Shown: positions 1 to 64,000 of the stretch, one piece after another
Layout: the number at the start of each line of letters is the position of its first letter
Position numbering within the stretch: the first letter of the stretch is position 1
Assembly (NCBI RefSeq): GCF_963921235.1
Contig: NC_086108.1
Coordinates: 85,686,001-85,750,000 of the forward strand
DNA: 64,000 bases
Direction: 5' to 3'
Origin: Mobula hypostoma
Taxonomy: Eukaryota
The notes under the pieces: model-generated
The model's input: the letters and a program-made list of their open reading frames with translations, nothing else
The model's database searches: none
Told to the model about the DNA's origin: nothing
Program-made: the position numbers and the translations under genes

Positions 1-249
1 ATTGTGTCCCCACGTGGCCGGATTCCTCTCACACCCCTCTATCTATACAGCTCATCCTCTCCCTTGTCTGTTCATGTGGAGATGTGTTAATTAACAACAG
101 AGACAGCATGGGGATTGATTTGAACTGGAAATTACAAATATCTGGTAATCTGCTAATCAATATCAATGATAAGATCATGCTCACTTAGTGACTCTGATAA
201 AGGATCAGTTTCTAATCAAAGCAAAATGCCATGAATGCCAGAATCTAGA

Positions 250-560
250 AAGAAAACAAGAAAGTGCTGGAAAACGTTTAGCTGTCCAGGCAGCCTGATG
301 GAAGGATCGGGTTTTCTCAAGGCGAACGGTTCCTGGAACAGTAAAACTAAAGCAAATGCAGATGCATCAAGCAACACACACACAAAATGCAGGAAAAACT
401 CAGCAGGTCAGGCAGCATTTATGGAGAGAAATAAAGAGATAATGTTTTTGGCCGAGTCTCTTCTTCAAGATCGGAGTGGAAGGAGACAGAAGCCAGAATA
501 AGGAGGGAAGAAAGGGGTGGAGTACAAGTCGGCAGGTGATAGGTGGAGAGGGAAGAAGCA
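250..560 (-). mobile_element. Penelope-like pLTR fragments with degenerate hammerhead-like core
   Basis: Shares the 'acacaaaatgc..gaactcagcaggtcaggcagcat' arm with copies at 11930, 30263 and 34930. The minus strand at 441-470 reads TTGAAGAAGAGACTCGGCCAAAAAC. Confidence 0.6.
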
Positions 561-964
561 AATGCTGACAGAACTGCCAAAGATTTTACGTTTATTTTCT
601 GCTTTTAGTTTGTGCAAAAATGCCCTTCAATAACAGCAGATCAGTGTTCCACTCCGGAACATTTTGATCTGCTGGAAGGACTGCATGTATTTACTGAGAG
701 AGTCAGAGCTATTGTGATTTCATAGATGGACACGCCTTGATTGTTTTTCATCTTTCACACTGCAATTGTTACAAGTAAAAGGACCTGCATAACAGGGATC
801 ATCTGTGAAGCATTAGTTGATGTATAGTAGGGCTATAACGAATGGCATCTTTATCTTGTTGAAAACAAGAGGAGAATGATACAGTGCTGCATCTTGGAAC
901 CTGCACCTATAAAGTAATCAGTCTGGTTTGCTCATTGAGTCAAACAAGGAGAATACCGTATGCT

Positions 965-1500
965 GTGGGTGGCCACTTTATTTGGTACACCAGTACGCTC
1001 ATGCTAACATCTAATCATCCAGTCATGTGGCAGCAACTCAATGCATGCAGACCCGGTCAAGTGTTTCTGTTGTTGTCCATACCAGACATCATAATGGGGA
1101 AGAAATGTGATCTAAGTGACTTTGACCATGGAATGGTTGATGGCACAAGACTGGGTGGTTTGAATATCTCAGAAAATGCTGTTCTCTTGGGATTTTCATG
1201 CCCAGCAATCACCACAGTTAAGAGTTCATAGAAAACGGTGAGAAAAACAAAAAAAAAAATCAATTGAGTGCCAGCTCTGAGGGGCAAAAATACCTTGTTA
1301 ATCAGAGAGGTCAGAGGAGAATGGCCAGACCGGTTCAAGCTGACAGGAACACGACAATAATTCAGATAACCACCATGTTCCATAGTGGTTTACAGAAGAA
1401 CATGCCTGAGTGCACAACATATAGAACCTTGAAATAGATGGGCTACTGCAGCAGGAAAATGCAAGCATACACTCAGTGGCCACTTTATTAGGCACAGGAG
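965..1500 (+). mobile_element. Tc1/mariner deletion derivative (N-terminal HTH of transposase only)
   Basis: Translation MGKKCDLSDFDHGMV..GGLNISENAVLLGFS resembles a Tc1 transposase N-terminus. The terminal motif GTGGCCACTTTATT occurs at ~969 and ~1476. Confidence 0.8.
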
Positions 1501-1578
1501 ATGCACGGACTGAGGCACAGTGATAAACATGCCATTCATAGAGATAGTTTCATCACATCAGTGCATTGAGGGAGAAAA

Positions 1579-3461
1579 ATAGACAGTAGACAATAGGTGC
1601 AGGAGTAGGCCATTCGACCCTTCGAGCCAGCACCACCATTCACTGTGATCATGGTTGATCATCCAAAATCAGTATCCAGTTCCTGCCTTATCCCCATAAC
1701 CATTGATTCCGCTATCTTTAAGAGCTTTATCCATCTCTTTCTTGAAAGCATCCAGAGACTTGGCCTCCACAGCCTTCTGGGGCAGAGCATTCCATATATC
1801 CACCACCCTCTGGGTGAAAAAGTTTTTCCTCAACTCCTTTCTAAATGGCCTACCACTTATTCTTAAACTGTGGCCTCTGGTTCTGGACTGACCCATCAGC
1901 GGGAACACATTCCTGCCTCCAGCATGTCCAATCCCTTAATAATCTTATATGTTTCAATAAGATCCCCTCTCAGCCTTCTAAATTCCAGAGTATACAAGCC
2001 CAGTCGCTCCAATCTTTCAACATATGACAGACCTACCATCCCGGGAATTAACCTTGTGAACCTTCGCTGCACTCCCTCAATAGCAAGAATGTCCTTCCTC
2101 AAATTTGGAGACCGGAATTGCACACAGTACTCCAGGTGTGGTTTCACCAGGGCCCTGTACAGCTGCAGAAGGACCTCTTTGCTCTTATACTCAATTCCCC
2201 TTGTTATGAAGGCCAGCATGCCATTAGCTTTCTTCACTGCCTGCTGTACTTGCATGCTTGCTTTTGTAGACTAATGTACAAGAACACCTAGATCTCGTTG
2301 TACTTCCCCTTTTCCTAACTTGACTCCATTTAGATAATAATCTGCCTTCCTGTTCTTACCACCAAAGTGGATAACCTCACATTTATCCACATTAAACTGC
2401 ATCTGCCATGCATCTGCCCTCTCACCCAGCCTGTCCAAGTCACCCTGCATTCTCATAACATCCTCCTCACATTTCACACTGCCACCCAGCTTTGTGTCAT
2501 CGGCAAATTTGCTAATGTTACTTTTAATCCCTCATCTAAATCATTAATATATATTGTAAACAGCTGCGGTGCCAGCACAGAACCCTGCGGTACCCCACTT
2601 GTCACCGCCTGCCATTCCGAAAGGGACCTATTAATCGCTACTCTTTGTTTTCTGTCAGCCAGCCAATTTTCAATCCATGTCAGTACTCTGCCCCCAATAC
2701 CATGTGCCCTAATTTTGTCCACTAATCTCCTATGTGGGGATTTATCAAAGGCTTTCTGAAAATCCAGGTACACTACATCCACTGGCTCTCCCTTGTCCAC
2801 TTTCATAGTTATATCCTCAAAAAATTCCAGAAGATTAGTCAAGCACGATTTCCCCTTCGTAAATCCATGCTGACTCGGACCCATCCTGTTACTGCTATCC
2901 AGATGTGTCGTAATTTCATCTTTTATAATTGACTCCAGCATCTTTCCTACCACCGACGTCAGGCTAACCGGTCTATAATTCCCTGTTTTCTCTCTTCCTC
3001 CCTTCTTGAAGACAGGGACAACGTTAGCCACCCTCCAATCCACAGGAACTGATCCTGAATCTATAGAACATTGGAAAATGATTACCAATGCGTCCACGAT
3101 TTCTAAAGCCACCTCCTTAAGTTCCTTGGGATGCAGACCATCAGGTCCTGGAGAGTTATCAGCCTTCAGACCCAACAGTCTATCCAACACCATTTTCGGC
3201 CTAATATAAATTTCCTTCAGTTCATCCATTACCCTAGGTCCTTTGGCCACTATTATATCTGGGAGATTGATTGTGTCTTCCCTAGTGAAGACAGATCCAA
3301 AGTACCTGTTCAACTTGTCTGCCATTTCCTTGTTCCCCATAATAAGTTCACCCATTTCTGTCTTCAAGGGCCCAATTTTAGTCTTAACTATTTTTTTCCT
3401 TTTCATATATCTAAAGAAGCTTTTACTATCCTCCTTTATATTCTTGGCTAGTTTACCTTCA
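1579..3461 (-). mobile_element. CR1 LINE, 5'-truncated, frameshifted ORF2 reverse transcriptase
   Basis: ORFs 2474..3568, 2271..2477, 1896..2255 and 1669..1908 carry GNYRPVSLTS, YLDFQKAFDK, SGVPQGSVL, KFADDT and LEYCVQF. Short-repeat 3' tail at ~1580. Confidence 0.95.
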
Positions 3462-3780
3462 TACACAGAATAAAGTGTTACAGTTACAGAGAAAGTGCAG
3501 TGCAGGCTAGCAACAAGCTGCAAGGCTATGGTGAGGTAGATTGTGAAGTTAAGAGTCCACCTTATCATATGAGAGAACTGAATCTTATGACAGCAGGATA
3601 AAAGTTGCCCTCGAGCCTGGTGGTATGTACTTTCAGGCTTTTGAGACTTCTGCCAAGTGGGAGCAGGGAGAAGAGAGAAAGTTGGGGGTGGGTAAGATCT
3701 TTGATTATGTTGGCTGCTTCATCAAGGCAGCAAAAAGTATAAACATTCATCGGGGGGAAGGCAGTTTTTCATTACTTTCT
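3462..3780 (-). mobile_element. Older Rex1/Babar-type LINE 3' fragment; probably continues at 1510-1578 and is split by the CR1
   Basis: ORF 3565..3750 (AANIIKDLTHP..LFSLLPLGR..TTRL..FYPAVIR) matches the Rex1-type ORF C-terminus seen in other copies here. Confidence 0.65.
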
Positions 3781-3900
3781 GACCGGTGTCACCTATCTGT
3801 GATCTGTACAGCTCCTCCCCTGGTTGCAGAAGGGTTCTATTCCTTTGAACTTGGAGTGATTTCCAAATTGGAAATGCAAGGCAACTTCCCACCCAGGAGA

Positions 3901-3977
3901 TGCCTGCAAATCTTGCCTGCAAATGCTTGCTGAGCTGCAGATTATGCCTGCAAATGCTTGCTGAGCTGCAGATTATG
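3901..3977. repeat. Perfect 31-bp tandem duplication plus a partial third unit
   Basis: TGCCTGCAAATGCTTGCTGAGCTGCAGATTA at 3914-3944 and 3945-3975; partial unit at 3901-3913. Confidence 0.9.
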
Positions 3978-4454
3978 ATGTTCAGTAGAAGAAAAAAAAC
4001 TGCTTAAATTCCTTGTGCTACTTTAACGGTACACTCACCCTTCCCTGCTGCATGACTTCTGAAGACCTGGGGAGTGTAATTTGAAAGGATTGACTTAGTG
4101 AGAGGAGATTCTGATCCCAGCTGTGAGAAAGCTTCCAAGAACTGTGTTGTCCAAAATCGTGACTGTAAAGAATCTATCTCATAACGTGACTTAGACAGAT
4201 TTTGCTGCAAAATCAACAGGTTAACTATCTCAGTCTATGAATTGTAACTGAATGTGGTTAACCATCTGTAAAGCAGCCTTGGAGATTACTGCCAAATCCA
4301 GCCTGATTTCTCATTGTCTGCAAAATTTAAGACTTCTGCTGTTTCAACAGAACAAAAGGTCAATTTAGGATTACAAAGCCCAGTACATTATGTTGAATTT
4401 TGCCATTTAGAGAAGTTTGTCATATCTGCTTAGGTCCAGACCCTTTTCCGAATC

Positions 4455-6835
4455 CTCTTGGACGTGAACTGGATATCCAGATGGTATGTTGTCTCCCAGG
4501 TGCCAGGGTCAGGAACGCCTTGGATTGCATCCACAGCATTTTGAAGGGGGAGGGGAGCAGCCAGATGTCTTGGTACATATTGGTATCAATGACATAGGAA
4601 GGAAAAACAAAGAGGTTTGAAGAGAGAATTTAGAGAACTGGGCAGAAAGCAGAGAAGCAGGGCCTCCAGGGTAGTAATTTCTTGAATGCTACCTGTGCCA
4701 TGTGCCAGTGAAGGCAGAAACCGGGTGACTTGGTAGATAAATGTGTGGCTGAGAAGCTGGTGCAGGGGGCACGGCTTCAGGTTCTCGAAAGATGTGATAC
4801 AGGATCAGAAGAGGTTGAATCATTGTGGGTAGAGTTAAGAAACTGCAGGGACCCTAATGGCTTATGTACAGGCCTCCAAACAGTAGCTGGGATGTCTACT
4901 ACAGATTAAAATAAAACAGGAAATAGAAAAGGTGTGTCAAAAGGGCAATGTTATGATTGTCATGGGAGATTTTAACAATCAGGTAGATTGGAATAATCAG
5001 GTTGGTAATGGAGCTCAAGAGAGTGAATTTGTTGAATGCACATGAGATGGATTTTTAGAGCAGCTTGTTGTTGAGTCTACTAGGGGATCAGTTATACTGG
5101 ATCAGGTGTTATGTAATGAACTGGAGGTGAATAGGGAGCTTAAAGTAAAGGAAACCTTAGGAGACAGTGATCTCAATATGATTGAGTTCAACTTGAAATG
5201 TGATAGGGAGAAAGTAAAGTCTGATGTGACAGTATTTCAATCAATTAAAGGAAATTACAGTGGTATGAAAGAGGAGTTGGCGAAAGTAAATTGGAAGGAG
5301 ATGCTGGCAGAGATGACAGCAGAGTAGCAATGACTTAAGTTTCTGGGAAAAATGAGAAAAGTGCAGGATAGATGATTTTAAAACAAGATATTCAAATGGC
5401 AAACACAGTACGGCTGTGGCTGACAAGGGAAATCAATGCTAATATAAAAGCAAAAGAGAGGGCATATAACAAAGCAAAAATTAGTGGGAAGACAGAGGAT
5501 TGGGAAACTTTTAAAACCAACAGAAAGCAACTAAAATAATCATTAGGAAAGGAAAGATGAAGTATAAAAGCAAGCTAGCAAACAACATCAAGGTGGATAG
5601 TAAAAACTTTTTCAAGTATCTAAAAATTAAAAGAGAGATGAGGGTGGATGTAGGACCATCAGAAAATGGAGCTGGAGAAATAATAACAGGGGACAAGGAG
5701 ATGGCAGATGAACTAAATGAGTATTTTGCATCAGTCTTCACTGTGGAAGACACTAGCAGTGTGCCAGGAGTTGAAGGGTGTAAGGGAAGAGAAGTGAGTG
5801 CAGTTACTATTACAAGGGAGAAGGTGCTCAAAAACCTGAAAGACATAAAGGTACACAAGTCACCCAGGCCAGGTGAACTGCAGTCTGGGGTTCTAAAGGA
5901 GGTAGTGGTAGAGATTGTGGAGGCAGTAGTAATGATCTTCCAAGAATCATTGGACTCCGGCATGGTTCCAGAGGATTGGAAAATTGCAAATATCACTCTA
6001 GTCTTTAAGAAAGAAGAGAGGTAGCAGAAAGGAAATTGCAGACCAATTAGCCTGACCTCAGTGGTTGGGAAGATGTTGGAGTCAATTGTTAAGGACAAGA
6101 TTATGGAGTACTTGGTGATATTGGACAAGATAGGACAAAGCCAGCATGGTTTCCTTAGGGGAAAATCTTGCCTGATGGACCTGATGGAAGTAGGATAGAT
6201 ATAGAGGATGCAGTGGATGTTGTATATTTGGATTTTCAGAAGGCCTTTGAGAACGTGCCACACATAAGGCTGCTTACCAAGTTAAGAGCCCATGGTATTA
6301 CAGGTTACTGGCATGGTTAGAGCATTGACTGACTGGTAGGAGGCAGTGAAGGAAATAAAAGGATACCTTTCTGGTTGGCTGCCAGTGACTAGAGGTGTTC
6401 TGCAGGGTCATTGTTAGGACCACTTCTTTTTATGATGTATATCAATGACTTAGGTGATGGAATAGATGGCTTTGTTGCCAAGTTTGCAGATGATACGAAG
6501 TTTGGTGGAGGGGCAGGTAGTGTTGAGGAAACTGGAAGGCTGCAGAAGAACTTAGACAGATTAGGAGAATGGGCAAGAAAGTGGCAAATTAAATACAACA
6601 TTGGAAAATGCATGGTCATGTTCTTTGGTAGAAGAAATAACTATGCAGACTATTTTCTAACCAGGGAAAAAAAATCCAAAAATCTGAGAAGCAAAGGGAC
6701 TTAGGTTACGGGGAGAAGGCTGGGGAGTGGGGCTGAGGAACGAGAAAGATAATCAGCCATAATTGATTGGCGGAGAAGATTCGATGGGCCAAATAGCCTA
6801 GTTCTTCTCCAATGCCTTATGGTCTTGTGGTCTTA
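4455..6835 (+). mobile_element. Degenerate CR1 LINE with ORF1 SGNH-esterase remnant, endonuclease, RT and 3' end; two internal deletions
   Basis: MVCCLPGARV..ILKGEG (ORF1 esterase), MGDFN and LGDSD (APE endonuclease), EYFASVFT and AKFADDTK (RT). Abrupt jumps at ~4787 and ~6705. Confidence 0.9.
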
Positions 6836-6989
6836 CCTTCATTGCTTGTGGGCTGGTTGTGATGGTAGCCTTTTTCTTTAATGACAATAGATAGATCAAA
6901 ATCTCCTTAGGGTAAGTTATGGCTTCAGTAACTATATAAACCTGAGCTGAAGTATTTCTGCCAGTAATCCAAATCTAATCATTACTGGC

Positions 6990-7075
6990 GACACAAGAGA
7001 TCATAAATGCTGGGATATCTGTGAGGCAAAAGAACAGTCAGCATTTTGGGCCGACACCCTGCGTCAGGAACTGCT
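6990..7075 (-). mobile_element. Penelope-like pLTR fragment
   Basis: Starts ACACAAGAGA..GCTGG. The minus strand at 7041-7068 reads CCTGACGCAGGGTGTCGGCCCAAAATGC. Confidence 0.55.
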
Positions 7076-7189
7076 CAATTTAAAGTGCAAAAGAGATTAA
7101 GAGAGAGGAAAAAACAATTAAAAGCTCAAAGACGATCCAAGGAATATACTTCCAGCAAGAGACAGAAATACATATATTAAGGTTGGCGA

Positions 7190-7860
7190 TTCTCACCCTT
7201 CCCTCAGTCCATCTGTTACTGAAACCCTCATCAATGCTTTTGTTAGCCCCATCTTGACTATTCAAGAACAGTAGCACCTTGTATACATGCCACACTTTTT
7301 ATTAGTCGTAAAATGTCCAAGGGACTTCATGGGAGCCCTTTCAGGCAAGAATAGACACTGAGCCACTTTATGAGATCGTTGGCCAGGTGCTCAAAAGCTT
7401 GGCCAAAGAATTTTAATTGCACCACTATTGGTGATTGTATCTACAGTTGCCAAAGCAATAGGTTTTGGAATTTCTTCTAAACCACCCTAAAATGTAACCT
7501 TTCTTTCCACTTTGTGAACATTGTTTAAAACCTGCCTCTGAGCAATCATTTGGTCACCTTCTGTAACATATCCCTTATGTGGTTCAATGTCAAATGATAT
7601 TTGATAATGCCTCTGCAAAGTGCCTTGGGTCATTTTACAGTGTAAAGGATGCTACATAAATACATGCTGTCATTGTTAAACCTCTGTACCTTTCTTTGTC
7701 TTTAAAGCATCCTTAATCTAATCTCTTTGATCAAGTACTTCATGATATGTCCTAAAATGCAGTTCGGTGTCAAATTTTGTCTGCTAATTATCCTATTAAT
7801 CACCCACAGACATTTTACTGCATGGAAAGTGCTAATCAAATGCAAATTGTTTTTCTTGGG
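7190..7860 (+). mobile_element. Ancient L2 / L2-tailed SINE fragments
   Basis: LINAFVSPILT-like L2 remnant near 7205, and two degenerate 'gccttggg..ttttac..taaagg.gcta.ataaat' L2-type tails. Confidence 0.45.
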
Positions 7861-9154
7861 CGAGAGAAGGAAACCATGAAGATAAATCAGGAGAAGATTA
7901 AAAAAAAGAAAACCGAAGAGGAATTTGCAGAAATGTAGTCAGACTCTGGGAAAAACAGAGACAAGTCAGTCACTGAGGAAAAGAAGTCGAGGGGCCTGTG
8001 AGATACTCAAGGCCACGAAAGAGTCGTGTCCAGGTCAGACCTGATGAGATACATTGCACCAGTGTCTGCTTCATGTGTTGAACAAAGGCATCAGGGAATT
8101 TCATCAATTCAAGTCATTTAAAATGAATAATTAACGTAATGTAAAGAGAGAGCCAAGGAGTGAAATGATGCACTGAAGTGTTTGGAATAGGTACTGATAA
8201 TGCAGCATGTTAATTCCTTTACACGGTCCATGGTTCCCAGCCCCCCCGTGCCTTAGTCTGTACTGTGAAAGTGATATGCGAACACGTTCTCTGTCAGACA
8301 GGGGACATGTTTGAGAGGATGGGAAGGTCGCCTCTCGGGTGTGGTGGGGGGCGGGGGGAGGGGGAGCAGTAATGGTGTTCTTTATATTGCAGTCGTTCTC
8401 CAACTCAAGGCCACCTGACAATTGCAAAAGCTGACTGTCAACAAAGATGGGGCTTCTGGTGAGCTGGGAGGGGAAAATATATAATAACAATGAAACTGTG
8501 ATTTAGTGAAATTACTTCAGCACAAAAACATAATGTGACATGGGTAACCTTCACGCTCCAGGCCTGTACATTACATCCTTGCAGATTTATTTATAGTTAG
8601 TTTAACACTTCCATGTAGTGTATGTTCAATTGAAAGGGACTTAAACATTTCCCCTTTACATGAGTTTCACCTCCTATTTCCCTCTTTCTACAGGCTGATA
8701 TCTATGCCTATTAAAGAGTTAATATCTTGTAGCATGGTGATGAGACCTGGAGGAATTTCTGTCCCTGTGGGCAGCAATTTGTTCGAAGCTCATCTAACTA
8801 GTATGACTTGCCATGCCTTATAAAATTCATTTCTGTGTTTATCATCTTTTCGGTGACAGACTGTATTTGGATCTCTCTTTCTCTCTCCAGGGACATAGAG
8901 ACAAAAGCATGCAAACACAGATGTATGCATGCAGGCCAATGTACACTTTTACCTTCAGGTGTAACCTACAGGATAGACATTGATTCTGAAGGACCCTTTT
9001 ACTATTCTACTTAAGCTGGGGATGGCCAGGCTGAAATTATATTACTCCTTGATTACACAATGACACCGTTCACCTTTTACTCATTTGTCATATTGTTGCT
9101 CACTGCCTGAATTGTTTCGCTGTCCCTGATGGTGCTCCTGCCTCTTGTTCTCAG

Positions 9155-9182
9155 GCCATCATGCTGAACCTGCTAATGGAGG
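9155..9182 (+). other. Candidate 28-nt exon of unidentified gene (AIMLNLLME.)
   Basis: Acceptor cctcttgttctcAG, GCCATCATG Kozak-like context and consensus donor G|GTAAGT, in a TE-poor region. Confidence 0.3.
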
Positions 9183-10573
9183 GTAAGTGGAGTCAACCTC
9201 TGGTCCTGCCTTTGTCCCTTTGTGCCTCAAGCCTTTCCAGTGCTGTGGTGCCTCAGACAGTTGGAGGTTTTAACATGGTGTTTTTTTTCCCCCTCTTTCA
9301 CTATTCTGCCTGATGTGATCTGTACACTATCCCCTCTCACTGATTGTTGATTCATCTCTTTCCATTCTTATTTGCAACAGACTCATCAGAGGGAACATGT
9401 CATCTCAATGAGACAGATGAGCTGCATTCAGTGAGGATGATAGGACAAGCAATGCAGCCTCCTTTTAAACAATCAGCAAAACCAACTCATCTGTCAGTGT
9501 TGACTCATTCTCTCCAGACCAGCACGCGAAAGCAACGCATCATGACTGCTTTTTGCTGGTAGCCTGGGCTAAAATTCACAATCTATTTATCAAATCCTTC
9601 AGAGCCAGGAGAGTTGAAAATCATTTTTACCTACATTTTTTTATTGAAGATTTACTAAAAGTGCAGCTCCTTTCTAATTCTCCTTTCTCTGCATGAATCA
9701 ACCAAATAGGCGACCGAATCCTTTTCCTTACACGCTTCTACTGAAGCGTCTAAAAGAAAATGTGATATGTCAATCAGATCCTCTCTTATGCTTCAGTGAA
9801 GGAGTCAATGATGGCTTGAAACTTGGCCTTTGAGCATGCACACTATCACAACAACTGGGGTTTGGCTGACCTTGGGTCTAGAGTGTAGTCACTACAGGCT
9901 GAACAGTTTCCCATTAGTTCTGAGCATTAGCTTCTCTCCTGGGAGATGTTTGTCGAAGGTGAGGAAGAGTGAGAAAAATGTTTATGGGCAAATATGCACA
10001 TTAATTCGACATTAATTTATTAGGATCAACACACCTGTTATGTGGCAGACAAAGGCCCTTGGGTAACCTGAGACCCTGGACTTCTCGCATCAACTCTCAG
10101 TGAAGCTGACAGCAGTGATAACCTTCACCATGCTCTTTGATGCACCAGCACAGCCTTTGGTCAATGAAAGAAAAGGGTGTTCTAAGACCAAGATCTCAGA
10201 GCTGCCACGGAACTCATGGTCTACTGGGCAACAGTTTTCCTTGCCTCAGAAATCTTAACAGCCTACAGTGACATCTCAGGCTATGTTGTCTCTGCTTCAG
10301 ATTTATCAGCAGGATAAGTGAACATCAACCAACATTGTTTTAAATACCTGATTTCCCAGTACAGGCATTGGAAAAAAAATCCAGCGTTTTGGCTAAAGAT
10401 TCATTGATAACTGAAACATTCCTGAGAATCCTCGGTCTCAAAGTGGAGAAAAGGCACTTAGAGTCAAAGAGTCCTAAAGCAGAGAAATAGATCCATCCAG
10501 TCCATGGTGACCTGGTGTCCTGCCTAGTGCTATCTGGACCAGAGCCCCCTCCATACCCCTCTTGAATGTTACT

Positions 10574-11187
10574 ATTAGATTACATTAGATTATGAGGACA
10601 CTCGGTCCTCGTTTATTGTCATTTAGAAATGCATGCATTAAAAAATGATACAATGTTCCTCCAGAAAGATATCATAGAAACACAGGACAAACCAAGACTA
10701 AACTGACAAAACTACATAATTATAACATATAGTTACAACAGTGCAAAGCAATACCATAATTTGGTAAAGAGAAGACCATGGGCACGGTAAAAAAAGTCTC
10801 AAGTCCCGATAGCCCCATCATCTCACACAGACGGTAGAAGGGAGAAACTCTCCCTGCCATGAACTCCAAGCGCCGCAAACTTGCCGATGCATTGGAAGCA
10901 CCCAACCGCAGCCGACTCTGAGTCTGTCCGAAAACTTCGAGCCTCCGACCAGCCCTGCGACACCGAGCACCATCTCTGCCGAGTGCTTCGACCCTGCCCC
11001 GGCTGCCGAGCAACAAGCAAGCGGCAGCGAAACAGGCATTTCAGAAGTTTCACCACATGTTCCTCCGTGCTCTCATGTCTGCCTCCATCAAATCAGGATT
11101 GTGCACGGCACCCTACTTGACAGATAACAGATATCATTCACCGGAGTGGCTGCTGCAAGCTGCGTCGCACTGCCGCCATCTTCTCCT
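10574..11187 (-). mobile_element. Non-autonomous retroelement, copy 1 (YY1-motif head, AATAAA + hairpin + TAATC tail)
   Basis: Highly similar to 39606-40278. Minus-strand 5' end AGGAGAAGATGGCGGC; 3' end AATAAA-CGAGGAC-CGAGT-GTCCTC-ATAATCTAATGTAATCTAAT. Inserted in a CR1 3' remnant. Confidence 0.8.
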
Positions 11188-11599
11188 CCGCCAATTGAAT
11201 CTAGATCTACTACTGGCAGTGATAGAACAACAACTGGAATGGTATTGAAACCCTCAAAGTTATGAATCTGGATAATAGAGAGGCCCTGTGCACAAAAAGG
11301 TCAGATTGCCTCACAGAATCCCTACCCTCTTGCCTGTTGGGCACCGCACACCTCACCTGTGGAAGACTGAGTGGTTCTAACACTGACTTCAAACCCACAA
11401 GGTCAGAGTGGAAGCAAGACACCCTGTATCCTAAAGGATTGTTGAAAAATAATATCAATGGTGGCTTCCTGCAGAGTGAGCAATTTGAACTGAATGGTGG
11501 AAGTTTGGAGTTTGGCACCACAAGGAGTAGATGAGATGATTAAAATTGATTCATGTGGGAGAGTGAAAGGAACAGAAGGATGCACTGATCCAATCATAT

Positions 11600-11885
11600 G
11601 AAATGGTAGCACAGTGGTTAACACACAGCTCACGGTGTAAGAGTTCGAAGTTCAATTTCGATGGCATCTGTAAGGAGTATGTAGATCCTCCCTGTGGAAT
11701 GCATGGGTTTTCTCTGGGTGCTCTAGTTTCCTTCTACAGTCCAAAGACATACAGGTTGGTAGGTTAATTGGTCAATGTAAATTGTCCCGTGATTCAGCTT
11801 GGGTTAAATCGTGGGTTGCTGGGCAGTGCGGCTTAAAGGTCTGGAAGGGCCTATGAGGGACTGCATCTCTAACTGAAACAAAAAT
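11600..11885 (+). mobile_element. HE1/V-SINE-like tRNA-derived SINE
   Basis: A-box-like GGTAGCACAGTGG, B-box-like GTTCAATTTC, and V-domain-like 'gggttttctctgggtgctctagtttccttctacagtccaaagac..ggttaattgg..tgtaaattgtcc'. Confidence 0.7.
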
Positions 11886-11929
11886 GGGTGGAGACCCGTG
11901 TGATGCATTAACATTGTGTTTGCAGCTAT

Positions 11930-12175
11930 GGAGACACAAGTGACTGCTGATGCAGGAATCTGGAACAAAAGAAAGCTTCTCTGTTGCAAGCAACACACAC
12001 ACAAAATGCTGGAGGAACTCAGCAGGTCAGGCAGCATCTATGGAAAGGAATAATCAATGTTTCAGACTTGATGAAGGGTCTTGGCCTGAAAGGTTGACTC
12101 TTCATTCCTTTCCATTGTTGCTGTCTGACCTGCTGTGTGGCTCTGGATCTCCAGCATCTTCAGACTCTCTTGTGG
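11930..12175. mobile_element. Older fold-back Penelope pLTR mini-element
   Basis: Inverted arms (ACACAAG..CAGCAGGTCAGGCAGCA vs TGCTGTCTGACCTGCTG..CTTGTG) around TTGATGAAGGGTCTTGGCCTGAAAG at 12068-12092. Confidence 0.7.
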
Positions 12176-13306
12176 TTTTCTGTTGTAATAATCTTGCAGT
12201 ATTTGGCCATGTTGTGGACCTCATTTGCTGCTTCCACTGCATGAAATGATGAAATAGGAGGCCAGAGCCAGTGATAACACGGTAGAAGCCAGAGGGAATA
12301 TGCGACCAGCAACTGGAAATAAGGCCAATGATGTCAAGAGCCTAGATTAATGTGGGACCAAGCCAGCAGCAGGTTGGTGTATAATCTAGACTGCTTTATA
12401 AAACACTTACACATAAGAGAGCTCTTACATTCAAATTCCAACCGAGGGCACAATTTTACAGAGTTATGCAAAATCACAGTCATCGTGACCCTCAAAATGC
12501 TGAATTAAATGTGGATAATTCTGCGAATGTGGCCCAGGCAGGGTTAAGAATACAGTTGCTCATTGTGGGGATAAACATTTATACAACTAACTGGTGCAAG
12601 AGATGTACAATGAGAGATTGTGGAATACAGATTTGACCTTAAGAACATTTGTTCTGTCAAGGCATGATTGTCAGCATTCCATTCATATGTTCATGGCATT
12701 CCTCATGTTGTATTGTTTGCAATACATTAGGTAAATAATTAAAGTAAAAGTGATCAAAGCATGAACATGGACATGAACGAGAATCAGATTGATGGTAGTT
12801 TATTGTGTGCGTTCTGTGATATCATTGGTAACACATTTCAAAGGCACATCCACCCTCAGATTTAATGTCAGTAAACTAAAATCTATATGGATCAGTTCTT
12901 CAAATAACAGAAGCCATATTGCGATGAGATTTGATATTGTTTCATCCCCAAGGAGATGAGCAGGACTAGGTGGTTCAGTGGCACCCTTTGCTAAGAAACC
13001 ACATGTAAATTGACATCTGAAGAGCACTGCATTTTTGGGAACGTTTACTGGCACGTGGTGTAGGTGATGGGAGTGCACAGTTTAAGTTTGCTGGAAGAAT
13101 GCAGGAAAGGCAGGCCATGACATTAATCAAAATACAATTCTTCTTTAATACAGGTGCTGCTATTTTGGAGCTCAGCGCTTTGGCTGACGTCTTTAGTTAA
13201 CCTTTCATGGCTAAACATGTATTAAGCTGCAAAAGGAAGAATTCCTACTCTCCCACCCCAGCAAGTGCCAAATAAAGGGGTTCATCTACCTATATAACTG
13301 ATAGGT

Positions 13307-13590
13307 TTCAAGTTAAAATTTAATCGTCATTCAACCATGCACATGTATACAGCTAAATGAAACATAGTTTTCCCGGGACCAAGGTGCAAAACACTGTACA
13401 TACATTCGCACACAGCACATATACTTACCATAGCACATACAGTCTCAAAATAATATTAGCACAAGTCCCTGAGTGGCATGGATGAAGATTGATGGTGCAT
13501 AGGATATTGTCCTAGAGCTACAGTTCTGCAAGAACAAGCATGCTGCAGTTCCTCATCTCACGTTGGGTCAGCTGCAGATGAAGGACCGAT
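13307..13590 (-). mobile_element. Retroelement 3'-tail fragment related to the 10574/39606 tail
   Basis: 'tttaatcgtcatt...aaatgaaacatagttttcc' matches the 'tttattgtcatt...aaatgatacaatgttcctcc' tail. Confidence 0.45.
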
Positions 13591-13659
13591 TTTTTTCCTG
13601 ACTAATCTACAGCAATTTCAAATTGAAATAATCTACAGGGAGCAGAATGGTGGGTGCAG

Positions 13660-14025
13660 TGTACACAGAATCATTGAGTTATACAGCATGGAAGCAGAAC
13701 CTTTGGCCCAGTTGGTGCAAGCTGACCAAGTTTTGCATCTGGCTCCATTTGCCAGTATTTGCCCCATCTCCCTCTAAACCTTTTCTAGCCATGTACCTGT
13801 CTGAGTGCCTTCTAAATGTTGAGGTAATGTGCCCACCTCAATCATTCCATACACTGACCATCCTCTGAGTTAAATAGTTGCCCCTCAGGTTCCTATTACA
13901 CCTCTTCTCTAATACTAACCTATGCCCGCTATTTCTTCATTCCTCAGCTGTGTGTTTATTCACTCCATCTATGCACCTGTATAAGATCACCCATCAGTCT
14001 CCTACGCTCCAATGAATAACTTCAT
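13660..14025 (-). mobile_element. CR1 3' fragment
   Basis: Degenerate CR1 3' UTR and C-terminus, similar to the younger CR1 ends in this window. Confidence 0.6.
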
Positions 14026-14349
14026 TTGCTCCATACATGTATGCATCAGTAGGAATTCCTTCTGAAATATTGTTGGACTCGAAGAAAGTCTTGCAGGTGG
14101 AAACTGCCGGCGTGTGAAGGAGGAGATTTGGGATGCAAGTCTCCATTCTGAAACTTAAAGAAGAATAATGCATGAGATGTCTATGGTTTCAAAAAGAACA
14201 ATTTCAGTGAAATTTGGTTTCTTTTGCAGCTACAAATATGACCTTGGAGCAAGGCAAGGTCTACCCTCTTGTTGAGGAGACCTATGTTTCCATTCAGATT
14301 ATAAATGGGGTTATGTACTATAGGCTATGGTATGAGTAAGGGAGCTCTC

Positions 14350-15270
14350 TGATTGTCTCTACCCAAAGAGATAGCTCTATTTGCCCGTATTTGCCCATTT
14401 CCCACTAGACCAGTGATTTCCCAACATGAGGCCCAGGGAACCCTTGTATAATGTATTGGTCCATGGCATTAAAAAAAAGGTTGGAGACACCTGCTCCAGG
14501 CTTTTTCTCTCCACGTACTTGTCCACATGACTTCTAAATATTGTAATTGTACCCATCACTACAGCTTCCTCTGGCAGGTCATTCCGGATACCATCCAAAC
14601 CCTCTGTGAACAAGTAGCTCCTCTAAACTTAATTCCATACAATAGGTACATTTAGTGTCAGAAAAATGTATACAATGTTCATCCTGAAATTCTTCTCCTT
14701 TGCAAACATCCATGAAAACAGCGGAGTGCCCCAAAGAATGAATAGCAGTTAAATATTAGAACCTCAAAGCCGCCCCCCCCAGCTCCTCCATCCCACACAC
14801 AAGAAGCAGCAAAGCAATGACCCCCCCTCCCCCACCAGCAAAAAATCATCAGCTCCCCCACTGAGCACTCAAGTGTGTAGCAAAGCATCAATAAAGACAC
14901 AGACTTGCAGTAACACAAAGACTACTCATTCACCTGGTAATTTGACATACCACAGGCTCATTCTTTCCCTAATAAGGGAAAAAAACGTGTCTTTTTTAGT
15001 TTTAGGCTCCCCTACCCTGAGGAAAAAGACTATGACCTACCACCTCATTTACCTCTTGATTTTACATACCTCTATAAAGTCAACCTCCTACACCCCTGGG
15101 GAGGAAAAATCCCAGCCTACTTAGTCTCTTTTTATGACTCAAGCCCTGCAGAGCAGATAACATTCTTGTGAATGTTGTTTGCACCATTTCCATCCTTTCT
15201 TTATCTGGGTGACCAGAACAGGATACAATTTTCCTTGTGTGTGGTCTCACCAATGTCCCTTTACAGTGAC
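14350..15270 (-). mobile_element. CR1 3' fragment interrupted by a hAT MITE and a retroelement tail (14640-15000)
   Basis: ORFs 14377..14613 (NDLPEEAV..TITIFRSHVDKY) and 15080..15277 (TLVRPH..TRML..GLSHKKRLSRLGFF). Confidence 0.65.
14411..14493. mobile_element. 83-bp hAT/Charlie-type MITE
   Basis: TIRs CAGTGATTTCCCAAC / GTTGGAGACACCTG. The flanking 8-mers cactagac and ctccaggc match at only 5 of 8 positions. Confidence 0.6.
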
Positions 15271-16381
15271 TGAGCACAATATGAGTGTGAAGAGACCATT
15301 GTGCGTTCAGTGATGCTTAGCTTTGTAATCAGCCATGTGGAGGAAAAGGAGGAAGAGCAACAGAAAAGGAAAAACGAAGAGCTCCTCTCTCCTTGTGCGC
15401 AGTTAATGCGTGTAATGCCAATGACTGTGACCTCTATTCCCTGTTCTGCCAGCTGAACACCTTAACTTCCCTCTGTCATTGATCATCCTTTGATCACAAT
15501 GCAGAAATAAGAGCCACTGAAGAACAGATGTCTCAGACCAAATACTGTGCAAAGATCATTGCTCTTTCCCCATGCTTCTCTGCAAGACCATCTCAACAGC
15601 TGCAGCATGACCCCTGCAAGACTGCTGACTTTCAGTGGAGGAAACTGCAAGTGGTCAGGGAGGATGACCTTGAGTGTTGGTGGATCAGAAACTTTTCCTC
15701 GGGGATGCACATCAGCAATGCTTGTGATCTGTTGGATCATACATTACAGTACTGCTATGAAATGCTGCAAGCCCATTTCAATTGAATGAAATACATTGGC
15801 AGAAATCTTAGCATTTCTTTGACACTGAGGTTCGGCATTGGTGCTGAAATAGAAGTTGCAAAGTTGGCCATCAAAGAGGTCTACAGGTGTGCAAAATTAT
15901 CTGGCCACACCGCTAAGTTGGTAAGAAGCTCTGAAAATCCCTGTGCCAAATCGATGTCTATGTTTGCACTCCAGCAAGTGTCTCAGTACCCAAAACATGT
16001 CTTCTGCCTGTCCACAAACCTCTTTCATTGTTTCCCTCTTATCCAAATCCTCTGCAGCCTAACTTGTATGTCACTTGCTTTCTGGTGAACTGACTGTCAC
16101 CCTCCTTCATCATGGCTTGACACACGCTCAGCTGAACTCTCACCGTGCTCAGCTCTTTCGTCTGCTGTGCCTTCCAATCACATTATCAGACCTGCTGCCT
16201 GGGATTTGTGAAATCAAATGACAACTATCATTTTCATCTTCACTCTGACCATGCGGTTCTCCTCCTTCTAGCCTGATTGCACACTTTGGATATCCAAAAA
16301 CAGGAGGGCATTCATGAAAGCTTTCGGTGTGGGAAGTGAGGTGATGATGCATATAAGAGGTGCAGGCTAAATTCTCCGCAG

Positions 16382-16419
16382 TTCTGGAGCGACTCCGGGA
16401 TGAGGATGACGATGTACGA
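16382..16419 (+). other. Candidate 38-nt exon (.LERLRDEDDDVR or FWSDSGMRMTMY)
   Basis: Acceptor aattctccgcAG and donor CGA|GTGAGG. Four CpGs in 38 nt in an otherwise CpG-depleted background. Confidence 0.25.
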
Positions 16420-17094
16420 GTGAGGGGGAGGAATTAAGATTCCATTATCACTGCAGGTGTTAATCCTACCTTTCAATCCCGAGCAGTACTAAATCTTCCA
16501 TGGCGATTACGATATGCAAGGGTGCCAGCCCTTCAGAAGTTGCCCTTGCTGTTTCTGACTGTATACTATCAAGAGAGAAAGGGATGAAGTGCATCTTGTT
16601 TAGAGGCTATGGCTGTCAATGTTTCTGTACACAGCATCTCTTAGCATAGTGGTTATCTTTATTTCCTTTATTTTGATGTACAAGTGACAAATAAAGCTAA
16701 TCTTTGGTTTTAAATCCTTGGAGCTCCCTTTGTTACATGAATTCGCCAGTTCAGAGTCACTTCCAAAGCTAAAGACAGCACCTGCTCCAGCCACAATAAG
16801 CTTTCCCTTTAAGGGGTGGAGACTCGTCTTAACTAGCGCAAGTCAGCTTTAACTGCAGGAAGGAATTGACAGTTTGGGCCCTGCTGGATGCCAACCGCCG
16901 TAAAACAAGATACAGACAGACAGACAGACAGTTTGGGCCCCCTGCCGATGTACATAGCCATGAATCAACACAGAAATATGGCCGCACACTGCCATCATTC
17001 TAGTAAAAGGCAGCTGATAAACTGCCTGCATCGAATCAATGGGTGAAAAATTATTTTGCATATTTGCTCTGCCCATGTTCAGGACTATGTTATT

Positions 17095-17192
17095 TAACCC
17101 ATGTCTTGCGAGACCATGGATCTGCGCCTGGAAAGTCTTTACTCTCCAGGGCGCAGGCCTGGGCAAGGTTGTATGGAAGACCAGCAGTTGTA
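17095..17192 (+). mobile_element. RTE-derived 5' fragment with GC-rich hairpin
   Basis: GAGACCATGGATCTGCGCCTGGAAAG..CTCTCCAGGGCGCAGGCCTGGGCAAGG resembles RTE-type leader sequence; hairpin at 17122-17156. Confidence 0.4.
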
Positions 17193-17196
17193 TGTA

Positions 17197-18168
17197 AAAC
17201 AAAGATTTAAGTACATTTATTATCAAAGAATGTATAAATTATACAACCTTGAGATTTGCTTGCTCACAGGTAGCCACAAAACAAGAAACCTGAAAGAACT
17301 CAATTAAATAAAGAAAGGAATAAGACTAAAACTAAAAGACCAACACTCAATGCACAAGAGAAAGAGAAAAAAACAAATCATGCAAACAATTGAAGCAAAC
17401 GACAGCATTCTGAACCAAAAATGAATCTTCAGATCCGAATCCTGGAGCAGCTCAGAGTAGGCCCAAAGCCTCACATATCAGTTTATTATATTAGCAGGCA
17501 TGGAACACAGCAGTTGGGCAGTTGAAATTGAAATCTCATCCCAAGCAACACCCTGTATTTTCAGTCTATCTTGGCTGGCGTTTAAACTAACCCAATGATG
17601 GAACAGCAAAAAAACTCTGTTCCCTGGAGAGAGGAGTGAAGATCATGGAGAGGGAGCGAAATTGGCTCTCGTCAAAGATTTGGGCTGGTGTTTAAATTAT
17701 CTAAACAGCACGTTGTACCTCACACTAGGACTCAGGCACCATTGCTGTGAAAGGCTCTGGACCTAGACCATACTGCCCAGTGACTCACTGCAGGCCCAGA
17801 ATTTGTTGCCCAGCCTGAAGCCACTCTCAAACTCTTCAAATCATCTCGGTGCTCAAAGTGATCCAGCTTGACACCCAGGCCAGTTGTAGGAGCATCGAAA
17901 TCAAATCTCCTCTGCCCGGAACCTACTTCTCCTTATGGCACCCGGAAAGATCTAACCTTGCTTCCAGGCCAGTTGTGTGAGCATCAGAACTTCATCTGCA
18001 TCGATGCACCCCCTGAACTTGCCTTGCCACGTCACTGTTTGAGGTGATAATTTAACACTATTTACCTCAGAAAAGGTATTTTTTAATGATGATTTTAGTT
18101 GGATTTCTTAGTTTTTTGACTACCAGGAAGCTGATGCACAAGTTTGGTAGCACCATCTTAACCAGAAG
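17197..18168 (-). mobile_element. ~970-bp non-coding retroelement with AAGATGG head and AATAAA tail
   Basis: Minus-strand 5' end CTTCTGGTTAAGATGGTGCTACC and 3' end TTTGATAATAAATGTACTTAAATCTTTG. No recognisable ORF. Confidence 0.55.
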
Positions 18169-19765
18169 AAATCATGCTTTTGCTTTCCAGAAGTACATTT
18201 TTAAAAATTTAATTTTGTTGAAGCTGACCATAGAATACAGAAGGATATCAGCCGGATTAAGCCTTAACTTCAGCTGGTGTTTATGATCACCAGTGTACAT
18301 TAGATGAGTTTCAATTATTCTTGGACGAGAAGCAAAATGATGGATTGAAGAGATAATGCAGCTGTCCATATCACTAATGTTCAGCAATGGCTCTCTTGGT
18401 CAGTATGTAATGGATACTATACAATATTAATGACAGTATATCAGTGCAAGTAGTTGTGTTGAATTCAGGTGGGAACATTCCCCTGGGTTCCAAGTGTGAG
18501 ATGTGAGCTTCCACCTCACGTGAGCCCTTTGTTGCTTCAGTCCTTTGAAGTATTTAATTTAATAACCACTCAAGAAACTGCAGGAAGTGTACAATGCTAT
18601 ATTTCTAGTTGGCAGCATGTGAGACTCTACAAGGAAGGGGATCATTACCCTCATCTACAAGGAGAAGTGTGAGATGGATGACATCTGGAATTGGAGACGA
18701 ATTTCACTGTTAGAACGTAAACCAAAATGGCCCTGTCCAAGGCTATCACCAACAGGTTCGAGTCTGTTCTGGGACAGATAATCTACCAGACCAAACCTGT
18801 GCTGTACCTGGCAGGAAGACCTTTGACAGCCTTGTTTTGCTCAGGGATGCCATTGGCTACATGCAGGACAGAAGAGGTGTGCCTGCCTGGTCTGCTTGGA
18901 CCAGGAGAAAGCCTTTGATAGGATATCACACGTGTACATAATGGATGTACTGTCCAAAATGGGACTTGGGTTGGGTATCAGGAAATGGATTCACCTGCTC
19001 TACGCTGACATCTCCAGTGCAGTCCAAATCAATGGGTGGGAAACAGATATCTTTTCTATCAAGTCAGGAGTCAGACAAGGTTACCCACTCTCCCGTCTTG
19101 TTTGTGTACTGTATGGGACACTTTTCCTAAGCTATCAGGAAGGATGAGAGGATAAGAGGGGTGACGCTGCCAGGCAGTGGGGGACCCAAGTGAAAACCTT
19201 CCTGTAATTGAAGGTCACCGTTTTCTGCTTGGATGCGAGGTCAGTTTACAGATTGATCTGCATCAGCAACCACTTTGAGTTGGCATCAGGGGCCAGGGTT
19301 AACCAAATAAAGAGCGAGGCTATGCTCTTCGGCAGCTGGCCCTACCAATCCAGTGATGCCCTCACCATTAGGCCGGGGATCAGGTTTGGAAAGGCTGAGG
19401 TGTGCAACATGAACTGGCCGCAGCAGACTGGAAAGGTAAAATAGAAACACAAGAGATTATGTAGATGTTGGAAATCCAGAGATCCAGAGAGAAAAAACAG
19501 ACATTGGGACTGTGGAGAGGGCTCATTATATCAATAATGGGGAAAACCTGATTTTCAGGTGTGAGATGCTCTCAGTACAGCTATACTTGGTGCTGGTGTG
19601 GCCCATTCCGCACTCCCTCAACTTGTGAATCTCCCAAGCTGTCTTCAGGTTCATCTGGGGATCCAACATGAATCAGGTCAGACGGGTCCCAATGCATAAG
19701 TCCCCTGACAATGGGGGCAAAAGTGTACCCAAAAACAATGTCACCTCACCCAATGATCACTTTCA

Positions 19766-21113
19766 AAGACATCCCACCCTGCAAAAACTCATTTCAGGGA
19801 GGTATCACTACCATATCAGGGAGGTAGCGCCCCCGCCCCTCGCAACCCCATGTTCCCCCCCCATTGACCTCCAAAGATGTATGTAATAGTTTGTTTAGTG
19901 ATTTTGTCTAATCTGTAAACCAAGTTGGGTATATGCAGAAAATGTGACATTAAAATATGTACTTATATTATCATGTTTATTCTATTACAACTTTAAGCAT
20001 GTCTACAGGGAGTTTGGCTTCATCACGTAGGACATCAATAGCGTAGCTCCTTAGCAGCTAGCCAGCTAGTTTAAATAACGTTAGCTATGCTAATGAACGA
20101 ATGACACCTGTTAAACTCACTTCAACATGTCTTTTACATTTTAGCCCACCATGGGCAATAGAAAAGTCACTGTTGCAAACAGTGCAGCGAGCAACACTGT
20201 CATTATTTTTGAGGTTGACTGTAAAGCCCGCCCACAGAGGAAACTGATAGGTCTACTTAGCGGGGGTCCCCAACATTTTTTGCACCGCAGACCAGTTTAA
20301 TATTAACAATATTCTTGCGGACCGGCTGACCGGGGTGGGGGTGGGGGTAGGAGGTGTTAATCACAACCGGAATATAGTCATAAGTCAATTATAAGTCAAT
20401 AGCATCATAACATTTTAAGTAACGTTTGGATTTTAAACACACAGCATATATTTTCCTCATATGAACATATAAAATCATTGCAACACACCAATATCGCTGA
20501 ATCAGTGGGAGCCCTGGGCTTGTTTTCCTGCAACAAGACGGTCCCATCGAAGGGTGACGGGAGACAGCGATACTCGAAGGGAGTTCCTTATGTCCAGTCT
20601 ATTCTACAATTTAGTTTTCATTGCATTCATTGCAGAAAACTCCGCTTCGTAGCGATATGATGTTGGAAATGGAAGCAGCGTTTTCAGTGCTTTCGTGGCT
20701 ATCTCAGGATACTTAGCCTTGACTTTGATCCAGAATACCGGCAGAGATGTTATGTCAAACATACTTTTCAGCCCGCCATCATTTGCAAGCTCGAGGAGTT
20801 GATCTCCTTCCTGCGCTGACATGGATGAAGCGCGGGTAATGACCTTGCGTGCGTTCAAGCTCAACAGTGGGTGACAGGGAATGAGGAAAGGTGCAGCTGA
20901 CTCCTATCACCAAATCATATTGTTTCCTCGCGGCTTGGTGGTTGGGGACCACTCTTAGCACGAAGAGAGACCAATCAGGATGCTCGCTCTCCCGCTCCCT
21001 CTCTTTCTCAAAAAAATCTATTTCCGGGATATTGTATATAATTTCCGGGCGTCAGGGAGCCACTATCGATATGCGGGAGACTCCTGGAACTTCCAGGAGA
21101 GGTGGGATATCTG
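19766..21113. mobile_element. Non-autonomous hAT-like DNA transposon
   Basis: TIRs (A)AGACATCCCACC / GGTGGGATATCTG. CTTTCA is repeated on both flanks (19760-19765, 21114-21119). Confidence 0.75.
20261..20954 (-). mobile_element. hAT Charlie/Buster deletion derivative with C-terminal dimerisation domain remnant
   Basis: TIRs CGGGGGTCCCCAAC / GTTGGGGACCACT, with CTTAG on both flanks. ORF 20604..20864 reads FWIKVKAKYPEIATKALKTLLPFPTSY..EAEFSAM..KTK. Confidence 0.9.
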
Positions 21114-21656
21114 CTTTCATGTGTGGTTGCATTAGGCTGTGTATAGAACCTAATTATAGCAAGCACCGCTATGACCCGAGGATCTCTCGGTTCCAGGTGT
21201 TGCGAAGGATGGGGCCCCATATACTTACTGTGATAACAAAATGTACTTTGACTTTTGAATTATATTTCAATAGGAATTATAGTATCAGGATTATTTTAGA
21301 GGGTTGGGACAGACTTGATGGACTAAGTGGCCTCTTTCTCTGCTATAATCCCAGGACACTCCTGTTGAAGCACGTCAGTGACTGTTATGACCTCCTTAGT
21401 TTGTTATCACCTACTCATTTTACAGGGGGAATTTGGTTTGGATATGGCTTGTATCAATAATTAAAGGGATCTTCCAATTAGTGCTTTAAATGCTGAAATG
21501 CTTTCACACATATTTGAAATTCTATACATCTTAGAAGCTTTATTTGTCTAAAGTACCTTAATGGATTTGTGTGCTTCTCCAGGAAGTGGTAATTTGTTTG
21601 CTCATTCCTTAGCCATGCAATCTTGTATGCAGTAGGCTCTTAGCTTTTCCCTGCAG

Positions 21657-21680
21657 GAATTAACAGCCAGTGGAAATGAG
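21657..21680 (+). other. Candidate 24-nt frame-preserving microexon (ELTASGNE)
   Basis: Acceptor cttttccctgcAG and donor GAG|GTGCGT. Only phase 0 is open. TGCATG lies at 21703-21708. Confidence 0.3.
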
Positions 21681-22553
21681 GTGCGTAGAATGATAGACAG
21701 CTTGCATGGGTCTTAATGGAATTTCATGGGAGCTGACAAACACAAGCGCCTGAATACTTAGGAAGGGAATATTGTACATTGTTTATTTCATAAAATTCAT
21801 GGGTAAAATCTGCAGTGTTTCTCATAGTAACTATCACCAAAAGTTTGGATAATGAAAATATTTATTTTTGGCACTGCTGCTGTTGAGTGTTCTTTCCCAC
21901 TCAGGGCAGAGTTTAGCAAAGGATGCTGAAGGGTTAACTTGGTGAAAGATTAACTTGAAAATACAAGCATTGTCTCTGAGGCTTCTGGTTTGCAAAATCT
22001 GCTTATGTTGATTGCCTGCAGAGCCACAGGACGTTTGGTTTGGTTGACCTGATTAGCAACCTCAGCTCAACACAGCTTAAGCTTTATTGTGGAATTAATG
22101 GAGATCAGGTGTTGGGGAAGACTTTCTTTTAAAAGGGGGAAAGAAAGAAGTAATTGGCAGCATGAAATACCTGCAGATAATTACTGTGCTCCCCACACAT
22201 AAATTCCAGCTGTCACTCACATTCCAGTCTCTTCCAGCAGACTCTCTAATGCAGTGAACAAATGTTACTTAAGTCATTCCTTTTGCCCACCAGGCAATCA
22301 GAGCAAGCACAGTGCTTGTGTGTTCATGTGCTGACTAATGCTGCACGCATTGCAGTAATTCTAATACATCACATGATCCAGGGCAACGAGGAGCCTCCAA
22401 AACCACTGGTGCCCTCTGCGTCATCTCTGCTCTATGCTGTGCACAGAAATTAATGCTCTCTTCACACTGAGAACGCTGTCAATCACTTCTGAGGGACTTT
22501 TTACAGCCAAGGGAGATTATTGCTCTATTTTCTTCTTCACTTTGATGCTGTAG

Positions 22554-22669
22554 AAAAATGCAGTCCTCTCTTGGCTCGCATTATCAAGAGCTTGGATGAA
22601 CGTACTCCGAAATGGAATGTACGAAGAAAGGAAAATAATAAGTACATTGAACAACAAAAAGCTGAAAGG
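22554..22669 (+). CDS. Candidate 116-nt internal coding exon of unidentified gene
   Basis: Long polypyrimidine tract then tgtAG, and perfect donor AGG|GTAAGT. Two open frames: .KCSPLLARIIKSLDERTPKWNVRRKENNKYIEQQKAER or KNAVLSWLALSRAWMNVLRNGMYEERKIISTLNNKKLK. Confidence 0.45.
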
Positions 22670-23029
22670 GTAAGTGGAGGGAAACAGGGATGAATTCAAA
22701 AATCTCAAACCAGATAACAAGTTGCAGAAATGAAGCTCAAATGATTTTTCAAACATCAATAGTCACGGTTTATTTGAATTTCTGCCTTGGTCTCCTCCCC
22801 ATTCTTTTCACACAGAGCTGATGGAAGTCTATAATAATTTCCCCAAGAAGTTGTGCGATATTGGGAAAGTTTCACAAAGGAGAGTGATAGATTTTTGTTT
22901 AGTAAAGACACATGAAAATGGTACCTTACTTCTGTTTTTGTCCTAGGCAGTTTGAAAGAACATTACAGAACACCATGTGTCCATGAGCAGCACTTCCTTA
23001 TTTTATTATGAAATGTTTCTTGGTTAAAG

Positions 23030-23600
23030 AGTCTTAGGAGAACTAAGAGTGCCTTAGAAGACCTTGAAGAGCTTTAAGATATTTATCTAGTGCGAGTTTC
23101 AATAGTTTAAAGGGCTTGGCATATGAAGGAATGGTCGACAATTATGAGCAATTACATTTAAGATGTTCAAGCAGCCAAAACTGGAGAGGATGAATTAACT
23201 CAGATACCTCACAGGGAATGGGGTACATGGAGAATTGTTGTGGTTGATGCCACGGAGGGATTGTAAAACAAGAATGAACATGTTAATCTGTAGGTATCGC
23301 TTAAATAGCAATCAAAGTAGATTGGCTAGCAGAGGACCGATGGATGAATGGGACATGGTACAACTTAAGACACAGGGAGTGAAAGCATTGAATGACCCCA
23401 AACTGGAGGAGTATATAATGAAGAGGAACAATCAAAAAGAATAAGAATTATATAGTTTTCAGTAGCGATAGTACCAGCAGGCAAGCTGAGGTAGGGGCAG
23501 AACCAGGTGCTGTAATGAAGATGGAAGTGGATGGATCAAGGGTCCAGAACTCACCTGAGGTGATGTCATGGAAATCATGTGACAATGACTCCCCATGCTC
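23030..23600 (-). mobile_element. Ancient L2-type LINE fragment
   Basis: Highly degenerate resemblance to an L2 3' coding region; no intact ORF. Confidence 0.35.
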
Positions 23601-24569
23601 CTGTGCTGGCCCCTAGTGTCTTTTTGCTAGAAATACATGCTGAGCATTGGACTAAAACATTGGAACAGAAGTGGACATGGCACCAGTTACTTTTGAGTAT
23701 ATAGTGGAGGCTTGCTGTTACCAATACTGAAAGAGTGAAGATTGAGTGGTAAAGGAATGTGGGAAAATAAGTCTTCAATAAATAGAGAAGTAGATTATAT
23801 TGCTTATGCTGCAAAATAAGTTAGTTGCTTACTTACTTAGTTAATACTCTATAAGGTACTCAGGGTTAATTTAGGGAATAAGAATTACTGAAGGGATTAT
23901 CAACTGATTGAACTGGCACATCAGCCATAAATTTATTCAAATTTGTCTTCATCATATTAAGATTGCTGGCATGGGAGATGGTTGATGAATCAAGCAAGGA
24001 ATGGGATGATTGCGGAAGAAGGGGCTATGTTAACTTGTGGCTGAAAAAAAATTTGCAGTGTTGAGGTCTATTGATGCCTGAATGCCCAAGCAGGAAGTTT
24101 CAATTGCTCGGGCAAGTGCATACCTTCTTAAGATTTACCCTGGCAATAATTTACTCCTCAGCCAAAATCCCGAAAATGTATGATTACTTTGCTCATAAAC
24201 ACGAGATTCTACAAATGCTGGAAATCTTGAGCTCACTTTGTTGATTCTTTTTGATTTATCTGTGTATAAATCCCCACCTTTCATCCGTGGCTGTCAAGAG
24301 ATTTGGCATGTCTTGAAGTTGTGAAAATTGCAAACCTTCCTTTCACTGGATGCCAATCAAAAATGTGGGTGTAAGCTGCTCAAATCTTCCCTTGTGAGAC
24401 AACCGTTTCTACTAAATAGAAATGGTTAATTTTGACATAAGGGTGAAAACTGATGCTGAATGGATGTGATGCAGATGATGACAGCATTTGAAAGTCAACA
24501 TTTAGCATTCAAATTTGCTCCGGATTTGCTGATTTATCATTATTTGAATTCTATGAGATGTGGACATTT

Positions 24570-25160
24570 GAGTGTCACTGCAAAGTCAACCTTTAGGGCC
24601 TATACTTAAAATGCCCTTGGGAAGGAGGTAAAGAGCTGCTTTCTAGAACTGATTGAGTACACAGTGCTGTTGGGAAAGGAAGTCATTGAAGAAGCACTTG
24701 AAGGTGATTTAGTCTGGAACACTGTCTTGAAGAATGTTTGCCTCCAACAACCGTAAGTATCTATTATGATTCAACAACAGGATCGCTTTGCCTCTGATGC
24801 CCATTGACATAATTTTTGATAAATCGTTTAGTTAAATCCTTTCCTGATATAAAGGGTTGTCAGTCTCGCCTCACCTTTGACCATGTTTGGTCCAAGTTTA
24901 TGGCGAGTTCTAGAAGTGAGCAATTGCAGTAAAATCTCAGCTGGGCAGCTGTGAGCAGGTTATTAATGAGCAGATGCTGCTCGAGAGCCTTGTCAGTAAC
25001 AACTCCCATCAGTTTACTGACGTTTGAGAATAGATCAACTGAGCAGTAGTTAATTGAATTGAATTTGTTCAGGTTTTTTTATTTGTGAACAGGACATATC
25101 CGGGTTGTATCACATGCTGTTGGGTAGATGCTAATATTGTAACTGCACTGGAACATGTTG
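24570..25160 (-). mobile_element. Ancient CR1/L2-superfamily LINE fragment
   Basis: Degenerate RT-like blocks, e.g. 'tttgcctctgatgcccatt' and 'tgagcaggttatt..gcagatgctgct'. Confidence 0.35.
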
Positions 25161-25204
25161 GGTAGATGCACAGGTGATTTTTGGGGTGCAGATTTCTAAT
25201 ACCA

Positions 25205-26395
25205 CAGCTGGATGAGCCAGTCCTCAGTGGAGGACCAGAGGTGGAGAGGGTTTTCAACTTTAAATCCCGAGGTGTTTCTATTTCAGAGGACCTGTCCTGG
25301 GCACGGCAATTGCGAAGAGAACATGGCAGCACCTCTACTTCCTTAGGAGTCTGTGCAGATTCAACATGACATCTAAAACTTTGACAAACTTCTGTAGACG
25401 TGTAGTGGGGAGTATATTGACTGGCTTTGAAATTAATCTTTGAACTTCAGCTGTACGTGGCCTGGTATAGAAACAGCAGGTAGAGTGGATCCTACAAAAG
25501 GTAGTGGATTCGGCCCAGTACACCGTGGGTAAAGCCCACCCAACTATTGAGCACATTTACATGAAACACTGTCATAGGAAAGCAGCATCCATCATCAGAG
25601 ATCCCCACCACCCAGGTCATGGTCTCTTCTTGCTTCTCTTCATTAGGTAGAAGGTACAAAAGCCTCAGGACTTGCACCATCAGCTTAGGGAACAGTTACC
25701 ACTCCTCAACCATCAGGCTCTTGAACAAAGGGGATATCTACGCTCACTTGCCCCATCATTGAAAAGTTCCTGCAACCGATGATCTCACTTTAAGGACTCT
25801 TTATCTCATTATCTCATGTTCTAGCTATTAATTTATATTTGCATTTGACAAGTGACATGTGAGGTTTATTGTCATTGTCATTGAACTACATACATGTATA
25901 TAATGTATGTAACATATATAGAAATGAGACAACGAACCAGAGTGTAAAACGCGTAACACACAACAACTTATGAAGGTAAGGATAAAATCTACAGATGACA
26001 AATAACAACCTACATAAATAACATTTCACAGTTTGTTGTCTTCTCCACCCTGGTTGATCTCTCATTGATCCTGTTATAGTTAATATTCTATAGGTTTGCA
26101 CAGGAAAATGAACCTCAGGGTTGTATATGGTGACACGTGTATACTTTGATCAGGCGGCCTCTGGTGTAGTGGCAGCAGCACCAGACTTCAGGCAAATGGT
26201 CGCAGGTTCGAATCCGACCGGCTGCTTGTACGCTTTCCGTTCGTGCTGGGTTAAGCATCAAGCTGGCAAATCGGCCATGTAAAAAAACCAGACAAATGCT
26301 TAGGAAGCGGCAAAAAATGCCACTCAATGTGCCACAAGGTGCGAAAAGGAACAACAATGTACTTGGATAATAAAATTTATTTTGAACTTTGGATG
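25205..26395 (+). mobile_element. Rex1/Babar LINE 3' fragment with two insertions (25850-26020 tail; SINE 26151-26357)
   Basis: VERVFNFK, NFCRRVVGSILTG and IIRDPHHPGH-type motifs. Tail 'gataataaaatttattttgaactttg'. Confidence 0.75.
26151..26357 (+). mobile_element. tRNA-derived SINE with (AAC)n tail
   Basis: A box TGGTGTAGTGG, B box GGTTCGAATCC, tail GGAACAACAA. Imperfect TSD tactttgat / tacttggat. Confidence 0.8.
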
Positions 26396-28799
26396 CTTTA
26401 TCCAAATCTTACCCATGAGATATTTGATGTATTACTGTGATGAAGGTTACAACCCTCCTCATCAAACTCACTGCCAAATCATCACAGAAACTTGACTGGG
26501 CCGGCTGCATAGAGCACAAACTTGACTAATCGGCTGGAAAATGGCCTCTGTGATGCTATAAATCGCATGGGGGAAGCTGAGATATCTGGCTCAACATATT
26601 GGTAAATGTTTTAGCCTTATTTTTCACATGCATATGTTGGACCCGAATGAGATGCTATGGACCTGTATCAATGGGTATCTTGCATCCACCTCCACTGAAA
26701 GCTTTAATTAGCACAGGGTGGCACACTCGAGCAAGTCTCAGAGATCAGGGGAAAGGGTACCAGGTTGTTGAATGTAGCAGAGGAGGTTCAGAAAGAGGAA
26801 AATATCCAGGAGAGAGGGATTCAAGCTCAGCCTCCTTGTCCTCCAGCCCTTTTTTTTCCTCAGCAGCTGGCACTGTTCTGCTTTCCCCCTGTGTCCTACT
26901 CCTATTTTTCGGCTTGTTTTTGGCCTACACCTTGGTGAGTCCAATACCTTGTCTAATAATGGTAGAACAGCTCACCAGTTCTGCTGAACCTTAAAAAGGT
27001 GAAATTGACAGAGACTTCAGCAGTCTAAATGTCCATTGGTGTAGTTGAGGAATTGTTCCAGAAAATCTGTATTTCAGATGTTTACCTTCCAGATCCAGGA
27101 ATGACCAGAAAATTGTAGCAGTCCCTTTAATAACTGATTGTACTTGAGATCATCATCAATGAGACTTCCAATCAGCTCTTAAGTCCAAGGACTGGCCACA
27201 AATGTATCATGTGGTTTCTTTAATGAGGACTATCAGAGACATTTTAAAAAGCAATCAAGCCTCTGGCTGGCTTGTCTTGTACGGACTTTAATAATCGCTT
27301 CAAAATGGAGTTCAGCATTAAATTGGCTTTTGGCATCTTATGTATTTGATGAAAGTCTCCCCACAGACTATAACTATCACAATCCTGATCAACAACCAAG
27401 AATCAACTATACAATTTCTTTAAAAAAAATCACTGAGTCAATGTTTGAAGGATTAAATTTGGCTTGCTGAATTTTGCCAGGAAAAAGAAGGGAGGCTATT
27501 CTCAAGTGAAGGCAGCAAGAGAACATGATGAAGAAGCAGTGTTAATTAGTTAAGAATGCACGGGGAAGAATGGGTTATTATTGCAGTGATAGCATCATGT
27601 CTTGGGGGATTGATGGCACATCCAGTAATATAACATTAATGCAGAAAGAATGGTGCATGGATCATCAGAATGGCCTCACTCATAGCTGTGGCTCGGTAAA
27701 ATGGACTGACTCACCTGTGAAATTGAGACAAGAGACACTGGTAAGGATACTGTATGAATCTCCAAAGTAGAATTGGGGATGGATGGTGCAGTTGAATGGG
27801 GGGTAGTGTGAGGTTTTCCAGTGTGAATGGCAAATTGCACCCATACAAAACCAGCATGAAATAGCATTGTGAGAATCCATTAGAGTAATACCTCTTGTAG
27901 ATACCAAAGAGTGCAAAATGGGAAGCCAAATGGAAACTGATTGTTTCATATGGTTCTCCCGATAGCCATTTTTCTACCAACAATTGTACAAATTAGTTTT
28001 CAGGAAAACTGAACCTAACATTCGGCCAATTTAGTTGAAAGGGAGAAAGGTGCTCAAGATTAAAAAGGGGCGAACTGGGCACCTTCGTCGATCTTGTTAC
28101 AAATTTATTTTCTGATACTTTGGATATCTAGAGTGGAATTAACACTGAGCGTACAAAAAGCTTTTTGAAGTCACAGGAAAATTTTTAAAGTAGCAAGCGA
28201 TGCTTAATAGTGTAACATTAGATGATTTATGAAAGTCAGAGTGTTTTGAACAGACAGTGAAAGTAAAGTGTATCATAATATCTAATTTAATAGCCTGAGT
28301 TACAAGCACATTCCAGACAATGAGGGAAGCTATATCGGCAATATATTCTAAGCATAAAAAATAGGATGATAATAGGCTCATGTTAGATAATGCATGTTTG
28401 GAATCAAACAAGTCTAAGGATTGAAAATGGGAATTTTTAAACCAATTCTTTCCCTGACTTAATGGGGGACAGTGTTGGAATAGTTGAGGGTTACGATGGC
28501 TGGGTGCCAAAAATCAAATTAATGCATCTGCAGATTTCCTCGTTTGCGTTTTTAAATTCAAATTAATTCATGTCTAGATAGGCCACATAATCCTATTTCT
28601 TTCACATTTAAGATACATGAAGTACTTACATGGAGAGTCTAATAAGAGCCCTCCAAAATATCCTCATGAAAAGAAAAGATTAATGATTTTTTTTAAAGAT
28701 TCTTTGTGAGCCTTGAGTGATCACAGACTTGCAAAACCACCCTCAAATCCCCACCCACCTCATTCATTTCCAAAGCCTAAGTGAATTTTTCTGTGAAGT

Positions 28800-29580
28800 T
28801 GGTGTATGGCATCAGAGGTAATTTATTGGGATGGATTGAAATTTGTTTGGAAATTGACTAGCAAAAAGAAATACAGAATAAATGGATAACTTCTATGGTA
28901 ACTGCAGGGAAGAGTACTTGTACCGTAAATCAATGATATGAAGGAGGGAGCAAAATGTAATATTTCGAAACCGGCCATGGATATAAAACTGGGTGAGATT
29001 GTGAATTGCATAGAAGCTGCAGAGGGTGACTTAAAAATATTAGTGGATGGAAACTATGTGGTCGATGCAGTATATCATAGAGAAATGTGAAGTTGCTCAC
29101 CTCGGTAGTAAAAACTGAAAATGACAACATGTTACTTAAATAAAGAATATTTATGATAAGAGGCACCTTGGCAACAAGTGTAGATAGGGAGGTGAAAAAC
29201 AGGTATCATGTGCTTGCCCTCAAGATCAGGACACAAGACATAGACATTGAGGTTACGTGGCACCCTGAGAAAACACTGCTGAAGCTACTTTTAGACAGTT
29301 GAGTGCAGTTCTACTTGCCACCCTCAGGGATAATGTGGTTCCATTTGGGAATTACAGTGAAGATTCATTAGGAGTTGATGATTTGGACTACTTTAGATAT
29401 GGGGAGAGATTGAATATTCTGGGCTTGTTTTCCCTTGTGTGAAGGAGGGTGAGAGATGACCTGATAAAGGCATACTCTGTTATTAGAGCTGTGGATAGGG
29501 TAGATAGATAATGGTAGGTTATAAATACAAAGGGGGATGACAGTAGTTTATAAATACAAAGGGGCATGGTTTATGGTGTA
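28800..29580 (+). mobile_element. Old CR1 RT fragment (resumes at 30910-31130 after the Rex1 insertion)
   Basis: Degenerate CR1 C-terminal blocks. 'ggggcatggttta' on the left joins 'tttaaggggat' on the right. Confidence 0.55.
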
Positions 29581-30909
29581 ATTAATGCCTCTAGTAAACT
29601 ACAGAACCTAGGCTTCTGAACCTCCCTCTACAACTAGACCTTTGACTTTCTAACCAGAAGACCACAATCTGTGCGGATTGGAAACGACATCTCACCTCAC
29701 AGACAGTTAACACCGGCGCTCCGCAAGATGTGTGCTTAGCCCACTATTCTAATCTTTTTACACCCATGGCTGTGTGGCTCGGCATAGCTCAAACAACATC
29801 TGTAAATTTGCTGATGATACAACCACTGTTGGCAGAATTTCAGATGGCGATGAAAGGGCGTACAGGAGTGAGATAAATCAGTTCATGGGTGGTGTAGCAG
29901 CAACAACCTTGCACTCAACCTCAGCAAGACCAAAGAGCAGATTGTGGACTTCAGGAAGGGCAAGACGAAGGAATACAAACCAATTCTCAGAGAGGGATCA
30001 GAATGGAGAGAGTGAGTGTCAATATCTTTGAGGACCTAACCTGGATGCAACATATTGATGCAGCTATAAGGACAGCAAGATAGTGACTATTTTTCTTTCG
30101 GAGTTTGAGGAGATTTTGTTTGTCAATTAAAACACTCAAAAACTTCTACAAATGTACCGTGGAGAGCATTCTGACTGGCTGCGTCAGAGTCTGGTATGGT
30201 GGGGGTGGGGGGAGGCAACTGCACACGATGGAAGTAAGTTGCAGAAACTTGACAATTAGTCACACTCACAACACGCTGGAGGAACTCAGCGGGTCGGGCA
30301 GCATCCGTGGAAAAGATCGGTTGACGTTTCGGGCCGGAACCCTTGTCCTGATGAAGGGTTCCGGCTCGAAACGTCGACTCATCGTTTCCGCAGATGCTGC
30401 CCAACCTGCTGAGTTCCTCTAGCGTGTTGTGAGTGTTGCTTTGACCCCAGCATCTGCAGATTATTTTGTGCTGACAATTAGTCAGTTCTATCATGGCCAG
30501 CCTCTGCAGCATCCAAGGCTTCTTCAAGGAGTGATGCCTTAGGAAGGCAGCATCCATCATTAAGGATCCCCACCACCCAGGATATGCTCTCTTCTCATTG
30601 TTACCATCACGAAGGAGGTACAGAAGGGACACACAGAGCGATTCAGGAACAGCTTCTTCCCCTCTGCCATCCAATTTCTAAATGAACATTGAACCCAGGA
30701 ACACTACATCACTACTACTTTATTTCTGTTATTCTGCATTACTTATTTTAACTTGTCTATTTATTAGCCATATATATATATAGACAATATAACTCTTAGC
30801 TCAGCTTTTTACTCTATATTTATTTATTATGTATTTCGTTGTATTGCGGATGTAAAATTAACAAAATTTCATGACATATGCCGGTGATATTAAAACTGAT
30901 TCTGATTCT
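29581..30909 (+). mobile_element. Rex1/Babar LINE, 5'-truncated
   Basis: ICKFADDTT..GRISDGDERAYRSEI and NFYKCTVESILTGC..WYG. (TCTGAT)n tail at ~30897-30909. Confidence 0.85.
30263..30471 (+). mobile_element. 209-bp fold-back Penelope-pLTR mini-element with hammerhead-like core and 13-bp TSD
   Basis: TGACAATTAGTCA at 30250-30262 and 30472-30484. ~82-bp inverted arms at 30263-30344 and 30354-30435. CTGATGA-A-GGG-TTCCGG-CTC-GAAAC at 30348-30372. Confidence 0.85.
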
Positions 30910-33084
30910 TTTTAAGGGGATTTCAGGGGAAAGTATTTTGTATACAGAGTTTTTGATATACAGACCTTGTTGCCAGGAAAGGTTGTGAAATCAAATGCAA
31001 TCACTAAATTTAAGAGATTGAATGGATGAGGCAATCCCAATAGGTGCAAATAGGATTAATGTAAATGGACAACGGGTTTGGTGTGGACATAATGGGCTGG
31101 AAGACCTGTTTCTATGCTGTACAACTCATTCTGTTTCTTTAAGGAGTGGTGAACCTGTGAAATTCATGTCACAGAAGGCTATAGAGACCAAGCCACTGAA
31201 AATACCTGAGGTAAATTTGGAGGTGCAAGGCATTATGGGATATGGGGGGAATGTTTAGGCATAGGTATTGAAGTAGGTGATCAACCATGATCATATTGGG
31301 AGGTACAGCAGGCTTTATTGGCTGAATGGCTGCCTTCTGTTCATATTTTTGATACATTTCTGTTTTCTTCCTTCAGCTTGACCTCTCTTCATGTACTTGC
31401 AAAGGCAGTTTAAACTGCTCTCCACAATACCCACAAATTCTGTCTCACAGCAGTTTTCAGTCATTGTTTTCACTGTTAGAGACTTTTGGAACCTGGAAAT
31501 CTAGGTTCCTATCTTGATCCTCCCTCCAACTTGGAAACTGCAGGGAGGCTATGTTAGGATTCCATTAACCGAAGTTGGAAGAATAGTGAGTAATATTCAG
31601 TGTTGCCCAATTAACCCAGCTGGCATGTCCCTGCATCCAAATCACAAAAAAAGTCTGCATTTAATCAGGATCATCAAATAGCTGGTTTGCCTGCTTCAAT
31701 AAAGATATTAGAGCAAACTTTCATTCTGCAGTGTGTCTCGTCATAAAGGCCATTATGATTTTCTTCTGTGCCCTACAATTTCATATGTTTTATTGAGAGC
31801 AGAGGAACTAAGAAATGTTGAATTAAAGTGGGTGAATTAGAACAAAATTGGATACTGAGAGAGAGAGAAAGGAAGATTGAATTACTTGAGAAAAAGAAAC
31901 GCAAATGACAAGTAAGAAAAATTGTAAAATCTCAAACAGTAATTAGTGCAAAAATGAGGGTGAATAGTTTAAATTGTTCCCTTTCTGAACTGGAAAGGTT
32001 GATTGCTATTGAAATAAAATTATCATATCATTGAAATGGTACTTCTTTTTCCTTCCTAGTCCATTTCTAACATTCTGTGGTGAGATTACTGGCAAATTAC
32101 TGTGTAGAACGGAGTACAAAAAGGGGCCTAAACTTGGGAAGCTGCTTGTGTAAAGCGAGTCATATTAGTTGATCAGCAGATTTTGAAGATTCACATTTCT
32201 TGGTCTATCTTTTAACCTCCTGCACTTGCTGGTTTGTGAATGGAAAAATTAGTGATGCATTATTAACCCAGCTCTCAGCTCTATCTGTCCAGTAAGGTTT
32301 GGCTAATTATGCATATGCATGAGTCTATCCATGATTTAGCTTCCATGACTTGATTTAGGTGGCGCAGTTTCGATGGGCCAAATGGTCTAATTCTGATCCT
32401 ATATGATGTGGTGAAGCCACAGTGTGGATGATTCTGCTGAACCTCCTCTGGTGGTAAATGTGAATAGTCCTTCAAATCTCCAGATGATTTGAAGTTTAAA
32501 AAAGAGTGTGCAGATTACCTGCATGTAACAAGAGCTAAGACTGTAAAAATACCCTTGCTATAGTACATTTTCATTCAAGAAGGACAGAAGTTCTGGAGGA
32601 AATATGTATTTGAAACTAGCTCTGATCAAATTTCCCCACCACCTCCTCGAGCAATTAGAGATGGATAATAAATGTAGCTTTGCCTGTATTTCCCAGGTCC
32701 CAAAAGCAAATTTATGAAAATGATTGAAATACTTCAGACAATGTTTTTGAGTGGGCTTATGCAAATAGATCAACAGATACCTGCAGCATTGAATAATACC
32801 TTATGAGCAATCTACATCTTAGTGTGAATTTGAGACTGCTTAATTTGTTATTACCTTAATTACATGACAATATTGATAATGATGTTGTAATGTTTTGATT
32901 TCTGCTTTTTGATGAAGTGGTTATTTGCATTTCTCCTCTTTAGATTAGTATTTGAACATAATGGATGGTTGTTCCTTAAAATGTGATATGACATTTTAAC
33001 TTTCAGTTTACCACTATGCTCAATTTTACTCTTCTCAGAAATCAATGGCCATTATAATCAACTTATTGGCTTTCTAAAGGAAAG

Positions 33085-33310
33085 GTGCCAATCATGTGGT
33101 GATGACTCAATGCATAAAAGCATGGAGACATGGTCAAGAGTTTTAGTTGCTCGGACCAAGCATCCGAATGGAGAAGAAATATGATCTAAATGACTTTGAC
33201 CATGAAATCATTGTAGAAGCGGACAGTGTGGTTTGAGCACCAAAAATGCCTGATCTCCTAGGGTTTTCATGCACAATGGTCTCTAGAGCTTACAGAGAAT
33301 GGTGTGGAAG
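33085..33310 (+). mobile_element. Tc1 fragment, same family as 965-1500
   Basis: 'ccaatcatgtgg..actcaatgcat..gaagaaat.tgatctaa.tgactttgaccatg' aligns with 1020-1240. Confidence 0.75.
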
Positions 33311-33639
33311 ACAAACTTGAAATATTATTTGATTGTACATTCTTTGTAAATGTTCTCAAATGGCACATCTTTTCTGTCTGTTAATGAGCAATTCTGTGAT
33401 AGCAATTTGTTACATCCTACAGGAAGTCTTTTCTGCAAATGACTTAGCAGGAATTTCACCATCTTAAAAGTTTGTTTCCCTCTATAAAACTTTTCTTTCT
33501 TGATAGTCTTCTCAGATGGGCTTTACTCAGACATATTGCTGCTGGTACCTTGATCAACACATTACCTCAAATGGAGAGTGAGGTCTATTTCACATTATGT
33601 TCTCTTCTCCAGAAGCATTTTTACTCTTCCTCGTAGATA

Positions 33640-34480
33640 ATAAGACCTTAAGACACAGCTGAATTAGACCATTTGGACTACTGAGTCTGTCCTTCCACTC
33701 AATCACGGTTGATTTATTTTCTCTTCTCAACCTCATTCTCCTGTTTTCTCCCTGTAACCCCTTGAAGCCCTTATTAATAAAAAAAAACATATCAATCTCT
33801 GGTTTAAATATACTTGATGTTTTGACCTCCACAGCTGTTTGTGAGAAATGATTTCCATAGATTCACCACCCTTTGGCTAAGTCTCCATTCTAAAGGGATG
33901 TCCTAGATTCTCTCACTACCGGAACATTTTCTTCATGTCCTTTCTACCTAGGCCTTTCAATTTTCAATAGGCTTCAATGAATTCCCCCATCATCCTTCCA
34001 AGCTCCGTAACTACAGTCCTAAAGTCATCAAATGCTCATGATTATGTTAATGCTTTCATCCCTGGGATAATTCTCATAAATATCCTCTGGTCTCTCCCCA
34101 ATGCCAACACATCCTTTCTTAGATATAGGGCACAAAACTGCCCACAATACTCCAAATATGGTCTAATCGACACCTTATACTTGGCACTGCATCTTTACTT
34201 TTAAATCATTAGCCCTTTCAATGTGAATATTAATATTGCATTTGCTTTCCTTACTATCGACTCAACCTTTAGGAGTTCCTTCACTAGGATTTCCTCCAAT
34301 TTCTGAATTCTCTCCCCATTGAGCATATAGTCTATGCCTTTATATCTTCTACCAAAGTGCATGAGCATACACCTCCCTCTGTTGTTTTAAACCTACCGTT
34401 TTGCCCATTCTCCCAAACTATCAAATTGACTACCTGCTTCCTAGACTACATGCCCCTCCACCTAACTTTGTATCATCAAC
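33640..34480 (-). mobile_element. CR1 3' fragment
   Basis: CR1 3' UTR (ataagacc..agctgaattag.ccatt) and ORF 33590..33832 remnant. Confidence 0.75.
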
Positions 34481-34840
34481 TGATTTATATTATTGGCTAC
34501 ATTACTTGTCATTTCCTCCCCCCCCCACCTTTCTGCCTTTCCCAACCGGGTTGCCTCTGCCCACTGTCCCTCCTTTATCTGGTTCCACATATGACTTCCT
34601 TCTCCCCTTCTCTCACCTGGATCTTTATGGCCATTATCTCCCATCTTGCCTGGTTCCACCTGTCACCCACCAGCCCCTGTCTCACCTTTCCATCCTACCT
34701 CTTTATATTGGTGATCTTTCTTCTATGGTCTCAGTGCTGATTCCAGGCCTTGACTCAAAACATTGACCATCACTTTACTTCCACAGATACTGCTTGACCC
34801 ATTGAGTTCTTCCAGCAGTTTGCATTTAATTTGCTCTAGT
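34480..34840 (+). mobile_element. Degenerate Penelope pLTR
   Basis: Pyrimidine-rich pLTR body followed by 'gctgattccaggccttgactcaaaacattgac..acagatactgcttgacccattgagttcttccagca'. Confidence 0.55.
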
Positions 34841-34929
34841 CTTGTTAATGGAGACTGCTGAGGTATTCTTGGTACATATCTTGCCCTATAGCTGAATAAC
34901 TTGTCACGGTATCAGTGCATTCTGATCAT

Positions 34930-35772
34930 AAACACAAGAGATACTACACATGCTGGAAATCTTGAGCAATGCACAAAATGCTGGAGGAGCACAGCAAGTC
35001 AAGTGAAGGGGAATAAACAGCGATTTTTTTCAATCCTAGACCCTTCATCAGGACTGGAAAAAGAAGGGGGCAGAAGCGAGAATGAGAAAGTGAGGGGGGT
35101 GCCGAAGAGGAAAGAGTACAAGCTGGCAGGTGATAGGCGAAACCAGGTGAGCGGGAAACTCCCAGTGGCTACCCATTTCAATTCAACTTGCAATTCCCAT
35201 TCTGACATATCTATCCATAGCTTCCTACTGCCATGATGAGGCCAAACTCAAACTGGAGGAGCAACACCTCGTATTCTGCCTGCGTAGCCTCCAATCTCAT
35301 GGAATGAACATTGTTTTCCAACTTCCAGTAATTTTCTCTCCACCCTCATTCTCTCTTTTTCTATCTTTCATTTTGGTTACCCTCTCAACCCTTCTCTTCT
35401 CCTCACTTGTCCAACACCTCCCTCTGATTCCCCTCCTCCTTCCCATTCTTCCATGATCCACTATCCTGTCCTTCAGCCCTTTATCTCTTCCACCTATCTC
35501 CTCCTTCCTGCTTATTACATTCTCCTTCTCCATTCACCCACTTTCTCCTCACCTGGTCTTACCTGTCACTTGCCAGCTTGTACTCATTCCCTCTTTCCCC
35601 GACGTAGCTTATTCTGGCTGCTGATCCCTTTCTTTCCAGTCTTGATGAAAGGTCTTGGCTCAAGCTGTCGACTATTTATTCCTTTCCAAAGATGCTGCCT
35701 GACCTGCTGAGTTCCTTTGGCATTTTGTGTGCTTTGCTCAGAATTTCCAGTATCTGCAAAACCTCTTCTGCT
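34930..35772 (+). mobile_element. Penelope-like element 3' end: inverted pLTR + GIY-YIG C-terminus + pLTR
   Basis: LPVATHFN..SHSDISIH (35159) and LEEQHLVFCLRSLQSHGMNI (35253) resemble the PLE endonuclease end. The termini are mutually inverted, with hammerhead-like cores at 35021-35052 (-) and 35641-35672 (+). Confidence 0.85.
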
Positions 35773-36107
35773 TGTTCTCTAACCCAGTGACACATTTGCC
35801 CATAATTTCCTGTTGCACATACTGAATGGATAACTTGTGACAATCTCTAAAAGTGCTGGAGAAACATGTCGCAATAGCTATTGAAAAATATCCATTCTCC
35901 TTAGTGGTCTCTTTTGCTGAACAAAGCTTACAAGTATTTAATATGTCTTCAGTCTGACCAAAGTAGTAGTATTGCCTTCCTTATTTCATATATGGCCATG
36001 GTACTCAGTTCTATGCTCTCTTGCGAGAATTTGATATATTAGTTGTTTCATGAGCTGGACAGCGTCACCCATTACGGCCATTTGCTCTTTGCATGGAATT
36101 GTTGATA

Positions 36108-37743
36108 CAGGTTTCCCCACCATCTGAAGGTAGAGCGTTCCTATGAAATGGTTCATAAGCCAGAATGTCATAAAGCGAAGAAGCAGTTACCATTTATATG
36201 GAAAAATTTGTGAGCGTTCGCAGACCCAAAAATAACCTACCACATCATGCCAAATAACACATAAAACTTAAAATAACAGTAACATATAGTAAAAGCAAGA
36301 ATGATATGATAAATGCACAGCCTATATAAAGTAGAAATACTTGTCTACAATTGTTGCCGCACTGTTCTCCGTAGCGAAAATCTCATGCAAGCACTTTCGG
36401 CAGAAACACGGCGCAAGTGCTCTCGGCAAAAACACTCTCCAGTAACCTTTAAGCTATAAAGCTGCCAAATCATACCAAATAACACATAAAAATACACAGC
36501 CTATAGAAAGTAGAAATAATGTATGTACAGTGTAGTATCACTTATCGGAATCCAGAAGACAGCGCCGAGCACACTGTTGATGGTGTGTTAGGCTGAGTCG
36601 TCAGAGGTTGGGGTGGTGCAGTGGCCCCCACCCTCCAGGCTGGGGAACAATACCAATCCGCGAAGCATGCAGCGGTACAGCGGTGGCCGCGACGCACCCA
36701 GCACATCTTTAAGAAAAAAGCCGAAATAAACAAGCTAATTAATGAGGTGCTGCCCAGCACATAAATGTTGGCCCAGATCAGAGGCGAGCGTAGCCTCTGA
36801 TCTGGGCCGACATTTACATGCCAGGCGGCACCTAATTAATTAGCTTGTTTATTTCGGCATTTTTTCTTAAAGATATGCTGGGTGAGTCCCGGCTACTGCT
36901 GCATTCTCCGCGGCAATGTATCGGTCCGCGGCCCGGTAGTTGGGGTGGTGGGACACTGAGGTGTCATCTCATCGTAGTCTGTTTCCATCAGGGCAGGCAG
37001 GTCATCTTCTTCTATGTCTGCCTGCCTCGATGTCGAAGGTCCAGGTTGGTCGTCTGCTGTGGCTGATGTGGAAGGTTTGCTTGACTGCTTAGCCTCGCAC
37101 ATTTTTCTATCATACAGTTCTTTGTAAGCACTCAAACTATCCTGCAGATATGCCCTAAACCGACGTATCCTTTCAAAATTAAAGTGGTACTTTATCATTG
37201 CAGCGAAAATCTCATGCAGTTGCTTTACGTTCAGTTCCTGGACGACTTCACTTTCGGTCCGTTCGCTACTGCATTTGGTTTCGATTGTTATCCTTTTCTC
37301 TTCCAATTGCATCAGCTCTTCATCTATCAGTTCTTGGTCATGGGATGCCAAAACCTCTTCAACATCATCTTCGTCAACTTCCACAAGCCAAACTCACTTT
37401 GTCCTTACTTCGTTCACCACGATCGAAACGCTTAATTATGTCTAGTTTTACGTTAAGTGTAACACCCTTACGAGCTCTTTTAGGCTTTTCCGATACCTGA
37501 GAACTCATCTTGCTAACGGCTGCTCACAGGCACGTGCTTACGCAATGCCGGCGAGAATACCGTTCCAAATTCGGGGGAGGAGCGGCTGCTTGGGGCGCAC
37601 ACTGCCTTTTATCGCGTGCTGCTTTTTTCGTAACAGTGAAAACACCTTCTGTTAGCGAAAACAGGTAACTAATATAACCAATGTAGGTCTTTCGTAACAG
37701 TGAGGTTTCGTAAAGTGAACGTTCGAAAAGTGGATGACACCTG
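36108..37743 (-). mobile_element. Tigger/pogo transposon, internally deleted (no DDE domain)
   Basis: TA|CAGG...CCTG|TA ends. The minus strand has SEKPKRARKGVTLNVKLDIIKRFDRGE (CENP-B-type HTH) joined to the acidic tail VDEDDVEEVLASHDQELIDEELMQLEE (ORF 36893..37384). Confidence 0.9.
36678..36900. repeat. Long imperfect palindrome inside the Tigger
   Basis: Arms of ~105-110 bp around a 7-nt loop GAGCGTA (36786-36792), e.g. GGCCCAGATCAGAGGC / GCCTCTGATCTGGGCC. Confidence 0.9.
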
Positions 37744-38964
37744 TACTTTACCAGGTCAAAAGGTATCCACTATGTCAATTGCCTACCATTGTTGCCACTC
37801 TTACTAGCCAATATTTCTCTTTTCCTTGTTCTCTTAACAGTTTTATGAAATGGCCCAACAAGCTCTCAGTTTTAGTGCAATTCGCAATTGGTAATACATG
37901 TTGGCCTTGATAACAATGCCTACATTCAACAAATCAGAAAGAAATTTCCCACAGGGGTTTGAACTATAACTTGAATATTTGATTGCTCCTGAGTGTTAAT
38001 CATACTATGAAGTATTAGTTTACAATTAGCAATGTCTAAATGGTATTTTCTGTGAGATTGACAGTGATAAGCTTGTTTTATTCTCTTTGCTTGCCTTAAT
38101 TTATTATTACTGTATAAAGAATTTTCTGTTACGGCTGACACGTATCACAAAATGTGTTTGACAATGTTAGCATAGGATAATTTCCAATTAGGAATTTGAT
38201 TATCTCCTACATCCTGAAAGGCAGAAGTACAGATGCAGCTTCATCAGGTTGACCTCCTGAATCAGTATAGAAACAATGGAAGCAAAGAGTAAAAAAATAA
38301 TATTGGGAAGGGAAAAAAAAGCTGACATTTTCAAATATTCTGTTTAGTTCTGAGTGAGATATCAGATCACTTTTATTGGTTAAGTGTCCTTTATTCCATT
38401 TATGGAAGCCCTCTCAAATTGTTAACCACTTCTATAATTTTTGAAGGCTTTTAAGTTTGCCTTTGTGGATCTCTGTCACTAAAAATGAAATGGAAATCAT
38501 GGAAGCACAATTTGTAGCACCCATTGTTTATTGATGTTTCTGCACTTGACTATCTGAAAATGTATTTTTTGTATTTCATCTATGTTTGAAAAAGAATTTT
38601 TGATGTGGGCTTTGAGAATTTAATTCCTCTAAGCTGCATGCAATGCCATGAGTTACCAATGAATTACTCTCCTAATATTCTCCACCACCTACCTTCAGGT
38701 GTTTCTTAAAGCCAATCTTAATCAGAATTTTGTTGTCTGCCCTGGTTTTTCTTGGTGTCAGGTTCAATTTCCTTGACGTTCCTTTGAATCACCATATGTA
38801 TAACATTTCACTTTCTACATTTAAGTACAATTTGTTGTTGAATCAGTGTTTGTTAGTTCTACATCCAGGAATTAAATTAATTTCCAGATTATCTATTCTA
38901 TTACTTTTAATAATCTCATTGTAATCAGCTCTCATGCTCATTTTAAGATGAAGAGTCTGCTCTG

Positions 38965-39425
38965 ATATTTGCTTATGGCTGACTTATTTTTCCTCTCAAC
39001 CCCATTTCTCTGCCTTCTCCCCAAAACCCTTGACACACTAATCACAAGAACCTATCAAAATCCACTTTAAATATGTGGCAGTGAATTCCATAGGTACACC
39101 GCCCTTTGACTAAAGAAATTATTTTTTTATTTCTGCTTTCAGGTTGTGACCTCTGGTTTTTAACTTTCCTACTACTGGAACATCATTTGTGCGTCTCGTC
39201 TATTGAGACATTTCAATATTAAGTAGGTTTCAATGGGATTTCCCCCTCAATCTAATAAACTTCAGCGAGTACAAATCCAGAGCCATTAAACTCTCCTCAT
39301 ATGTTAACCCCTTCATTTCTGGGATCATTCTCATAAACATGCTCTGGACCTTTTCAACGTCAGCATATCCTTTCTTAGGTATGCGCCCAAAACTGCTCTC
39401 AATACTCCTAAGGTGGTCTCACCCT
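38965..39425 (-). mobile_element. CR1 3' fragment
   Basis: Same subfamily signature as 33640-34480 and 62455-64000. Confidence 0.7.
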
Positions 39426-39605
39426 CAATGAACCATGGTACCATGTTTCATTTGCTTATCTTCTCATCTTCACAGGGAGCAACAATCTCAGATCCATTGG
39501 GCGTTGCCTCCAGTTTGGAGTTCATTTCTTGTTTCCTGGCAATTGGAATTCTAGTCAAGGTGCAGACAGAAGAGTTTGATCAGCAGCTTCACTTAACTGT
39601 TTTCA

Positions 39606-40278
39606 ATTAGATTATGAGGACACTCAGTCCTCGTTTATTGTCATTTAGAAATGCATGCATTAAAAAATGATACAATGTTCCTCCAGAATGATATCACAGA
39701 AACACAGGACAAACCAAGACTAAAACTGACAAAACCACATAATTGTAGCATATAGTTACAACAGTGCAAACCAATACCGTAATTTGATAAAGAGCAGACC
39801 ATGGGCACCATAAAAAAAAGTCTCAAAGTCCCGATAGCCTCATCATCTCACGCAGACAGTAGAAGGGAGAAACTCTCCCTGCCATGAACCTCCAAGCGCC
39901 GCAAACTTGCCGATGCAGCACCATTGGAAGCACCCGACCGCAGCGGACTCTGAGTCCGTCCGAAAACTTCTAGCCTCCGACCCAGCCCCTCCGACACAGC
40001 CTCTCCGAGCACCATCCTCTGCTGAGCGCTTCGACCCTGCCCCGGCTGCCAAGCAACAAGCAAAGCTGAGGACTCGGGGCCTTCCCCTCCGGAGATTCTG
40101 GATCACACAGTAGCAGCAGCAGCGAAACAGGCATTTCAGAAGTTTCACCAGATGTTCCTCTGTGCTCTCATGTCTGTCTCCATCAAATCAGGATTGTGCA
40201 CGGCACCCTACTTGACAAATAACAGACATCACCACCGGAGTGGCTGCTGCGAGCTGCGTTGCGCCGCCATCTTCTCCT
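39606..40278 (-). mobile_element. Non-autonomous retroelement, copy 2 (longer version of 10574-11187)
   Basis: Same AAGATGGCGGC head and AATAAA / GAGGAC-n5-GTCCTC / TAATC tail. Retains a ~50-bp block missing from copy 1. Confidence 0.8.
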
Positions 40279-40439
40279 TTTTATTTTGATGAAGTAAGTT
40301 ATACTCTGGTATTGCTCTGTAAGGGTCAGCAGTCATATAACAAGGAAATGGAGACTTTAGCTGATCATCAGACACCTATTTCCATTCATTTTATCATCCT
40401 CACATTTCCATCAGCTCACACCCAGATTCTACCATCACC

Positions 40440-40605
40440 CACACGTTAGGGGCAATTTTCAATCACCAATTTTTCTCCCAATCCCCATGATTGTAGCACC
40501 TGGTGAAGCACAATCATTCGCAGGAAGATGTAAACTCCACACAGATTGCACCCACAGGTCATGATTGAGCCTGGGTCACTAGAGTTGTTGAGGCAACAGA
40601 ACTAC
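40440..40605 (-). mobile_element. Degenerate tRNA/V-SINE
   Basis: 'ggggcaatttt..caatt', 'aaactccacacaga' and 'attgagcctgggtcact' (antisense B box). Confidence 0.45.
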
Positions 40606-40789
40606 TCGCCGAGCCACTGTATGGTCATGTTCAGAATCTGGTAAACTATAATACATCTGACATCCTTGGCTAACGTGACCACAGCTCGTATCTCACTTTG
40701 TTTTGAATGTTCTGTACCCTTCTCCCATTTTCTCCGTTTCTGTCGCAACTTTTCTAGTGATGCTGCTTCCATACCTGAGAAAAATGATA

Positions 40790-41300
40790 TTTGCAGCACA
40801 GAAATCGGAGATAATAGCCACTTCTAACAACTGCCTATCTCGGACATTCTATTGTTAGCATCAGATTCAGCGTCATGGGGAAGGGAAGGGTGTCATCACC
40901 ATTGACCGGAAACTCAACTGGACCAGCCATGTAAATAAAGAGCACGTCAGTGTCTACGTAGCTCACGGTGAGTAATTCTTGAGACCCCAAGAACGTCTGG
41001 CATGATGGAGTACACACCACTTCAATGGAAAAAGATCCAAAGATATCCGAGAAGCTCAAGACCACCCAGAAGCAAACAATCTAATTGACAGACAGTCTAT
41101 CCACCTGCACAGAATTTCTACCTCCTTCACCACCAGCATACAGTGACCACAATTTGTAATGTTTGCAAACTGCATTGCAGTTATTTGCCTAGGCTACTCT
41201 GGTAGCACCTCTCAAGCTCACCCCTTGCACCAAGAGGCACAGGCACAGCTGGTTCATTGTAATACAGCTCCTTACAATCGCCCCTGTAAGCTGCACATCA
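40790..41300 (+). mobile_element. Ancient L2/Crack-type LINE 3' fragment
   Basis: Degenerate 'ATGATGGAGTAC' (MEY) and 'ctccttcaccacc' (SLHH) blocks. Confidence 0.4.
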
Positions 41301-41394
41301 ATCTGTCTTTACCTCGTCACTGTGTTTACTCCTGATCCAACCATGTTGTTGGAGTACCTGCACTAGAAGGACAGAAGCAACAATGAAACCCGAA

Positions 41395-41720
41395 GTATTG
41401 CTGCAAGTAAAACACAGAAAGTGCTGGTAATGTTCAATAACAGCACCAATATCTGTGGAGAAATTAATCAAAGTTAATGCTTCGGGTCTGTGACCTTTCA
41501 TTAGAACTGAGACTAAAGGCGCATTTTAAGCTGCAGAGAAGTGGGTGGGATGGAAAGAATCAAAGGAATGTCTGAGAGGATCCAGAAGGCATAGATGCTG
41601 TTAGCGTTGTGGGAGACAGTGAAGCTTTGCTGCTCATAGCAGATCTGCCTGGAGGAAGTGTATACCGGGAACTGAATGAAGCAGTGGACAGTAAACATGC
41701 TGGAACGGTGAGATGCAGAA
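41395..41720 (-). mobile_element. Degenerate Penelope pLTR / 3' fragment
   Basis: The minus strand at 41477-41505 reads CTAATGAAAGGTCACAGACCCGAAGCATT; 'aacacagaaagtgctgg' arm. Confidence 0.5.
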
Positions 41721-42005
41721 CACAGTAGTTGCTGAAACCTTGAAATGAAAGAGAATAATATTTAGTAAAAGAGAATAGCACTTCCAGTTGAATTTTGAAC
41801 TTTTTGAATGTGGGTAATACCGAGTTATAACCACCATCTGTGGAGAGAAAAATAGTGCCAATCTTCCAGCACGTTAGCCTGTTCTATGATGATATCACAT
41901 TTGTCAAGAACCTTCTCACTGGTGAATACTAAAGCAAGGTATTCATTAAGGACCTCTTCTACCTCTTCCCACTTCAGGCATGATTCCTCCTTTATCCCTG
42001 ACCGG

Positions 42006-44977
42006 TTTTACGCCTTGAATGCAATTTCATGAAGCACAGCTCGCTGGATACAATTAAATATTCCCGTTTTAGCTTGATACAGCTGAGAATCACAACTGCT
42101 TTCAAGGTCTGTACAGTTAATAAAGATGCCTTAATAGAATAGAATAATCTATTGCTACTTAAATCTGATGGAAACAATGCCAACTGTGGCTGTACTTCTC
42201 GCTGGCCCTCATAGGAAATTTGGCTGCTGATCAGAGGTACAAGTGTGTTTCAGAAAACGTGGTTTTCACTCACTATACCTACTATCTTGGTGGCAAATGT
42301 ACAGTCTCTAGTAAATGAAATCGAAGATCTTAGAGCTAGCGTGCTGTATCAGAGCGATATTAGGACTACTTGCGTCCTTTGTTTCAAGGAATCCTGGTTA
42401 ACCCCTTCCTTACCGGACACTGCAATCCAGTTTGACGAGTTTACTATACACCATCAAGATAGGATTGTCGAGTCTCTCAAAAGCAGAGATGGAGGTGTAT
42501 GCCTCATGATCAACTCCCGGTGCACAGATCTATTAATGTTGTTCCAGTTCTGCTTATCCGTCCTGGAATATCTCACGATTAAGTGCTGTTCATTTTACCT
42601 GCTGAGGGAGATTTCTGCAATCACTTTGGTAGCTGTGTACATTGAACTTCAGGCCAATGTCAGACAGGCTCCGGATGATTTGAGCAATGGAGTCAACATG
42701 CACAAAACAGCACACCCTGATTCCTTCACCATCATTTTGGAGGATTTTAATCGGGCCAACTTGAAAAAGGTCACTAAATAATTACCATCAACAAATCACT
42801 TGGAGCAATGGAAGCTACAAGTAGCAAAGGAAGCAACACACTGGATTGTTGTTACACTAAGATCAACAGTGCTTACTGTGCTATTCCACGCCCACACTTT
42901 GGAAAGTCTGATCACCTGGCTGTACTTCTACTCCCCGAGTATAGGCAGAGACTGAAGACTGCAGCACCAATAGTGAGGACCAGGAAGGTATGGAGAAGGA
43001 AGGCTCAGGAGAGCTTACAGGGCCATGTTGAATTGGTGGAGTGGACTATGTTCAGGGATTCATCTTCGAATCTGGATGAAAATGCCACAGTTGTTACTGA
43101 CTTCATTAAAACCGGTGTGGATGAGTGTTTGCCTATGAAAACTTGCTGTACGTTCCCAAACCAAAAGCCGTGGATGAACCAGGAGGTTCATCACCTGCTG
43201 TGGGCTACATCTGTGGCATTTAAGTCTGGCAACCCAGGTCTGCACAAGAAGACCAGGAATGACTTACGGAGGGCTATTTCAAGAGCAAAGAAACAATTCA
43301 GAGTGAAGTTGGAGGTGACGTTGGATGCACATCGACTCTGGCAGGGTTTGCAGGACATTACTTGCTGACAGTAATGCCTCACTACCAGATGAGCTCAATG
43401 CCGTCAATGCCCGCTTTGAAAGGGAGAACATAACTACAGCTGTGAAGATCCCTGCTGCAGCTGGTGACCTTGTGATCTCTGTCCTGGAGGCCGATGTCTT
43501 TCAGGAGAGTGAACCCTTGCAAGGCGACAGGCCCTGATGGAGTACCTGGTAAGGCTCTGAAAACTTGTGTCAACCAACCGGCAGGAGTATTCAAGGACAC
43601 TTTCAATCTCTCACTGGTATGGTCAGAAGTTCCCACCTGCTTCAAAAAGGCAACAATTATACCAGTGCCTAAGAAGAGTAGTGTGAGCTGCCTTAATGAC
43701 CATCACCCAGTAGCATGCAGATCTACAGTGATTGAAATCATTGAGAAGTTGGTCATGGCTAGAATGAACTCCTGCCTCAGCAGGGACCAGGACCCACTAC
43801 TATTTGACTATCGCCACAATAGATCTACAACAGATGAAATTTCAATGTCTCTTCATACAGCCTTAGACCACCTGGACAATACAAACACCAATGTCAAGAT
43901 GCTATTTGTTGACTATAGTTCAGCATTTAACACCATCATTCCCTCAGTCCTAATTGATAAGCTGCAGAATCTGGGCCTCTGCAATTGGATACTCCACTTC
44001 CTAACTGGAAGATCACAATCTATGTGGATTGGTGATAATATCTCTTCTTCACTGATGATCAACTCCAGAGCACCTCGGGCGTGTGTTTAGCCCACTGCTC
44101 TACTCCCTCAATACCTATGACTGTGTGGATATGTATAGCTCAAATACTACTCATAATTTTGCTAATGATTCAAGCATTATTAATAGAATCTCAGATGGTG
44201 ATGAGAGGGCGTACAGGAACAAGATATACCAGCTAGTTGAGTGGTGTCGCAGCGACAACCTTGCACTCAAAGTCAGAAAGATGAAAGGGCTGATGGTGGA
44301 CTTCTGGAAGTCTGAGATTAGGGAACACAAACCAGTCCTGGTTCCTGGTTCTCTGAGGATCTAACCTGGTTGCAACATATCAATGCAGCTATAAAGAAGT
44401 ACAAGACAGTGGCTATATTTCATTTGGAGTTTGAAGAGATTTGCTTTGTCATCAAAAATGCTCAAATTTCTATAGATGTACCATAAAGAGCATTCTGACA
44501 GGCTGCATCACTGTCTGGTATGGGGGTGGGGGGTGTTTACTGCACAAGATCATAAAAAGCTATAGGAAATTGTAAAATAAGTCAGCTCCATCTGGGTACT
44601 AGTTTCCATAGTATCCAAGACATCTTCAGGAAGCGGTGCCCCAGAAAGGCGATGCCCCATTAGCCTGGGAGTGCTCTCTTCTCATTGTTACCATCAGGAA
44701 GTAAGTACAGAAGCTAGGAGGTACTCATTCAACGATTCAGGAACAGCTTCTTCTCCTCTGCCATATGATTCCTAAATGGACATTGAACCCATGAACACCA
44801 CCTCTTTTTTTTAATATATATTATTTCTGTTGTTGCAGTATTTATATAATCTATTTAATATACATATATACACTTACTGTTTTATTTATTTATTTTTTCA
44901 TTCCTGTCGTGTATTGCATTGTACTGCTGCTGCTAAGTTAACAAATTTCATGACACATGCCAATGCTTCTGATTCTG
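42006..44977 (+). mobile_element. Near-full-length degenerate Rex1/Babar LINE (APE + RT)
   Basis: ORFs 42245..42781 (ILVANVQSL..ESWL..DFN), 42808..43368 (FGKSDH..PNQKPW), 43494..44090 ([17 protein letters not shown]) and 44083..44364. (TCTGAT)n tail. Confidence 0.9.
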
Positions 44978-45207
44978 ATCCTATCCTCAGTCTAGTGATC
45001 CTCCTGTTCTTCATATACATGTAAGAGACCTTGGAGTTTTCCTTAATTCTACTTGCCAAGGCTTTCTTATGTTCCCTTCTAGCTACCCTAAGTCCCTCCT
45101 TAAGCTCCTTCCTGGCTACCTTGTACCCCTCTAGAGATCTGTTTGATCTTTGCTTCCTAAACCTTAAGCAAGCTTCCTTCTTCCTTTTGACTAAATGTTC
45201 CACTTGA

Positions 45208-46449
45208 CCCACACTGGACCCCTACAATTCGCCTACCTACACAACTGATTGACAGATTACGCAATAGCCACAACTCTACACACCGTCCTTACACATCTGG
45301 AGAAGAAGGATGCTTATGTGAGAATGCTGTTCTTGGACTACAGTTCAGCATTCAACACCATAATTCCCTCCAGGCTCGACAAGAAGCTCAGTGACCTCGG
45401 CCTTCACCCTGCCTTGTGCAGCTGATCTTGGACTTCCTGTCAGATCGCCGGCAGGTGGTATGAATGGGCTCCCTCACCTCTGCCCCTCTGACCCACAATA
45501 CAGGAGTCCCCCAGGGCTGTGTCCTAAGCCCCCTCTTTTACTCTCTGTATACCCATGACTGTGTTGCCACCCACAGCTCCAATCTGCTAATTAAATTTGT
45601 TGACGATACTGCATTGATTGGCCTTATCTCAAATAATAACGAGGCAGCCTACAGAGAGGAAGTTATCACCCTGACACAGCGGTGTCAAGAGAAACACCTC
45701 TCCCTCAATGTTACAAAAAAAAAGAGGCTGGTTGTGGACTACAGGAGGAATGGAGATAGGCTAGCCCCTATTGACATCAATGAATCTGGGATTGAGAGGG
45801 TGAACAGCTTTAAGTTCCTCAGCGTTTACGTCACCGAGGATCTCACATGGTCTGTACATACCGGCTGTGTGGTGAAAAAAAGCACAACAGCGCCTCTTTC
45901 ACCTCAGGTGGTTGAAGAAATTTGGCATGAGTCCCCAAATCCTAAGGACATTCTACAGGGGCACAATTGAGAGGATCCTGACTGGCTGCATCACTGCCTG
46001 GTATGGGAACTGTAATTCCCTCAATCGCAGGACTGTGCAGAGAGTGGTGCGGACAGCCCGGCACATCTGTAGATGTGAACTTCCCATGATTCAGGACATT
46101 TACAGAGACAGATGCGTAAAAAAGGGCCTGAAAAATCATTGGGGACCTGAGTCACCCCAACCACAAACTGTTTCAGCTGCTACCATCTGGGAAACGGTAC
46201 CACAGCGTTAAAGCCAGGACCAACAAGCTCCGGGACAGCTTTTTCCACTAGGCCATTAGACTGATTAATTCATGCCGATACAATTGTATTTGTATGCTAT
46301 ATTGACTGACCTGTTGTTCATGCTATTTATTACAAATTACTATAAATTGCACATTTAGATGGAGACACAACATAAAGATTTTTACTCCTCATGTATGTGA
46401 AGGATGTAAGAAATAAAATCAATTCAATGCACAAAATGCAATTCAATTC
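45208..46449 (+). mobile_element. Rex1/Babar LINE, 5'-truncated
   Basis: ORF 45464..45970 GVPQGCVLSPLFYSLYTHDC..KFVDDT and 45912..46211. AATAAA plus (ATTCA)n tail. Confidence 0.9.
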
Positions 46450-46811
46450 TTGTCAACCATGGTTCCTTCACCCTGCCATCCTTCCTCTGTCTCAGTGGGA
46501 CAAACCAATCCAGAACTTCATGTAGGTAGTCCCTAAACAACCTCCACTTTTCCATTGTGCATTTTTCAGAGTATGTCCATTTGCTATTTATGCTCCCAAG
46601 TTCCAGCCTTTTAGCATCAAAGTTTGCCCTCCCTTAATTGCTCTGCTCCTATCCCTTCCCATGGCCATAGTAATGTTCAGGGAGTTGAGGTCATTGTCTC
46701 CAAAGTGCTCTCCCACTGAGAGATCTGTCACCTGACCTGGTTCACTGCCAAGTACCAGATCCAGTATGGATTTTCCTTTAGTCAGTCTGTCTACATATGT
46801 CAAATCCTTCC

Positions 46812-48603
46812 ATAGAACTATAGAACCATAGAAACTACAGCAGAGAAACAGGCCCTTTGGCCCTTCTTGGCTGTGCCGAACCATTTTCTGGCTAGTCCCA
46901 CTGACCTGCACACGGACCATATCCCTCCATACACCTCCCATCCATGTATCTGTCCAATTTATTCTTAAATGTTAAAAAAGAACCCACATTTACCACCTCG
47001 CCTGGCAGCTCATTCCATACTCCCACCACTCTCTGTGTGAAGAAGCGCCCCCTAATGTTCCCTTTAAACTTTTCCCCCCTCACCCTTAACCCATGTCCTC
47101 TGGTTTTTTTCTCCCCTTGCCTCAGTGGAAAAAGCCTGCTTGCATTCACTCTATCTATACCCATCATAATTTTATATACCTTTATCAAATCTCCCCTCAT
47201 TCTTCTACGCCCCAGGGAATAAAGTCCTAACCTATTCAACCTTTCTCTGTAACTGAGTTTCTCAAGTCCCGGCAACATCCTTGTAAACCTTCTCTGCACT
47301 CTTTCAACCTTATTTATATCCTTCCTGTAATTTGATGACCAAAACTGAACACAATACTCCAGATTCTGCCTCACCAATGCCTTATACAACCTCATCATAA
47401 CATTCTAGCTCTTATACTTAATACTTCGATTAATAAAGGCCAATGTACCAAAAGCTCTCTTTACGACCCTATCTACCTGTGACGACACTTTTAGGGAATT
47501 TTATATCTGTATTCCCAGATCCCTCTGTTCCACTGCACTCCTCAGTGCCTTACCATTAACCCTGTATGTTCTACGTTGGTTTGTCCTTCCAACGTGCAAT
47601 ACCTCACACTTGTCAGTATTAAACTCCATCTGCCATTTTTCAGCCCATTTTTCCAGCTCGTCCAAGTCCCTCTGCAGGCTCTGAAAACCTTCCTCACTGT
47701 CTACTACAACTCCAATCTTTGTATCATCAGCAAACTTGCTGATCCAATTTACCACATTATCATCCAGATCATTGATATAGATGATAAATAACAATGGACC
47801 CAGCACTGATCCCTGTGGCACACCACTAGTCACAGGCCTCCACTCAGAGAAGCAATTCTCTACCACCACTCTCTGCTTCTTCCATCGAGCCAATGTCTAA
47901 TCCAATTTACCACCTCTCCTTGTATATCTAGCGACTGAATTTTCCTAACTAACCTCCCATGCGGGACCTTGTCAAAGGCCTTACTGAAGTCCATGTAGAC
48001 AATATCCACTGCCTTCCCTTCATCCACTTTCCTGGTAACCTTCTCGAAAAACTCCAACAGATTGGTCAAACATGACCTACCACGCACAAAGCCATGTTGA
48101 CTCTCCCTAATAAGCCTCTGTCTATCCAAATGCTTGCAGATTCTGTCTCTTAGTACTCCCTCCAATAACTTACCTACTACTGACGTTAAACTCACCGGCC
48201 TATAATTTCCCGGATTACTTTTCGATCCTTTTTTAAACAACGGAACAACATGAGCCACTCTCCAATCCTCCGGCACTTCACCTGTAGACAGCGACATTTT
48301 AAATAGTTCTGCCAGGGCCCCCGCAATTTCATCACTAATCTCCTTCAAGGTCCGAGGGAACACTCTGTCAGGTCCCGGGGATTTATCCACTTTAATTTTC
48401 CTCAAGACAGCAAGCACCTGCTCCTTTTCAATCGATACAGTTTCCATGGTCTCACTACTTGATTCCCTCAAGTTCATAGATTTCATGCCAGCTTCCTTAG
48501 TAAATACAGACGCAAAAAACCTATTTAAGATCTCCCCCATTTCCTTTGGTTCCGCACAAAGCCGACCACTCTGCTCTTCAAGAGGAGCAATTTTATCCCT
48601 TAC
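46812..48603 (-). mobile_element. Young CR1 LINE, 5'-truncated
   Basis: ORFs 47860..48636, 47501..47893 (SGVPQGSVLGP..SKFADDTK) and 46892..47398. Approximate TSD AATCCTTCC / AATCCCTTCC. Confidence 0.95.
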
Positions 48604-49059
48604 AATCCCTTCCTGGACACACCTAAAAAATTCCACTCCATCTATGCCTTTTGCACTCAGGAGGTGCCAATCAATATTAGGGTAGCTGATCCCCTCTAGG
48701 ACAACAACTCTGTTATTTTTGCATCTTTCCAGAACCTGTCGATCGGCTTCTCAGTGTCCTTGAGGCTATTTGGAGGTTCAAAAGAGTGATTGCTCCCTTC
48801 CTGTTTCTGACTTCCATCCACACTGACTCAGCAGATAATCCCTCCATGATGTCTTCCCTTTCTACAGCTGTGATACTATCTCTCATTAGCATTGCCACGT
48901 CCCACCTCCTTTACTGCCCTCTCGTCCCTTTAGAAACATTTAAAACCCAGAAAATCCAGCAGCCATTCCTAGTCTCTGTAACGGCCCCAACGTTGTAGTT
49001 CCACATTCGAAGTTCATCACCCTTGTTCCTGGTACTTCTTGCATTAAAGTAGTTTGAAC

Positions 49060-50590
49060 TTTTAGACAGCATGTGTCACAAAATTCAACTGCCCCTCTAC
49101 TATTTTCTCTGATTTCCCTATCTCTCCCAATCTTGCCATTTTCTATGATTTCACTCCCTCTTCTGAGACTGAATGATAAATCCTTGGCAGAGTTCTCAGC
49201 TTTGTCCTCTCATATCCCCATCACATTGAATTATAAGCCAAGTATCACTGTGAGCTCTTCTGCTGCTATCTTAACTCCTGTGTCCATTTCATTTGGGAGC
49301 CTTCACCTCAAGCAATGGGCCCTTGCTCAAGTGTTTCAGAATTCCCATTCAACTTGGAGTCCTGTTCTGGCCACTTTCAATCCATTTAACACTAGCTGTG
49401 TGACATTGACCATTTCAAACTCTGTTTCTCACCCTAGCCAACTCTGGTCCGCACTTGCGGTACTCTGCTCACAAAATGACCAGCCCCTTCTCATCAAACC
49501 TGTGGCAAGGGTGATGTTGTCATGGTTTGATCAACTGACCTCTGTCTTGCAGAGACTGAATGAGAGTTCTCTCACATGCTCACATTCCCCTGTGGACTGT
49601 GACTTTAGGCTCGTCTTCAGATCTATGTTCATATTTCATCAAGAAATTTTCTTTCCATATTCCCCCGATATATAGTCCCTCAACCACACCAATATCTATC
49701 ACCTATCCAAGATTCACAAATGGCATTGTCCTAATAGACCCTTTGTTTCAGTCTGCTCTTGTATCACATGAATTAGTTCTTATTACCTTGACTCCAGTTT
49801 TTCTGCCCTTATCCAGTCCATTTCTACTTATCTTCCTGTCACCTTTGATGCCTTCTATAACTTCAGTAGTTTCCATTTCGTTGTCCTATCTTACCACATG
49901 CATGCCACACCTGGAGGACTCAAAAGCCCGTCATTTCCTCCTTGAACAGTGATCCAGTTGGAAACCTTTCACTCCCACCTTCCATCTCCTGGCTGAACAC
50001 ATTCTTATATCGAGCAACTTATTGCAAATCAAAGATGGAGTTATGTAGATTGTATGGGTCCAAGCTATGCCTGTTTCTTTGTGGGATACATGCAACTTTT
50101 TCAGTTCTTCTTAAATTCCCTCCCCCAGCTCTTTTTTTCCTCTAATACAATGATAGGTGCACGGGTGCCATTTCCCTTTAAAAATTTCATCGTCTTTGCT
50201 ACAATTTTCCAGTCTGATCCCTGTTTCAGATGATCAATCTTTATCTCTTCCCTTTTTCTTGTTCCCTCTCAGTAGATAGATTAGCTGCAATATCTATTAT
50301 AATTACCACAGTCACCTTCTACTATCTTGTTTCCTGTACGGACTCCATTCCATTCTCCCAGTTTCTCAAGGCTCCCTTGTATCTGTTCTGATACTCATAC
50401 ATTCCACACCCTTGCTTCTCAGACCTTAAGCGTGTCTTGCCTTTTAGCATAGTTGACAAAGCTTTCAAATGCAGCTCTCTAACCTGCATTTCTACTCATC
50501 CTTCTCTACTCCTAGCAAGAGCATGCATACGTTTACCTTGCCAACAGTTTTCATCCCAGCTCCTGCTCCTTTCAGTTGGATCAGTCTCCA
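49060..50590 (+). mobile_element. Highly degenerate Penelope-like RT
   Basis: MGPSYACFFVGY at 50054 and DSIPFSQFLK at 50341 match the PLE RT motifs GxxMGPSYAxLF and SIPxSQFLR. Confidence 0.7.
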
Positions 50591-51827
50591 TGGTTGCTAT
50601 GTCAAAGTTCAATGTAAATTTATTGTCAAAGTACATATATGTCACCATATACAACCCTGAGACTCATTTTCTTGTGGGGCACACCTAATAATTCCATAGT
50701 AGAATCAATGAAGGACAGCAGTTATGATACTACAAATTCCACATTTCCTCCCCTCCTGCACGTTATCCTCCATCCAGGCAACTTGTAGCCATCCACCCCC
50801 ATCCCCAGTACTCAATGCAGTCGAATGCTGAGTTTTATGGGGATATATATTTGGGAAATTATTCAGGAACAACAACTTCCCATCTGTCGTCAGATTTCTG
50901 AGTGGTTCCTGAATCTATGGGCATTACATAGTTATTCTTTTTTTTTGGTGTGCTATTTATTTATTTATTTTATACTTTATGATAATTTAATGTCATTGCA
51001 GTGGAATGCTGCCGCAGATCAATGAATTTCATGTAAGGCAAGTTGGTGATAATGAATCTGATCTGAAGTAACTGCACAAGTTGCAATGTGTAACTTGTTG
51101 CATTAAGTCTGTGAAAAATACTGTGGTATTTTGGAATAATTTCAATATTTTGATCACCTGATTTTATAAATAAGTGAAATGAAATTAAAATCCTTATTAA
51201 AACTGATCCTGTCCTGATGATATCATTGATACAAAAATTAAGGGGTTCTTCTACCTTATCTAAACCAAACATTCATATCAATAATACTTTCAAACTCTCA
51301 GTTGTTATTTCACGTAGTCTCTAATTTATTGCTCTTTATTTTAATCATGCACAATAAATTCATTTAAAATGTGTCGGTGAGCAATCAATGAAGCACTATT
51401 CTGCTCCTCAAACACACCAAGGATTTCCATTTCAGCAAAGACATACTTTGCTGGAGGCACTCAGCTGGTTGTGTGACATCTGTGGGGAAACCCCTGCATC
51501 ATAGCAATGGTTTCTATTTTCAGGCCGCTCTTTGGGGCACATCATCACAGGCTTTTTAAAATGCCATTTCTGCAAGTGTGGACGCTGAAAGCTAATTGAC
51601 TGGGGTTTTGCAAAATCAAAATCTGCTCTGCCATACATTGTGTACATGTGAAGCTCGAGGGCTGAGGCACTGTCCATCTTATTTCAAGTGGTTTAACTTG
51701 AAATAAGTTGGTTTTGGAACAAGGGATCAGATTATATTGAATTCAACAATTTCAGATATTCTAGTTTGTGTCAGAACTGATAATCTAGCTGTAATTTTAA
51801 CTCTATTCCTTCTTCCTCTGGTCCAAA

Positions 51828-52515
51828 AGGATGTAATGCTGAGGCTTTATAAGGCATTGGTCAGACCGCTGTTGGAGTATTGAGCAGTTTTGGGTCCATT
51901 ATCTAATAAGGGACGAGCTGGCATTGGACAGAGTCTGGAGGAGGTTCACGAGAATGAGAAAGGGTTAATATATCAGGAGTGTTTGATGGTCCTGAGCCTG
52001 TACTCACTGGAATTCAGAAGAATTGTGGTGGGGGGGCGGTGGTCATTCTCACTGAAACTTATCAAATATTAAAAGGCCTAGATATAGTGGATGTGAAGAG
52101 GACGTTTCATATATTAGAGGAGTTTAGGACCAGAGGGCACTGCCTCAGAATAGAAGGATGTCCCTTTAGAACAGAGATGAGAAATTTCCTAAGCCAGCGT
52201 GTGGTGAATTTGTAGAATTCTTTGCTACAGATGGTTGTGCAGGCCAAGTCATTGGGTACATTTATGTCATTGGGTACATTGATAGCTTCTTGATTAGTGC
52301 CTGTCTATGGGAGGACAAATCTCAGATTTATATTCAGTATACATACTTTGATAATAAATGTACTTTGAAATTTGTACTTCAGTAAGGGTGTCACAAGTTA
52401 CAGGAAGCAGGCCAGAGAATGGGGTTGAGAGGGATAATGAATCAGCCATGATGGAATGGCGGAACAGTCTGGATGGAGCTGGGTGTCCTAATTCTGTTCC
52501 TGTGTCTGATGGTCT
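51828..52515 (+). mobile_element. CR1 3' fragment
   Basis: LYKALVRP, LTETYQILKGLD and RTRGH motifs, plus CR1 3' UTR. Confidence 0.8.
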
Positions 52516-53104
52516 TTCTGAGAATTTGAGATATTCTAGCATATACAGTATTTACTTTTAAATCTCTTTGGGTAGTTTTCAATAGGCACATACCTGCTAC
52601 TCAGTGATCAATGAGCTGTTTTGTTAATCAGCACAAATAACAAAGCTGATCCCCACCCTGTCTGGCACCTTTTAAAAGATCTTGGCAGCAACTAAAATAT
52701 TCAACTGGAATCCATCAGTCAACACTATCATCAGACTCTGGTGTAGAATGTACTTTGAATATTTTTAAAGTTCATCACCAAGGTGTGTTGCATGCTTTAA
52801 GGTGCAAAAGGTACTATAAAGGTTGCTTGAAGAAGCTGATTACTGCTTGTGTTTCTGACAATGTGAATTAGTTGAACATGCTAAGACAAGATCACCTTTT
52901 GTAAGATTTGATGCATTTTTATTGACCTTTGCTTTTTATAAAATTATTTTCTTTTTACTTCCTCTGAATTTACTTTTACAGAAAATAGGTACAGGTTCTC
53001 TGACCAATAAAGTCTATGCCATTCATGATGCCAATTTAAACTACCTACCTGCCTGCTTGTGGTCTCTGTCCCTCCATGCCCTGTGGGTTCACCTGTCTTC
53101 CTAA

Positions 53105-54430
53105 ATGTTGATAAGCAAAGGAGATGGTTATTGATTTCAGGAGAACCCATACCAATCACACCCCACTTTACATCGGTGTTACAGTGGAAACTGCAAGCAG
53201 TTTCAAACTCCTAGGAGTGCACATCACACACAACCTCTCATGATCCGAGAACACATAATACACAGTCATGAAAGCCCACCAAAGCCTCTGGATTCTGAGG
53301 AGGCTGAAGAGAGCTAGACTTTGCACATCTACACTCACTTCATTCTACACCAGTGCAGTAGAGAGCACTCCATCAAGCTGCATCATTACTTGGTACAGAA
53401 ACTGCGCTCTCGCAAACAGGAAGGCTCTACGACAGGTAGTCAAAACTGCCCAATGCATCACTGGCATCAGCCTACCCACCATCAAGAAACGGACAGTAAC
53501 ACCATGAAGGATGTTACTGTTTGCTCAAGCAGCAAGACTGATCAACACATCCGCCCACTAACTCCACCACTACTTTATCATTTCCTGTCGGACAATTTGT
53601 GTATAGCCTAGCATCACTTTACGGGCAGACAATATATATCCACCTTATACTTGTGTACTTGACATGACATTAAGCAATCTTGAATCTCTTTAAAGTTGTT
53701 ATCATATTTGCTTCCACCACATCTCTTGGCAGCTTGTATCAGGCATGAGACTTTCCCCTTCTTAACTTAAAACTATATCCTCCAGTATTTGATATTTCCA
53801 CACTGGCAAAAGACGCTCACTGTCTCTCCTATCTGTGCCTCTCATTACTTTATATACTTCTATCAGATTGTTCCCAGCGTCAGCTCCAGAGGAAACTACC
53901 CAAGTTTGTGTAACCCTAGTGATCATCTACACTTGAACCATCAGCCTCCTGAATCAGCAGGGATAGCTTCACACCCCTCAATACTGACCTGACTTGACAA
54001 CTACAGACTCACTTTCAAGGACTCCACAGCTCATGTTCTCAGTATTATATCTTTTATATTATTTGCACAATTTGTCTTTTGCAAATTGATTGTCAGTCTT
54101 TGTTTAAGTATAGTTTTTCATAAATTTTATTGTATTTCTTTATTTTCCTGTAAATACTGCAAGAAAATGATTTCAAGGCAGTATATAGTAACATAGATAT
54201 ACTTTGACTTTGACTCTCCAAAGCCTCGACATCCTTCCTGTAATGCAGTGACCAGAACTGATCAGAACTCTCCAAGTGCGTCATAACCAAAGTTTCAGAT
54301 GGCTGAAAGATGACCCGCTGACGTTTAAACTCAGCAGCTCAGCTGATGAAGGCAAGGATGCCACAGACTGTCTTTACCACCCGATCTACTTACTGTATGT
54401 TGCCAGTTCAGAGAGCCATGGTCTTGCTCC
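53105..54430. mobile_element. Interleaved Rex1 (+) and CR1 (-) 3' fragments
   Basis: ORF 53268..53507 (KAHQSL..LRRLK..FYTSAVES..WY) and 54093..54290 (FWSLHYRKDVEALE); (TTGACT)n tail. Confidence 0.65.
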
Positions 54431-55354
54431 TGACGTTCCCTTTCTTTTGGAATTTTCTTTTGGAGTTGATGTCTGCTGAATGATTATTTTCAATTCCTAA
54501 ATCCTGAGGATGTTCTTTTGTTATTAAGTGATTGCTGTTTCCAGCTTGAAACTTTAATAGTTGTTCTCAAGAATTTTTGTTTTTTGTTGACGTTACCTCG
54601 TTTTTAAAGAAGCTCTGAGTCCTATCTGATCAGTCGGAGAGTCATTGCTCACTGTTTCATTCACTGTGGTGAATTTCCCCCAATCCAATGCTGATCGTTC
54701 CGGATGGAGTCGAGTGATTACCTGGATTCTCAACATAAAATGTAATAGTCTTTGGCATCTCTCCAGCATGATACTGTTTCAGATTGTCAGTGTTCTCAAA
54801 GACGGCAGGCAAACCAAAGATTTGAACTTCACCTCTCAAGGGATCTTTGCATTTTGTAATGATTAAAAGGGCATGACACAACATCAAGTAACTGGGTTCG
54901 AAACAAAGTTGTTTCTTACATTCTGAATCTTCAGGATTTGTGCTGTGTCAAAATTGTATCATAAATATCAGACTCACAACAGCATATTTTTAAATTGGTG
55001 GCTATGGTATATTCAGAAAGTGACTTTGAGGGAGCCAAGTGAGGGCAAGAATACTCTTGGAAATAAGATTTCTGTGAAAAATGTCACTCTTAACAGAACA
55101 GAAACAATAGCAGAGAGTATATTTATCTATTGTCAGAAGTTTCTCATGGAATGCAGCTTCCTGAGGTGAAAACTGTATGTAGCCATTAGTAGGCCCATCC
55201 AAAATCTCATTACCAGGTTGGGTCCATACAGAGCAAACAGTGCCAGCTGCCAAGCTGTTCCCATCAGCCCATAATTCAAGAACAAGGACACACATTTAAA
55301 CTGAAGGATGAAAGTTTTAGGAAAAGAAAAGAACAGTTATCATATGTAGAGATT

Positions 55355-55820
55355 TCAGAATCGGGTTTACTATCACTGACATATGTTGTGAAAATTATTT
55401 TGTGGTAACAGCACAGTGAGATACATACAATGTACTATAAATTACTATAATAAATATATAATATCAATATAAATAAGTATATCACGCACAAAGAACAAAA
55501 GTAGTGAGGTAGTGTTGATGGGTTCAATGGCTTTTCAGAAATCTGTTGGCAGAAGGGAAGAAGCTGTTCCAAAAACGTTGTGTCTGTCTTCAGGTCCCTG
55601 TACCTCCTCCCAGATGGTAGGAATGAGGAGAAGGCATGTTCTGGGTGGGATGGGGTGGGGGGGGGGGTTCCTAAATGCACGATGGTGCCTTTTTGAGGCT
55701 TCACCTTTCAAAGATGTCTTCCATGCTGGAGAGGCTAGTATCCATGATGGAGCTCGCTGGGTCTGTATCTTTCTGCAGCTTTTTCTGATCCTGTGCAGTG
55801 GCCCCTCCATGCTAGGGTAG
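55355..55820 (-). mobile_element. Rex1-type 3' fragment
   Basis: ORF 55435..55704 HPEHAFSSFLPSGRRYR. Confidence 0.65.
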
Positions 55821-56009
55821 AGATGGCCTGGAACTCATTGCCTATAAGGGTTGAGGTGCAAATGGAGTTAGTAATGGAGCTTTCAAAAGGGTATTGTATA
55901 TGACCCTGAGGGAAAAGAATTTACAGGGCAAATGAAAAAGAGTAGTGTAATGGGATATCCTTGGATCCTATCCTTGTTTCTTTTGTTTCAGTACCCCCAA
56001 AGAGGTTCA

Positions 56010-56206
56010 AATCAAGTTAAGTCGCTTTTTATTGTCATTTCGACCATAAACTGCTGGTACAGTACACAGTAAAAATGAAACAACGTTCCTCCAGGGCCAT
56101 GGTGCTACATAAAACAACACAAAACTACACTAGACTAAGTGAGACAACTCAAGGCTACACTAGACTACGTAAAACAACACAAAAACTACACTAGACTACA
56201 GACTAC
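56010..56206 (-). repeat. Retroelement tail with three imperfect ~28-30 bp tandem units
   Basis: Repeated '..ACAAC.CAA..CTACACTAGACTA' units at 56110-56200, after a 'tttattgtcatt..aaatgaaacaacgttcctccag' tail. Confidence 0.65.
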
Positions 56207-56739
56207 CAGTTCTCAATTACCTGCCATTTTAGTTTAGATAATGTAGTACATTTGTAAAGTGAAGTACCAAAGATGGAATTTACTTAAGGCGCCTCGAAGA
56301 TTAAATATTACTTAAAAACTTTAATCCACACCCTCCCCACCCCAAATGCACCAAAAGACCCACCTAGTTTTTGCATCGTTACAAAGAAGACATAAGAATG
56401 GAGATGACTGGGTAACTCCACTCTCAATCAATTTGTTAAGAGATTGAAACTGATTTTTAAAGAATGAAGAATAGCTTTATTTGTCACATGTACATCAAAA
56501 TACCTAATGAAATGTGCATTTTTGTGTCAACAACCAACAGTCTGAGGTTGAGCTAGAGATAGCCACAAGTTTTGCGATGCTTCTGTGTCTACACAGCATA
56601 CCCATAACTCTTGCATTATTGGAATGTGGGAGGAAACCAGATTGTGTATATAATTTATGTACAATTATCCTTAAATCACTATATTCTTGGAGAAATTAAA
56701 GTGGTTTACATTTTTGCTTTCTCTGCTCTTTGAACAGCT

Positions 56740-56880
56740 CATCATTCATCATGATGTGCCGTGTCATATGACATAGGCGATCATGGTCTCATAAGCATGA
56801 TTGTTCTGGGCAAATTTTTCTACAGAAGTGGTTTGCCATTGCCTTCTTCTGGATAGTGTCTTTACAAGATGGGTCTTTAC
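56740..56880 (-). mobile_element. RTE/BovB-type tail fragment
   Basis: GAAGTGGTTTGCCATTGCCTTCTTC motif. Confidence 0.45.
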
Positions 56881-57239
56881 AATTTTGCTCTACAATAGAT
56901 AGTGTGCAGTTAATTGGCTGAGAGTGTTGACAAGAAGTTATTCACCAAAGTGCAGTGGTTTGATAAACACCACTCCATCCATTCTCAGTAAGCCTACTTC
57001 ATGCGCGTCTATCACTTTTACAGCTCCTGCTGCCTTATTTTGACCATTCATAACAAACGCAGGAGAGCCAAACTGAAATATTACCAACTTGCATTCAAAT
57101 TTCTAACACATTTTGTTTGTCCTTTCTTGCTTCTGTTTTAAATTGGCCTTGCTAGTGATGCTGCTGTAATGGCTTGTAAATTTAATTCAAGCAAGTTTTG
57201 TTTCTATTTCTGGAAGGACTTCATTGAACTTAGAACATT

Positions 57240-57530
57240 ACAGCAGATGCAGACATTCAGCCCACAACATTGTTCTGACATCTCAACCTATTCGAAGATC
57301 AATCTAACCCTTCTCTCCTGCACAACCTGACATTTTTCTATCATTCCTGTGCCTATGTAAGAGTTTCCTAAATGCCCCTAATATATCTGCCCCTGCCACC
57401 AACATTGGCAGGGCGTTTCACACATTCACCAATGACTGTGTAAACAAACAAACAAACTTACTTGCCTCTGACATTCCTCTTGTACTTTCTTCCAATCACC
57501 TAAAATTATGCCCCTCATGTTAGCATTATG
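57240..57530 (-). mobile_element. CR1 3' fragment
   Basis: Degenerate version of the 3' end at 57900-58150. Confidence 0.55.
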
Positions 57531-57895
57531 CTCCCTCGTATAATTTGGAGGAAGTCTTCCTTCCATGCTGAACATGGTTAGGAAGTTTGAGGGGGGTGGT
57601 GGTGGAGAATTGGTGCTGAGGGATATTAGTCTTTGACATTTTTTTTATTTTGAGCATCTGGCTAGCTGAGTGGAGTAGTGGTGGTTGATGAACTAAAGGA
57701 ATTCACTGCAAGTAGGATGCCAGGGACAGCAGATAGGCCACAATGGAGAATCTGCAACAGGATGGAGATCATTTGAGAGAGAGTGAAAAATGTTGGCAAA
57801 TGGAGTTTAATGTAGGAAAGTGCGAGATCATGCATTATTGTAGGAAGAATCAGAAGAGTCTATTTTCAAATTGGAAAGAGCCTCTGAGTAACTGG

Positions 57896-60115
57896 AATAT
57901 AAACATAGAACATAGAATAGCACAGCACAATACAGGCCCTTCGGCCCACAATGTTGTGCCGACACTCAAACCCTGCCTCCAATATAACCCCGCACCTTAA
58001 ATTCCTCCGTATACCTGTCTAGTAGTCTCTTAAACTTCACTAGTGTATCTGCCTCCATCACTGACTCAGTCAGTGCATTCCACACACCAACCACTCTCTG
58101 AGTAAAAAACCTTCCTCCAATATCCCCCTTGAACTTTCCACCCCTTACCTTGAAGCCATGTCCTCTTGTATTGAGCAGTGGTGCCCTGGGGAAGAGGCGC
58201 TGGCTATCCACTACAACTATTCCTCTTAATATCTTGTACACCTCCATCATGTCTCCTCTTATCCTCCTCTCCAAAGAGTAAAGCCCTAGCTCCTTTAATC
58301 TCTGATCATAATCCATACTCTCTAAACCAGGCAGCATCCTGGTAAATCTCCTCTGTACCCTTTCCAATGCTTCCACATCCTTCCTATAGTGAGGTGACCA
58401 GAACTGGACACAGTACTCCAAGTGTGGCCTAACCAGAGTTTTATAGAACTGCGTCATCACCTCGCGACTCTTAAACTCTATCCCTCGACTTATGAAAGCT
58501 AACACCCCATAAGCTTTCTTAACGACCCTATCCACCTGTGAGGCAACTTTCAGGGATCTGTGGACATGTACCCCTAGATCCCTCTGCTCCTCCACACTAC
58601 CAAGTATCCTGCCATTTACTTTGTATTCTGCCTTGGAGTTTGTCCTTCCAAAGTGTACCACCTCACACTTCTCTGGGTTGAACTCCATCTGCCACGTCTC
58701 AGCCCACTTCTGCATCCTATCAATGTCTCTCTGCAATCTTCGACAATCCTCTACACTATCTACAACACCACCAATCCTTGTGTCGTCTGCAAACTTGCCA
58801 ACCCACCCTTCTACCCCCACATCCAGGTCATTAATAAAAATCACGAAAAGTAGAGGTCCCAAAACAGATCCTTGTGGGACACCACTAGTCACAATCCTCC
58901 AATCTGAATGTACTTCCTCCACCGTGACCCTCTGCCTTCTGCAGGCAAGCCAATTCTGAATCCATCTGGCCTAACTTCCCTGGATCCCATGCCTTCTGAC
59001 TTTCTGAATAAGACCACCATGTGGAACCTTGTCAAATGCCTTACTAAAATCCATATAGATCACATCCACTACACTACCCTCATCTATATGCCTGGTCACC
59101 ACCTCAAAGAACTCTACCAGGCTTGTTAGACACAATCTGCCCTTCACAAAGCCATGCTGACTGTCCCTGATCAGACCATGATTCTCTAAATGCCCATAGA
59201 TCCTATCTCTAAGAATCTTTTCCAACAGCTATTCCACCACAGACGTAAAGCTCACTGGTCTATAATTACCCGGACTACCTTTTTTGAACAAGGGGACAAC
59301 ATTCGCCTCCCTCCAATCCTCCGGTACCATTCCCGTGGACAACGAGGACATAAAGATCTTAGCCAGAGGTGCAGCAATCTCTTCCCTCACCTCGTGGAGC
59401 AGCCTGGGGAATATTCCATCCGTCCTAATGTATTTTAACAACTCCAACACCTCCTGTCCCTTAATATCAACATGCTCCAGAACATCAACCTCACTCATAT
59501 TGTCCTCACCGTCATCAAGTTCCCTCTCATTGGTGAACACCGAAGTGAAGTATTCATTGAGGACCTCGCTCACTTCCACAGCCTCCAGGCACATCTTCCC
59601 ACCTTTATCTCTAATTGGTTCTACCTTCACTCCTGTCATCCTTTTGTTCTTCACATAATTGAAGAATACCTTGGGGTTTTCCTTTACCCTAATCGCCAAG
59701 GCCTTCTTATGCCCACTTCTTGCTCTTCTCAGCCCCTTCTTAAACTCCTTTCTTGCTTCCCTATATTCCTCAATAGACCCATCTGATCCTTGCTTCCTAA
59801 ACCTCATGTATGCTGCCTTCTTCCACCTGACTATACTCTCCATCTCACTTCTCGCCCATGGTTCCTTCACCCTAGCATTCTTTATCTTCCTCACTGGGAC
59901 AAATTTATCCCTAACATCTTGCAAGAGATCTCTGAACATCAATCACATGTCCATAGTACATTTCCCTGCAAAAACATCATCCCAATTCACACCCGCAAGT
60001 TCTAGCCTTATAGCCTCATAATTTGCCCTTCCCTAATTAAAAATTTTCCTTTCCTCTCTGATTCTATCCTTTTCCATGATAATGATAAATGCCCGGGAGC
60101 GGTGGTCACTGTCCA
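57896..60115 (-). mobile_element. Young CR1 LINE inserted antisense into an old + strand CR1 (57740-57895, 60116-61000)
   Basis: ORFs 59229..59942, 58971..59225 and 57966..58922 (318 aa with SGVPQGSVLGP, KFADDT, LEYCVQFWSP). (CATAGAA)n tail on the + strand. Confidence 0.95.
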
Positions 60116-60523
60116 TCGATAAAGGGATAAAGGGATCTTGGTGTTCTTGTGGAATGATACATGCAAATACAACAAGTAATTAAAACTGTAAATGAGGTAT
60201 TGGCCTTTATTACAAGGGAATAAAGGAATGAAATTAATCTTACAATCATATAGACTGTTGCTGAGTCTGCATGGGGAGTGTTATGAACAGCTTTGGTCAG
60301 CTTATTTAAGGAAAGATAAACTAACATTGGAGGCAATCCAATAAAGGTTCACTAGACTAACTCCTGGTCCTATGATGAATGCCATAAAAATGATAGACTC
60401 ATATCCTCTGAATTTTAGAAGAACAAAGTCTTATTGAAATCTGTAATATCCTGAAGGGTTATTACAGAGGAGATGCTGAGATGTTTCTATGAGCGGGAGA
60501 ATCTCAAATGAAGTGACATAAAT

Positions 60524-60732
60524 GTTGTTGCTCCTAATCATTCCTTGTGGTGCACTGGGCAGCAGTTTTGCTGTTTCTGTAGCAATTACTGTTTTTTTTT
60601 ACAGGGCTATGTTGCTAGCTTGATCCTCAACCTAGCATGGGTGGAAAGAATGCAAGGAGCCAGCCGGATTCAAAATTGGGACCAATCACCTGAAAGTCCA
60701 GTGCTGGTACCACTATACCACTGGCCAGCTAC
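60524..60732 (-). mobile_element. tRNA-derived SINE, older copy of the 26151 family
   Basis: The minus strand has GTGGTATAGTGG..TTTGAATCCGGCTGGC and an (AAC)n tail. Confidence 0.7.
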
Positions 60733-62454
60733 AACATTGTTTCAAAGGTTAAGAATTTCTTCTCACTGAGGATGGTGAGAATCATCCGGAATTCTCTACA
60801 CTTAGGTAAGGGACTTTGGTATCTAGATCACTCGAGGTATTTAACGTGCAAGTAGGTACATTTTTAAAAGATCAAGGAATTGAGGAATGTGGAAATGGCA
60901 TGGAAGAGAGATGTAGATCTGGGGCACAGTACACATAACCATGTTGAATAACAGGACAGACCTGAGGGGTCAGGTAGACAACCATGGTTCCTATTTTCTT
61001 AAATTCTTTCAATCTAATGATTAGATAATTATGGCTCTTGAATTCTCCTCCCACAGAAAAAGGGTCTGGGCTGGGACTTCTAGCTTTGTACATAGTGCTC
61101 CAAGTTGGGGAATCTCCCCTTGGGCCTGTTGGAATGATCAGAGACTTGCTGCCAGAATCTGGCTCATGGATATTTAGGCCCAAAGATTTTGCTTTTCTCT
61201 GTAAAACCTAATAATATTAAAACCAATCCTCCCAGTAGCAATATCTCTATAGTATCCCAAGAAAGACCAACAATATTTATTCTTTTCCAGGTCTAAAAAT
61301 CAGTCGAATTCATTATCTTTCTCAGTCATATCTTCTGTCTACACTCTTCAGACTTTTAAGACCTCAACTTGCCATTGTCATATTACTGCTTCCTAATTTA
61401 CCTCATTACTTGTACACTCTTTAACCTTGGAGGAGCCTTGCAGGTCTGGCCTTGGCCCTGCACCAAGGTATCTCAATTAAAAACCAAGAGAAATAGCACA
61501 ATACAGATACTCTGTTCCTTCAATATTGTCAGAGACATTGACCTCAATCATTGAAAATCAATCAACCAGGTACAGTTTTGCCTGATCTGCAGTGTGTGCT
61601 GAATACTTCATATACATGCTTCAAGGACTTTTTCAGTAGAAGCAGGAATACATTACCCTTTTAGTCCTGATAATGCAGTCACATAGACTGCTCTACGATG
61701 TGGTATTTAGTATTCCAGATTTTACTGACTTTCTATTTCAGCACACAATTCATGTGGTAATCCTTTCTTGGATATATTCTAATTGATCTTTCTGTTAAAT
61801 CCATAATATTTAGGGAAAAAAATGTGAAAAAATTGATAGCTGCTCCTTTGGATTAGTTACCTTTTCACACCTCCTGAATAAACTATACCTCTGAATAGAA
61901 TAATATCCATGAAAACGATTACTTAACACGTGTAATCATGTAGGATTTTTCATGCTTCTGATTCAGAAGTCATAAATTTGAATACTGGCTTGGTCTTTGC
62001 ACTGAACCTGATCCAGTGAATGGGGTGTTTGGTAGCAGGGATTCCTCCTGTGGATTTCAGCAGTAAAGCTACACCTGTTGTCATTCTGCAAGCCCCAAAC
62101 ACCTGTTCCAGGTCTTCTGACTGAATATCTGATTGCCAAAGAATGGGTATCTCTGCAGAGGAACAATGCCAAGTAAGCTTTGGTAAATAAGCAGCAATAA
62201 CTGTGAAATAGCTTAGAATACTTGCTTACTCTTTCCTCGGCTGCTAATCACCATGTGAAGGCAAATGTCCAGTTATGTGCCTGACGACATTTTCCTGTGA
62301 AGAGATAATTCTACATACACATCCCATGTGCAGCACACATCGTACTATTCTTACCCGTGACTAGGTTTTCTTGTCCCCAACTGTAACCCTCCACCTTTCT
62401 CTAGCACCCATGGCAGCACAGCAGTTAGCACGATGCCATTAGAGCTTGTGTCTG

Positions 62455-64000
62455 TAAGACCATAAGATATAGGAGCAGAATTGGGCTATTTGGCCAGTCG
62501 AGTCTGATATGCCATTTCATCATAGCTTATCCAATTTTCCTCTCAGCTCCATCTCTGCCTTCTCCCCGTATCCCTTCACACCCTGACCAATCAAGAATGT
62601 TTCAACCTCTGCCTTAAATATACACTCAGACTTGGCCTTCACAGCTGCCTGTGGCAAAGAATTCCAGAGATTCACCACTCTTAGCCAAAGAAATTCCTCT
62701 TCATCTCCGTTCTAAAAGGACGCCCCTCTATTCTGAGGTGGTGGCCTCTGGTCTTAGGCTCTCCCACCGTAGGAAACATACTTCTCACATATACTCTGTC
62801 AAGGTCTATCACCATTCTATAGGTTTCAATGAAGTCCCCCCTCATCCTTCTGAATTGCAGTGAATCAAATGCCCAGAGCCATCAAATGCTCTTCATATGA
62901 CAAACCGTTCAATACTGGAATCATTTTCGTGAACTTCCTTTGAATCCTCTCCAGTTTCAGAAGATCCCTTCTAAGATAAGGACCCCAGAACTGCTCACAA
63001 TACTGCAAGTGAGATCTCATCAGTGCTTTATAAAGGCTCAACATTACATCCTTGCTTTTATATTCTAGTCCTCTTGAAATGAATGCTAACATTGAATTTG
63101 CCTTCCTCAATACAGACTCAACCTGCAAATTAACCTTTAGGGAATCCTGCACGAGGACTCCCAAGTCCCTTTGTACTTCAGTTTTTTAATATTTTCTCCC
63201 AGTCAGAAAATAGTTAACCCTTTTATTTATTCTATCAAAGTACATGGCCTATACTTCCTGACATTATATTCCATCTACTATTTTTTTGTCCATTCTCCTA
63301 ATCTGTCTAAGTCCTCTGTAGTCTCTCTACTTCCACAAAACTACCTTCCCCTCCAACTACCTGTATGTCATATTCAAATTTTGCCTCAAAGCCACCAATT
63401 CCATCATCCAGGTCATTGACAAATAACATAAAAAGAATCGGTCCCAACATGGAGCCCTGTGGACTACCGCTAGTCATTGGCAGCCAACCAGACTCCCTTT
63501 ATTCCCACTCTTTGCCTCCTGCCAATCAGCCGCTGCTTTATCCATGCTAGAATCTTTCCTATAATGGGACAGGCTCATAGCTTATTAATCAGCTTTATGT
63601 ATGGCACCATGTCAAAGGCCTTCCGAAAATCCAAGTACACAACATCCACCAATTCTCCTTTGTCCATCCTGCTTGTTATTTCTTCAAAGAATTCCAGCAG
63701 ATTTGTTGGGCAAGATTTTCCTTTGAGGAAACCGTGGGGACTACGATCTATTTTGTCATGCACCTCCATGTACCCTGAGATCTCCTTCTTAATAATTGAC
63801 TTCAACATCTTCCCAACCACTGAGGTCAGACTAACTGGCCTATAGATTCCTTTCTCCTGCCTCTCTCTCTTCTTCAAGAGTGGAATGAAATTTGTAATTT
63901 TCCAGTCTTCCAGAAGCATTCCAGAATCTAGTGATTCTTGAAAGATTATTACTAATTCATCCATGATCTGCTCAGCCACCGCTTTCAGAAATCTGGGGTG
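62455..64000 (-). mobile_element. CR1 LINE running off the window end
   Basis: ORFs 63575..63979 (YRPVSLTS..YLDFRKAFD) and 62865..63164; (CATAAGA)n tail. Confidence 0.9.

Follow-up and report, generated by a model that had tools for sequence, protein, structure and literature searches.

A 209-base hairpin with a hammerhead motif at its hinge is a very short, decaying Penelope-like insertion

What is the 209-base hairpin that interrupts a LINE in the window (the whole stretch of 64,000 nucleotides analysed here), and does the hammerhead motif at its hinge mark a propagating family or the point at which a single insertion was cut short? A sequence-only reading had offered two answers, namely a retrozyme-like non-autonomous unit moved by a Penelope reverse transcriptase (RT) or an extreme 5'-truncated and inverted insertion. 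We find that the hairpin is a very short, decaying Penelope-like insertion in head-to-head arrangement, which supports the second of these. The features of the locus are as follows.

29645..30882, + strand: decayed 3' part of the host LINE, interrupted by the insertion (self-BLAST to 43996-44961, and translation)
30250..30262, + strand: left copy of the 13-bp target-site duplication (TSD), single copy at the paralogous LINE site
30263..30344, - strand: antisense arm, a tail-less, 5'-truncated Penelope 3' end of 82 nt
30345..30471, + strand: sense arm, a 5'-truncated Penelope 3' end of 127 nt (hinge 30344/30345)
30345..30353, + strand: hairpin loop of 9 nt, the extra 5' reach of the sense arm beyond the antisense arm
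30345..30378, + strand: minimal type-I hammerhead motif (sequence read against the features given in excerpts of PMC4209133)
30436..30471, + strand: one-sided tail of 36 nt, continuing the right arm past its paired part
30472..30484, + strand: right copy of the TSD, with its junction in an identical contig of run X4 (record 14)

The boundaries of the unit are set by TGACAATTAGTCA, which stands at 30250-30262 and at 30472-30484 as a perfect 13-bp TSD (13/13 identical) and has just these 2 occurrences within the 64-kb window. The probability of such a match by chance, with boundary slop allowed, is ~8e-6; we also drew 300 random pairs of positions, none of which matched that score. When the unit and one TSD copy are removed, the flanks are collinear with the paralogous LINE at 44471-44700 over a single copy of the motif; therefore, the 13-mer is a true target duplication. 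The TSD is also quasi-palindromic (10/13), as had been noted from the sequence, and this gives symmetric nick contexts, with GTCA on both strands; since no such symmetry is present at the second fold-back of the window (11990-12175), no target preference is claimed. At 12% divergence, a perfect 13-bp TSD survives with a probability of 0.18. For the right junction there is an identical contig in run X4, which comes from the same organism. A contig of organism B (record 22), whose divergence is roughly 2% by word share, spans the left junction with 2 differences and 22 element letters, fewer than our 31-letter rule requires, and at that length it suggests that the insertion predates the split from organism B.

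The placement of the unit inside a LINE also holds. The left flank carries an RT-type motif, and an RVT_1 match at 43476-44087 lies directly upstream of, and overlaps, the paralogous LINE copy, so that by its sequence the host reads as a LINE with an RT. It may belong to the Rex1 (Rex1/Babar) clade, the name that the sequence-only reading gave it. A 29-bp tandem duplication lies just upstream of the host LINE, at 29507-29564.

Between the two TSD copies, one abundant repeat is present twice, each time as a 5'-truncated 3' end; the two stand head to head, the antisense one of 82 nt and the sense one of 127 nt. The paired parts (30263-30344 and 30354-30435) form 82 bp with 10 differences around the 9-nt loop, as the sequence-only reading had described; the right arm, though, extends 36 nt beyond the pairing, which that description had missed. 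At the hinge, the antisense arm end ...CCCTT is joined to GTCCTGATG. The antisense arm stops at the position that matches A30354; thus, it is missing CUGAUG and has no hammerhead core. In the isolated sense arm, CAGCATCTGCAGA of the tail pairs back on 30387-30399. The predicted RNA fold of the whole unit has a free energy of -164.4 kcal/mol (z -17), and 0 of 200 shuffles were as stable.

The differences between the arms look like decay. Eight of the 10 (over 82 positions) are transitions, 6 of these eight in CpG context, and none of the 10 is compensatory; the arm divergence of 12% is compatible with neutral decay, and positions 30390 and 30420 deviate from 88% and 86% of the family depth (run X4), respectively. 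On the + strand, 6 of the 8 transitions appear as a G-U pair, leaving 6 G-U pairs versus 4 mismatches, a weak lean towards a retained RNA hairpin (one-sided p ~0.14 by our own arithmetic). At 30314 the arms differ by A/C, and this position varies across the whole family, with C at 22% of the depth in X4 and 82% in X9, which hints that the two arms came from two template RNAs.

Could the motif at the hinge act as a ribozyme? Judged by its sequence, the start of the sense arm holds a complete minimal (dimer-type) hammerhead motif. It has a stem I of 3 bp (30345-47 with 30376-78), where the sequence-only reading had found none that was convincing, followed by the CUGAUGA core (30348-54), which does begin inside the hairpin loop, and a bulged A30355. 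The stem II described earlier is present, and we correct it to 4 pairs, of which two are G-U, between 30356-59 and 30364-67. The hammerhead GAAA is at 30368-71, a palindromic C-G at 15.2/16.2 replaces helix III, and the predicted cut falls after C30375. All the elements of a minimal hammerhead are therefore found in the stretch: the core CUGANGA/GAAA/UH, a bulge after position 9, G10.1-C11.1, the palindromic 15.2-16.2, and stems I and II. The minimal hammerheads of Penelope-like elements (PLEs), as described in excerpts of PMC4209133, likewise have a conserved core, an extra base between 9 and 10.1, G10.1-C11.1, a palindromic 15.2-16.2, no helix III, and a short stem I; what sets the focal motif apart from them is its stem II of 4 bp with two G-U pairs, its stem I of 3 bp, its burial in an 82-bp fold-back, and an antisense arm that is coreless. 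The same excerpts note, for metazoan PLEs, motif pairs whose members lie on opposite strands with 100-700 bp between them, as well as solo motifs that derive from truncated PLEs.

The folding calculations point away from activity. Inside the unit, stems I and II would cost 42.9 kcal/mol and their pair probabilities round to 0, which agrees with the earlier expectation that the fold-back would sequester the core; in the isolated sense arm they would cost 5.4 kcal/mol, with pair probabilities of <=0.02, and the helix III self-duplex is predicted to contribute only -3.1 kcal/mol. Hence, the hammerhead is predicted to be locked within the hairpin rather than in the active (dimeric) fold, and we infer that it would be inactive in vivo. 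An Rfam search of 29500-31200, a check that had been proposed for the motif, gave no hammerhead match at E<=10, the remainder being 4 sub-threshold miRNA-hairpin matches and 1 chance intron match. Across 4 decayed copies, RNAalifold returned no hammerhead consensus, with a two-sided change in 1 of 16 pairs. Relative to the predicted cut after 30375, the antisense arm ends 22 nt before it and the sense arm begins 31 nt upstream of it; the template RNA was thus uncut. Among Xenopus retrozyme dimers, 8 of 9 showed no cleavage. Minimal hammerheads require dimers and cleave weakly in vitro, according to excerpts of PMC4209133.

To place the unit in its family, we searched the window with BLAST and found its repeat at five other loci: ~369-418, 11988-12144, 34779-34816, 34972-35758, and 51450-51485. 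Two of the copies are themselves head to head:

11990..12175, no strand assigned: second short head-to-head copy, of an older subfamily (hinge 12063/12064)
34930..35773, no strand assigned: longer head-to-head copy, with the antisense arm to ~35158 and a sense GIY-YIG C-terminal remnant at 35159-35318

The short copy has a degraded 13-bp TSD (11977-11989 and 12176-12188, 11/13), and 3 of 300 random pairs score as high; this insertion appears to lie just past the point where an older member of the family begins (~11943-11975). The longer copy continues past its antisense arm with a broken (frameshifted) frame, a pyrimidine-rich 3' UTR, and a sense copy of the repeat with a decayed hammerhead and a tail; both of its arms are tailed, and we looked for a TSD around it and found none. 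An older sense copy (34288-34835) lies directly upstream of it, its pyrimidine-rich 3' UTR long and its hammerhead decayed, and copies of the family cluster in this part of the window. Other repeats of the window include a ~320-bp imperfect palindrome at 36626-36945 (78% self-complementary), beside a 166-aa frame on the - strand (36893-37393) that may resemble the end of a Tigger/pogo transposase, and two copies of one repeat at 10584-11187 and 39606-40278 that are 84% identical across ~670 bp.

The hinges of the three head-to-head copies in the window all differ (30344/45, 12063/64, and ~35158/59). A hinge junction shared between copies with different TSDs, which had been put forward as the mark of a propagating family, is therefore not what the window holds, in a small sample of three. 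These 3/3 different hinges favour independent truncations over a propagating retrozyme (n=3). In 3 of the 4 aligned antisense arms, the tail-less ends fall within ~7 nt of each other. In the two short fold-backs, only 3 and 4 nt separate the start of the sense arm from the hammerhead core, something that chance may not explain.

We also mapped contigs from four runs (organisms A-D) on the repeat. The family is clearly very abundant: the summed depth of the repeat is 1.7e5 to 2.0e6 (X4), versus ~10 for the junction contig of the locus, depth not being copy number. At least 283 contigs in X4 and at least 306 in X6 diverge near 30470 into unrelated flanks, and this pile of contig ends places the 3' end of the family there. 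Among the joints listed for the contigs of the other organisms are two fold-back-like ones, 30290>30436 and 30313>30392 (run X10), and among the pieces listed, from contigs of 4 of 24 runs, none bridges the focal hinge. The diagnostic stretch of the focal subfamily (30314) has a depth of 1.8e5-5.7e5 in organisms A-C and 5.0e3 in D, which suggests a lineage-restricted expansion of that subfamily. Pattern scans of metagenome contigs, prokaryote genomes, and viral contigs gave 0 matches, as expected for a vertebrate repeat, and this result is silent on copy number.

Which element supplied the repeat can be read from the longer copy. Its frame pieces at 35159-35227 and 35232-35318 are 78% and 72% identical, respectively, to the C-terminus of the database protein P0009, and the endonuclease remnant runs into a copy that is 72% identical to the focal sense arm (120 nt, BLAST). 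The Penelope link proposed by the sequence-only reading is thereby borne out by DNA homology, through a remnant whose subfamily is older than that of the focal unit. P0009 has a weak Pfam match to GIY-YIG (E 0.0021, below the curated cut-off); a CxxC lies between its VIY and YIG motifs, and the linker before its GIY-YIG core reads C-x3-C-x2-C. The protein is also 43% identical to the C-terminus of P0013, an RT protein of 893 aa. The repeat thus makes up the 3' terminal region belonging to an element that carries an RT along with a GIY-YIG endonuclease (CCHH) at its C-terminus, as in EN+ elements. Excerpts of PMC8557442 describe the linker zinc finger (CX2-5CxxC) as present in Neptune and absent from Penelope and Poseidon. 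By those published criteria, which formally leave room for Nematis, the sequence makes the parent look like a C-terminal-endonuclease PLE of Neptune type. The comparison drew on 12 HMMER matches to the remnant, 7 of them used in tblastn and 8 in Pfam; P0001-3 and P0006 were set aside because repeats drove the match or no stretch was aligned. A word-index protein search with the GIY-YIG remnant gave no match, 3 of the 4 window fragments had no match in Pfam, and a PDB search gave 1 chance match (E 1.2). The database proteins P0004, P0007, and P0010 join this Penelope endonuclease end to sequence that is VKOR-like, ATP synthase c-like, or RNase H-like; these fusions are probably gene-prediction artefacts from the abundant repeat.

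Altogether, the unit is very probably a one-off, abortive insertion made by the RT-endonuclease of an autonomous Neptune-type PLE. Specifically, the GIY-YIG nuclease would have nicked both strands, 13 bp apart, and each 3'-OH would have primed reverse transcription close to the 3' end of the PLE RNA, with the outer RT start giving the tailed 127-nt arm and the inner start the tail-less 82-nt arm. Both cDNAs would then have stopped early, near the hammerhead, and joined head to head, and repair would have filled the 13-bp duplication. The hammerhead would be a passenger from the terminal repeat of the parent, uncut in the template and unfoldable in the hairpin, in a copy that has presumably been decaying neutrally since. 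The recurrent tail-less ends (3 of 4 antisense arms) fit a discrete inner RT start of this kind.

The insertion pattern is already published, and the focal locus is an ordinary, clean example of it. According to excerpts of PMC8557442, PLEs often have an inverted 5'-truncated copy next to their 5' end, and a tail of 30-40 bp is often single-ended; at the focal unit, an inverted 5'-truncated copy adjoins the 5' end, the 36-nt tail is one-sided, and a 13-bp TSD surrounds the whole insert, in line with the variable-length TSDs of PLEs. In inserts of the Pen2a_Av type (Adineta vaga), as described in excerpts of PMC3846280, head-to-head is the commonest arrangement, with a 31-bp tail and TSDs of 8-10 bp. 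The focal unit resembles these inserts in its adjacent inverted 5'-truncated copy, its one-sided tail (36 versus 31 bp), its head-to-head junction, and the single TSD round the whole insert (13 bp versus 8-10 bp), as far as the excerpts of PMC3846280 and PMC8557442 go; it differs from them in that its two copies retain just 82 and 127 nt, with no ORF, leaving a plain hairpin. An anole PLE (PAc, from Anolis carolinensis) cuts and extends both strands in vitro; its RT begins at two sites, which mark off the tail, and its main template is uncut RNA (excerpts of PMC11167929). The focal insertion, known from sequence alone, is like PAc in its AT-rich target and its uncut template and, on our reading, in the cutting and extension of both strands and in its tail-delimiting RT starts; PAc is a Poseidon, whereas the focal parent looks Neptune-type by its linker zinc finger.

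A minor share of the probability of such a one-off PLE insertion goes to a snap-back variant, in which one cDNA stops at the hammerhead, folds over the 9-nt loop, and copies itself as far as the tail boundary. Excerpts of PMC3846280 take palindromic inverted junctions in rotifer PLEs as self-priming, and here the arm ends lie only 9 nt apart. If the parent had CUGACGA and one base was lost, a 3-nt GTC match would be usable at the hinge, and a contig of X9 does extend the antisense arm with CGTCAG (parent CUGACGA); the hinge at 12063/64 likewise lies at a short near-match, and a short inverted match at each of these hinges may account for sense arms that start near the core. However, the snap-back leaves the recurrent tail-less antisense stop (3 of 4 arms) unexplained, and it predicts arms that were identical at birth, whereas the family-wide variant at 30314 hints at two template RNAs. 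A propagating fold-back family, retrozyme- or MITE-like, in which PLE RT would re-insert transcripts of the whole 209-nt unit and the hinge would stay fixed at the hammerhead, appears improbable. For mobilisation in trans, a PLE needs no more than its terminal repeats in cis (excerpts of PMC3846280), animal retrozymes are pLTR-derived, and the sense arm begins at the 5' edge of the hammerhead in both short fold-backs. Against this, the hinges of the window copies differ (n=3), the core is predicted to be sequestered in the 82-bp hairpin, and that duplex would also bury the 3' stem-loop beside the RT start sites. Retrozyme unit boundaries are set by ribozyme cleavage, and the focal unit ends away from the predicted cleavage site. 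Non-LTR retrozymes are head-to-tail tandems with at least 2 complete hammerheads, and animal retrozymes have units of 51-972 bp and occur in one sampled cartilaginous fish (excerpts of bioRxiv 10.64898/2026.07.22.740005). The focal unit is, like the animal retrozymes described there, non-coding and pLTR-derived with a type-I hammerhead, and its length falls in their range; in contrast to their tandems, it has one sequestered core in head-to-head arms, and its minus strand is coreless at the hinge. The first answer of the sequence-only reading is thus not upheld. Equally doubtful is the further proposal that a folded hammerhead halts the RT or forms the 5' end of a short pLTR RNA, with ribozyme-hinged fold-backs of ~200 bp arising repeatedly as a result and some of them re-mobilising as a fixed-hinge head-to-head non-autonomous family; the sense-arm starts 3-4 nt before the core lend it thin support. 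Among the papers listed, judged by title and start of abstract and with subscription papers and Repbase/Dfam outside this scope, we found no fixed-hinge PLE fold-back family, and no paper that joins Penelope transposable elements with both cartilaginous fish and stingray, or Neptune and Penelope with both ribozymes and skate; the supplements of PMC4209133 and bioRxiv 10.64898/2026.07.22.740005 may list the focal family.

The great stability of the fold might instead reflect a host-exapted hairpin RNA under selection, miRNA-like or a source of endo-siRNA, which we consider very unlikely. Such a hairpin would accord with the 6 G-U pairs versus 4 mismatches on the + strand, with the probable presence of the left junction in organism B, and with miRNA-precursor matches of 37.8 and 37.2 bits, which stand against cut-offs of 85 and 120, are generic, and point to unrelated families. 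Moreover, none of the 10 differences between the arms is compensatory, the LINE around the unit is dead, and an arm divergence of 12% is what neutral decay could leave. A DNA-transposon MITE or an assembly artefact, suggested by a short non-coding unit with long inverted arms, is scarcely credible: the arms are asymmetric (by the 36-nt tail), match the 3' end of a retroelement, and are linked to a GIY-YIG remnant, the 10 arm differences speak against a duplicated read, and the right junction recurs in an identical contig from this organism, the left one probably in a relative.

We note that, as a single locus, the hairpin carries little weight, and that it adds one data point on how PLEs build inverted structures. 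For annotation it is a caution, since such hairpins mimic MITEs and miRNA precursors. With so great a number of copies in these fishes, a survey of short fold-backs could tell two-ended priming from snap-back; it could also show whether the two arms derive from different RNAs and whether truncations gather at the hammerhead.
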